Source: Phyllosticta citribraziliensis (lineage: Eukaryota). From it: DNA of 64,000 bases. Below are positions 1 to 64,000 of this stretch, piece after piece. How positions within the stretch are numbered: the first letter of the stretch is position 1; every line of letters begins with the position of its first letter. Location of the stretch: NCBI RefSeq assembly GCF_038025025.1, contig NW_027117339.1, positions 1 through 64,000 on the forward strand, in the 5' to 3' direction. The notes beneath the pieces were generated by a model, which made no database searches, was not told the DNA's origin, and saw nothing but the letters and a program-made list of their open reading frames with translations. The position numbers and the translations under genes were made by a program.

Positions 1-122
1 ACCCTAACCCTAACCCTAACCCTAACCCTAACCCTAACCCTAACCCTAACCCTAACCCTAACCCTAACCCTAACCCTAACCCTAACCCTAACCCTAACCC
101 TAACCCTAACCCTAACCCTAAC
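1..122. repeat. Telomeric repeat tract (CCCTAA)n / (TTAGGG)n, chromosome end
   Basis: About 20 perfect tandem CCCTAA units at the start of the window, then an abrupt switch to unique sequence. Confidence 0.99.
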
Positions 123-732
123 TCACCACGAATGTTGACCGACGCCTGCCTCCATGTCGGAGGCCATCTTTCTACTATCGGTCGCGTGCTGCCGAAATGG
201 TAGCCACCATGAGCGATGAGGTGATGAATGGAGCAATACTCATCAGAATCGTAGCATGGAGGCGGCGCCTGCGCCATTCAATGTTCGGCGAGGTCGTGCA
301 ACGTGTGCTTGACCCCAGCCTCCCGTGTTACTAACCTCAACTCATCTCCGCAATTTCAGCACCGTACTCTCCATGGTATCCGCCACACAATCGCGACTCC
401 CAAGCACAGAAAGACCGTCTACCCACTCGCATCACGCCGTCGTCGTCCAACCTACTTGCATCCGCGAGACCCAACAACCGACTCCCGAATCTCTCTCATC
501 ACACCTCTCGCCGTCGCTCTGTCGTTTTGCTCACTTGACGTGTTTGCTCCCACCCGCTCTATGTGTGTCCGCGATAGTTTTTTGTTCGTTTTCCCGCTCG
601 TTTCCCGCCATGGCCTTCGTCTCGCCGCGGCAGGGGGATATGTCATCGCGCCCGCCTTTCTTACCTTAGTCTGCTTTTTGCAGTGGGTACTACTGGTGTC
701 CTGGCTTCTCGGTGTCGGGAAAACTCCCTGTC

Positions 733-3700
733 CCAGCTTAGTGCTCGCCCTTGCCTTCCCCGCTGCGCGTCGCCGCTGCGCGGCGATTTGCGGTTGATTT
801 ATGTGCCTGGGGGATGAGATATGCTCGTCCCGGCTCACGGCTCGCGGCTCGCCTTGACCGGTTGACGGGACACTGACTGGTCATCATATGATTAATGGTC
901 CACAAATAACAATCGGAAATGGACGCAACTTAATCAGTGCCCAGCAACAAGCCAAAACCGCGTACCAGTGGGGATCAGGTTGAACCAGGCGAAGACCATG
1001 CAAGACGCCGCGATGGAAGTTGCACTTGGCCCAGAGCGACGAAGAGTCGCAGCTGCGGGTGATTGACTGCCTGAATGAATTCAAGAGAAGGGATCGAAAG
1101 TTCCCGGGCTCGCCTTGTGGCTATCAAGTAAGACTGGAACTCCACCTTCTAAGAGAGTATCGAGAATGGCGTAATTGGTGACGGGAATGGTGGCCAATTG
1201 GTAGATCTCTGATGGCTCAGAAACCCTCTTCTCGTAAAACCAAACGAGCGAGTGGGCCTCAAAACGTCTGCCAGGTTGGACTGCTTCCCGTACGGATTTC
1301 CCCAGTGCATTTAAGTTCCTGGGCCCTTTTTTGCTTCAACTTTCAGACGTGCAACTGCAGTGACCACTGGCGGGCCTTGCCGGGCTCCACGAAAAAGCAT
1401 GCGATCTTTGCGCATGTGGCAAAGCAAAAGAAAGATTTGCACTGCACATGACTCTCATGTAGGCATACCTTTCGTTCGGTCTCTCCGGGATCCATGAATA
1501 CCTAGACAATCAAACCGGAGGTTCTTCGACATCGCGACTCAATGCGAAACGAGACGAGCACCGTCTATCCCACTTACCCCTGTGGCTATCACGCACCGCT
1601 AGGTGCCACCCAAGGAGGTCAACGATGAGCCTCAGCCAAAGAGGAGGAAACTCAGTATCACTACAGGGAGCAAGATGTGCCACCGAAGGAGTTCAATTAA
1701 ACGCTCTTCATGTTTTCATTGTGGATTAAGTCGACGCTGCTGCCGGCGCTGAAACGGAAAGGCGACTTCTTACACGGCGAGTCTTGCGTGATCGATATTT
1801 CTGGCCCTGCTGACTTCAAATCTGGACAAAGCCTAAGCGCCGTCATCAATATAAGCTCAGCGGAAGCTCAGGACCACCAAAGAGAAAAGCGTTTAAGAAT
1901 CGCTCGGCCGGATGGGAGGTTGTACCATGATTTGAGATTGGCAAAAAATCAGTGCATCTCCCTCGTTATCCCGGGACGGGAATCCGGCGAAGCGAAATTC
2001 TGAAAACAGCATGCCCGCTGACGGCTTCCAGGAAACAGCTGGAAGGTGATGACTGCAGACTACCGAATTTTGCTGGCCTCTCAACTCAATCATGATGGAG
2101 TTTACAGGATAGCTTTCGTGCGAGTGGAGGATAGCCGAAGAAGCTTCTGTTGGCTTTTCAGGTAAAGTAAATATGGATGTATGATGAGACTTGCAGTAGA
2201 ACTGAACTCTAGGCACAAACGCCAGTTCTCTCCTTGTCCGGGATGAGCTGTCGAGTGGAACGGTGGGGCGGAGGTACCCAAGACGAGAAATTTGGGCGTC
2301 TCCATGTTGGAGTTGCCTGGACCCGAAAAGAAGAGGAAAGGCAAGAACAAAGTCCGGGCGGCTGCAGGAAATGCAAAAGGCGAGTAGAGTGCTCTGTCTT
2401 CGCCTGGCTCATCGCTCGCCTCCGCCGCCCCACCGCTTCGCGTCGGCTTGTCAGTTCGAGCCGGGCATGTGGCGTCTGTGTCCCTTGTGCCTACTGATTC
2501 CTGAACTGCGTGTATGCTGATCTCACGACTTTCCAGAAGTCATTCGATTTTGATACGGCTCGTAACTCGCCTGGCTTCCTCGGCCCCGCGTCAGTTTTGA
2601 CATTTGTTGTCGTATTGATCCAATGAGGCTACCTTCCATTGAAGGCTCTGCGTAGATATTTCGACGGGGAGGACAATGATCTGGGCTGATGTGCAGCTTG
2701 ATCTCACTCACGTGCTCGCAACACCAGGAGGCCCTCCACGAATCCAAATCCATTCCTGAGTTCCGGCGACAGAAGAGAGCCACAGCACCAAACTTTGAGT
2801 GGATAGTTCATATCGCAATTTGATGATTCAGATGTTGGGATGCCGCCGTACAGTTAACCATTCGTGTCTGATTCTCGGGCGAGTCCCTGACGGGAGGCGC
2901 CTGTGATGCTTAGCTAGCAGAAATGTCAGTCTTGCGTCTCCATGTCCTCCACCTACCATTTCGTGTTGATTGGGCCGAAAGGCACCCGTTTATGTGACTG
3001 GCTTGTGACTCCGCCTTCTCTCTGCCGTTGCGCGTCGACAACATCGGTCCTGTTCGTGAGCGGCAGTTGAAATAGACTGTGCACTCAGTCATCTCCTCGG
3101 ATCCTGCTCCGTGCCCGAGGTACCTTATTGGTTCAATGTCTGTTCGTGTATACGGTCCATGGCTCGCCTTGCATCTGCCGCTCCTCATAGGCTTGCCGTG
3201 AAGGTGTCTGCCTGTACCTGACATGTCAGGATTGAGATATTATCAATTCCGGTTGGTAACTCGCCTCGTCATCCACCGCATTGCGTCAGCGTGCCGCGAA
3301 ACCCTTTTGACCGCGCGGCTTCTGTTGGTTTGCCGCATTTTTGCTTCGCCGTCTGTCAGAGTCTCTGCACCTCTCTGACGATTGATGGCAGCCATGCCGT
3401 GAGGTGCTTGCTTCTCAAGCAGTGAATGCCTGGCGTTTCATCTGTCAGTTATCGGGACTGTACTCACATCAGATTCGTAGCTCGCCCGATCTCAGCCGCT
3501 CCACGTCGCTTGAAGTGATTTGTTTTGTATCCATGCCGGCTCGTGGCTCGCCTGTCCATCCATCGCTCCGCGCCGGGTTGCTGTTTTCTGATCCTGGTCT
3601 TTGGCCATCCCTGGCTCTATATCCCTCGTGCAATCCACTCGTAGCTCGCCTGACCATCCGTCGCTGCGCGTGAACTGCAACCCCTTTGCCGTTTGTCTGG

Positions 3701-4901
3701 GCTCGTTTCACCTCCCACGCTGCGTTTCTGTTTTGTTATGTTTCCCCTGGATGGCCATCACCGGCTTGCGCTCCTCGTGCAATCGGCTCGTGTCTCGCCT
3801 CCCTTTCCCGCCATTCCGTTTCGGCTTCCCGTTTGGTTACTCGTCTTTTCCAGATTCGTCTACCTTCCTCTGTGACCGGCTCGTATCTCGCCAGACAACC
3901 GCCGCTGCGTGTCGATATTCCGTTTGATATTTCGCAGTATACCTAGGGGCTGGTCTGACAGCGACGAGACGCGGGCGGGGGACGCCCAGCGTGTCCTGAA
4001 GAGCGCGGTCGGTCATTGCCATCTGCTGGTTCTAGACGCGAATGGCCTGAGTGACGATCTGGTTGAAGCATGTTCTTGCTGTAGTGGACGTTGTCATTGT
4101 GCCGCTGCTCTTCGACCGTTGAGCGCTCGGTCGAGCGTCGTCTCCAATGTTTTGCGTTACAGGGTTTGCTCGCTGCTACACATCGGCCTGCTTTATGGCG
4201 TTTGCCCTACCGTACATCACCCTTCCACCACTTCGCTGGCTACTGTCGTGTGTCGTATTTTCGGCCTCATCTTTTGTCTGCTCATCCCGTCTGCCTGGTC
4301 CATGAGTACGTCACTCACTCTTGACAGACTTGGATAGACCCTTCCCTGGCTTTGCTCTCTCCGCGTCTATTCTCGATCTCGTGCTGCGTTTGTTCCAGCA
4401 CCGGGCTGGCACCTCGCCTTCCCCTCCCGCGTCGACTTTACGTTTGGCATTGGCCTGTTGTTGATTGGTATCTGTATCTCCTCGCATGATCGGTTTTTGT
4501 CTCACCTCCTCACCCAGCACTACGCGTTGGCTTGTCTTTTGGTCTTGGTCTAGCGATCCAGCTCCGTGACCCGCATCCTGGCACTTAGTTCGCTTCTCCC
4601 GGTACCTTCTGTAGACTCGTTGACTTGTGTTGGTAGTCTGTACCTGGAATTCAGCGCCCGGCTCGTAGCTGGCCTCGGCCCGCGCCGCTGCGCATCGGCG
4701 CTGCGTTTGGTGCTCGACTGTTGGCTGTGTCGCTTCCCTTGGTCTGTACCTGGATGTCAGCATCTGGCTGCGACTCGCCTCCGCCACTACGAGCAGGCTT
4801 GTCGACGTATTGCTGGCCGTTGCGCCATGTCAGTCTGAAAAAAACATGGCAGAGTCCCGGCTCGCAGCTCGCCATCCCCTCCGTCGCTGCGCGTCGGCTT
4901 G
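733..4901 (+). repeat. Dispersed subtelomeric array of a degenerate ~44-bp bipartite motif (CCGGCTCGTRGCTCGCC-N6-7-CCGYCGCTGCGCGTCGGCTT), about 17 copies
   Basis: Copies found by eye at about 733, 838 (half), 2403, 2556, 2998, 3153, 3249, 3470, 3536, 3634, 3784, 3876, 4401, 4491, 4658, 4764 and 4857, all in the same orientation. Confidence 0.75.
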
Positions 4902-5655
4902 GCGTTGTGTTGATGGCCACCTGGTGGCCTCACCTTGACATTCCGGCTGGTCCCCACCAGTTTCAAACACCGTTTTTCCAGTCTTGGTAGCGTACTGCCG
5001 AAAATGGGTTGCATGTTGGAAGCTCGACGGTTGTCACGTCAAAGTCACCGTCACAATTGGCAGTGGAACTTCAGGGAGGACGGTCGTCAGATTTGGGTTC
5101 ATTGCCTGCTCAAGCCTTGACCTCGACCCTGCCCGCGTATGCCTGCTCACGACTCGTGTATTCCTCGTCCTCTGACCTTGCGCCGTGTTTAGCCATTTGT
5201 CTACGAGCCGAGGGATCGTGCGGTGTCCGTTTGGAGAGAGTCGTTGCGAGGAAGCCTTGTGCTCGTGGTCAGTACAAGCGATGAGCTTGTGCATGGAACA
5301 GAAGAGACTCATCAGCAGTCCGGCTCGCGAGTCGACCGTGGCGTGGCTAATGGAGGTGCTGAGGGACACAGCTGCCATCGCTCTTGCGCCATCCGCAGAG
5401 GAACGGCCGCTGGAAGTACTCGAGGTACACAGAGGTAGCGGATCCCGCCGAAAGACCCTGACTAACAGCGAGAGTCGATCCGGCGCGGTTACTGACCGGT
5501 AAGAATACGCGCCGCTGCTGTCATGCTACTGCAGGCTAGCTTGTCGGCCGAGTGCTCCCATTTCTTTGCGACGACCTCGCCTCGTTCGAATTTGCCCTTG
5601 ACGATGCCCTGTCCCGGCTCCCGGCTGTGCAGAAAGGTGGTTTGACCGCTGGCGC

Positions 5656-6747
5656 TTGAGACCACGCAGCGCGTGCACGCCAAAACTGCCCTCGGCGACG
5701 TCGCACTCGACGTTGTACGAAAAGGTGGTCGCAATGGGGAAGGAGGTGTCGTCATCTCAGGATGACAAGGGTGGTGACGTTGTCCGAAGCAGTTCTGCGC
5801 GCGTTGGACGCTCCCAGGCCGCGCAAAGGCTGGCCTGCACCGTGTCGTTGTCGGGCACTTGTTCGCCTGGTGGTGGCATGTGCGTCATTTCCTTCATTGT
5901 CCGAGGCGACGTAGCTTCCGTCATCAGCATTGTGGTCCGGGGACATCTTGCGGTTTGGTGGTGGCTTGGTTGTGCAATATATCGGTTGGTGATATTTTGG
6001 CGACAGAGGACCGCCGACTCAGCGAGAATCCGCAGGCCAGACCGGGAGCAGCCAACACCCGCAACTCTCCCCCTCAGTCATGACCTGTCCGCGGAGGAGC
6101 TGCCCCGCGTCGTGTCGTTGTCGGGCGCTGCGGTGACCACTGCGCGAACAGACCGTGACCGCGACGTTGGTGACCTCGAAGATGGTGAGGACTTTGAAGA
6201 AAGCGAAGAAGAGAATGCCGGGCTTTTTCGTCTGCTGACTATTCATGAGGAAGCCCCGTCGAATCTCGGGCAGCATAGAGCACAAGATGTTGACACCTGG
6301 TCTGAGGAAGCTTTGGTATTGGTGGGCTGGACGTTGGTTTTGCTCGACTTCTTCTTCCCACAAGCGCTGGACAAGGCGAATGAAGCTTGCCAGGTACTCG
6401 CGCAAATAGTCGATGTCCTGATGATCTTCAGCCAGCACCTGGGACGGCTGTTGGGAAGGCGTATCGTACAAACCTTGCACGTTCGGGGTTTCTGCTGACT
6501 CTCCACGAAACAGCCCGGCATTCTCTTCCCCGTTTTCCCTTCTTCAAAGATGGGCCCACGATGCGTCCAAATTGGTCAGCTTTGCATGCGGAGGCGGACC
6601 GATGACGGCTTCTACCTCCTACCAAGGACACAAGATGAAGATGAAGACTTCAACTGGAAGCAAGTTGGGTACTGGACCGCGGCCCAGTTTGAAGAAGATG
6701 AGGATGTAGAAGAGAGAGTGACTGCCACCAGCCGCCCCGGCCCATGA
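5656..6747 (+). other. Possible degenerate or lineage-specific coding remnant
   Basis: 280-codon ORF 5656-6498 with an acidic tract (DLEDGEDFEESEEE) and a short acidic ORF 6550-6747; no recognisable domain and no convincing gene model. Confidence 0.2.
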
Positions 6748-7102
6748 TTCTCACGTCACGCGTTTCGCGTCTCGCGTCGCGGTAGATCCTCGCTAGTACT
6801 TTTCGCCTAGGCCTATTCATACGGCGTCGCGGGCGACCCGGGCGCAAGGGTAACAAACAACGCGCATACGCTCTACCTAGATATCATCAAGGTCATCATT
6901 AGATCATCGGGTGTCTCTTTGCGACGGTACTTCCACCTTCCGTCCTGGTCAATCGTTTGCTTCTGTTTGAAGCGACGGTGCTTGTCTTTCGCCGCGCCCG
7001 CGAGCCGCACAACGTGCAAACGCCCTTCTTCCACCTCTACTCAACAACACAACACTCTACATCCACAACTCTCGCCCTCTCCGAACCGCTCTCATCACCG
7101 TT

Positions 7103-10100
7103 ATGGGCCGCACCTTCACGCAGCCGCCTGACTTGGATACACTCCGTCTCTACCGCAATGTCTCTTCGCGTCGCGTCGACCTCGTCGGCGATTACGCCGG
7201 TAGCGAGCCGTTTCTCGTCGCAGGCGACTCGCTGTTGCTCGAATGCTTCTCCGACGACCTACTAGATTTCCAAGGTTTTTATCTTCTTCCCAGCGTGACG
7301 CGCTGCGCTAATTCAATGCGCAGATGGCTACCAGATGCTCCACGCTGCCTGGCTGGTAGAGCGCTTCTTGAGCAACCTCAACCAGCGCAAATGCAATTTT
7401 GATCTTGTGTTCTTCGACGACCATGAGCACCTTTGTGTCCCCTCGCATACGACTGGTCCCGCGGCGGCGAAGTATCTTCTCGCTCGGGCTGTCATCTTGC
7501 GCCATCTGCAGGCCAACCTTGCCAGTGCATCTTCCGACATCAAGCTTCTGGTTTTTCCCTCAATCCATAGCTCTGAATTCAGTGCTGCGCTCACAAGCAG
7601 CGGCTACATGTTTGTCATGATGAATGATGGCGCTGCCGATGGATGTCTCTGCGAGCATCACGAGCGCGACAAGGCCATTCTTCGCACGGCCATCATCGAC
7701 ATCCTTGATCGAGGCTACAATGTAGCATTGACCAACGAGCTCGAGTGGAGAGACACGAAGGTCATCGCGTCCATCCTCGAAGGAAGCAAGAAGTCGGAAC
7801 GACACGCGCCAAAGCCCAACGGGGTTGCCGAAACGAAGAAACCCGACAGCTTGTTTGGTCAAGAGATGTACGAACTCTTCTCCAAGTACCCCAGCCTGGC
7901 CGCGCAGAGCCTCTCAGAGCGTCTGTACCTCGTCTCAGCCGCCCTCGTCACTATGATATCCACGGAAGACTGCACGAGCAGCCAAGCTGCAGCACTGCTC
8001 ACCCATTGCGCTCTCCAGCGTCAGCTGCCTCTTGCAACTCGCGCCGAAGCTACTTCCGCGAGCACCCAAGAAAGCCAACAATTTCTGCAACACTTTGCCA
8101 AAGTCTGCCGGGGCATCATGGAATCCTCGTCCTGGCAGAGCTTTGTCGGCGAAGCACAAACGTCGTCGACAGACATCGCCGATCTCGTCGACGGCAGGTT
8201 GTTCAACAACATCCTCACTGGCCACCTCACCGACATAAAACTCGACGAGGAATCTTCGGCCATCTTCCAGTCCATGGCAGACCTAATTTCATCGGCAGCG
8301 GGCCGACCAGCCGAACTTGAACACAGTCGGCCTTCATCGGAATCTGTCATCAACAAAGAGCAGCCTTTGCAATCTCATTACGAGCTTCTTCCTTTCTCCG
8401 ACCGAGTTTTCGACAAGCATCTAGCATCCACCAAATTGGATGTCGATGAACAAGCTATCCAGCCTCTCACGGCTGGGAGCTCCAGGGCTTTTCGAGAATT
8501 GACTCATTGGCACAACGCCAGTCGTCCTCTCGACAAGAGGACCGCCCGTGCTGCAAAAGATAAGCAAGCATTTTACGTCCGCCGCCGAGACCAGCGCTTC
8601 ATGGCCGAGATGATGGCTTACGCCGCCAGTCTCACCAACGCCGTCGGTAAGGTTCTTGAGCCTGAGACGATCCTTCAGACTGCAAAGTCGAATGCCTCCA
8701 ATCCAACCAAGGGAAAGCAGCAGCCATCGCAGACTGGCAAGACCGGGGGTGGCAAAAGCAAGCAGCCGAGCAAAAAGCAGGCCATCCTGGACCAACGTGC
8801 TGTTGAAAAGAAACAGAAGGACGTCCAAAGCGCTTCGAAAACCTTGAGCTCGTGGCACTCTGTGTGCAAGGAAATCCAGAAGGCGCAGCAGCCCGCGGAT
8901 CGCTACGCCAAGGCTCTTCGCTACCTCAATTCCCTGCCCAGTTCTAAGCAAGAGGTCGTGGGGACAGAAGTGGAGTTCTATGCATTGAATTGCCTCCTCG
9001 AACTCTGGACCTCTTCCATCGCGGATAGTTCCAAAGCTCCCAACTACCAACTCGCTGCCAGGATCTGGGAGTCCGTCGCTCGACTGAACAATGCACCCGA
9101 CCTCACGAAGTCCATGGCCACGAGGCTGCAGAAGATTGTTGATGCTTTGGGTCTGTCGTTCGTCATTTCGGAACCGAGCGCTGAAGATCGCAAGCTTCCG
9201 TACGAGTTTGCCCTGCGCCCTGGCAAGGCCAATGCTCTAAGGATACCCCGTCCGTCGAAAGAATTCCAGCTTCTTCACTGCGGCCCTTACTTTGATCGCA
9301 AGATGGATTCTGCTGTCGACGAGCGCGTTCCCTTCCAGCCGGACGGCTGGCAGCGCAAGGTCCTGGATGTCATCGACGCAGAGAAGAGTCTCTTCGTTGT
9401 CGCTCCGACAAGTGCTGGTAAAACCTTCATTTCTTTTTACGCCATGAAGAAGGTTCTCGAGGGCTCCGATGATAGCGTCATCGTATACGTAGCACCAACC
9501 AAAGCCCTCGTCAACCAGATCGCCGCCGAGATCCAAGCGCGCTTCTCAAAGTCTTACAAGCACGCAGGCAAGTCCGTCTGGGGAATCCACACTCGCGATT
9601 ATCGTGTGAACAATGCCACCGGATGTCAAGTCCTTGTTACGGTTCCGCACATCCTCCAGATCATGCTTCTGGCGCCTGCCCACGCGGATTCCTGGTCTGC
9701 TCGTGTCAAGCGCATCATCTTCGACGAGGTCCACTGTATCAGCCAGACAGATGAGGGCATCATCTGGGAGCAACTGCTTCTGCTTGCCCCATGTCCGATC
9801 ATTGCGTTGTCCGCAACTGTTGGAAATCCCGAAGGTTTCCACGGCTGGTTGGCTTCGGCGCAAAAGGCCATCGGAAACGATCTCGTCATGGTGCATCACC
9901 CCCACCGGTACTCGGACCTCCGGAAGTTTGTGTACTTGAGCCCTGAAAACTTCGACTTCGCTGGGCTTCCAAAAGAGCCTGTGATCGCACGGGTCGGCTT
10001 GGACGAGAGTAGAGATTTCAAGTTCGTCCATCCTGTTGCCGCTTTGCTCAATAGGTCGCGTGGAGTTCCCATGGACTTCGCAATGGAAGCTCGTGACTGC

Positions 10101-12431
10101 TTTACGCTTTGGCAGGTCATGGAATCCCGTCAGACCGAAAGCCACAGAGTTCCAGCATCGCTGAACCCTGAGAAGGCTTTGCCTGCTGTCATCACCCAAA
10201 CCGACACCATCAAGTGGTTTCAGAGCCTGAAGCAGCTCCTCGTTGAATGGATGGCCGACCAGCATTCTCCGTTTGACAAGGTCGTCCAGGATCTCGGTGG
10301 AGACTTGTACAAGTTCGAGGCAGAGCACGACACAGACCTCGAGCCGCAAAAAATGATCGACACGGTGCTTCCCCTTCTCTACAACTTGCATGAACAAGCC
10401 GCCCTGCCCGCTATTCTTTTCAATTTCGATCGGTCCATGTGCGAAGAAATTTGTAGAACCGTGATGGAACAGTTGAAGCAAGCGGAACAGAAGTGGAAAG
10501 AGACGTCTCCGGTGTGGGCGAAAAAGATGGAGTCCTGGGAGACGTGGAAGAAAAGTCGGAAGGGCATGTCAAAGAAGAAAGCGTCGACGAAGACCTCAGC
10601 TGCGCCTGAAGACGGCATGGGCAAAGCCGACCTGGAAAGAGACGCTGCGTCCGCCGACGCGGACTCCTGGGAGACATTCGATCCCAACGCCCCTCTTGAC
10701 GGCTTCCATTTCCTCGAGCGCACCAAGCTGCAGAAGTCTGAGCTTGAAGCGTATGCTAGAGAGCTTCGCTACCGCGGCGTTCCTGACGATCTGATCGAGG
10801 CCCTTTCTCGAGGCATCGGAGTTCACCACGCTGGTATGAACAGGAAATACCGCCATGTTGTCGAAATCCTCTTCAGAAAAGGCTTGCTGCGGGTCGTCAT
10901 CGCAACTGGCACTCTGGCCCTGGGTATCAACATGCCTTGCAAGACGGTGGCGTTCTGCGGCGATTCTGTTTTTCTGACGGCTCTCAACTTCCGTCAAGCA
11001 GCAGGTCGCGCTGGTCGCAGAGGCTTCGACGTTCTCGGCAACGTTGTGTTTCACGGAATCCCTGTCTCCAAGGTTTGCCGCCTTCTCAGTTCTCGCTTGC
11101 CCGAAATCAACGGGCATTTCCCGATCACGACAACCTTGGTTCTCAGGCTCTGCACCCTGCTTTCGGAATCCAAGCACTCAGACCACGCCGTTCGTTCAGT
11201 CGATGCTCTACTGTCCCAGCCTCGTCTTTACCTCGGCGGAGACGAGAACCGCACGTCTGTGCTTCACCATCTTCGCTTCTCTCTCGAGTACCTGCGCAGG
11301 CAGTGTCTGCTTGACCAAAATGGAAATCCGCTCAACTTTGCGGGATGTGTGTCGCATCTGTACTACACAGAGCCATCCAACATGGCCTTCCACGCTCTTC
11401 TCAAGGAGGGCTACTTCCACAAACTGTGCGCTGGTATACGCAAGAACCCAGAGATGACTGAGAGGGTCACCCGAACGCTCATGCTTGTTCTCTCGCACAT
11501 TTTCGGTCGTCAATTCCTCCCTCAAGCGACAAAGGAATCTGTGGAGATCATCAAAAACTCCCCATCAAATGTCATCTTGCCGCCCCTTCCCGAAGACGCC
11601 GAAAATATCCTCCACCAGCACAACGAGGAAGTCCTCGGACTTTCCAGTTCCTACGTGCGCAGCTTTGTCTCCAACCATGTCACCGACCCGGACTGCTACC
11701 TTCCCCTGACAGGCACCGGATTCGGCAACCCCGACAACAATGCAGGTGCTACTCCCCACGGAAAAGCTCCCACTACAGTCCGCTCCAGCTTCGTTGCCCT
11801 CTCCGGTCACAGGGACGACACCTTCACCTCTGTCAATGAGCTTTGCCATACTGTCCGCGCTGGAGTATTCCTTGAGGAGGCCGTGATCCCGTATCTACCA
11901 ATCGTGGCCGAGCTGCCGCTCAACGCATACCTCCTCGACTTTTTCAAGCACGGAGACGTTACTGCGTTGGCCAACGCAAACAACATCAAGAAGGGTGAGG
12001 TCTGGTTCCTCTTGAACGACTTCAGCATGATACTGGCAACCATTACTGCGAGCTTGACAAATTTCGTCAAGGGGACTGATGCATCTGAGGATGATGACAT
12101 GTTGGTGGTAGGAGATGGTGATGCGCACGAGGGGGAAGTCGAGGATCAGCTTGGCGAGGAGGCTGCGCCGGTGGAGACGACGAAGAAGCCTTTGCCGGTG
12201 CGCGAGAAGAGCAAGAAGAAGATCATGCAGGAGAGTTGGGATGACGAAGGGGACGACGACGGCGATGCCGGCGCAGGCGACGTCAATGGCGAGACGAACG
12301 GACAGGCTGACGACGGTATGAGTATGCCTGCATGGGAGGACGACGGCGAAGGCAACTTGCTTGATGTGCTGTTCGCCTTCAAGAAGCTTGCGGAGGAGTT
12401 CAACCTGAAATTCAAGGCCATGTGGGCTTAG
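7103..12431 (+). CDS. DDX60-like Ski2-family DExD/H-box RNA helicase (~1760 aa); intron 7275-7323
   Basis: Motif I APTSAGKT, motif II DEVH, motif III SAT, motif VI QAAGRAGRRG. N-terminal RRVDLVGDYAG...GDSLL segment typical of fungal DDX60-like proteins. A 49-nt GT..AG intron with a GCTAAT branch site joins ORF 7103 to ORF 7335 in frame. Confidence 0.9.
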
Positions 12432-12559
12432 ACAGTAGATGTAGTGGGCGATTTCAATATTTTCTTGAAATATTGTCCTTTAGTACACAGACGCCCTCGG
12501 CCTCGCTAGCTCCATGAATTCAAAGTGCTTCAAGGCTTTATTGACTACAGTGATGCTAT

Positions 12560-13516
12560 CTACCATGTAAATGAATCGATAGTAAGTTGAGTAAGAGAAC
12601 TCTCTATATCTTGCTCCCGCTCGTATTCAGATCCCCCAAGTTTTGCGACGAAGTCATACCACCAGAATTCTTTTCGACAGACCCTCCGCGCAGTTGTAAA
12701 ATCCCAGAATTCAGGATACCAGCCCGCTGACTCCCAGTCGATGATCCCGGATACTCTGCCTCGATGGACCATGATATTGTGATGTTTCAGGTCACCATGA
12801 GAGAAGACTATCTTGTGAGGAATCGAGCGAAGTGATTTCACCGCGGCCAATCCCGTCTCAAAGTCCTCAACGGAATCGAATGCGCTCTTGGATTTCGGTT
12901 GGAGCAAAAAGTCGATGAACTCGTCCTTGTTTTCACAGGGAGGGATCTGGTGATGTGGGACACGAACGCTTCGAATTCCTGCTCCAGACGGGGAGCAAAT
13001 CCGTGTGCCGCCCCAAGGGTTGTGCCACTTGCGAATCGCGCTGAAAATGGATTTGAGGTCTTCGAGAACTGCCTCACGCTGAACCTGGCTGAGCTTGTCG
13101 TAGACCTGACCGAGCTCCTCTCCAGGCAGGCGTGTCATAAGTATGGAAACAACCGCGTGGGGCGTGTCCGGGTGCTCTCCGTAAGAAATTATTCTGGGGA
13201 CTGGCAATCCGGCCGCTCGAGCCATCTTGGTCGCGAGGACTTCTTCTACCTGGGTTCCATCAGACCACTTCAGCACAAGTCCGAAAGGAAGTTGCATGAT
13301 TTGGTTGTCGACGGGGAGTTCTAGCCATCGACAGTAGTAACGCATGGATAATTCGCTCAGTAGGGTGTGAATCAAGCCGACGAGGAGACGCAGCCATCTT
13401 GGTGTCGGCGTTTGTAGAGACGGAGCCGCATTAGTTATTTTGGAGCTTGTGAGACGATGCGGCCAAGTAAAAGTGGGCAGAAGTATTGAAGGCACGAGTA
13501 AGCGAAGCCAACCCAT
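12560..13516 (-). CDS. Aminoglycoside phosphotransferase / choline kinase-like (APH) protein
   Basis: Brenner-type motif FSHGDLKHHNIMV, metal-binding GIIDWESAGWYPEFWD and GLPVPRII. First ATG at 13516; the frame stays open to a GTG at 13630. Confidence 0.85.
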   Translation of the reverse strand: MGWLRLLVPSILLPTFTWPHRLTSSKITNAAPSLQTPTPRWLRLLVGLIHTLLSELSMRYYCRWLELPVDNQIMQLPFGLVLKWSDGTQVEEVLATKMARAAGLPVPRIISYGEHPDTPHAVVSILMTRLPGEELGQVYDKLSQVQREAVLEDLKSIFSAIRKWHNPWGGTRICSPSGAGIRSVRVPHHQIPPCENKDEFIDFLLQPKSKSAFDSVEDFETGLAAVKSLRSIPHKIVFSHGDLKHHNIMVHRGRVSGIIDWESAGWYPEFWDFTTARRVCRKEFWWYDFVAKLGGSEYEREQDIESSLTQLTIDSFTW

Positions 13517-13875
13517 TTCTTGAACTTCAAGTTTCGTTGTGGGCTGCGGGAGCTTCAATGAATTTTCTTTCAAGGACTTGAGTGTGCGACGAGTGAGTGG
13601 CGGCGCTTGCTGCTCTCGTTGAGAGGTCACAGACAGCGCGTGCAGGTTGAAAGGCTCACCTGATGAGATATGATTCGACCACGCAAGCGCGCGGCAGTTT
13701 CATGCATCGGCGACAGCGATTTGTTCCGCATGCACCCTCTGAGACAGCTGCCAGTGGCATCTCATGACCGCCGCTCGTTTCTTGATTCTTGGTCTCCAGT
13801 GAAGCTCTCCGGGCCTTGAGTTGAAAAATTGTGCGTTTCGAAAGAGCTACTCAAGATCAATCAAATCGTCAAAGC

Positions 13876-14415
13876 ATGTCATCCAGTGAACTCAAGCCGC
13901 AAGGGCTGTACGTGGCTCTCTACATCCGCGATGACCCACCAAAGCCAAACGACTTTCACTGGGCTCTGTACCTCCACGAAAGCGACAGCAAAGGCGGGAC
14001 CAAGTATCATGTCAAAGGTCGACAGGGGAGATGGATGGCTCATCATACGGAGACAAAACGTAGGATTGCTTGATCCAAAGCGTGTATGCGCCGCTGACCT
14101 TTTCTCTTAGGCTTCTTAAAGGAAGCTCTTCTCGTCGGGTTGTTCCAAATCGCAGCGGTCCCGGACGGCCTGCAGGGCAAGGTCGACGAGAATTTCCGCT
14201 TGTTGGACGACAAAGTGAATGAAATCAGCATCACCTGTCGGACGTGGGTTTTTCGCGTCTTGGAAATATTTCGAGGGAGCGCACCATCTCTGATTCAAGA
14301 GGACCTGGGCGCGTTGGAAGCGGAGATCAAGGAATGGGGCAATCAACACGCGCAGTCTGCGTCGATGAATGAGCAACCTCGCCCGATCGGCGTTTCGGAG
14401 AGGTGCAAAGCATGA
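13876..14415 (+). CDS. Small hypothetical protein (~162 aa), possibly permuted papain-like fold; intron 14060-14110
   Basis: A 51-nt intron (GTAGGA..GCTGAC..TAG) joins two ORFs in frame. Motifs FHWALYLH and TCRTWV. Confidence 0.75.
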
Positions 14416-14734
14416 GTCTGCGAGCCTGATACGGATCAAAAGTAGCGTAGTGATAGCTCGCAAAAGTTATTGCGAAGTTTCATGCTCCGCTTTCCGGCTC
14501 GCAAGTCAAACCCTCGACATGCATCCACGGAGGCTTTGTCCCAGACAAGGTGTGGTCGGGAAAATCTCTCTCCATCTAGCTTTAGTCAATGCTCGCGACA
14601 ACCAACCGATTTCACTTGGCCAGGATGTTGATATGATATGATCGACGGGGTTGGGGTCCAACAACTCCCTCTTAACTACCGAGTTTCCATTGAAGTTCTC
14701 ATGCGTTCTCACTTCTCCTGTGCGAATTTACGCC

Positions 14735-16230
14735 ATGGCAAGAAAGACTGTACTTCGTGTCAGCTCCAGCAACCCAGCGAACGAGCCAGGGAGAGAAGAT
14801 TTCCCGCTTAGCGACTTTGACCACACCCTGCCAAAAATCTACACTCAAGTCACGTTGACTTTCAAGCTCGAGGACGATGTCGACCGTCAGGCTGTCATCG
14901 AAAACTTGATTGTTGGACTGCAGCGAACGCTGAGCCAATATCGATCTCTCAGGGGAACGCTCCAAACCGACGTGGCGACCGGAAAGCTTTGGATTCGGAA
15001 GGAAAAGCACAGCACTGTTGAGTTCATTGTGAATTGGATGGAGGGAACTGAAGACGACTTCCCATCGTTTGAGGCTCTCGAAAATAAGGACTTTCCTGCA
15101 GCCATGTTGGACGGAGACTCTCTTCTCCCGCTGCATGTGACTCACAAGGCGCCTCTTACTCCTCTCGGCGAAAGCGGCGATGACAACAACCCGATTCTTG
15201 TTGTCCAAGCCAACATCATTCGTGGTGGTTTAATTCTCGCTGTCGCTGTCCACCACAGCTGCTCCGATGGTTGCGTCGCTCCTCTAGTCAAGCCGATATT
15301 CATCGCTGACACTGTCCAGGGCCTGGTATGAATGGATTCCTCTCTCAGTGGGCCGAGAACACTCGCTGCGTCTTGACAGGCGCGACGCCGACGCCATTCG
15401 ACCCGGTTGTGCTGGACCGTTCCCCCTTGACCTCGAAGGACAGTGCGAGAAAGTCCGTTGTCAACGACGTCAACGAAGCTCCCTTCTCCTTTACCGTGGC
15501 CAAGACGCCACCGGCTCCACCACAAGACTTCAAGATGCCGCGTCTCTCCCAGGTGATGCTCCACTTTCCCGCCGATAGGCTTGCGCGACTAAGGGAAGAT
15601 GCAAACCCACCCGGACAGTCGGGCGCCTCGAGCTACGACGCCATTGTTGCGATCTTGTGGCGATGTATGACGCGGGCCAGGGTGCCGCTTTTGAGGCCAG
15701 AGCGCTCAGCCGAATCGCGTCTTCTGCACGCTGTTGGGCTGCGCCAGTTCATGAAGCCTCCGCTACCAGCCCGGTTTCTTGGAAACGCTCTGGCGCTGCC
15801 GACGCCCTCGATGGAAATTGGGACGCTGCTTGACGACGGAGCACTGCCTCAAATCGCATCCGTCATACGCGCTTCGATCCAGGAGGCCACATCAAAAGAT
15901 TCGATCAAAAAGACTGCCGATTGGATTGCAAGCGTTCCAAACAAGTCGTGCATCACCTTGACCACAAAAAACTTCCTGGGGCTCGACATTGCCGGCGCAA
16001 GTTGGCGGCGGATGACGCCATATCAAGAGCATGATTTTGGATTTGGGTTTCCGAAGGCTCTGCGCTGGCCGAAGCCCATGGTCGATGGTTACTTCTTTAT
16101 TTATCCGCATCGCCCGAAAGATGACCCCCGAGAAGGTGTCGAGTTGAATGTTTGTTTGGAGGCAAGCTGCATGAAAAGACTGTTGGCAGACGAGGAGCTG
16201 GCTCAGTATGCTCATCCTCGGGGTATCTGA
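14735..16230 (+). CDS. BAHD/Tri101-type CoA-dependent O-acyltransferase (Transferase family); intron 15270-15319
   Basis: Catalytic HxxxDG (HHSCSDG-PG after splicing), C-terminal DFGFG, LSDFDHTLPKIY and QANIIRGGLIL. 50-nt intron with a GCTGAC branch site. Confidence 0.88.
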
Positions 16231-16582
16231 GGTTGGCGACGGGAAATTAGGTGGCATTCGGCCCAAGACTTGCTTTGGCCGCTTGGCAATTGTTTGCTAA
16301 TGGCGAGAGGTATGTAGTGGAAACAATCATTGGTGGCGAGTCGTTGTGCGGTGCAGGAAGTCAAGCAACGTTTGAGTCTTCAATTTGGTTGTTGCAGCTG
16401 CCGCACCCGATAGCACTGGTCGTGGGTGGCCGAGCGGGAGTTTGAAGGGACTGAGTCTTGATGTTCTCTCTTCGTAATTCGTCTATTTACTGCGGATGCT
16501 CCTTCATTTCTGCTTAGCCTCGGGTATCTCCATTTTCCGCAAAACCAGCGCCGTGATGAGAGACGATGGTCACCTAGTGTGC

Positions 16583-17724
16583 CTATTGAGGCGGCTGGTA
16601 GGGCTTGACAAGCATTTCGCTGAATCTGCTCTGGAGTTAGCACTTGAGCCAAACATCGAGTCTTTTGAAACTGTGCACTTACTTCTCCAGTTTCTCCTTG
16701 CCTCGAACCTCCTCGACCAGCAGCGGCATCCTGACGACGTTGAAGTCCTCGTACAAGTCCTCGATCTGATCCAAGTACTTCTTTTGCATCTTCCTCCTCG
16801 CGCCGCACTGCTCGCAGCTGCTGTCCTCCTTCGGGAACAGCAACTGGTTGACGACAATCGAGTGGGTATCAATGTTGTAGCTCGAAAGCTCTTGAATCAT
16901 GCGCTCCGTCTCGTACAGGCTGAGGAATTCGGCAATGCACACACAGACAAAGGTTGTCAGGTCCGCGTTCTTGAACTGTTGGTTCACCTCGGCAATGGTC
17001 TCGCGCAAGCTCTCCATTTTGGACATGAGTTCCTCGAGAGACTGGCCACCGGGAAGTCCACCCCGCGCGCCCAGCATGGAGCTCAGCATTGGGCCGAATT
17101 GTGACGAGAGTTGTGACATTTTGGCCAGGGCCTTTTCCATGACGGTGGGGAATTGAAGGAAACGAAGGGTGTGGCCAGTCGGTGCCGTATCGAAAATGAT
17201 GACCTCGTAGGAGAGCGACTTGACTTGCTTGAGCACTTCGGCAAAGGACATGGCCTCGTCAACTCCGGGAATCTACACCAGATCGCGCTGTCAGCCACAC
17301 TAATTTCTGCTAATGCGCAAAAGATCACACTCACGCTGAATGCCAAATCCTGCATCGCACCACCCAAAGGACCGCCGCCCATCCCTCCTTCGCCTCCCTC
17401 TCCACTTGCCAGCAGGTCTTGAATACTTCCATTGGGGTCAATCTCCATGGCGCTCAAGTTGTCAAAGCCGTCGACCTTGCGCGCATCTTTACCAAACTTT
17501 TGGTTGAAGGCGTCGCTCAGGTTGTGGGCCGGATCCGTGGAGATGAGCAAGACGGACTTGCGGTGCTTCGCGAGCTGGATGGCCAGGCTGCAGGATGTTG
17601 TGGTCTTGCCTACGCCGCCCTTTCCGCCGACAAAGATCCAACGCAACGTCTTTTGCGCAAGGATGGTGTTGAGCGTGGGGTCCATAGGCGCGTCATCGTC
17701 GGCGTGTATCACAGCGGAGGACAT
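16583..17724 (-). CDS. GET3: ATPase GET3 (ArsA/ASNA1 family), tail-anchored protein targeting; introns 17273-17334 and 16626-16682
   Basis: [34 protein letters not shown] and CxxC (CEQC). Canonical GTGAGT and GTAAGT introns; ends [14 protein letters not shown]. Confidence 0.96.
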
Positions 17725-18607
17725 GTTGGGCGAAAGGTAGCTGGCTCTATGCGGGGGGAGAGCGGTGGTCTGGTTGCGCGGAGTGGACGTGTGCTTGCAG
17801 AGGTCGTCGGCGCTCGGAGCGAGTCGTGTAGGAAGAGGAGAGCTGAGGGGCTGGTTTGTTGAGAAGAAGTCTGCCTCTGGCCGTAGAAGTTTCCAGGTGT
17901 TGGATCTGGGAGCTTGGTTCTAGCGTCACTCACACCCAGCCACGGCAGGACGGCCCACCCGCGTCAGAGCGCATCCGATGCCCGTGCCGATGTGCTGCCG
18001 CCAGGGTTCCCGTCTCGGCCTCGGCCCGCCCGCTCAAGGAAGTCAACACCAAGGATCAGTGCACCTTGAAGCTGTTGGTCAGCGACACCGATATGTCTTC
18101 TGGGCATTCAAGCCTCCGTCCCTGTTCTCAGACTGCAGGTTCGGGAGCACTGTCTTTGCAAGTGGCCAAATTTTCAGTACTGAAGCTGGTCTTGAGTCGA
18201 TTTGGTCCCGGGGGAGGACTTGCAGTGAAACAAGAAAGCCATTGCGATTGATGTCTTCGCCGTAGCCTGCGTCTTGTCCGTCCACCCTGTTCTTCCATCT
18301 CTCGGCAGTGCGTGAATGGTGTCGTTGGAGAGCTCCGACATGCATCGAGGCCATCGCAGAAGCCCGCCAATGAGCACGGGTACAGCGCTGATGACCCGAT
18401 GCAAGCCGCCGCCCGCAGCTCATGGTGTCAACACCAACAATGCCCCGCCTCTCTTCCCGACTCCCCCACCATACCTTTTCCTCCCTCCTTCGTTCCACAC
18501 GCTCCAGCCTGCCCAGGAGCTGTACTTCGAAGAGACTTTTCAATTCCACCTCGTACCTGTGCAACACCAAACCCGCTTGGCCGTATCTCTACAGCCCGTA
18601 CAAAAGT

Positions 18608-20099
18608 ATGGCGCCGCAACTTGATCCCTACTTCAAGCAGGTCGACAACCTGTCTGAGGCTTTCATCGACCGCCTCCGCAAGGCTGTCGCCATTCCCTCC
18701 GTCTCCGCAGACGAGGAGCGTAGGCCAGATGTCGTCAAGGTTCATTCTGCCCGCCGTCACGTCAACATCACACGAGCGCTCACATTACTTCCAGATGGGC
18801 GAGTTCCTCGCCAACGAGCTCAAGACCCTAGGCGCAGAAGTGCAGCTGCGCCCACTCGGAAAGCAGCCACACAAGGAGCACCTCGAGCTGCCGCCTGTCG
18901 TCATCGCGCGCTACGGCAACGACAAGAACAAGCGCACCATCCTCGTCTACGGCCACTATGACGTACAACCGGCGCTGAAGGAGGACGGCTGGGCCACGGA
19001 GCCGTTTACGCTCACCGTCGACGACAAGGGCCGCATGTACGGACGCGGCTCGACCGACGACAAGGGCCCCGTCCTGGGCTGGGTCAACGCCATCGAGGCA
19101 CACCAAAAGGCGGGCGTCGACTTCCCCGTCAACCTGCTCATGTGCTTCGAGGGCATGGAGGAATACGGCAGCGAGGGCCTGGACGACTTCATCCACGCCG
19201 AGGCCGACAAGTTCTTTGCTGACGCTGATGCCGTCTGCATCTCGGATAACTACTGGCTGGGCACGGAGAAGCCGTGCCTGACGTACGGCCTGCGCGGCTG
19301 CAACTACTACAGCATCGAGATCTCCGGGCCGGCGCAGGACCTGCACTCGGGAGTGTTTGGCGGCACGGCCCACGAGCCCATGACGGACCTGTTCAAGGTC
19401 ATGGCCAGCCTCGTCAACCCGGACGGCAAGATTCTGATTGACGGACTGGACAAGCTCGTCGCGCCGCTGACGGACGAGGAGAAGTCGCTGTACGGCGACA
19501 TTGCCTTTACCATGGACAACCTGTACGAGTCGCTGGGCAGCAAGACGGGCATCTACTCGGACAAGGAGCGCACGCTGATGGCGCGCTGGCGTTTCCCTTC
19601 GCTCTCGCTGCACGGCGTCGAGGGCGCGTTCTCCGCCCCAGGCGCAAAGACGGTCATCCCCGCCAAAGTCATTGGCAAGTTCAGCATCCGCACGGTGCCC
19701 GACATGGAGATCGACGCCGTGAACGCGCTGGTCGAGGCGCACGTCAACAAGGCCTTCGCGGCGCTGGGCTCCAAGAACACGTGCAAGCTGATCAACCAGC
19801 ACAGCGGCAAGTGGTGGGTGGCCAGCCCCAAGCACTGGAACTTCACGGCCGCGGCCAAGGCCGTCGAGCGCGTCTGGAGCGTCAAGCCCGACCTCACCCG
19901 CGAGGGCGGCAGCATCCCCGTCACCCTGACGTTCGAGCAGGCCACGGGCAAGAACGTGCTCCTCCTGCCCATGGGCAGCAGCACCGACGCCGCCCACAGC
20001 ATCAACGAGAAGCTGGACCGTAGAAATTACATCGAGGGCATCAAGCTGCTCGGCGCCTACCTGCACTATGTGGCTGAGGAGCCCATGACGGAGGCGTAG
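18608..20099 (+). CDS. DUG1: Cys-Gly metallodipeptidase / glutamate carboxypeptidase-like protein (peptidase M20); intron 18740-18794
   Basis: YGHYDVQPA, GRGSTDDKGP, EGMEEYGS, DLHSG, AHSINEK. A 55-nt intron restores the frame. In-frame upstream ATGs at 18422 and 18440. Confidence 0.93.
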
Positions 20100-21002
20100 A
20101 GGCGACGGGGGAGGAGGAGAGAGAGCGGGGGCCACGGCGCAGATGACGTGACATGAGCTTCGTTTTTCACCACCTGTGTATGGATGCCGTCGGACCAAGT
20201 GATATCAAAATGTAGGCCAGGCTATAGCTAGGTGCCATCGTCAACGAACAGTTTACGTATCGATCAAATAGACTTCCGTTGACGTCCAACTTGTGCCCCT
20301 GAGTCTAGGTCCAACGTGCGGGTTTCCCGCGTGGAATCGCCCGGCGTGCTCAAGAAGGAATTCATGCATTCAGGATGTTTGAGTTGTTTGGATTTTTGTA
20401 AAATGTGGAAATGGCCCTTCCCGTCCCAGGACTTCTCGTCCGCTATATCATACAAAGGAAACCAGAGCGTCATAAGACCTCCCCCTCAGATCTACTCCGT
20501 TCGCCCTTTTCGCAATCCGTCCTATACAGAGCAAGGTCCCCACATCCTCAGCCGCCGTTCTCTCTTCCTCTTTCTATCTCAACAGATGAAGGATGGGCGA
20601 AGGGCGGGCAGTGCTCGGGCACTTAGATTGGTACAACCGTGTGGTCAATCGATCCATGTCTTGTCCTGCCGTGCCATTGGCATATCCTTGGTGCCTCTAG
20701 CTCTTATCTCTTCGTAGTCTTTATTTTCGGTTCTTTTGTCGTGGATGGGCCGGCAGCCATAGATGGTGAGCTGCCAAATGCGATGCCAACGCCGGTGAAT
20801 GTGCTTGCAGCCACCTGGCCCGACTTTCCCTCAGTCAGCCAGGCGTGAATTCCGCTCCTCAGCGACCTCCTTCCTCTCCATTTGTCCCGTTCATGCCATC
20901 TCACGATGCCGTCCCACGTTCCCAAACCCAGGAGACCCAAGCTCCTCAAGCCGCACGTCGCCGCGAGCCAGAGCCAGCAAGCAGCGCCACAAGAATGCCA
21001 GC

Positions 21003-21857
21003 CTACGCACCTCGTCCCCACATCTCCTTCCTGCGCTTGCGATCCTCGCGCGCGGCGCGCCTCCTGGGGCCCCAGCGCTTCTTCAGCTCCTCGACCTCGT
21101 CGGCCTTGCGCTGGGCGTGCTCGGGCGCGGGCGCCACGAGACCGACAAAGAACGGCGAGCACTCAAACTTGTCGGCCAGCTTCTGCCTCGACCACGTCAC
21201 GGGGTCGGATGCGCGTAGCCGCCGGATCTCGGCCACGTCGGTCTCTGTCAGGTGGTACTTCTTCTCGTATGGTTGGCGCAGCGGCGGGGGCAGCTTTTGG
21301 GCGGGATTGCTGCTGGACGGGTTGGATGAGGATGAGGACGAGGACAAGATGTTGCCGTAGGATGAGGCGAGGCTGTTGAGCGTGGCGTTGTACCCTGAAG
21401 GCGCGGACAGCTGGGTGCCGGTGCGCGTGACGGGGCTCGCGCCCTGGGCGACGCACTGGGCGGCGGCGGCGCGGGCCTGCAATGCGGCCAGCTGGCGGCG
21501 GCGGTCGTTGGCCGGCAGAAACTTGAGCGGCGTGTGGTAGACGTTTGGCGCCGACGATGGCGGGTTGTAGATGATGGTGTCGGCGGCCACGCTCTGGTGC
21601 GGCGTGAAGATGGGAGCCGACGGCACCGACTTGAGAAACTTGTTGTGCCGCCGCGTCGTCGCTGCGTAGCGGCGCTGCGTCAGAGGAGGAGTAATGGTCG
21701 ATGCAGCGTGTGATGTGCTGCCGGACGAGGATGTGTTTTTGGTGGCGGCGCTGGTGATGGCCCCCGCTGCGGGTGTCGTGGCGTTGGTGCTGCGGAGGCA
21801 ACTGTTGAAGGACGAGGACAGCGGCCTCAATGGCCGTGAGAGGATCGTGTTGCTCAT
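21003..21857 (-). CDS. MRPL20: Mitochondrial ribosomal protein mL58 (MRP-L20)
   Basis: IIYNPPSSAPNVYHTPLKFLP, KKYHLTETDVAEIRRLR..WSRQKLADKF, RWGPRRRAARE. Arg/Ser-rich presequence from ATG 21857. Confidence 0.88.
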   Translation of the reverse strand: MSNTILSRPLRPLSSSFNSCLRSTNATTPAAGAITSAATKNTSSSGSTSHAASTITPPLTQRRYAATTRRHNKFLKSVPSAPIFTPHQSVAADTIIYNPPSSAPNVYHTPLKFLPANDRRRQLAALQARAAAAQCVAQGASPVTRTGTQLSAPSGYNATLNSLASSYGNILSSSSSSSNPSSSNPAQKLPPPLRQPYEKKYHLTETDVAEIRRLRASDPVTWSRQKLADKFECSPFFVGLVAPAPEHAQRKADEVEELKKRWGPRRRAAREDRKRRKEMWGRGA

Positions 21858-22504
21858 TGTGGAGGCAGGCGGGCGTGTGGATGGAGAGGATTGGCGTCGG
21901 GTGGTGGCAGCTGTCAATTGATGGTCGAGGTAGAAAGTTTCCAGGACGTGCTTTTCTGCGCTTGTGGCTTTCGCCGTCCGCCCGACTGGCACACGACACC
22001 TTCCAGGGTAAAGGCCCGATGCACGGCCGACCTCTCACACCTCATCCCATCGACACCATTTTCCACCGTCGTCGACGCCATCACGCACCCAAAGCATTTC
22101 GTCGTTGAATTTATGGGCAGTGGTAGTAAGAGCACGGCCATCCAAGGCCCGCATGCTCCCCATATCGCTCGTAGCTATTATTGCCGAGACATCTTCCACG
22201 TCGGTGAACACATCATGGAATTGAAATCGATCCAGTCCCGTCGTAGGCTTTCTGGCTGAGGACAAAAACTATCGCAAGGAGCATCGCCAGACGGACAACT
22301 ACCACTGGATTCAAGCCCTGGTCGAAGCAAGTAGTCCCATTTCAATGCTCATTAGTGAGATCCCACCCAAGCTCAAAGTACCTATTACGAAAGCCCTCCA
22401 GCAAAGAGTTCTGACCCATCAGCAAGCCCCAAAAGGTCGGCGACCTGCCAGGGCGAATCAGAGGCTCATGCCGTACAACAAAGAAAATAGAGGCGACGAG
22501 AAGC

Positions 22505-23993
22505 TCATTCGAGGCTTGCTGACTCCACCTGGGACGCCATCGACATGATGAGGTCATTCAGCCGAGCCCTGTTCTCCCGCTCCTGTTCCATCAGCAGCAA
22601 GATACGACGCTCCTGCTCCATCTTCTCGCGCGTCAGCTTCTCCCTCTCGCCCACCAGCTCCTTCTTATCGTCCTCCAGCTTCTTCTTGTCACCCTTCAAC
22701 TTTTCAAATTCATCCTCCCGCTCCGCATTGCCGTCCTTCAATTCCTTGACTTGAGCCTCGTGCTGAACCGTCAACTTCTTGATCTTGTCCTTCTCCGCCC
22801 AGACGTTCCACTTCTCCCACTTGACGTTGTTCTTCTCCTTGTCTAGCTCCTTGCGCAGCTTCTGGACCTCGTCGCAGGCACCGCCGCAGCTATGGCCTGG
22901 CCGACGAACGTTGCCGGGGCCAATCTTGCTGGCGAAACCGAGGCCGTGTTGGACACCGGACTGCCAGACGTAGCGCGTGAGGTCGATGCATGCTTCGTTG
23001 GTGCCAGCAATGTAGCCTTCGTAGTCGAAGATTTGAAGACCTTCCATGGCTGACATGCGAAGTTGTTCGACGAATATGTCGTGAGGGTCTACGTACTGCG
23101 TGCAGTCTTCGAAGGCAGTAAGGGCCGTGCTGACCCCTTCAATGGCAGAGTCTGTCTGAGCAGGTGGAGTTGCAGGGCCGGAAGGGATGCGGTCCTTTTC
23201 AAGTTCGGTGGTGGTCGCAAGCGACAACGACTCGGCCTGCTGATGTTCGGGATCCACGCAGCTATTCAAATGATCAGCCTGGGAGGAAAGAAAGAGAATG
23301 GAAGGCATCGCACTTCTTGTCCTCTTGCTCCTGCTCGGTAGAGCTCAAGCCGGGATAGCTGGAGACGCGGTGGTTGGCCAAATACTGGCGGTCTGGATTG
23401 GAAGGCTGAGTGTCGCCCGTGCCAGGTGAAGAAGCGGAATCCTTGGGTGCGTGGATCGAGGAAAAGAGAAAAGTGGGCTTGAAAGTTCCAAAGTCGGGTT
23501 CAAAAACAGCAGCTTCAGGGTTTCCCAGACTAGGCTTGACAGCGGACGTTGTGGGTGAAGAAGAGTGAGGGCCACGAGCGCCAAGGTCGTCCATTTTGTT
23601 GCCTGCACCCGCTCCATTGGTCTTGGATGCACGACCCGGAACCTTCTCAGACTCAACCGTGTTGGGCGGAGCCGGCGGGACAGAGCCATCCACATGCTCA
23701 AGGTGCTGAGCGCCAGGCGGACCATGCAGCTGTGTTCCGGAACGCTCGTCCGGCGCGACATCACTGGGGACATCACTCTCGACTTCAATCTGGATACGCA
23801 GGCCGTACTTGCCGAGCTCAAACGGCTCAATCTCACGTCCCTCATGGTCGACGATGCAATACCTCCTGGGTCGCGTCGCAGCCGTGCTGGTGCTGTGACT
23901 GGATCCAGGACGAGAGTCGCTCATGAATGAGGCGTGATGAGATGGACCAGGAAGCGAAGCCATTGAGGCCGTCTGCACAGCCTTGTCAGTCAT
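22505..23993 (-). CDS. Hypothetical protein, disordered N-terminus and C-terminal coiled coil; intron 23262-23313
   Basis: A 52-nt intron (GTGCGA..GCTGAT..TAG) joins ORFs 23274-23993 and 22505-23308 in frame. E/K/L heptad-rich C-terminus. Confidence 0.7.
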
Positions 23994-24615
23994 TGAATTG
24001 AAGGATGAGGGCCTTGGTGGGCGCGCCGCGCTCGCCGTTCACCGTACCTTTCCAAATTCCAGAGTCATCTCGGCGGAGGCAAAAGAAAACGTTGATTTGA
24101 GCGATGCGACAATACAGCACCCCTGCTGATAGCTTGCGACGGCTGGGGGTTGGTCTTGATGGATGATGAAAGAGTTGGGTTGGGAGACCTGGGGTCGATC
24201 GTGGGATGTTGCCTCCAGTGGTCCCGAGACGAAAACCACGACGACGCAGCAACACAACACATCTCGACGATAGCGAAATGTCCAAGAGCTTTCGAAGACC
24301 TACGTCTCGAGCATTCTTATCCGTAGCATGGAAAGGGCAAGCTGTGGGTCGACTTCGACATCAAGCCTCAAAGAAACCATCTTCGGACGCAAGGTATTTT
24401 TTCCGAAGTTGCTTCTGTTCATTCATGTCTAGGCTATCTCAATGCAAAGCTACCCGTCTTGTAGCTGGTTCTTCCATGTCGTTCCATTCATGTTCCATTC
24501 ATTCAGCATGCCGTGCGCCGTACAGTCTTCTCATGTTCTCCGAAAAAGCAAATCAGCCTCGAATCATTGCACAACTCTCATCTCCGCTCCCGCCCGGGCT
24601 GCACCACATCAGAAT

Positions 24616-26139
24616 CTACGAGGACGGAGGAACATCGGTGTTCTGCTCCTTCTCGATGCGCTGCACAGCACCGAAGCGCTTGTTGCCCTGGTCGAAGATC
24701 TGCGTGGGGGCCGGCCGTTAGCTTTCCGTGTCAGAACCTTGTTTTGACGAACACTCACCGCGTAGATGCCCTTCAAGAAGGTGTCTCCCAGGATGTCGAA
24801 GTCGAGCGATCCACGCGATTGGATTCCGCCGCTGGGTCATTGTAAGCTAAAGTACGAGCTCGGACATTCGAACAACTTACTAGATGAAGCCGTTGCCGGC
24901 GTCGGCAAAGCCCAGGTCCTCCTTCTGGACGGTGAACTGCTTGTCACCAACAGCAAAGGTGACGACGGGCAGCTTGTCGAGCGACGTGTCGCTGGGGTAG
25001 ACGTATCCCTGCTGCGTGTTGTCGTATTTGCTGCCGGGAATGGCGGCGTAGATTTGCTCCAAGGTGCTGTCGTCGATCAACGCCAGGGTGGTGCCAGTGT
25101 CGGCAATGGCCGTGTTGCCGCTGCGGGTGATGGTCTTGCCGTTGACCGTGGCAGAGGTCGACTGGAACTGCCAGAATCCTTGGCTGCTGTCGATGTCGAC
25201 GTAGTACGGCTCGGTGGCGTTTGCGGCCTTGAGCGTGTCCTGGTCGATGTAGCCAAAGGTGTAGAACGATTCGCCCTTGTCTGCCTCGTTGGTGTCACGC
25301 CAGGAGCCAAGGTAAGCGGTAAAGAGCTCTGCCTCCTGGGGAATGTCCTGCTGGGTGATGAGGTTCTCGACGGGAGTGGGGACGGCCTTGGGCTGGACGG
25401 TGTTGATGCTACCAAACGCAAGACCCAAGAGACCATCCCCAGCGCCCTGAGCAAACTGAGTGGAGAGGTTTTTGGCGAGCTCGATGGCCTGGTCCTTGAT
25501 GGTCAGACCGCCGAGGTCCACGTTGTCTGTGCCGACGTCGCCGGACGCGCTCGACGAGTCTCCGTACTGGATCTGCCATGTGTAGCCATCGAGCTTCTTG
25601 TAGGTGCTCGACTTGCTGGGGTCGTAGATGTTGTGCTTGCCGGAGGATTGGACAGAAGTAGGCAGCTCGGTCGACCAGACCCAAAGGTCAGCAGAACCAC
25701 TGCGAGGAGTAAGCAAGCAGCCATGCGGCAGCTACGGGGGAACTTACGTGTCAAAGTCGAGGCTGACATTCTGGGCTGGGGTGCCGATGCCAATGGTGGA
25801 GAGGTACATGGCGTCGTACTGAATGTCCTCGGAGGGAACCTCGCCAGACTTGCCCGACGCGTCGAGACGCTTCTGGAGCACATGCTGACGGACTCGAGCC
25901 TGGCCGCCGATGGCCTTGGAGGTGCCGAACTTTCCCTGAGTCTCAATCCTATTGGAGACGAAGTAGGGGCCCTCCTTGGTGGGACTGATGCCCCCTGCGC
26001 AGAGTCAGTGTCAGGAAGTTGAAAAGGTCGCGGCCAAGGGCTTACATTTGTTCAGGGCGTAGACGTAGGACTTGGGGCCCGAGGCCTTGTAGTTGGAGTT
26101 GCGGTTGAGCACAACGCGCGAAAGACCCTTGGTCGCCAT
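24616..26139 (-). CDS. Aspartic endopeptidase (A1, aspergillopepsin/endothiapepsin-like) without an evident signal peptide; introns 25995-26045, 25700-25747, 24832-24880, 24700-24758
   Basis: Both catalytic motifs present: LDFDTGSADLWV (spliced across intron 2) and AIADTGTTL. Flap YGD and ILGDTFLK. Four canonical GT-AG introns. Confidence 0.93.
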
Positions 26140-29092
26140 GTTGTCGTGTCGAGAGAGGCTGAAATCGGGTGGTGGTAAGGAGTTGAAGGGTGCAAATTTC
26201 AGAACAAAAGTTGTGGAGAGGGAGGTTTGAGCGTGAAGGTGAGAGGAGGGGGGTTGAGTCAAGAGGAAGCCAGTGGGATGGCGACGCAGGTGCCTTCTTA
26301 TACTGCCCATCCACCACCAGAACCAAGAAGGTGCCGGTGACCATGACATGACGCAAGAGCCCCGGGCCAGGCACCTGGCAGGTCACGACACCACCGCAGA
26401 CAACTTGTGCGGGCACGGCACCCACGAAACAAGCCGCACAGGGGCAAGCCAGCGACATTAGATTTCTTCTCGCCATCCAGCCGGCCGTGGGCTGAAATCA
26501 CCAAGCAGGTAGCTCCAGTTTGCAATGGACCCCTCTCAACTCGCAGCTTGAGCAACCCGAGTAGATTCAATTTTTGGACAATGCAGCTACAACGAGGAGA
26601 CCGAGAGACACGCTGATGCATCCCCGCCATGGAGAGCTGCAGAGCAGAAAAGGTCAGAGCTCCAACAGCTCCATGCCCGTACGGTCCAGCTACTCCACAA
26701 CAACGGCACCGCCGGGAGGTGGGCTCGAGCGAGCGGGGCGGCGCTGCGCTGTTTCGGCCAGCATGTCACTGACCATGGCTTGCTTTGCGGCTGTCGGGTT
26801 GGATCACGGAGCATTCCAGTTGGACGCGTTGGTGACGGCGGGGAGAGTGAACAAACAATCCAGAGCTACGTCATGGCTGCTGTGCAAGCAAACGCCATCA
26901 AAACAAAGTCAGGAGGTGCCACGACGACAAGTGGACGGCAAATGGCGTGGGTGGGTGTGGGTGTGGGTGTTGTTGATAAGACATCGGGTTGGACCAGACG
27001 TTGGAAGTCCATGAGGTGCCGCGTCTCCCCTGTTCCCTGGTGGCCGCAGAGAGGCCCGGTCCGTCACCCGCGGCACCACCTACGTTGATCCAACGGAGCT
27101 CCCGTCCTGTCGAACCTGTTGTCTCTGCTGCTCCAAATCCATCGCCCATCTTTTGCAAATATTGCGCCAGCACACATCCCATCTGCCAACCGTCTAGCTA
27201 CGAATGGCGTCATGGGCCGGCGGGCGTTGGCGGCGTGAGGTGCATGAGTGAAACCAGACCCGCGTGCGCATGAACTCAGAGGCAATCAAGTACCTGACGG
27301 ACGAGCTCAAACGAGACAGCAACCGTCGATCTGTCCCTTGCACACTGCCGGCTGCCTTGCCCTCTCTGTTCGCTGGCTGGCTGCACTGGTCATCTGCGTC
27401 TAGGCCCGTCTGATCGTCTGTCGTCGTCGTACCTCGAACACAGAATGTCCGCTGATCGCTGCTTGGGAGACTGATAGACAAGGGCAAGCAGATAACGGCC
27501 ACCTGTCCGCGCATCAAAAAGTTGGATTCCCTTCTTTACGTACAAACTCTCCACAATCCATGTTTTCCCCCCAGCTATATCGCCAAAGCTAGGGCCTGCT
27601 GATATTCATCTACATCAAACGACGAGATAGACTAACAAACAAGCCTTTTCCAAGCTTCGTGCCGCTCGTCCATGCCATCATCCACTCGCTCGCCGCCACC
27701 CTTACTTGTCCGCCTCGGGAACACCGCCAGCCGATCGACAGATTGACGTCTTCACGCAGCGCGCGCATGCTATATTTGACCTTCAATTCCCTGCACTCCC
27801 TGGCCCAATGATCTCCGGAACCCCAATCTCGTAAAACATGGACATTGCTCCTGGCAGAATGCCGAAGCAAAGGAATGCCATTGTTTGCACCGAAGACGCT
27901 GGCAGCAAATGCCTCCTGGACTTTGGATGCCCGCCCGATGGTAATAGTGGCGTGGCATTTGGCTCTTTGGAAAACAGGAGAAGGGAGAGGGGAGAGGATT
28001 GCAGCCCGAAACTTCGAGACAAAGCCGGCATATGTACACATGTATGCAGCAAAAGCAAGAAGCAGGAACCAACCAACACGCAACGGAGGCTGAACCGCCT
28101 GGCTCAGCGTCTGCCAAACACACTCACACGAGCCACGCACGCCACTCCGTCACTCGTCAAAGACCAACGATGGCAGGCAGGGCATTGATAAGATGAGAGG
28201 CTGCCGTTGGAGGAGGGGCACGCCGCATGCAAGCCAGCACGCAAGCCAGCCAGCCACTGCCGCCGCGCCTTGTGCCGCCGAGAGAAACAAGCTCGTCTTG
28301 GCCCAGCTTAGCCACGCACGCCAGATTAGTGGCAGATCAGCTGCCGCACAGAGCGAGCGCATCTTGCGTGGGTGCATACAGCGTGGGGTGTAGTGTGTTG
28401 ATGGAGGCGTGGGGGGAGCCACGGAGCTTCGACTGCGCCGTGGCGTGGCGTGCCAGACGGCGCGGCCAGTGACGTCTTCTTGTGTCGTTTGATTCGCAGA
28501 ACAGTTGTGGTATTTTGTACTTGATTGGGGTAAGGTCGCCGGCGGGTGTGGCGACGTTGGCGTCCTGCCCCGAGAGTCCCAAAACATGAGAGAAGTCCAG
28601 GACGTCAAAAAACGCTCGATGAAATCTTCATAGCTGTAGAAAGGCACTTTTACCCCAGTGCCTATGCTGCCATGCCACGGCATGACGCGGCGGCCATGTC
28701 CTGCCCGATTCTACAAACACTGATGAGAGAGGTTGTCCTGCCTGCCTGCCTGTCCAGACGCCGATTTGATGTTCCAGCCATGCGAGGGAACCGAAAACTC
28801 CTCAAAGGCTTTTGTTCTTGTTACCGTGTCGCCAGTGCGTCCGTCGTCCCTGGCCCTGGCCGTGCTCGCTCGCTAACTCTTCGGTCGAGCTCTTTCCGAT
28901 GCTGCTGCTGTGTTCGGGAATAGCATCACGCAGAGCCTCGTAAAACACATTTCCTCCCAGCCAATGCTCGCTGAAAACCTGCAGCAGTAATCATAATGCA
29001 CAGTACAAGAAAAAGCCTACACCGCCATCCCCGTCCGTCGATCTGATACGCGGAGAGAGCGCAGATCTGCGGACGGAGAACGGCCTACCTAC

Positions 29093-31540
29093 TTACTTTT
29101 TGTTCTTGTTTTTGCGGCCCCTGCCACGCGACGATGATGAAGCGGGAGGCGGGGGCGGAGGCGGAGGGCGGTTGTTCCCACCATAACCACCGCTGCCGCC
29201 GCCGCTGCGTCCACCACCACCGCTGTTGTTGCTGCCGCCTCGTCCACGTCCATTGCGAGCTCCGCCGCGACCAAGTACCTGGCCGCCTCCGCCGCCGCCA
29301 CGGCCAGATTGGTAGCCACCGCCGCGGGATGCGGGGACAGGCGCGCCGTATGGGTTGGGAGGCAGAGCATGGTAGCCACCACCGTTGACGGGCTGGAACT
29401 GGTTGTCGTTGCGTTGACGAAAGTTGCCAGAGCGCGTGTGTGGGGGAGAACGCGAGCGGCGCCGGTTACCACCGCCTCCAGCGTTGATCCGGATGCTGCC
29501 TCGCGCGAGACCACCACCGCCGCCGCGGTTGTTAGATGGCCGCGCATTGCGGTAAAAGTTTGCCGAGTCATCCAGATCATCATCGTCATCGTCGAACTCG
29601 ATCGGGTTGCTTTGCGCAGAGCCCTTGATGGAGAAGCCGCCATTCAGGGTCCCGTTGCTAGGATGCGCCAACGGGTCGATGAGGTACCGTGCTGCTTCTT
29701 TGGCAGAGAAGACGTCAAACTGGTACTTCATGTCTTTGGGGAGCATGCGACAGTCGTCGCCCCAGTGGCCGTCTGAGCCACAAAAGTAGCAGCCCATGCT
29801 GAGACGGTCGACTTTGTTGATGTGCGGCAGCTCCTCAGGGTTGAAGGTGCGCCAGACCCACGTGCATTGGTCCTCGAAATGCTCCTTTGATTGGCAGTAA
29901 TCGCAGACGATGCCGTCGGCTTTGGAGCGGAAGAGCTTCGATGTGCAGTCCTCGATCGTGTGGCCTCGCTCGCGGCACTTTCTGCACTTGGCTCTTGTTG
30001 GGCAGTCTTTCGAAAAGTGCATGTCGACCGCCTGGCAGAACGTGCAGGTCCTGCTGGGACATTCTTCTTCCATGTGACCCAATTTGCCGCAAGTCATGCA
30101 GTGTACCGGATCGCTTGTATCTGCTGCGCCGAAATACCGGCGTTGAAGCTCCTGTTCTGGCCGAGAGAGATAAGCCAAGGTCGTACGTTGATATACTCTG
30201 ACCGTTTCAGGGGGCTCGTATGTCTCCTCGGTGCTCTCAGCAGATTCCGAGGCAGCGGGACCGGAAGTGTGTGGTGTGGTTGCAGCCGTGCTCGTACCCG
30301 AGACAGAGACTGGCTCCGCGGGAGAGTCTGAACCTGGCGCGCTGGTTGATGCTCCAATACCAGGATCTTCGGTCGAGGCGTGGTCACCATTGGTCGCTGG
30401 CCGCGAAGATTTCCGTGAAAATGCAGCCCCGTTGCTGAGTCCGGCGAGTGCCCACACCTGAATAGGCCGCCCATTGACCTCCACCATCTCGCCAAAGTAT
30501 CCGACCCCGTAGTTGCCTTTCTTCGGATCTGCCTCTTGGGGGCGGAGGACACCTCCCTGTTGACACGCGTCGTAGTCTTCCACGGACATTGCTCCTGATC
30601 TAATGAGGTATTCAGATGCGCTGGCCAAGGCCGCTGCGAAAGCGTAGGTCAGGTGCGTCTTGCTTGCATCCGCATTGTTAACAAACGACTGCGGTTGGTC
30701 TCCAGCTAGGGTCAATTCTATAACGGCATCGAAACCGTCCCATTGAAATGGCGGTTTGCTCTCGAGAACGGCTTTCTTCAAGTTTTCAAGGTAGCTTTGG
30801 TTGCGATAGCAAGCCAAAGCCTTGAACGTCTGCTTCGACTTGTGGTATGGATTCTTGTGGAAGTAGACACCAATCAAACCAGCGGGAGCAACTTTGCCAA
30901 TCCACTTGACAAACGACACCTGAGAGGTTTTCTTGGCGACGAACTGGAACTTCATTTCCTTAGTTGTCAAAGGCGCTTCGACGGCAACAAAGGCCATGTC
31001 CTTGGCCGCGGGCACCGGTGTCCTGAGAATCTGCTCGGACCTCTTCTGCTCAAACTTCGCAATGGTCCTGACTTGATCGGGCGTCAATTGGACCGCAGTC
31101 TTTGAATTGGGTTCAAGCTGGTTGCTGGTGCTGGACGGCTGTGTAGCCACAGGCCTGGGTGGATCATCGCTTGCGCCGTCCAATCCAGCAGCATAGGTTG
31201 TCCTTGGAGCATTTACAGCTGGAGAGTCAACAGGCGTGGTAGCCATGTGTGGAAATTCTGGAGCTTTCTGCGGCGACGTGGATCTGGATGCCTCGCCAGA
31301 CTCTGAAGGCGAGCGCCGTTCCGTGCCAGTGACAGTCTGGGTGGCTTCACGCGAATCCCAATCCAAATGCACCTCCGGCGAGGGAGAATAGTGGCTGTCG
31401 ATTTCACCCTCTTCACTCTCGACTCGAGACCTTTTTACGCCAGAGGCGCCAAAGGCGAAAGGATCTTGCTCTTCAGCATCGCGTTGGCGCTTGCGGCCTA
31501 CCGTCGCGGTGCGGGAATCACCCTCGCCGTCGGAATTCAT
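29093..31540 (-). CDS. Air1/Air2 (ZCCHC7)-like zinc-knuckle protein, putative TRAMP subunit, with RGG-rich tail
   Basis: Five CCHC knuckles (CMTCGKLGHMEEEC, CTFC..HFSKDC, CRKCRERGHTIEDC, CDYCQSKEHFEDQC, CYFCGSDGHWGDDC) with a VWRTF linker resembling the Air IWRxY motif. First ATG at 31540. Confidence 0.8.
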   Translation of the reverse strand: MNSDGEGDSRTATVGRKRQRDAEEQDPFAFGASGVKRSRVESEEGEIDSHYSPSPEVHLDWDSREATQTVTGTERRSPSESGEASRSTSPQKAPEFPHMATTPVDSPAVNAPRTTYAAGLDGASDDPPRPVATQPSSTSNQLEPNSKTAVQLTPDQVRTIAKFEQKRSEQILRTPVPAAKDMAFVAVEAPLTTKEMKFQFVAKKTSQVSFVKWIGKVAPAGLIGVYFHKNPYHKSKQTFKALACYRNQSYLENLKKAVLESKPPFQWDGFDAVIELTLAGDQPQSFVNNADASKTHLTYAFAAALASASEYLIRSGAMSVEDYDACQQGGVLRPQEADPKKGNYGVGYFGEMVEVNGRPIQVWALAGLSNGAAFSRKSSRPATNGDHASTEDPGIGASTSAPGSDSPAEPVSVSGTSTAATTPHTSGPAASESAESTEETYEPPETVRVYQRTTLAYLSRPEQELQRRYFGAADTSDPVHCMTCGKLGHMEEECPSRTCTFCQAVDMHFSKDCPTRAKCRKCRERGHTIEDCTSKLFRSKADGIVCDYCQSKEHFEDQCTWVWRTFNPEELPHINKVDRLSMGCYFCGSDGHWGDDCRMLPKDMKYQFDVFSAKEAARYLIDPLAHPSNGTLNGGFSIKGSAQSNPIEFDDDDDDLDDSANFYRNARPSNNRGGGGGLARGSIRINAGGGGNRRRSRSPPHTRSGNFRQRNDNQFQPVNGGGYHALPPNPYGAPVPASRGGGYQSGRGGGGGGQVLGRGGARNGRGRGGSNNSGGGGRSGGGSGGYGGNNRPPPPPPPPASSSSRGRGRKNKNKK

Positions 31541-31769
31541 CCTGGCGGAAGGGCGTGTGGCGCGCGGGTTGCCGTCTCTTGGGCGTTTGCGGGGGCGCAA
31601 GGGTCAAGGGTGGGTCGCGTGGGCTTGTGCAGAGTAGGTATGACTTGAGCGACACAATACCGGCTTGGGGCAGGACTGTTTCGGAGTTTAGTCGAGGGTG
31701 CTGGTGTTGTGGAGTCCCGGAGGGCGTCAGGTCGAGGGTTGAAGGCGTCGGCAAAACACCGGATGCTCT

Positions 31770-31787
31770 GGAAATTTCAAAAATTTG
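31770..31787. promoter_or_regulatory. RRPE-like element (GAAATTTCAAAAATTT) in the shared promoter of the Air-like gene and NOP13
   Basis: AAAAATTT core in an otherwise GC-rich 365-bp divergent intergenic region between two RNA-processing genes. Confidence 0.45.
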
Positions 31788-31905
31788 GGAACCGTGGAAC
31801 CTTGCTGGCGTCGATCACGACCACCGTCTCTCGTCGCAACCTCAACATCTACCTGCTTCGGCTTCCTTTCCTCGCCCTCGACTCGAATCCCTCTCGCTCC
31901 TCGCC

Positions 31906-33225
31906 ATGGCTACTACTGCCGTCGAAGACGCCGCAAGGCAAGAACGCCGCGAAAAGAAAAAGGCCCTCCGCAAAGCGCGCGAAGCTGAAGCCGCCGAATC
32001 CCAAGACGAACGAGAGTCGATACGAAAACGCAAGCGGTCCAACCTTCCCGACGAAGGCGAACTCGAAGTCGACGTCACAGCTCCCGAGCCGCTGTCCAAG
32101 CGCGAGCAACGGTTGGCCAAGAAGGGCAAATTCGACCCCAAATCCAAATCCACCGCACCGCCCAAATCAACGAGCCCAGACCAAGCAGAATCTGGAGACG
32201 AGGAGGATGCAGGCGCCTCAAAGGAGAAGAAGGAAATGGAGAAGGACAAGAAGAGGAAGGAAAAATCTGAGCACGGCATCTGGATTGGCAACCTGCCGTG
32301 GACGGCGACCAGGGATACACTCCGCGAATTTCTCGTCAAGCACGCCGGTATCGAAGACTCGTCCATCACGCGCGTCAACATGCCTAGCCCAGACAAGGCT
32401 GCCGTGGCCAGGATGACAATCAAGCCGCAAAACAAGGGCTTCGCATACGTCGACTTTGACAGCGCGCCCGCGCTGCAGGCCGCCATTGGAGTCTCGGAGA
32501 CGCTCATGAGCGGGCGCCGCGTTCTGATCAAGGACGCAACAAGCTACGAGGGTCGCCCAGTGCAGGAACAAGGCAGCGGAGAGGGCGGCGAGGCCAAGGG
32601 CCCGGGCATGAGCAAGACGCAGGCAATGCAGGTAGGCGGCGGCAAGGAGCCCAGCAAGCGCATCTTCGTTGGCAATTTGACCTTCGACGTCACGAGAGAA
32701 GATCTGGTGCAGCACTACTCCAAGTGTGGCGAGGTGGCCGACGTTTTCCTGGCTACTTTCCAAGACAGCGGCAAGTGCAAGGGATACGGATGGGTGACCT
32801 TTGAGACCATTGACGCGGCGTCAGCGGCCGTTGCTGGGTACGTCAGAGTCCCCGTCGGCGGCGACGACGACAGCAGCGATGAGGAAATGGAGGACGCGGA
32901 CGCGGCAGAGGATGATGGCGAAAAGGCCACTGAGAAGAAGGCCAAGAAGCCCAAAAAGATGCGCAAGTGGTTCGTCAACCGTCTGGCTGGGCGCGATCTC
33001 CGAGTTGAGTTTGCCGAGGACAAGCAGACGCGCTACAAGAAACGCTACGGCAAAGATGCCAAACCGAGTAGTGGAGAAGCCGACGAGGTGCGCGAGAGGA
33101 GGCCCAGGAGAGAGCCCAAGAAGGTTGATGCCAGAACAATCAAGCCTGGTGCGGCTTTGGCGAACGCTCCCAGAGCGTCTGGAGCGATTGTTGAGGGACA
33201 GGGCAAGAAGACTACGTTTGATTGA
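31906..33225 (+). CDS. NOP13: Nucleolar RNA-binding protein with two RRMs (Nop13/Rnp24-like)
   Basis: RNP2 IWIGNL with RNP1 KGFAYVDF; IFVGNL with KGYGWVTF; C-terminal GAIVEGQGKKTTFD. ATG at 31906. Confidence 0.85.
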   Translation: MATTAVEDAARQERREKKKALRKAREAEAAESQDERESIRKRKRSNLPDEGELEVDVTAPEPLSKREQRLAKKGKFDPKSKSTAPPKSTSPDQAESGDEEDAGASKEKKEMEKDKKRKEKSEHGIWIGNLPWTATRDTLREFLVKHAGIEDSSITRVNMPSPDKAAVARMTIKPQNKGFAYVDFDSAPALQAAIGVSETLMSGRRVLIKDATSYEGRPVQEQGSGEGGEAKGPGMSKTQAMQVGGGKEPSKRIFVGNLTFDVTREDLVQHYSKCGEVADVFLATFQDSGKCKGYGWVTFETIDAASAAVAGYVRVPVGGDDDSSDEEMEDADAAEDDGEKATEKKAKKPKKMRKWFVNRLAGRDLRVEFAEDKQTRYKKRYGKDAKPSSGEADEVRERRPRREPKKVDARTIKPGAALANAPRASGAIVEGQGKKTTFD

Positions 33226-33471
33226 TTGATTGATACCCTTGAGTAGGAAAGGTTGATATGCAGTATTCAAGGTAAATTTGGCCCATAAGCGGGCGGGTCA
33301 CAAGCTCTCTCATGTCCTTGGACGCAATTCATGTCTCCGTACTTTTCTCCTTCGCAAATGAACGCTCCATGACTGAAAAGATGAAAATGGTCTGGGTCCC
33401 ACGATCTCCCGAATGCGCCTGACCAACAGACCGGCGAACAGGTGACGCTAACTTTTGACCCCTCGCTATCC

Positions 33472-35292
33472 TCACATGCCCCACTCCATGCCCATCTGCC
33501 TCCTCGACACGGCCGTCGAATTCTTGCTCGCAACGTTTCCAAAGTCGCCACTCTGCGTCGTAAAGTCGCTCACCTCGCTCAGACTGCTGATGCGGCCGAG
33601 CAGAAACTCCAGCTGGCGGTACGCGGCGCTGGGCTGGTACTGGGGGATCATGTGGCCGCTCAGGGCCACCTCAACGTACGTCAAGCCGCGCTCCGTGTGG
33701 GCGGTGCCCATGACGCCGCTAGCAGCCAGCGTCGACAGGCTCGCCTCCTCGTGGTAGGGGACGTAGAACGGCGCCGACGGCTTGGATTGGAAGCCCTGGG
33801 CGCCGTTCCACGTCATGTTTTGGATAGTCAGCAGGGTGCCGTTGGCGAGCAGGATGAAGTCGAGCAGGCCGTGGCCGATGACGACGCGCTCGGCGCGCTC
33901 GAGCACGCGCGGGATGACCTCCCACGACGACGGCGCCGAGCTGTCCGTGTCGAGCACGCCGTTGGAGCACTCGGCCCACTCTTGAACCGGCGCGTTGATG
34001 GCGCGCTGCACGTCGCTGCGGTTGAAAAAGATGCCGGTGCCTTCGGGGATGTAGTCGAACGAACCGGGGAACCCGAGGACGTCCCACAGCAGCGGGCACG
34101 TTGTCGCCACTTGGTAGATGTCGAAGCACGGGTTGGTCAGCGATACGGCGGAGTAGATGTCGTCCCACAGGTCACAGCCGGCTGCCGAGTCATCGGGAGG
34201 AGTGGGGAGCTTGCCGGTAGGAGGGAAGACGAGGTTCTCGTTAAGGTACGAACTGTAACCGCAAGATTCTGCGCGGCTGTGGAGCGAGGCCGAAAAGGTC
34301 TCATTGAGGTTGAACAGGGGAGCCCAGTGGTCGACAAAGGCGACAGCCGGAACCTGCTCCAAAACGACGTCCGAGTTGATCGAGGGGTCATAAATCATGA
34401 TGGAGTTGAGGTCGTAATAAGTCGTGTCGTTCTTGTTCAGCATGGCGTCGGCAATGTACGGTACATACAGTCCGGCATATGACTCGCCAGTGATGTAGAT
34501 CTTCTTGCCGTGCAGGCCAAAGGTGTCGACAAAGTTCTTGAAGAATCCCAAGAATTGAGCGGCGACCTCTTCCTCACTGGTGGCGGTGGGAGTGCCTTGG
34601 GAGAAGCCGGTGCCGACGGGTTGCTCGACCCAAACCATGTTGGTCAGATTGACCCACGTCCATGGGTTCTTGACGGGCTTGAAAGTACCTGGCTTTTAGT
34701 TAGCAAAGACGAATACTTCAAGATGCAGGAGACCTACCGTACTGCCACAGCACTGGTCCATTCTCCTGGAAGAACCCTTCAAGAGAAGAACAGCCTGGGC
34801 CTCCATTGAGCCAGATCGTGATTTCGTCGGTAGCGTTGACATTAGAAGAGGGGAAGAACCAAAAGTAGAGCTCGCTGGTCTCATTGGCCTTTTCAGAAAT
34901 GGGCAGGAGACCTGCGTAAGACTCGCCAATGTCAAAGTCAACTTCTGGAATGGCCGACCCGTTGACAGCAAACTCTGGACAAGCTGGTCAGTATAGAGCT
35001 TGGAGAAATGCCCTAATGGCGGTGGTGCATAACGGCACTGGGATTATTGATGATACGGTGTTTGAACGCCAAAGGATAATTATCACGTACTGGTCGTGTT
35101 TGCGTTTTGTGGAATCAGGTAATTGGCCCTCTTGGTCTTCTCAGTGCCTGCGTTGTGTGCCGGCCTCATCAGATCGCCTCTTCTTGGTCTCGGCATCTCA
35201 GTCAAAGATCTTCTGCCCACATGCCGGGGGTCTCTCGCTTCACCCAAAGCTACTAGAGCCAGGGCGGAAAGCAATGAAGTGGACACGCGCAT
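33472..35292 (-). CDS. Secreted serine carboxypeptidase (S10, CpdS/PepF-like); introns 34975-35090 and 34689-34737
   Basis: Signal peptide [39 protein letters not shown], catalytic GESYAG and GHMIP. Confidence 0.93.
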
Positions 35293-37271
35293 TTTTCACG
35301 AGAGCTTGGGAGCAATTGGCTAGCGACAAGCCGTGAAGAAGTCGGTGGCAACTAAAGGCGCAACGACGAAGGAAGATGGAAGACAGTGAACGACAGAAGA
35401 GAGGTGGGGTATTCAGGTAACGCGAACCCGGATTTCTTTTGATCCCGGCGAGTGGGCTGCAAGGTCCAGGTACAAGGCGTTGATTTTGTGCGCTTGGCGA
35501 GGCTTGTGCCGCATAAGGCAGGAGATCCAAACGTCGGTGATGAATGGCAGAAGCGAGCACGTATTGTATTTGTCCTTGCGGCAAGGCCCGAGTAATGGCA
35601 GTCTCAAAGGCCTAGACACTGATAAGAATTCGAACAACGAATAGTGACGTAAAATTCCTGGTGGACGGGCAACCGAAAGAGGTGTTGTTGCTTTTTTTCT
35701 TGTGCCCTCGTGTCTGATGTGTTCTCCTTGCCTCAACGTGCGTGGCCGTGGTGGACTGCCGGCGGCTCATGCGAGACGTGGGGAGCTTTCATCCCGCCTC
35801 TTCGTTTCCCATGCTCTTTCAGATGACGACCGACTGGCGTCTTGTTGCTCCTCATCCTCGTAAGACCCAAATCCCAGCCCGTGAATCCTCCACATCCTGC
35901 CAGCCTCTCCCAAGGCCATGTTGGTCGCTCATTTTGTTGCGGGTGGCAGCGTGCCCGAAGGACATTTCTGTCTGGATCGACAGGACGGACATTGGCTCTT
36001 CAAAGCAGCTTCCCTCTTGGTGCTAGCGTTATCGTGGGGCGGCAGGGTGCGTGCGGTGAGGTGTTGGAGTTCCTGACGGTCCGGCATGACAGATCCGAGC
36101 ACGGAGGCGTGGGCCGTGCGCCGGCGCCGGCCGTGAGCGGAGCCGATGGATGTCAGGTCCGGGGCGGGCACAACCACCAAACACCTCTCCTCGTCCGCGC
36201 GCCTTTTCTCTACGTCTGTGTGACAACCATCCTCGACTCTGATGCTCTCCAATTCGCAACCCAGCAACGGGATGCTCGCCAATTCTTCCATCTGCTCTGC
36301 CTCCGGGACTTCTTCACCGAAACCCATGTTGCCAGGTCGATCTGTCCCGCGAATACGATTTGCTTCGCCGGCTGATTTCAACATGCGCTTCGTGCGCAGA
36401 TGGTGCCCCTCAAATACAGACTCGTTCTTGCAGTCCTGGAGCCTTCTAGACGAGACATGACCTTCGGCAATCACCCCAGGCTATGAAACGCACGCGCTGG
36501 AGGAATGGCGTTGCGTCGCAGTGCTCCGTCCATCCTCACGATTCGGTCACTCCATCTGTCAAGCCATGCAAGGCCGAATCGTTCTCTACACCCACGCAGA
36601 CACAGTTTGAATCCCCTCCAAGCTATCGACTGCCGCCCGGAAATTTTCCGTCCAACCAGACACACAGGCAAATAAGCATGCAGAGATGGAAGCTCCCTTG
36701 GCAGCTGCACACAACCTTAACCTTGCTTTGCACCAACAACCAATGCCGCATCCCCGTCCCCACATGGTGCAGAACACCAAGCAAACGCCACACCCGCCAG
36801 TTCAAACTTTGCCCCAACCTTGCGCTTACCTCACACCATCACCGCCTGTCGCCGCGCCCCGACCAACGTGTTGTGACTATGTCTTGTGGGGGACACATCC
36901 GCGAAACCAGCATGGGGTGAGAGGGGTGGAATGGACTGCTGGGACACAGCTACCGTGCCGAGCCGTCCGCCCGCTTTGAGTACTGCGGCATCACTGGAAA
37001 CGGTAGGCATTCTGGAATCAGCAGACGACATGAAGAATTTCTTGGCCGAAGAAGCAACAGGTGAGTAAATCTTTCCTCAATTCGTTCGACGAAGTAAGTT
37101 TGCCTACGATGTCCCGACTTGCCAACAGGACACCGATTCCATCCAAGTGCAGTAGGCCGGCACAAGCGGGCTACTCCAATGCAAATGCAATACCATGCCA
37201 TGCCACGCAATGCAGACAAGCAATCACCACAGCCCACTACCCCTCAGTCCATCTCGCAGGCGTCCCTCGAC

Positions 37272-39177
37272 CTAGCTGCTGAATCTCACCGCACGCGCAC
37301 GCCTCGTCGCACTGGTCTCGTTCGTCGCCAATGCCAGCAGCTTGGTGAAAATTGGCGTACCAAGTCCAGTCACCGGGTCCCATCCCTCGGTTGCATTCCA
37401 GCTTGCATAGGGCACATAGGGAGTCTCGAGGCCGCTGTACGAGTCGGTGCCAGTGCAGCCGGTGCTGCCGCCGTCAACAATGTCTGTCAGGCCGTCGACG
37501 CCAGTGCTGTACAGCCAAGGGTTGAGCCAGCCCAGACCGGGCAAGCCCTTCTCAGCACGCGCGGCGTTGAGCAGAGCAACAACCGACGCGAAGGTGGGTG
37601 AGGAAGCTGACGTGCCGCCAACGGAAATGTCAAGGCCTTGGTCGATGACGCGGAATCCTTTTCCTTGTGCTGCCACATCCGGGAATCCGCGTCCAGATTG
37701 GTTGTAGAGGCCGCTCCACTGGTCGCCCAGGATACCGAGATACTTGGAGACGGCTGCGTCCTGCCAGCTCGGGCGCTCCCAAAGATCGGAGAATCCACCC
37801 GAGGAGAAGTACACGGCGCGCTCTGGCTCGACACCGACTGTTCCACCCACTGAAGTCACGTATGGGCAAGCAGCGGGGAAGATGGGCAGGAAGCGGGTCG
37901 TGTTCTTGCCATCGTTGGTCTGGCAAGCACTACCAACGCCAGTGTCGCCGCTCGAGAACAGCACGGAGACGCCGCGGGCACCAAGTTGGCCAATGAGGTC
38001 GCAGACGGAACGCGCATAGGACGCTGGGACGCTCTGCTCGTCCTCCCCGTAGGATGTGGTGAGAGTGCGGGGAAGCTCCGAGTCAGGCTTCTTCAAGAGT
38101 TCCGTGAAGTAGTCCAGGTACGGCTCATTACTAGAAGTCGAAGGTTGGTCCAGATCGGGCACGAGCGGTCCACGCCCATCCGTGTAGTAGTACTTCACGT
38201 CGAGCGGATGCACGAGCGGAAGAGTGTACTGGATGTCGAGGTTTGCCTCCACGCTGTCGTCCGAGGTGTCTTGCGGCAGAGTCGAACCGTTGATGGATCC
38301 AAAGCTAAAGCTCTTGTTCGCCGCCCAGGGAGCATAAATGTTCTCAAACGTCTCGAGATCACTGTACCGGGCGTACTCTTCGAGAAAGCCGCTGACGCCA
38401 AGAAAGCTGCTATTCTGACTAGGAGTAAAGCCCTCGATGCTGTACAGATCCCTCAGGCATGAAGGAGTAATGGTCGAGTTGCAGGATTGCGCCACGTCGG
38501 CGGCGCCAACAGTCTCGTGGACGTTTTCCACGCGGAGAACAGTGCTCCTCTCCGGCTTCACCTGAGCGAAACGAGTGGTCGGCTGGACCATCAGGATGTG
38601 CTCGTGTAGCTCGGCCGGCAGCGAGTACTGCAACGTGCGGATCTTCTGGACACTGGGACGGACATCGCTGCGGAAAACATTGAAAGTCGTGCTCATCATG
38701 GCCGCGGCCTGTGCGACCGTCGCACTGAAGTTGATCCAGTCGCCGTCATCTTCAATGTCAGACTCGCTGATGCCAGATTGCTGCAGCCACTCGAGGATCG
38801 ACTGGGAGGATTCGTCCGCCGGTTGCAACAATGCCTTGATTTCCTCACGCTTGAGATGCTTTCCATAGCGGCGGGAGCCGGGAGTCGAGATGTCGAGCAG
38901 CGTTTGTTCGAAAAGGGCTTTGTTTGGCTACACAAACGTTAGCATGCCGATTCGCACCAAGGCCTGATATCAGGGTATTCCAGGAGCTCTCAACAGTACT
39001 GACCTGCTTGACGGCAATCATGAAGCGCAACACTTCGGAAGCATTCGCGCTGGATACCTGGTGCCAGTTCTCAGGCACCCCTCGCAGAGACTCAAACAGC
39101 TCGACAGTGTCGAGATCAAGGCCATGGGCGCCCGCAGCAAGGGACAGGAGCCCTGCGAAGAGAACAGAGGTGCGCAT
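37272..39177 (-). CDS. Secreted tripeptidyl-peptidase / sedolisin (S53) with prodomain; intron 38928-39003
   Basis: Signal peptide, EANLD, SYGEDE, FSSGDTG, GGTSAS and WDPVTGLGTP. Confidence 0.93.
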
Positions 39178-40319
39178 CGTGAGAAGTGATGTCTATGGAC
39201 AGAGACTGTGAAATCCAATTCTTCTCCGACCAGATACTGGAGCTTGGGCACACGACACCGAAGCTCAGCGAGTGACTTGACGGGGCAAGTTGAGCAGGAG
39301 AGTAGCATAAAAGAACGGAAAAGAAGGTAGATATATCTGGAGTCATGCGGGTTGGAAATGGCGTGTTTGGGCCATCCTATTCGACTCGGATTCGGCGCAC
39401 ACCACCGGCCAGGACGACGGCATGGGGCAGGTCAGGCGCAGGACGACGGTTCCTGCCGAATGTGGAAGGCACGATGCAGTGCTGCACCGCCGGGACGATC
39501 ACCTCTGCTTGGCCCGCTTGGTCTGGCTTAGCTTGTGCCCTTGCTTACGGCACCCATCTCCAGCACCTTGGCGGATTATTGGAGTCTACTGCATTTCCTC
39601 CATCCGCGTCTCTTTTACCAAACAATCACCAACTGCGTCCGCCAGAGCGCTCCACCATCGACATGACCGCCAACCAGGCCCCCCAGAAAAAGCAGCTCGA
39701 TGCCCGAGTAACCATTCGTTATCGCTCCACCCACCGCGCACGGTCCGGCAGCAGTCCCCATAGGCGATATCCGGGGTGTCACCCAACGGGCAAATGACAT
39801 TGCTTACCGCCCTCGCCTGCGTCAGGTACAATCTACCTCCCCATCTCGTCCGGTAACCACCACGGTTTCACCGCAGCAAGCCTCCAGTCGGCCGTCGACC
39901 GCCTCCCGTGTGCCACCAACCCTTGCTGTCCCCTGCTGGTTGCACGAACATCTGCAACTATTGCGCCTTGGTGGTGGGCAGGCCCTTTGGCATACGGGCC
40001 CCTTTTTCAAATTTGTGACAGCTGCCTCTTTCGATTTTCTTCGTGTCATTTGGTATCTCCTTCTTTTCATCGGCGGGGAGAGCGCTACTTTTCTGTTCAA
40101 CGTGATGCCGGGCCCAAATCACGGCAGCCATGTCATTGGAAATTACGATGCAGCAGACGATGCCAAAGCAGCACAAGCGACGTCTGTCAAAGTGAATTCT
40201 AGACACACCGGGTAGGACAAGACTGGATTTGAATTTTTCTCCTCGCCAATTCGCCGCGAAGCTCGTTCAAGTTTTCTATCAAGATGTGTTCACCTAGCGA
40301 ATGCGAAGCCCCCGCAACG

Positions 40320-41878
40320 CTACTTAGCACACGCCATGAGCCATCGAACAGTCCTTCGGGCGTCCTCCTCGTCTTTCTTGGGTTTATTTTCCCACCACTG
40401 TTTGACTGCAGCAGAGGCCTCTCCACTTTGCTGTCCAACTGCTTGCGCCGCGGTGATTCTTTTGCTCGGCGTCCACGTGAAAAAGCTTCTCAAAAAGTCG
40501 GCAGTACCTTTAAACTTCGCCTTTGGAAATAATTTCTCGAGGGGCTTCAGAGATCCGGGGATGATTTTTCCTTGTACCCATTCAGAAGAGTCCAAGCAGT
40601 CCATCCCCTTTATCTCTTCGATTGCCTCCGTTGGCGGGAAACCTATTAGGAGAATCATCTGATTCAGCTGGTCCAACAGACCTTGGCCCGGCAGAAGGAA
40701 TTCAAGGAGCAGAAGCTCGGCGATGGTCGCACCTGCAGACCACATGTCGATTGCAAAAGTGTATCTCGCAGCACCCAAAAGCATTTCAGGCGCTCGGTAC
40801 ACAAGCGTACTCATTTGCGATGTCATCGGACGTGGACGCCAATCGCGCGCCAAGCTAAAGTCGGCTTTTGCGAGAAATATCAGTGAGATGTTCTCGTGAG
40901 GAACGCCGCCCACTTACCGATCTTGAGCGTCCCTGCCCAATCCAATAGCAGATTTGCTGGTTTAATGTCTCTGCGCCGAGTTCATTAGCAGTTCACCATG
41001 GAACGGTTCAAGTCCTGCCTGACCTGTGCATGATACCGCATCGGTGAAGGTATTCGAGTCCGCTCAGGAGTTGCCATGCAAGATACTTTACTTCGCGATG
41101 GTCAGTATCTTTCTTGAAACAACATGTCTCAGGCTTGCCTTCGGCCAACTGAATTCTCATACCACGCCCTTCCAGACGACACATGAGCTGCCAGAGATCA
41201 AGCTGGAGGACAGTCAGCTCGGCTTTCAAATGTCTCCTACGTCAGATCCGCTCTCACCTTGCAAGGCTCAAGACATATGAAGACCACCTTCCCTTGGCTC
41301 CCAGCGGCTCCATCGTCGTCGACCGCCACACTTTCGAGAGCAATGATATTCGAATGTCTTTCCAACCGTCGCAAAATCGAAACTTCGCGCAAAAGGCTTT
41401 GATCGAGGCCAGCCCGGCCCACGCTGCCGGGTTGTGCTCCAGGTCCGTTGCTGACCACAGGAGGCTACTCGCAAACTCGCTTGACTGCCACATCCCTTTG
41501 GGAAGCCATGTCAGGAAAACCATGCGGAATCATGCGGGTGACTTCTCCCTGGGCTTTGAACGTCAAAACAGCCCACTTCCGGGAGAAGAGAACCCAAACA
41601 CGCAATGAACTGGGGAGCACTCATAGCGCACTCACGTACGTACATCCTTTTCCTAATTTGGATAGATGTCGGTAAGTACTAATCGCTGCGCAATTTCCTG
41701 CGTCATCAGTCAGCAAATCGGGAGGAAAGAAAATCTCACCAGACAGCCGTTGGCCCACAGAGGATTTGGCAACCTTACCACGGAAGATGTTGACGCTGTT
41801 CAAATCAAGAGGCTGTCCTATGACGGACAGGTACTCTGGTGGCTTTGTGTCCTGCGATGCGGAGCCAGCGGTCTCCAT
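40320..41878 (-). CDS. Divergent CDK10/CDK11-like Ser/Thr kinase; introns 41698-41739, 41554-41643, 41203-41257, 41091-41138 (GC-AG), 40971-41023, 40865-40917; in-frame TAG at 41465-41467 unless a further 45-nt intron (41424-41468) is spliced
   Basis: Spliced model gives GKGSQGEV, VAVK, LLREVSIL, HSNII, HRDIKPANLL, ADFSLAR, YRAPEMLLG, IDMWSAG and KRITA. The segment GNCAAISTYRHLSKLG resembles the CDK10 N-terminal GRCRSV..EKL..IG. Confidence 0.78.
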
Positions 41879-42954
41879 GACGATCCGGATTTCTGAGCAG
41901 GAGGCCTTGGACGTCAACACGGCGCTATAAGGATGAGCAGTTGAATAATGAGAGCGACAAGTGTTGGAGTGACTGTGTTTGGATGGTGAGCAGTTTGGAT
42001 TGCAGAGTTGATCAGTCAGGAAAGGAGGGCTCGTCGAATGGCGCAACACTTGCACCCGCTCCACTTGCAATTGACAGGGCTGGAGTGCGGTCGTGCCTGC
42101 CCAAACAACGCTTTCTCTTCTTCACGGCCTCAACTACCGGCCAACACTCAACTCCCGTGTGGATTCGCACAGAGAAAAACTTAAAGCAGTTGGACGTACG
42201 AAGATTGCTCTGCGCCTTGCAAAGGGGTCTGCTTGCTGAAGTTGCTAGAGTTACTGCAGCAATCTCCCTTTGGATCCACGAAAGGAATGAATTCGTCTTC
42301 TGATGATCATCAAGGAACTGATTGTTCGCGCCGTTTCTTGTCTCCCTCTTTCTCTCCTTCACCAGCAGCTTACATTTCTCGACACGGCAATAATAAGGCC
42401 GAGATGCTCTATCACGCACCGAAACGAAGTCCCTGTTTGTTCATGATACTTTCTACAGTAGAGTACAATGGTATCAAGAAGATGCGGTAATCCTCGCGTG
42501 CTTCGCGTCGCGTCACGATTGAAGTGTTTCTGCCGGCTTTGTCTACCCCCGAGACGACACATTTCCGCAACCGTCCAACATTGACGTAAAACACAGCGAA
42601 CCACAATTGAGACACAAGTCTAGGACTACGCGAAAAGTGTCCGTAGTACTTCAAACGTCTCCCCACGTGGCTCGTACGCTTTCATCCAACACAACTGGGT
42701 TCGCCGCGGAAACAACCATGAGGAAGGTTCCAGAAAAATTGAGGGACCACGTGGGTTCTGAGTGTCGACATGCGACATCTATCAGTTGCTCTTGGTAGAG
42801 GAAGAGTATTCGGTCAATTCACAAGATGGATCGACAGATGTTTCGCAGTGATGACGAGCAAGTTGCTCGCGGTCCATCTCACACGGCACAGGGCGCTCTC
42901 CAACAGGATCGCAAGCCAATACTCGACCTTCTTGCGGACGCAACGTCATTCAAT

Positions 42955-42990
42955 CCACCACCACCACCACCATCACCACCACCCCCACCC
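42955..42990. repeat. (CAC)n trinucleotide microsatellite
   Basis: ccaccaccaccaccaccatcaccaccacc. Confidence 0.8.
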
Positions 42991-44795
42991 AGACGTCACC
43001 GTCTAAGCGCAAGTCATCCGCCACACCATCAGAGTCAAGCGAAGCCAAGCAGCGTCAGCCAGCCCAAGCGCCCCCGGTAGAGACACTCAGAACGCAAGTC
43101 ACACGTCGCCAGCCACAGCCACAAAATGGAGCCACCACCGCGGCGCCACAAGAGGCGTCGTGCTCAGTAGCGGCGACATCCATTTCGTGTCCGCCCCGCT
43201 CTAGCTATCCTCTTTGCGGCAGCAGCGGTGCTCTATCTGCCTATCTCTCTGTCGGCAGATTTCGTGCGGTATGCAGGATTCGGGAGGAGCCGACAGCGAC
43301 CGGCCGGCAGGGTGAGATTGGCGATCTGTCGTCGGTGCTTATTCCCGTGGGGATGGATGAATGGCTTGTTTGCTTGTTGGCAAGGGAGGGAGGGAGGGAT
43401 TAGCAAAGTGGCATTTGGGATGACGATGATGTGAGCCACGTTCGTTGTGGCGGTGGGCTATGGTCGCAGAGTCGGATCTCCTCAATGTCGTGATTTCTCA
43501 GACACTTTCGCTTGCACAAACAGGCGCTTCGAAGGTCCTGGCAGTGTGGCTGACGGACGAAAGGATGGATAATGTTCGATTTTGGCCAATATGGAGCAGT
43601 CATGCCAGAGGAAAATTCGTGGCCTGTCTCCCCGCTCAAGGACTCAGGTCCCATCATCAACATTGTGCTGTATTTTCCTCGCTTCCGCCATCTCATAGTC
43701 GCTGTCAGACTGGCTTTGTCGCACAAACCCATTGCACGCTATCCAAGCGGCCCACATAAGGTCGCAAGAGCGGAAGTCAGGGATGAGCATGGCGTCCAGG
43801 CAGCAGTCTTAACATCTTATCGAAGAGCCGCAGCCGCAACACGCTTAAAGTCAATGGTTATAGTTTAACTGAGGAGAAGCGAAAGGATTGGCTCAGTATA
43901 GTAAATGTAAAACGTCATGCGGGGAGCGAGGCCAACCAGCACGCAGTGAACCTCTCCGAGATGCAAAGCCACGGGGCCAAAGAGGCTTGGAGATAATTTG
44001 GAAACGCTTGAATTCCTATGATTTCACCCTGCTCGACATTGCGAGCGGTGTTTGTCTACCCATCCTTTCGTGACCAGTGGGCCGCACACGACAAACAACC
44101 AAAGCCCCTGCTCCTTCTGCTCCAACCCCACATACCAACCATCACCTCCCTCCAAAATATCCAAACACAACAATGCTGTGGTGTAACAAGGAAACAGAGA
44201 CAGAAACTGATGGACGTCTCTCCATGTGCCATTACTTCCCCCATAGGGGCATCGCCGTACAAGTTGCTAATGAAAGTTTGACAAAGTAGCTTTTCATGTT
44301 CCTCTTGTGCCAGATCGAAGAAAAGGAAATGAGGAGATGACGCAAACAAGCAGCAAGATAACGGCGGCTGAGGTTTATGTCGTCAGCCAGGATACATACA
44401 GGTAAGAGCTGATTCCAAAAAGATCAGCCCGAGATAGACGAAGCACCAACTGCAGTTGAATTAGTAGAGCAGACAGAATATTGTACATGATCTTGGTCCC
44501 GCTCGCGCATTGCTTGACGCTGGGGTTGCTGTGCCTTGACACTGTCGTCGTTCTGAGGCCCGTTGTGACATCGGGAATGATTCCAGAGCTTGGGTAATGA
44601 CTGATGTGGATGTCAAAGAGGAATTGGATGTGCGAGTGAAGATATGAAGAAGTCAAGATCTGAGATCCGCCAGCGCGACGCGCAAGGGCAATGTGGGTGA
44701 GATCTTCAGGTCAAAACACTCCAGTCTTCGTCTTCATCCAGCATCCTCTCGTTTGCTCGGGCTCAAATCGTGACCTCTGGCAAAAGATGGGTATC

Positions 44796-46697
44796 TTATG
44801 AGGCTTGTTTCAGCAGCTCCTGGGTCTCAGGCAAACAAAGCAGACCCTCCCTCTCGAGAGTGGCCAAATCGCCACCAGCCTCCAGAATCGCTCGGGCGGC
44901 AGCCTGGCTTAATCGCCTTCGCTTCTCCGCAGCCTCTTTCTCTCGGCGCGCCTTTGTTTTGCTCGACCCGCTTGGTGCGACTCCAGTCAAGATCTTGCGG
45001 CTGTCGTCCGGCGTGTAATTGACGAATCCTACAGAAGCAGGGCGCGGAGCAGAGCCGCCAGAGCCCGCACCTTGGTGGCCGGAAGACTTGCGGCGATGAT
45101 GCGACCGAGGGCGGGGCTGTGTGTGGTTTTGAGAAGAATCGCGGCGTGCCGAGCGCATGGCGTAAGGGTGATGAGCCGTAGGCGGGGAGTTCGTCGGGCT
45201 TCGGGAAGGAGGTGTGATGTGCTGAGACTGAGCACCAAGGGGGATGATCACATGACCATTCGCGGTAGGGGGGTGCGGAGGGGGTGCGTGGACGTAAGGA
45301 GAGTTGTGCGGAGGTCCAAGTGGAGTAGTGGTGCCAAACATTTGTGTGGGGTATACGATTGGCGATGAAGTGCTGAAGGGGGCTCCGTCGCCTGTACCTG
45401 CAGCGGCGTGCGTATCGAGAAGATTGCCCATGGCTGATGGCTCGCAGTTGATCATCAGGCCGCCAGTGGCAAGGTCGGAGGGGGCGGAGCTGACACCCAG
45501 AAAGTCTGTGCGGGTGGTAGGAAAGTTGGCTTGCGATGTAGGCTGATGAGTTGTAGTGGGCGTCCACCAGGCCTGCGAATCACGGTCGGGTTGGTATTCA
45601 GATGTGCCCGGGTAACCAAAATCAAAAGCGGCAGTTGAGTTTTGACTCCACGACGTTGTAGGGAGTCGGCCAGATTGCGGAGGGCTTGCCAGCGCGTCTC
45701 CGAGTTCATGGATCGGGTAGTGGTTGGACGATTCGTTCGGAGCGTGGAAAGAGGACCTCGTACTGCTCGCATCCTGCGTGCTCGGAGAAGCGACGGGGGT
45801 CATTTGAATCTGCGATCGGTTCTGGTAGTTCGGACCAGCAAGTGAAAGTTGCTGATCAAGGTCCGCGACCTCGTTGGGGTTTGTGTAGGGCATGTTCGGC
45901 GTGAAGTTGTACCCGTAGGTAGCCTCTTCCTGTGGAACTTTTGTTGAAGGTGGCGGAGAGAGTGGCGGCGCGCCAACGCGCTTGGCCCAGATCTCTTGAT
46001 ATCCGGTCCGGTATGGTGTTGATCGCATCATCTTGGGCGAAAAGCTTCCTTTGGAGACGGTTCTTCTAATGACGGAAGGGGCCTGCTTCTTGTTGCCACG
46101 GATGGGTAGGCTGTTGAACTTCTTCGCGGGCTTGAAAGGAGCTGCAGGATTCGGTGACGAGGGAGACGAAAAGGCGAAGGGATCAGCGGGTACTTGAGGA
46201 GAGCAAGTGGGTGGCTGGTCGAAGCTGAAAAGACCAGGGTCGGAAGCTGCAACCCTCCCGTGAGATTCTGGGTAGATCGAAGTTAGGTTTCCTTGGGGCG
46301 CCGCCTGAGCTACGTTATGGCCAATATAGCTCCACGCCTGCTGGGAGCCATTCTGTGGTTCGATTTGCCCCGAGGCCTCCCAATGGGGCATAGGGGATGT
46401 TTTGGCCGCCGAGCTCCCATTGGAAGAGGAGACGTCAAAGAGATTGCTCAAGTCGTCCGAACTGGTTCCTTCGGCGGTATTGTCGCTGTTCATATCCAGC
46501 AAATCGGTGTCGACATACTGGTCAAAGATTTGATCATACGGAACAGCCCAAGCGCTTTCTTTGTCCTGTGGCCGGATCGGGATGTCAAAGTCTTGCCGCA
46601 AGATGGCGATATCTCCCGCAGCGCGACAGGAGCGTCCTTGCACGTGATGGAGAGGCACCGCGCCTGAAGCTTGTCGGAGCCGTGGCGAAGAGGCCAT
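44796..46697 (-). CDS. wetA: Developmental regulator WetA (conidial maturation transcription factor)
   Basis: C-terminal ESC1/WetA domain GFVNYTPDDSRKILTGVAPSGSSKTKARREKEA; N-terminal FDQYVD segment; PLSPPPS. First ATG at 46697. Confidence 0.92.
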   Translation of the reverse strand: MASSPRLRQASGAVPLHHVQGRSCRAAGDIAILRQDFDIPIRPQDKESAWAVPYDQIFDQYVDTDLLDMNSDNTAEGTSSDDLSNLFDVSSSNGSSAAKTSPMPHWEASGQIEPQNGSQQAWSYIGHNVAQAAPQGNLTSIYPESHGRVAASDPGLFSFDQPPTCSPQVPADPFAFSSPSSPNPAAPFKPAKKFNSLPIRGNKKQAPSVIRRTVSKGSFSPKMMRSTPYRTGYQEIWAKRVGAPPLSPPPSTKVPQEEATYGYNFTPNMPYTNPNEVADLDQQLSLAGPNYQNRSQIQMTPVASPSTQDASSTRSSFHAPNESSNHYPIHELGDALASPPQSGRLPTTSWSQNSTAAFDFGYPGTSEYQPDRDSQAWWTPTTTHQPTSQANFPTTRTDFLGVSSAPSDLATGGLMINCEPSAMGNLLDTHAAAGTGDGAPFSTSSPIVYPTQMFGTTTPLGPPHNSPYVHAPPPHPPTANGHVIIPLGAQSQHITPPSRSPTNSPPTAHHPYAMRSARRDSSQNHTQPRPRSHHRRKSSGHQGAGSGGSAPRPASVGFVNYTPDDSRKILTGVAPSGSSKTKARREKEAAEKRRRLSQAAARAILEAGGDLATLEREGLLCLPETQELLKQAS

Positions 46698-46935
46698 TGT
46701 AGGTGGGGCGAGATGAGCCGGGGTGAGACGCAGGGTCGGGTGGGTAGCGAGGGACAACGAGGAAAAGAGTGTGCCTTGCAGAGTTCCTGCAGAGTACCTT
46801 GCAGGAGAACGTGCAGGTTGACCAGACAGTGCAAACTGGAAGAGAATCACGAGGATGAGCAAACAAACAGAATCAAACTTGGACAGGATATATACAGAGC
46901 CTACCTGAAGCCGCCAGCCTCCGGTTTCTACGAGG

Positions 46936-47528
46936 CATTCCTGACCACTTGCCTCTGGGATAGGTACAGCCCTCTGGAATGCTGTAGCAAAAACGCCCGT
47001 GACCACGGGTTTGACACTCGGGCAAACTCTACCAACACTTCAAAACTGTCAAACAATGATGAAAAGAGGCTGAACATGCCCCCATTCCTCTGCACATTGT
47101 GCGAGACGTTGGTGTGCTAGGGTCTGAGCATTCCGCATGCGGCCACCGAGTGCCAACCCAGGGAAAATAGCCACAGTGGGAATGGGGAGTGGGCTCCGCA
47201 GAGCACGTCACTATCCAGCTCGGCCTGCGTCAAGAATTCGAGGTCCATCTGGGAAGGATGAAGCTTAGTCGGAGAGTCAAGGAGACGCCGAAGGGACCAG
47301 GTGTCACCCATGGTAGGGTGACGGAAATAGCGAGAGTTCTGGCTTGGTGGTTTAGCGTGGTCTGTCGAAAAACGCATGATGTTCAGCCCGTAGCAGAGGA
47401 TCAGCGTCGGCCCGCTGCAAGAGGCCGTCCCGCCTACATGCCGTTGGTTAGCCTCCGACTTCTTCTTTCTCCAGCCGCCCGGTACAGGGAGGAATGCCGC
47501 AAACGGCGTGGGTGTGGAGATAGGAATG
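46936..47528. promoter_or_regulatory. Cluster of seven AbaA/TEA response elements (CATTCC) upstream of wetA
   Basis: CATTCC at 46936, 47083 and 47129; GGAATG at 46976, 47179, 47491 and 47523. Confidence 0.8.
47496..47506 (-). promoter_or_regulatory. WetA response element (CCGTTTGCGGC)
   Basis: Plus-strand GCCGCAAACGG is an exact reverse-complement match to the Aspergillus WRE consensus CCGYTTGCGGC, about 800 bp upstream of the wetA ATG. Confidence 0.75.
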
Positions 47529-48212
47529 CACGCTAAGCCAATGGCGCCAAGACCTTGATAGGGCCGCCCCTCATGCCATGGCCGAGACTTGGTCAAAGGA
47601 AAGGCGGAAAAGTCGAGATGGAGACCCAGAGACGTGGTCCGGCAGAGTGGAGAGACACGGATTGGCCTGGAGGTTGAGGAGGGCCGAGTTGCCAGTCGAT
47701 ACGGTTGTATTCCTTTAGCCCGAAGCAGCGATTTCGACCAACATCTTTCTCAGGGCGACATCCTGAAACACGACGGACCAAAAGAGCGATGATGATGGAT
47801 CAATTCGTCAGCAGGGTTGACATCCACGGTTGAAGATGGAGGTAGCAATCGCAAGATCATGGAATCCATCCGTTGGAAGCGAATCCAGAACGTGCTTTCG
47901 CGCCAGCCTCTGCGTATTTCTGACAGTGTTGGCGCCAAGTCCGGGTCTTGGAAGATTTGCGATGATTTGGAGTGGAGAGAGACAGCAATGAGGAAGAGGT
48001 GGTGGTTGGCGATGGAGTTCGGCAGTGAGTCCCCGGCCGGGTAGATGCCGCGATTAGACGAAGCGCTTGCCGAGCCGAGAGCCGAGTCACGTGCCTTAGG
48101 AAAACACCGGTGATGTCAACGACTGCGATCCTTCGGGCGAACAACATCTCCGCCGTCGAGCAACATTCTCCCCAATTCTCAATCGGTGCGCCCCTGCAAG
48201 ATACTTTTCGCA

Positions 48213-49213
48213 ATGGCTTCCGCACGTCTAGTCGTGCGCTCTTCGAAGACGCTCATTTCCGCTGCTCGTCCATTCAGTTCCTCCGCGCTGCGTTTCAAGG
48301 ACTTGAACGAGCGCGGCAACGACACGACCGAAGAATGGCGCAAAAAGCAGACCGAGAAGCCGCTCAACCCCCACCTGACCAATACGACGTCGACGATTGC
48401 CAACAAGATGCCCCGTGTTGGTCGGGACACGGCACCACCTGAGATGCTGTCGTCTGTCGACCCAAGCTTCACGCCCAAGGACGCTGCACCGAAGAACACG
48501 GCAACCATGACTGGCGGTACGCAGGCCAGTGATGTTGCCTCTTTGGCTGCCGAGCTTGGAGTTGGTGAGCTCGAGGGCGCCAAGTTCAAGATTGAGCCCA
48601 TTCGTAGGACCGGAGAGGACATCAACACCATGCGCGCTAGGTTAATATGTGAGTAATGATTGCGCACATTGTTGTCATGGAGCTCTTCTAATCTGCGCCA
48701 GACCAAAGCAGGAAGCGCGGTATTCTCGAAAGCGACCTCCTCCTCTCCACCTTTGCCGACACCTACCTGGGCCAAATGACGCAGAAGCAACTTCAAGACT
48801 ACGATCGCTTCCTCGATGAGAATGACTGGGACATTTACTACTGGGCAACTCAGGAGCCGGCTCCTACGTCTGCAGAGACCGCCGAGGGAGCCGGACCTGA
48901 CGCAGCCATGCCCTCTGCTCAAGGCACACCCCCTACAAAGTCGGCCGACCCGGATGCTTGGAGGCAAGGAAAGCCGAGATCCGGAGAGTGGGCTCAAACG
49001 GTTGGAACTTTCAAGCCCGCCTACCGGCCCGTGCCACAACGCTGGAAGGACTCCGAGATTCTGGAAATGCTCAGGCAGCATGTCAGGGCCAAAAGTGCAG
49101 GAGGCGTCCATCCCGGAGAAGCCAAGGTAGGCCAGTCGGTGCAGGAGAGCGGCCCAGGAGTCGGCGGTGGCCTTGGCCGGATGCCGGAGCTCAAGCAGTT
49201 CGACCAGCCCTAG
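48213..49213 (+). CDS. SDH5: Succinate dehydrogenase assembly factor 2 (flavinator); intron 48649-48701
   Basis: Spliced [20 protein letters not shown] and [17 protein letters not shown]; mitochondrial presequence. Confidence 0.93.
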
Positions 49214-50102
49214 AGTGTCCGGTCCTTTTGTTTGAAATTGTAAAGCAACAGAAATGTTTGTCAAGGCGTTAGGCAAAGAATAAATAAGAAGCACAAGATC
49301 ACGTTTCCCTGGGCAGTCCGAAGAAAATTACCGCAAAGCCAAACACACCGGGTGCGGTGAGAATGCAACACTCCAGCTGTTGTCTGTCGACTTCTCGTCT
49401 CCCACTCCAACCACCGTCTCTAAGACTTCCGATACACCACACCATATACAGTGAAGCGGCAGCAAGAAAAGTCTCCCCACTCACATTCCCACGCGCCCAA
49501 TCTCCGCCCCTGCCTCTTCCCCAGCCCCGCCGCGCTCTCATTCACCAACTGACCCGACGCCCCCTTGCTTCCGCGAAGAATGTCTCTGTTCCCCGCCGCC
49601 CCGGCAGCAACAGCAGCAGCCACTCCATTGCCCAACCCAGTTCCCGGCAGTCCCACGCTCCCCCTGATCCAGGTACCGACCGACTGACAGCCACCCCAGC
49701 CGAGCCGAGCCCGTCCAGAGGGAGACGGGACTGGGGTGGAGTCCCAGCAACGTCGCACGTGGCTCGGCGGCAGCGGTGGCGGCGATCCAGGCACCGGCAC
49801 GACGTGCGCGTGTTCAATGCACTGGTTGGCGGCGAAAAGGTGATGCAGGTACCCGGGCAAGACAAGTGGCTGACGGGCGAAGAAAACTTGGTGGCCGGCT
49901 TGAAAATGATAGAGCGGCGAAAAGTGAAGCCACACAGCGGAAGCAAACTCTTGATTTAACCCGCTGCTCGACAGAAGAACGGGATACGACTCAAAAGGCT
50001 GTTCGCCACAGCAGGCTTATACGTGCGCCGAACTGCAGAGAACGATGAGGAAGTATTTACACGAAAGGCGTCCTCGCACCGCGGGGAAAGCACGCCAACT
50101 AG

Positions 50103-50141
50103 ACTCAACTCAACTCAACTCAACTCCATGCAATGCAATGC
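50103..50141. repeat. (ACTCA)n and (ATGCA)n pentanucleotide microsatellites
   Basis: actcaactcaactcaactcaactccatgcaatgcaatgc. Confidence 0.7.
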
Positions 50142-50198
50142 AGCGCCGGCCAAATCAAACACGCAATCCAATCCCCCACCTCACATCAACCAACGCAT

Positions 50199-51210
50199 CT
50201 ACCTCTGCCCCATCTCAATCGTCGCTCCGTGCCCCTGTGCCGCGGCCGCCGCGGCCGGAAGCGGAGGCATATACGCCCCTTGCCCCAGCCCCGGCACCGG
50301 CGCCGTGACATACGGGCCCTGGCTCGAAAACGGCGAGCCGACTGGCGAGCGCTGCGGGCTCAAGCCCGCGCCGTGCCGCTGCTGCTGCTCCTGCGAGCCC
50401 AGCGAATGAGTCGACGACATGGCCGCCGCCTCGAAGGGGCTCGGCTGGAGGCCCGTCTCGGCAGTGTTGTAGCGCGCAGAGAGGCGGTTCAGGTTGCTGG
50501 CGGAGGGCGTGGGTGAGGGCGAGACGTACGGCGCGGGTTGCATGGCGGCGACGGCGGGGTTGGCGGTAGGGGCGTAGACGCCGCGAGCGGCGTCGCGGCG
50601 CGAGCGGCGGTAGATGATGACGGCGTAGATGAAGAGGCCGAGGAAGAGGGCGCTGTTTTGTGGGCGTGTGTGTTAGATGGATGGTTGCTGCAACCCCTGA
50701 GGGGATTCGATTTGTGCGTGTGCTGCTTACAAGACGATGAGCGCGAAGAGGAAGTTCAGGGCGCTGCGGTGTTTGATGGAGCCGACGATGTCGATGACGA
50801 GGATGGCAGCCCAGAAGGTCGTCTGGATGGTGTTGAAGATGAGGAAAGTCTTGGGGCGCAGGTTGCGGCGCGCGAATTTGACGATGGATACGATGTCTAG
50901 GATGAGACAGACGAGGACGAGGACGAAGAAGATGGCCACGATGCTACCCAGGGAATCAGCACCGATGAAAATAATTTCCACAGTATCAATCTTACGCTAT
51001 TGTTTTGGCGCCAATTTTGGTCGTTCGGTCGTTGTTGTAGTTTGTATCCGTATCGTCGTCGTCGTCCGCGTCATTTTTATCCTTTGCTATCACTGCAATG
51101 CCAATGCCAAAGCTAGCGGCGATGAGCAGCATGAACACCACGCGAATGATCCAGAAGGGGATCAGGACACGTCGGAGCCATGGAGACGCCTCGTGGGTGT
51201 AGCGCGGCAT
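50199..51210 (-). CDS. Four-TM membrane protein (MARVEL-like) with Pro-rich cytoplasmic tail; introns 50944-50995 and 50653-50730
   Basis: Two canonical GTAAG introns with CTGAT and CTAAC branch sites join three ORFs; four hydrophobic helices. Confidence 0.78.
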
Positions 51211-52064
51211 GCTTGCGATTGAAAGTCCACGACGGCTGGAAAAACGGAATGGGTTCCACTCGGCGCTGTCCTCGGTGCCGGTGCAACAAGGTCGAGGGGA
51301 AGATGTTGGGATTGGAAGTGAAGAAGAAACGAGGGAGAGTTGTGGGCGCAGACATTAGGAGAGGATACAGCGGCGCAAGCGGACGCGTGAGACATTTCAT
51401 TTAACGGCTTGTTGCCCATCTCGTCGTTGCTGTGGCTGGACCTGTCAGCCGATAGCTCTTCCAAGGTGCGCCCTACCAGTCCAGCTTTTGGTGGTGAGCA
51501 AATGGGCGAGTCCACTCAAGGTTAGTGGGCCAAGCCCTGATTTGCTCGTGGGTCGGTGTCTCCGCTCGCGGAATAAAAATAGGCGCAAGGGTCCTCTAGG
51601 GCGGACCTAGTGCCCCTTTCCAGGTCACTCCGTAATGGCATGCCAACGAAGGATGAAGAGGATTTGCTGGGCATCATTCGTCGAATGTTCACAGAGGCGG
51701 AGCAAGGAGCCACAGAAACTTGTTCCTTTCGCTGCTGGAGACGTGTGCGTAGAGCTATGAGACTCAAGCAATGTGACGGTTGCCATAGAAAAGGTTGATG
51801 CTCTGAGCGGCGGACGATGGTGCAGAAATTGTAGTTCAATCTTGTTGGCAAACCCCGAGACACCGACTGAAGAGGAAGAAGCAAGGCACGATGACAGGAT
51901 TGATAATCAAAGAAACGTCTTCAGGCGCCGGTCGAGAATAAGAGTAGAAGGAAACACTGTTAGGGTATCGCTGAAAGAATGGCCATCAAAACAAACCAGG
52001 CTCTCGCAAAAGTCCAAATTGATCCCCCAAACAAGCGGCATAGGTCAATCCCCAAGAAACTCTC

Positions 52065-53207
52065 TCAACTGCCACACGGTGCAATGGCACGCGGTTCCTC
52101 GCGTCGAACCTCAGCATTGGACTGAATCTTCACGTCAGAGTGAAACGATCTGTTGTGACGAAAGTACTGGTCAACGCCAATTCGAGACGACTCGCCTGCG
52201 TGTCTCTCGCATGCACCGCTTCCATCTCCTGGCTCGGGTTGGTCGACACTGGGTCGCTGCAAAAGCGAGCCTGTTGCATTGTCACCCGCAGCCTGCGGCG
52301 ATTGTGCTCCATCTATCTGCGCTGTTTCTTGGATCTTTTTCTCGGCTCTCTTGCGCAAGATTTTGGCCAAAATTCGACGCCACAGGGACATGACGCGGAC
52401 CCTCGTCACCTTGGTCTTCACAATCCTGACCTTCTTGGCAGGCTTGACAGGGTCGGGTCCGAGTTTCTCCACGGATGGAGCGGCTTCGGTAACAGTGACT
52501 GAAGTGCCACCTTCCAGATTCACCGTACGCATTGTCTCGGTTTTGCGAGGAGCTTCGAACTGCGGTTCGGCGGGTTCGGCGGTGACGAATGCAGCCCTTG
52601 GAGCTGGAAGGCTTGACTTGCGAGACGGAGGAGCAGGTTCGGCTTCGACAGTGACCGTGATGGTGGTAGACTTTCGGCGCAGCGGCGCGGCGTCCTCACG
52701 AACGACATCCCCTGGCTCTTCAACAGCCTCCTCGGCCGGGACAGTGATGACAACGGTCGTGGATTTCTGGATTCCAGGGGAAGGTGGCGGTACTTCCACG
52801 ACCTCGACGTTCTGTACGGCTGGGTTTTCGGCGGGGACCTCGTTGATGACGGTCTCTTCGGCCGCTGGTACCGTTGTGACGACTTGCTCAGGGGAAACCT
52901 CCTGAGTGATAACTTGAGGTACTTCGGTAGACGCAGGCTCCATGACTGCTTCAGGAACGGACACTGGCTCAGGGGCCGGAACAGGCTCAGGAATTGCTGC
53001 ATCGCCGCCCAGCTCGGAGCTCGTCTCGTTCCGAACAAAAGATACCTTTCGCACAGATGGAGTCCGCGAGTTGCCGGGTGTCGATTTGGCTTCTGAAGCA
53101 TGGTTCCCAGGAGGAGCTGGTGGACGGGCATCAAAGGTGGCGTCGAAGCCGAACGGTTGCTCCAAGACGATGGGATCGAGCGTCGGAAGACATGGCAGAG
53201 AAGCCAT
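52065..53207 (-). CDS. Hypothetical low-complexity Pro/Glu/Val/Thr-rich protein
   Basis: 380-codon ATG-initiated ORF with biased composition (PEPVPAPEPV, KSTT.VITV twice); no recognised domain. Confidence 0.6.
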   Translation of the reverse strand: MASLPCLPTLDPIVLEQPFGFDATFDARPPAPPGNHASEAKSTPGNSRTPSVRKVSFVRNETSSELGGDAAIPEPVPAPEPVSVPEAVMEPASTEVPQVITQEVSPEQVVTTVPAAEETVINEVPAENPAVQNVEVVEVPPPSPGIQKSTTVVITVPAEEAVEEPGDVVREDAAPLRRKSTTITVTVEAEPAPPSRKSSLPAPRAAFVTAEPAEPQFEAPRKTETMRTVNLEGGTSVTVTEAAPSVEKLGPDPVKPAKKVRIVKTKVTRVRVMSLWRRILAKILRKRAEKKIQETAQIDGAQSPQAAGDNATGSLLQRPSVDQPEPGDGSGACERHAGESSRIGVDQYFRHNRSFHSDVKIQSNAEVRREEPRAIAPCGS

Positions 53208-54503
53208 TTCAGCAGGGAGGAAATGATTGGGGTGCGGAGATGATGAATGCTGAAGTGAGTGAAGTCGACTCTGGCTTCTTGGCCGCCGCGCTTGCGAATG
53301 CTAGCGGGAAGTTTGCGGTCCGTAGATGATGGTGGCTCTGAGCTTTGCGAGTAGGAATGGCTGGCTTCGAATCAGCGCAGGTTCGAGCGACTCAAAGATT
53401 CAAGAGTGATGGCGCCCAGATACCTTGACCACGAACGGATACTCTCCCCAACGCGGACGGGCCTTTGGCGGAACAGAGTGACCCAGAGATAAAACCGAAC
53501 GAGGCTGGCTGTGATGTTGGGGGTACGGAAAAGCCCAAGAAGAGGAGAGCGTGGAAGGCAGAAGATGGCGACGTTGCATGGCGCGGAGTGGCAGGCGCGG
53601 TTTTGGGCTTGCTCTTTCTTGCCTGAGGTCGTGGTGTTGACAACCCCGAGACGTGTGCCTGCTCATCCACGATGCTCAGTGGCGGCCCGGCCTGGTCCGG
53701 GAAGCTGTGGACATGCAGACAATTGCCTCATCGTGGTCACTGGATTGAGGGTTTGGTGCCGACCCGACGGACGACTGGGCAGGATGTCGTCAACCACGTA
53801 CAAACACGACGTCAATGTGCAGACCCGCCGTGTTTGAAGCCGACGAGAAAAAAGAAACGTATGGATGGCTTGAAATAACAGTGAAGATTCCAGCATGCTT
53901 GAAGCTTAATTCAGCAGCGTTGGCAAGGAACTCTGGCACATTCCAAGGGGCGTTGCGGGGAATGGCATGGAGGTCCCTTCCGGCGACACTGCCGATGCCG
54001 GTCAGGAAATCGCCATTGCGCAATGGCCTGAAGCCAAATGGAAGGGCGAAGAAGGCGAGAAGGCGCGCATGATGGGATGTGAAGAGAACCTGGTGGTTGT
54101 GTCGTTCCTCTTGTTGGATCGTCTAGTCGGCGGCGGCAAAGCGGGGCGGCCCACCCCACCCGGACGGCAGCCCAGCCCAGCGCGTGCAGAACCGACGACC
54201 TGACCTGACGGGAGAGCCGACCTCTGAACAGCCATCCCAGTCTCTGTCCGACCTTTCACTTCCACTCGCCTCCGCACTCTGCAACTCTGCAACTACCACC
54301 GCCCCAGTTTCACGGCCTCGACTCTCTTCCGCCTCCTCGTCCGCTCGCACTCCTCCAACCCGCAGACCAAGCCCCCCACCTTGCTCGCGTGCCTCCCTCG
54401 CCGCTCGACCGTTCGACTACACCTGCCGGAGTCAGTGTCGACCTCGTCTTCCCCTGGCCGACGCCTGTCCTCGTTCCACCAAGACATCTCGCCTGTGCCA
54501 ACC

Positions 54504-55252
54504 ATGGCTTCGTCCACCGCAGCTGCCGCCGGCCTCCTCGGTCGTCAGCTCAAGCAAATGCAGACCGATAAGGATATCCCCGGCATCAGCGTTGGTTTGG
54601 TGGACAACAATGTCTTTGAGTGGGAAGTCATGCTCATGATCAGCGATGACTGCAAGTTCTACGGCGGTGAGTGTGCAAAAACTTGCGCTTTTCAGCTGCG
54701 TCTTTTGGACGCTTTGGGGAGCGCAACATGGCTTGTGATGGCCCTTGCTAACTTTGTCCAGGTGGTTTCTTTAGGGCTCGGCTTTCTTTCCCCTCCGAGT
54801 ACCCTCTTTTGCCGCCCAAGATGAAGTTCGAAACGCCCATTTTCCACCCAAACAGTAAGCCTTTCAACGTCCGGCCAAAGCCCGAGCACGTCATTCGGCG
54901 GCCTCTTCTCAAAATCAAGCACCTCGGCTCAAAACATGGAGAACCTTTTGGCCATGTGAATTTGCCTACAGACGCAGACTGACAGTGACTAGTCTACCCC
55001 AGCGGCGATGTGTGCATCTCCATCCTCCACCCACCCGGTGACGACAAGTATGGGTACGAGTCTGCCTCGGAGCGCTGGTCTCCGGTGCAGACACCCGAGA
55101 CGATCCTCCTCTCCGTCATTTCCATGCTTTCGTCGCCGAACGACGAGTCCCCAGCCAACGTCGAGGCCGGGCGATTGTGGCGCGAGGATCCAAAGGAGTT
55201 CAAGAAGAGGGTGAGAAAGTGTGTCAGGGACAGTCTGGAAGAGGGCATGTAA
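54504..55252 (+). CDS. Ubiquitin-conjugating enzyme E2 of the UBE2G1/Ubc15 type (Ubc7/Cdc34 acidic-loop class); introns 54667-54761 and 54855-54992
   Basis: [35 protein letters not shown] with the catalytic Cys and acidic-loop insertion; PNDESPAN. Confidence 0.92.
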
Positions 55253-56187
55253 GGCATACAAGCGAAGTCGTTTTGGGGAGTGGGCTGGCATTGACTATGG
55301 GGTCTACAAGTGACTGTGGGGTTTTGGGGGCGTCCAGAGGGCATGCATGGACTGGCGTTTCCTGGGTTACCTGTGTTGCATTTAGGTCTGCATATACTGA
55401 GGATTTCCTATGCCTTTGGATATTTGAGTGCTGCGAAGATGGCGGCAAACCGAGAAGATCATGTCAGGGGCGGAAGACTGTCTACCTAGGTACAGACCAT
55501 GTCTTGAAGCATCCTGGTCACAACTTAATCTGACAAGGGAGAAAAGCTCATAGCCCAGGTCCAGTCTCGGTGCCCCGCATCGGGTTTGGATTGACATGAG
55601 ACGTGGAGTCGAATGATCATGCCAGAGCATCAACTAGACGTCGGGATTGACGTGCAACAGCAGGAATCGCGTCGGAACGCGGTTGGTGGACTTTGAGAGC
55701 TCTCAAAAAAATTTCCCGAATAGGAAATTCAATGACGTCGTTTAGCAAGACCCTGAGCCGGCGAAGGAGAGGCGCAGTGGAGGGAAAAGAAGGCGAGATG
55801 GACGACGGTTGGCGATGCAGGCCGAGCAGAGAGGTGGACAGAGTTTGTGTCGGGCTGGAGGCCAAGTCAATGGGACCTTAAGGTAGCAAGCGAGCTTGTT
55901 TGGGGGGTGGAGGGAGACTGGGCCAAGAGCGCGGGCGGTGAGGGTCCCGGCGAATCGCAGGCGCGTAAGCGCGTCCGACCCTTCCTTTAGTCGTGAATCT
56001 GCTCCAGCGACGTTCTGCACTGCTGCTCAACCCACATCCCCAATCTCTCGTCCTCAAACTCTGCGCGCCTCCATTTCGTCAACCCCACCACCCGCCCCAT
56101 CCTCCAGCTCGTGCGATTGCGAAAGCATTCCGCCTGCCATTGCTCTACACGTCTCGCACACAATTTCCGCGTGCCCAAACGGGCAAC

Positions 56188-59100
56188 ATGGCGCCCTCGC
56201 GCAACCGCAACTCTGAAGCCGCCTCGACCACCGACGTGTCCATGGCCGACGTCCCAGACAACAACGAGGACTACACCGAAGACCTCCAGGATACCCCCGA
56301 CTACACGGTAAGCGCGTCGCCAGCACCACCCTCCGCCGACGCGTCGCTAATCGCCGTCCAGGACTCCGACTCGAATTTCAACACCGCCGCTACCAGCGAT
56401 GCTGGCGAAGGAGGTCCCACAGACGGTCGCAAGCGCCGCTCCGAGGCTTTGCAGCTCCGCAAGAGCGTCCTCGGCAAGAAACATGATCGTTTGGGAGAAT
56501 CCAAGGTTTGTTGACCTTTTCGCCCCACGCCCACGTCCGCGACTTCTGACATGCCAATCTAGGTCGACGACTCGATTCGCCGCTTTCGCTACCTCCTCGG
56601 CCTCACCGATCTCTTCCGTCACTTCATAGACACGAACCCAAACCCGCGCGTCAAAGAAATCATGTCCGAGATAGATCGACAGAATGAAGAAGAGGCCCAC
56701 AGGGCATCCAAAGGACCATCCCGAAAAGGCGGCGCTGGCGGCGAGAGACGCCGGAGAACGGAGAAGGAGGAAGACGCGGAGCTTCTCCGCGAAGAAAAGT
56801 CTGGCGTCGCGGCAGAGACGACAATCTTCCGCGACTCGCCCGCATTCGTCCACGGTGAAATGAGGGACTACCAGATTGCAGGCCTCAACTGGCTGATATC
56901 GCTTCATGAGAACGGAATCTCGGGTATTCTGGCCGATGAAATGGGACTCGGCAAGACTTTGCAGACCATCTCATTCTTGGGCTACCTCCGGTTCGTTCGT
57001 GGCATCAACGGCCCCTTTCTCGTCACGGTGCCCAAGTCTACGCTCGACAACTGGAAGCGCGAGTGTTCCAGGTGGATTCCCGACATCAATGTCCTCGTTC
57101 TCCAAGGCGCAAAAGAGGAGAGACATCAGCTCATCAACGACCGGCTGCTTAGCGAAGACTTTGACGTCTGCATCACCAGCTACGAAATGATCCTGCGCGA
57201 AAAGACGCATCTCAAGAAGTTCGCCTGGGAGTACATCATCATCGATGAGGCCCATCGTATCAAGAATGAAGAGTCCTCCCTCGCTCAAATCATCCGTCTT
57301 TTCAACTCCCGCAACCGATTGCTCATCACTGGCACTCCGCTCCAGAACAACCTGCACGAGCTGTGGGCGCTCTTGAACTTTTTGCTTCCCGACGTCTTTG
57401 GCGACTCTGAAGCTTTTGACCAGTGGTTTTCCGGGCAAAAGGAAGACCAAGACAAAGTCGTCCAGCAGCTGCACAAGGTTCTCCGCCCGTTTTTGCTCAG
57501 ACGCGTCAAGAGTGACGTGGAAAAGAGCTTGTTGCCGAAGAAGGAAGTCAACTTGTACATTGGCATGTCGGACATGCAGGTCAAATGGTACAGGAGGATT
57601 CTCGAGAAGGACATAGATGCCGTCAACGGTGCTGGCGGCAAGAAGGAGTCAAAGACGCGACTGTTGAACATTGTCATGCAGCTTCGAAAATGTTGCAACC
57701 ACCCGTATCTTTTTGACGGAGCTGAGCCTGGCCCGCCGTACACCACGGATGAACACCTGGTCTTCAATGCCGCCAAGATGATCATGCTGGACAAGCTTCT
57801 CAAGCGGCTTCATGCGCAGGGAAGCAGAGTGCTTATCTTCTCTCAGATGAGCCGTATGCTGGACATTCTCGAGGACTACTCGGTCATGCGAGGCTACCAA
57901 TACTGCCGGATTGACGGCTCCACAGCGCACGAAGACCGCATCGCCGCTATTGACGAGTACAACAAGGAAAAGTCCGAAAAGTTCCTCTTTCTTCTGACGA
58001 CTCGTGCCGGTGGTCTTGGCATCAACCTCACCACTGCCGATATCGTCGTTCTGTTCGACTCGGACTGGAACCCTCAGGCTGATCTGCAGGCCATGGACCG
58101 CGCTCACCGCATTGGTCAAACCAAACAAGTCATCGTGTTCCGCTTCGTCACGGAAAATGCGATTGAGGAGAAGGTGCTCGAGCGCGCCGCACAAAAGCTC
58201 CGTCTTGACCAGCTAGTCATTCAGCAAGGTCGTGCACAGCAGCCAGCCAAGGGTGCGCAGTCGAAGGAGGATCTGTTGAACATGATTCAGCACGGTGCCG
58301 AGAAGGTTTTCGAAAGCCAGGGAGGAACTGGCGCCTTTGGCAGCACCGGTGAGGTCACCGACGACGACATTGATGCCATTTTGAAGCGCGGCGAAGAGAG
58401 GACTGCGCTGCTCAACGCCAAGTACGAGAAGCTCGGTATCGATGACTTGCAAAACTTCAGCACAGACTCGGCATACGAGTGGAATGGCCAAAACTTTGTC
58501 AACAAGAAGAAGGAGATTGGCATCGCCTGGATTCACCCGACGAAGCGCGAGAGGAAGGAACAATCTTACTCGATGGACCAGTATTACCGCGCGACCCTGA
58601 TGACGGGGGGTCGGACTGCCGACACGAGGCCCAAGATTCCCCGTGCGCCAAAACAGATTCAAATCCACGACTACCAATTCTTCGACTTTCGTCTGGATGA
58701 GTTGCAGGAAAAGGAGACGGCGTGGTATCGGAAGCAGAACAATCTGAAGGCTCCCCTTGCCGAGGGCACGGAGGAAGACCTCGCGGACCGTCTTCAGGAG
58801 CAGGAGCTTCTACAAAAAATGATTGACGAGGCTGAACCTTTGACCGAAGAGGAGAAGGAAGTGAAGGAACGCCTCACCAAGGAAGGCTTCGCCGACTGGA
58901 ATAGGCGCGACTTTCAGCAATTCATCAACGGCTCCGCCAAATACGGGCGACATAATTATAAGGCCATTGAAGACGAGGTCGACGGAAAAACTGCCGAGGA
59001 GATTGAAGAGTACGCAAAGGTCTTCTGGAAGAGGTACAAGGACATTGCGAACTGGGAGAAGCACATTGCTGCCATTGAAGAGGGCGAGGAACGTCTTCGC

Positions 59101-59725
59101 AAGATTGACCGGCAACGTCAGCTTCTGAGGAAGAAGCTGAGCATGTACCGTGCTCCGCTGCAGCAGCTGAAGCTCAACTACTCGGTCTCGACGACGAACA
59201 AGAAGGTGTACACCGAGGAGGAGGACCGCTTTCTCCTGGTCATGCTGGACAAGTACGGCGTCGACTCGGAGGGAATTTACGACAGGATCCGCGACGAGAT
59301 TCGCGAGTCGCCCCTCTTCCGCTTCGACTGGTTCTTCCTGAGCCGCACGCCGGTCGAAATCGGCCGCCGCTGCAACACGCTCTTGACGACGGTCGTCAGG
59401 GAGTTTGACGGCGATGGAGGCAAGGCCGCGAATGGCACCGGAAAGGGCAAACGCGCTGCCGATGACGACGACGACGACTCTGACGAGGCGCACACCAAGA
59501 AGAAGGTGAAGAATGGTGTTAAGGTACGATACCCCAAAACCTAGAACTGAATGCGCGAAGCGCAGACGCAGATCAAATATACTGACGCACCAACAGAACA
59601 AGGCGCTCGACAGCGTCCGCGGCGGCAGCAAGGGCACCTCGGCGTCCGCCTCTCGTGCCAGCAGCGTCGGGTCCAACGGCTCTACTCCCCGGGGTCCCAA
59701 GGGCAAGCGCGGAGGCAAGAAGTAG
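56188..59725 (+). CDS. ISW2: ISWI chromatin-remodelling ATPase; introns 56308-56361, 56506-56562, 59524-59596
   Basis: DBINO-like N-terminal region, [27 protein letters not shown], and C-terminal HAND-SANT-SLIDE ([19 protein letters not shown]). Confidence 0.95.
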
Positions 59726-60633
59726 ATCTGGGCAGCCACCATTCTGTCACTAGTAGTGTAGTCGATTTTTCCTCCCTTCTCTCTCTTTCCGAATGATGGA
59801 TCATGGCGTTTATGGGGCGTTTGCGAATACGTAGGGGGATAAAGAGCAGGTTTCACGAGGATGTGTTGTTTTTCTTTTCGTTCTCTCTCTCTCTTTCTTT
59901 TCTGCTTTTGTTTGCTTTGAGGTCGTCTCCTTGCGGTGTGGGCGTGGGTGTGGGTGTGAGAAGATGGTGGGTCGGGTCGGGTCAGATTGGACTCTTTGCT
60001 GCTAGAAAGGACAAGCACACAGTGCTGATGGGGGGTTTCTGTTTGTGTGTGTATTTTCATAGAAATCCAACTGGTGACTGGGGCCCGGTGCGTCTGGTCT
60101 GGTCTAGTCCGGTCCGCTCTGGAATCGTTGCCTGGTATTTCTCCGACTCTCTGCTATTGTCTGTCCTGTCCTGTCACTCTACTTTCTCTCTGCAGAGACT
60201 CACTCACTCCTCACTCCTGTCGTCGCTGCATTTGCATCTGCAATGGATAAACGTGACCGTCCGTCCAATGCACGCACACATCGCCCGTGCCCGTCATCCG
60301 ATCCGCCTCTCCATCACCAAGATCTGGCGGTACGCGGTGCTCGCCTCTCTCGTCGTTCTTCGCATGTACACCGATGAGGGAAATGGATATGTTGAGATGC
60401 TTGTTTTGCTCATCTACTTTTACTTCTTGCGTCCTGCTGGCTTGGTCGAACACTGCCTATTAGTCAGACAGATGATCGACAGCCAAGAAAGATTGCGATG
60501 GCATGGCATGGGAGGGGAGGGGAGGGGGGGGCTGCTCTGCTGTAAGGTGAGACGAGATGAGATGCCGTGGAGACGTGCCCGGCGCCCTCCAGCACAGTGC
60601 GGACGGGCAGGACGAGACAGGGCAACAAGAAGC

Positions 60634-60671
60634 GGCGAACGGCGAACGGCGAACGGCGAACGAACGGACGG
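60634..60671. repeat. 7-bp tandem repeat (GGCGAAC)n
   Basis: ggcgaacggcgaacggcgaacggcgaacgaacgg. Confidence 0.75.
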
Positions 60672-61944
60672 CGCAGAAGCATGTGGGGGGTCTATGTATG
60701 CATACATTTCTACGTATGCTTCCACGCTTTCAGATCTTTTTTTTACACTTCTTACCTACCCTGTCTACTGCGGCGAGTCGAGTTGAGTCGAGTTGGCGAG
60801 ACGACACGGCACGACACACGAATAGAGACGACCAGAGACACCATGTCTGATACACCTACCAGGAGGCGCATGACTCCATGGCAGGCAAGTACCTAAAACG
60901 CCCAAGCAGCAGCAAGCGGCAAGCAGCGAGGTGCAATGGCATGAGTAGCTTAGTAGCGCCGACGGATGGACGCGCTGTCAAGGAGCGAGTGACATTGACT
61001 GATCTACCTGCCTACTCTTACTAGCTAAGGTAGTCACGCAGCGATGGGATAGGTAGATGGTAAGATGAAATTTCTGGAGAGGCTGTGGAAGGCAGACACG
61101 CAGGCAGACAGACAGACAGAGAGATAGACAGGGCAAGTAAGTACACAGATGGTGGGCCGGGGGTCGCTTTGGGGGCCAGGGGCCAGGGAGCAGTGGGCAT
61201 AGGGGTCAAGACAGGGCAGCAAGAGGAGTAGCGAAAGAGCATGGACGGGAGCGCGACGAGACCAGACCGCCGAACCGGAGGAGACGGAGGGCGTTTGGTA
61301 CGTAAGCGTTGGACACTCGGGCTTTTTCTCTTGCTGCTGGTGCTTTTGTTGGTGGTGGCAGCAGCAGCCAAACAAATCTGATGAGTGAGTGCCGTGGTGG
61401 CCCGCCGGACGGAGGGCCTGATGTGACGGCATCTGTCGGCGGCGGCCGCGGACGAAGCACCAGCAGTAGCAGCAGGACGACCAGCGGCCGCCCACACGCA
61501 CCAGAGGCTGCTGATTCTGCTGCTAGTGACTGTCGCAAGCACAGGCAGGAGAGGCGCATCATCCGACAGCGTAGTGCGCGTATCACGTCGCGAGCGAAAA
61601 GAGAAAATCCGCCCAAAGTTGTGGGGAAGAGGAGGAGGAGAAGGCATACGTCCGTCCGGCAGGGAAGAGAGCGACGCCGCCGGGCACGGATGATGGCACC
61701 GGGTAGGGTAGGGTAGGGCAGGGGAGGTAGCCGTGTTTTGGAGTGCTGAAACGACGCTGATGAAGCTGGCACCACTGGGCAGCGACGCGAGCCAAGACGG
61801 CAGGCGGGCAGAGAGGCTTGTCGGCTCCGTTGGACTGGACTGGAGCAAAAGCCACCGAAAGTGGTGGTGGTAGTGGTGATGGTGATGTTGAAGTCGAGGG
61901 CAGCGGAGAGCTGCAAGCCATGCAGCCGGGCGGCCGGGCCGAGC

Positions 61945-63811
61945 CTTTTTTTTTTTTTTTTTTTTTTCGCCCTGTAGCTAGCCCTGAGATGGGAAGCGTC
62001 CGGGACGCCGGCAATCTGTGGATGGACGATGGATGGAATGGCTGATGTGTCTTGGCCTGCCTGGGATGAAAGGCATTTGGATGGACGAGTGCAACCACCC
62101 ACTCTCTCTCCGGCGTTGGTTGGAACATGCGACTTTGCGGGGAAAGGCTGGTCTCATCGTCTGATGTCTCTCCCCGCAGTCTGGAGCGGTTTCAAAAGGT
62201 GGCTCTCACGTCACGGTGGTGTGACGGGCTCCATGGGCGTGGATGGGTGGGTGGATGGCCGCAACGCAACGCAACGCAACGAACGCAACCCAATCGGTCG
62301 ACGTGGACAGATATGGCAAAATTGCAAAACACCACCACCGCATGGCAAGGAATGCGCATGCCGACTCGCCAAGATCAGCCACGGCCTTCCCCAGATCATC
62401 TTCTCCACCAAAAAAAAAAAAAAAAAGTGTCGCGGCCGATCTTGCCAAGAAGGTGGAAATGGAAGTGGAAGGTCAAGGGCGATTACTATGGGTCGGGGTC
62501 GGGGTCGGGGTCGGCCGATGGACATGTAAAATCTCTGCAGCTTGAGGCGTCCGCCTCATTTTTGGGCATTTGCCATTTGCGTGCGTAGGTGATGATGCGG
62601 TGCGGTGGATTGCAGGTGAGGCGGAGGGCGACGAGGGCGAGGGCGAGGGCGCGGGCGCGACGAGGGCAGTGTCGTGCGAACGGTGGAGGGAGGGTGGAGG
62701 CCCGCAAAATGCCAAATCCGAGCAGCGCAACGAAGACCGCCGGGAGCTGAGTGGTCGGGCCAAATGCCGGCGAGAAAAGACGTGCGAAAGAGGGAGTGTA
62801 GGGGAAGGGAAGTGGACAAAAAAAAAAGAAAAAAGGAAAAAAGGATTTGGTTTCGGACATGCCTCGGCCAGGGCCCAATTCGGTCGTTGGGATCTGTTGA
62901 CCTCGAGCTGCTGCAACGGGGCTATGGTCGCTAGAGGTTGGTCGCTCCGCCGCACCATGGATGGTACGATGAATGGCTTTGGTGTGCTCTGCTTTGAGCG
63001 GGCCGGCCGGCGTCTTTTCCATCCATCCAGGCACCTGCACTGTCCGGCTTCCCCCGTGCCTCGCCCAACGGTGACATGGCCCTCCCATCCATGCCCCATG
63101 CCCCATGCCCCTTGCAGGCGACATGCCAAACAGGGACAATTTGACAGACTTGTTGGTGTTGAGGAGCGGCGGGCCCGGTCGTCGTCAGCTGCCCTGTCCC
63201 GGTCTCTCCCTGATGGCACAGGCAGGACCCGACAGCGGATGCGGACCTCGGCTTCGCCGAAAAGACAGTCAGAGGGTCTGGGAGTGGGAGGAGCCGTCAG
63301 AAGATTAAAGCGGGGGCCAGAGCACGAGCGAATGCGGCACCTGTGGAGATAACAGCAGCAGGTTGCGACAATAACAATAATGCGCCGGATCGAGAGGTGG
63401 TCGTCTCGCATCGCCTGTGCGACGGCGACTGGGGAAGCGTGAGAAAAATAGGAGAGGGTGCAGCGGCAGTCCGGCAGTGCAGAGGGGCAGGAGCTTGTGC
63501 GACGGACATGGAGGCTTTATCTCGCTGGCTGGCGTCAGGTCTTTTTCTGATTTCGATGTGGAAAGCGGAGCCCCCACGCCTGGCGCCGCCGTGGCTTTGG
63601 TCTCATCAGCCCACGCAGGGCCGGACATGTACGCAGGGACACGGCAGTCGATCAAAATTCTAGGGGCAAAGGGACAACGACGAGAGGTCGACTTCACCGA
63701 CATTTGACACGGGGAGGGAGGTCAGCGGTGATGCAGGAGGGAAGAGGACGAGGGAAAGGCTCAGCTGCCATGATGTGAGATGGGCGAGGAGAGGAGAGGA
63801 GAGGAGAGGAG
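61945..63811. repeat. Cluster of simple repeats: T run 61945-61967, (GCAAC)n ~62261-62289, A run 62410-62426, (GGGGTC)n ~62490-62513, (GAGGA)n ~63787-63811
   Basis: Homopolymers and microsatellites directly visible in non-coding sequence. Confidence 0.7.
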
Positions 63812-64000
63812 GGTGGTGGTCTTTGGGGGTTCGTATTTGGGGTCCCCGACCCCGGATGACAGAGGCCCCCCACATCCGGAATCGTCAGATGGTGGTGTTG
63901 ACCTGAGTGCCCGATGAGGCTGAACGGGAGGAAGGAAGGGGTGAGGCGGTGCAGCGGGCATTACGTTAGTTTCGGTACGGTACCCCTGCTTATCACGCCC

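Follow-up and report, generated by a model that had tools for sequence, protein, structure and literature searches.

A degenerate repeat array with splice-junction features in a telomere-directed, apparently non-coding RNA of Phyllosticta citribraziliensis

The window analysed here is a stretch of 64,000 nucleotides that opens contig NW_027117339.1 of Phyllosticta citribraziliensis (assembly GCF_038025025.1). It starts in telomere repeats and holds the following features, copies of the repeated motif being named by their first position.

1-122: telomere tract, 20.3 copies of a 6-nt repeat, with an abrupt change to unique sequence
593-853, minus strand: outlying group of the array, with a weak copy at 593, a full and most diverged copy at 733-776 and a left half only at 837-853
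880-2390: motif-free segment, without the strand skew of the array
1405-5600, minus strand (from splice signals): stretch under spliced contigs; cover by X1 runs from 1405 to 4456 and resumes at 4535, reaching 5600 or further, and contigs do not show RNA ends
2404-4900, minus strand: main array, with strand-specific purine and A richness on the RNA (minus) strand
2404-2449, 2555-2597, 2998-3041, 3152-3194, 3249-3292, 3470-3512, 3536-3579: full copies of the main array, first part
3634-3677, 3783-3827, 3876-3918, 4490-4533, 4658-4701, 4857-4900: full copies of the main array, second part
about 4402-4443 and 4763-4804: partial copies of the main array
2571-2711, minus strand: GT-AG intron of 141 nt, seen both spliced and retained
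2901-2956, minus strand: GT-AG intron of 56 nt lying within a spacer
3212-3264, minus strand: GC-AG intron, 53 nt, its donor being the AG/GCGAGT junction of copy 3249
4638-4673, minus strand: 36-nt remnant resembling an intron, behind copy 4658, its end homologous to that of intron 3212-3264; unspliced in the listed contigs
4744-4778, minus strand: 35-nt remnant resembling an intron, behind partial copy 4763, its end homologous to that of intron 3212-3264; unspliced in the listed contigs
5259-5312, minus strand: AT-AC intron, 54 nt, donor ATGAGT, branch word CTGAC, upstream of the array; letters between its two sides are marked as not known, so the AT-AC reading is less firm
7103-12431, plus strand: DDX60-like DEAD/DEAH helicase gene, single copy, divergent from the array RNA

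Scanning with a split weight matrix recovers 14 full motif copies, at 733, 2404, 2555, 2998, 3152, 3249, 3470, 3536, 3634, 3783, 3876, 4490, 4658 and 4857, and the five examples quoted in a first-pass annotation of this DNA lie where it had placed them. Leave-one-out scores run from 15.6 (copy 733) to 45.4 bits; the comparison with dinucleotide-shuffled sequence, proposed in that annotation, leaves the true array far above the shuffles, since 300 shuffles of 121-5000 gave a top score of 17.3 and reached at least 15 once. The top score is 13.2 on the whole minus strand and only 6.9 on the plus strand of 5001-64000, in keeping with the claim that no full copy lies beyond 5 kb. With a covariance model restricted to sequence, further partial copies emerge at 4403 (E 0.0011) and 835 (left half only, E 0.022), and weaker ones at 591 (E 0.28) and 4774 (E 0.3); the original count of about 17 is fair when these are included (14 full and 3-4 partial copies at 593-4900). 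All copies are co-oriented, as had been seen, and start-to-start distances of 88-105 in 7 of 16 intervals agree with a spacing described as often about 90-106 bp. The linker, said to be mostly 6-7 nt, is 7 nt in eight copies and 6 nt in four, the remaining two having 8 and 9 nt. Spacers measure 23-483 nt. Their description as non-repetitive stands for the 40-nt flanks on average (mean identity 0.48-0.49 vs 0.48 shuffled; motif, 0.64 vs 0.53) and falls for 7 of 105 spacer pairs, which align at p<=0.01 against base shuffles where about one is expected. A CRISPR-like or cassette repeat-spacer array is rejected on the irregular spacer lengths and these homologous pairs.

The assembled contigs of two runs, X1 and X2 (studies P1 and P2), which are not on record as RNA and in which rare forms are dropped, share four precise splice joints: 2569>2711, 2899>2956, 3209>3263 and 5257>5312. 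Re-read on the minus strand, these give GT-AG, GT-AG, GC-AG and AT-AC, with branch words. DNA-type runs pass unbroken through three of the four introns (2548-2758 in X4; 2874-3066 and 5111-5439 in X3). Minus-strand joints in two studies, together with these unspliced runs, support that the array sits in a spliced RNA directed toward the telomere and divergent from the DDX60-like helicase gene. Depth in these contigs, 236-548 across the array and about 1200 beyond 5312 in X1, is no guide to expression or RNA ends. Cover by X1 is interrupted, no listed piece spanning 4457-4534, the stretch that holds copy 4490, and none of runs X1-X4 covers 123-854, so the outlying copies at 593-853 fall outside the transcript data.

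The array RNA is apparently non-coding, with short translated frames possible. Its longest spliced frame over the array has 172 aa, and coding scores over 121-5370 stay at or below 6.3 and are mostly negative (helicase, 5.3-16.7). Four minus-strand joints from two studies and the lack of a coding signal support one option of the first-pass annotation, in which a telomere-directed non-coding transcript contains the unit as a repeated module. Another was a decayed repeat-protein gene, to which we add the possibility that a small coding gene at 5300-6575 carries a very long 3' untranslated region; the purine-rich sense strand, the frames of up to 172 aa, an automatic gene model at about 6520, P0122 (minus strand), and another, P0121 (plus strand), are compatible with such readings. 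Mismatches between copies per codon phase are nevertheless 3.0, 2.85 and 2.91 (p = 0.95), giving no periodicity in the proposed test for codon-position bias, linkers of 6, 7, 8 and 9 nt break the frame, and no Pfam, homologue or atlas match was obtained. P0122 and P0121 overlap each other on opposite strands, and neither has a credible relative outside the species label, the sole other match (E 1e-4) being to a repetitive protein aligned over 30 residues. A repeat-protein relic is therefore largely refuted for the array, and coding explanations as a whole, the untranslated region included, are very improbable.

As far as could be searched, the array is species-restricted. Pattern searches of the 31-Mb genome find no second array, very diverged arrays being excluded only as far as these searches reach (1-2 mismatches). 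The 41 other contig-end stretches scanned (316 kb, 15 with a telomere tract) contain one isolated 17.3-bit position, no cluster and no blastn match; many of these ends are AT-rich, and a GC-rich motif could have been erased there. The enrichment at other chromosome ends that had been anticipated is thus not seen, and the "undescribed subtelomeric element" fails as a telomere-associated family, the array being found at one end only. The telomere/unique junction at 122 is likewise not common to the other chromosome ends compared. Viral contigs and plasmids do not carry the array, nor do metagenome contigs (exact pattern only), all of them weak negatives given that few if any Phyllosticta genomes are included there. 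At 80 fungal helicase loci in metagenomes (1.05 Mb; distant, with best helicase segments 37-81% identical) there is no array, one isolated 20.8-bit match, and nothing resembling 121-7150 or four downstream frames, which leaves synteny unusable; the helicase itself is 95% identical to a Phyllosticta citrichinensis protein. Open-access text yielded no publication dealing with this locus, nor with a fungal lncRNA whose repeats are splice junctions.

Within the motif-free segment, dispersed relics located on C7 and C15 match two stretches, 1690-1866 and 1859-2144, at 68-79%, and the segment 880-2390 is probably an insertion that split the array. These shared relics and the position at a chromosome end would suit copies left by a mobile element since lost, as its subterminal repeats (also suggested in the first-pass annotation) or internal ones, or by a multiplied introner. 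We find this scarcely credible: the motif is missing from the dispersed relics, pattern searches of the genome show no second array, no transposase or reverse transcriptase match was found, and there is no sign of repeat-induced mutation here, though many other ends are AT-rich. Introner-like elements were rejected because the array occupies one locus only and its folding z-scores are near zero (mean +0.31 and +0.09).

The best-kept columns of the motif (0-2 mismatches in 14 copies) form a core that reads G/GCGAG on the RNA strand, and AG precedes GCGAG at 13 of 17 junctions, giving AG/GCGAG. Copy 3249 serves as a GC donor and copy 2555 as an acceptor; for intron 2571-2711, copy 2555 supplies the branch word, in its right half, as well as the acceptor, at its AG/GCGAG junction. 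Of 43 candidate donors 7 are motif junctions, as is 1 of the 10 acceptors backed by a branch word; that the motif should provide one donor and one acceptor is then not rare (~0.4 and ~0.3). The 17-18-nt branch-and-acceptor end of intron 3212-3264 recurs behind copies 4658 and 4763, and these three occurrences, each behind a motif junction, are the only ones on the 64-kb minus strand. Eleven of the 13 full main-array copies overlap no intron (copy 4490 lies in the stretch without listed cover). In recursive, or ratchet, splice sites a YAG acceptor is fused to a donor and used stepwise inside a long intron; this candidate was set aside, YAG being present at only 3 of 17 junctions, most copies being exonic and no copy acting as both acceptor and donor among the four listed joints (contigs drop rare forms).

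Spacer homology (the 7 aligned pairs) and the homologous intron end behind three units count for an origin by duplication. The explanation we prefer, tentatively and at a little under even confidence, is a spliced non-coding RNA built by local exon-plus-intron duplication, in which most units are unspliced and the 37-nt halves are kept as candidate multivalent protein sites. The array would form the repeat domain of a polymerase II transcript that runs toward the telomere and away from the helicase gene. We infer, with good support, that local tandem and segmental duplications multiplied a unit of about 100 nt, comprising on the RNA strand an exon end (right half and linker) and then a short intron with a weak GC donor (left half), and that most units lost splicing as their introns shrank or decayed, so that 11 of 13 full copies would remain whole in the spliced form. 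Each copy might further be a landing site for a putative RNA-binding protein, or for U1 snRNP and a partner, which could be why the halves were kept while the spacers drifted; by analogy with Xist A-repeats or Firre repeats, the RNA could perhaps act as a multivalent scaffold or sponge, probably nuclear.

That the halves were kept is suggested by a motif identity above that of the flanks, a contrast partly built in by motif picking, by uneven column conservation (p = 0.006; split-half correlation 0.29 vs 0.0 under uniform decay), which can also reflect the copies' shared ancestry, and by length change mostly confined to the linker, altered in 6 of 14 copies, with halves that align gap-free. 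The same observations, and CpG columns that show no excess mutation, weigh against a neutral relic. In that reading an exon-intron unit within a transcribed locus was duplicated locally in tandem long ago and has no present function, the motif being simply its best-surviving part. We rate such a relic as unlikely, if still a serious contender: the array is species-restricted as far as searchable, its spacers are partly homologous, its copies are only about 64% alike with transition-led and symmetric substitutions (C>T 27, G>A 26), and in the pair 3634/3783 the flanks (0.65) are as alike as the motif (0.58). As no relative outside the species was found, purifying selection on the motif is unproven; two substitutions in X3 (3967 and 4011), each in one low-depth contig, both fall in spacer and are too few for a selection test.

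The halves also form an imperfect 12-bp inverted repeat (68% of cells pair vs 32-46% when slid), which fits a DNA-binding dimer equally and so counts against the RNA-site reading. The array could then act at the level of DNA, as putative dimeric-factor sites (enhancer, silencer or telomere/helicase boundary) through which RNA merely passes, the splice sites being accidental. Two conserved halves around a variable 6-9-nt linker, the location between the telomere and the first real gene, and the fact that overlap of splice sites with the motif is not improbable would all suit such sites. We regard this as doubtful, because the sites of such a factor would be expected at the 15 other telomere-bearing stretches and in the rest of the genome, from which the array is absent, because the inverted repeat does not take in the best-kept columns, and because three units share a homologous intron end.

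Returning to the RNA, no consensus fold of the motif was found, and covariation, which had been proposed as a check for structure, stays within shuffles (143-331 of 500 as high), with no hairpin. Rfam gives no match over 1-8000 at E <= 1. Telomerase RNA was rejected, as neither strand of 123-7300 has a template match of at least 7 nt to the telomere repeat. U1-likeness is near chance, an equal pairing score occurring in 2 of 34 consensus registers and at 5.8% of background positions; conservation in the motif runs 10 nt past the U1 register and across the 20-nt second half, and of four U1-like genes examined none has a 5' end matching the GC donor. We consider improbable a more specific scheme in which a selected array of copies would act as splicing decoys, each with a branch-like word, an AG and a weak GC donor, that load U1 snRNP and associated factors without splicing, either titrating the spliceosome or tethering the RNA to the chromosome end and tuning the DDX60-like helicase; the upstream AT-AC intron would control what share of the array becomes joined to the 5' exon.

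Comparison with known systems rests here on the cited portions of each source. Xist A-repeat, Firre (RRD, 8-16 copies of 156 bp) and NORAD are lncRNAs functionalised by local repeats (PMC6316617); like them, the array places many degenerate copies of one motif within a single locus in a spliced non-coding transcript, with no protein-coding function seen. Unlike them, it is fungal, species-restricted so far and without a hairpin, its motif straddles a splice junction, and its protein sites are putative. If the motif is functional, a filamentous-fungal lncRNA would have gained function by local repeat expansion, until now argued mainly from mammals, and the repeated unit of that lncRNA would be a splice junction; if it is neutral, the array is a curiosity of a single species. 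The RNA resembles TERRA in being transcribed from the subtelomere toward the telomere (PMC12566771), and differs in that it occurs at one end only, has several introns and is not seen reaching the telomere repeat in contigs compared from position 123 onward.

Intron gain by tandem duplication has been described (PMC4974935), and same-gene-duplication introns of fungi are near-identical spliced introns in annotated genes (PMC3609843). The array shares with these an exon-plus-intron unit duplicated in one transcript, whose copies inherit splice signals; in contrast, its copies are about 64% alike and mostly unspliced and its host is non-coding, and among the three units with a common 17-18-nt intron end one is spliced. 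It works like an old, decayed case of this kind and holds in one RNA several stages in which introns were gained and lost through tandem duplication, with splicing kept in one unit, two units reduced to 35-36 nt and others in decay. U1 motifs drive chromatin retention of mammalian lncRNAs (10.1101/310433), and GC-AG introns are enriched in lncRNAs (PMC7242645). Donor-like motifs similarly remain in the mature array RNA, and a GC-AG intron lies in this non-coding gene; unlike those examples, which have been shown in mammals only, the sites are near-cognate GC donors in a longer repeat, and U1 binding is putative. Aspergillus telomerase RNA has an AU donor (PMC4299874) and is thus, like the array RNA, a fungal non-coding RNA with an intron opening with A instead of G; the array RNA differs in having no telomere template of at least 7 nt, no Sm-like word before the donor, and an intron spliced out via an AC end. 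With two of its four introns non-canonical, the locus offers a compact object for testing weak-donor use in fungi.

The repeat array at the left end of contig C2 is a real feature with a putative function. A split weight matrix recovers 14 full motif copies at 733-4900, all on a single strand and each scoring 15.6-45.4 bits in a leave-one-out test; in 300 dinucleotide shuffles 15 bits was attained once (top score 17.3), and the remaining 59 kb of the + strand never scores above 6.9. Together with partial copies at 4403, 835, 591 and 4774, added by a sequence-only model, this agrees with the first-pass annotation, which had described about 17 co-oriented copies near the telomere, no full copy past 5 kb, linkers mostly of 6-7 nt (12 of 14: 7 nt in eight copies, 6 nt in four, 8 and 9 nt in one each) and a frequent spacing of about 90-106 bp (88-105 in 7 of 16 start-to-start intervals). 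Motif identity between copies is 64% vs 53% for shuffles, and 40-nt flanks sit at shuffle level. The spacers had been called non-repetitive, which did not hold: at p ≤ 0.01, 7 of the 105 pairs can be aligned where about one would be expected, and because they are thus partly homologous rather than unique acquisitions, we consider that the array expanded by local duplication. It belongs neither with CRISPR-like arrays nor with introner-like elements.

Expansion appears confined to one locus in this 31.35-Mb genome (22 contigs). Two full-motif patterns gave 4 and 3 genome-wide matches, all in the array (reversed controls, 0); a half-site pattern gave 37 (7 in the array, 30 scattered; reversed control 25) and a core pattern 58 (8 and 50; reversed control 45). 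Contig ends elsewhere (41 stretches totalling 316 kb, 15 of them bearing a telomere tract) held one isolated 17.3-bit position and no cluster or blastn match, so the proposed enrichment at other ends, and with it a shared subtelomeric repeat family, is rejected; older copies there could have been erased, many such ends being AT-rich. The array was not found in the viral contigs, metagenome contigs, plasmids or fungal helicase loci searched (few or no Phyllosticta among them), and the open-access literature searched yielded no account of this locus or a fungal RNA of this type. Separately, the start of C5 and the end of C13 have long repeated sequence in common (alignments between their 8-kb stretches sum to 21 kb).

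Four splice joints, each present in sequencing runs X1 and X2 (same organism, two studies, both presumably RNA), cross the array region. Read at equivalent cut points, they give introns that all carry CTGAC, a word fitting the branch consensus:

Introns and flanking landmarks
Window start: telomere tract, 20.3 telomere repeats
2571-2711, minus strand: GT-AG intron, 141 nt; unspliced form also in X1
2901-2956, minus strand: GT-AG intron, 56 nt
3212-3264, minus strand: GC-AG intron, 53 nt
5259-5312, minus strand: AT-AC intron, 54 nt, donor ATGAGT; less firm, letters between the joint sides being possible
7103-12431, + strand: DDX60-like helicase gene, the first real gene from the telomere

DNA-type runs X3 and X4 are unbroken through three of the four introns. 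Since splicing is far likelier than precise DNA loss of four introns, the direction of transcription here is toward the telomere. Contigs of X1 span 1405-4456 and run from 4535 to 5600 or beyond, with 4457-4534 unbridged among the listed pieces; judging by record lengths, upstream contigs would reach about 6465-6498, provided no further intron lies there. Such contigs give neither RNA ends nor levels. The 51-nt stretch 4455-4505 resembles an intron, with no joint or cover among the listed contigs: copy 4490 supplies a canonical GT donor, and the acceptor meets the end of the long X1 contig at 4456.

We read this RNA as non-coding because frames stay short after splicing (longest across the array, 172 aa) and upstream frames match only automatic gene models labelled P. 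citribraziliensis on opposite strands. An earlier suggestion, a repeated module in a telomere-directed non-coding transcript, is thereby supported. A decayed repeat-protein gene, also proposed, is rejected: mismatches per codon phase are even (3.0, 2.85, 2.91; p = 0.95), nine upstream frames have no Pfam match, a search of longer proteins gave no homologue for the longest array frame (an atlas search returned noise only), and coding scores over 121-5370 are mostly negative (maximum 6.3; helicase 5.3-16.7). That the array is a coding relic or long 3' UTR is improbable. The overlapping frames at 5602-6575, on both strands, are annotated as separate hypothetical genes with no homologue outside the species label. 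Close to where the RNA's 5' region is inferred to lie, a 33-nt inverted repeat (6199-6231/6505-6537, 88% complementary, 273 nt apart) would form a long stem on either strand. The helicase is single-copy; among named proteins its nearest relatives come from Phyllosticta (95% identity in P. citrichinensis), and two distinct DDX60-like proteins labelled P. capitalensis are 68% and 60% identical to it. Together with the P. citribraziliensis label on the gene models, this marks the window as the end of a Phyllosticta chromosome.

The motif itself is built around a splice junction. On the RNA strand it runs right half, linker, then G/GCGAG (slash at the junction), a core whose six columns show 0-2 mismatches across the 14 copies, fewer than any other run of the motif; with partial copies counted, 13 of 17 junctions come after AG and 14 are followed by GCGAG. 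In copy 3249 the junction is the GC donor of the spliced intron; in copy 2555 it is an acceptor, with the branch word inside the right half. The minus strand of the 64 kb holds three occurrences of a 17-18-nt branch-and-acceptor piece. One closes the spliced 53-nt intron, and the others stand 35-36 nt behind copies 4658 and 4763, in places that the listed contigs leave unspliced; behind copies 3470 and 4857 a branch word and YAG follow at 56 and 60 nt. Because the junction serves as a splice site and this piece recurs behind copies, the ancestral unit was most likely an exon end plus short intron, and the array probably arose by its duplication, comparable to same-gene intron duplications (excerpt of PMC3609843) and the model in which introns are gained by tandem duplication (excerpt of PMC4974935). 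Donor and acceptor coincidences are individually unremarkable, since motif junctions account for 7 of the 43 candidate donors and for 1 of the 10 acceptors backed by a branch word. Ratchet splice sites are rejected, YAG standing at just 3 of 17 junctions. Two of the four introns have non-canonical ends; in mammals, lncRNAs are enriched in GC-AG introns (excerpt of PMC7242645).

Segment 880-2390 lacks both the motif and the purine-rich skew found on either side; of the 14 full copies, 733 has diverged furthest. The segment looks like an insertion severing copies 593-853 from the array. Some of its sequence aligns with relics on C7 and C15:

1690-2144 of the window, 6090-6448 of L145 and 5443-5824 of L146 (stretches cut from genome contigs): dispersed low-copy relic, 68-79% identity

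In X1 as well as X2, the C15 copy turns up as a contig of 255 nt. That the array is a mobile-element remnant is highly improbable.

Conservation is uneven across columns (p = 0.006; split-half correlation 0.29 vs 0.0 under uniform decay), most length changes fall within the linker and CpG columns show no erosion, which points to constraint on the halves, in signals inflated by motif picking and the copies' shared ancestry. A neutral relic of duplication is a less likely reading than the one favoured below. The halves form an imperfect 12-bp inverted repeat; a cluster of DNA binding sites is about as likely as the neutral relic. The motif is no hairpin or structured RNA: it has no consensus fold, the covariation check stayed within shuffles, the z-scores for folding of either strand lie close to zero and Rfam gave no match.

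We tentatively favour, at somewhat under even chances, multivalent landing sites on the RNA for a protein or U1, by analogy with the Xist, Firre and NORAD repeats (excerpt of PMC6316617) and U1-motif retention (excerpt of 10.1101/310433); the RNA would then work like a local-repeat lncRNA. TERRA has the same direction, toward the telomere, but reach into the telomere repeat is established only for TERRA. Telomerase RNA is rejected, there being no telomere template. The AT-AC intron shares an A-first donor with Aspergillus TER, where such a donor blocks the second splicing step (excerpt of PMC4299874), and a cleaved 5' product is possible by analogy. Pairing between motif junctions and the 5' end of this genome's U1 averages a score of 6.0 vs a background of 3.6, but 6 is also attained at 5.8% of positions in the background and in 2 of the 34 registers of the consensus, which cautions against reading much into it. 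Among four U1-like genes none carries a 5' end matching the GC donor. This end is of the usual kind in two of them and departs from it at position 2 in a third; in the fourth it is replaced, with loop II, the Sm word and a shared downstream box all retained, making that gene, by sequence, a candidate variant U1 of other donor specificity or a pseudogene:

209-367 of L137, minus strand (C11:1214508-1214666): U1-like gene; the others lie in L133-L135
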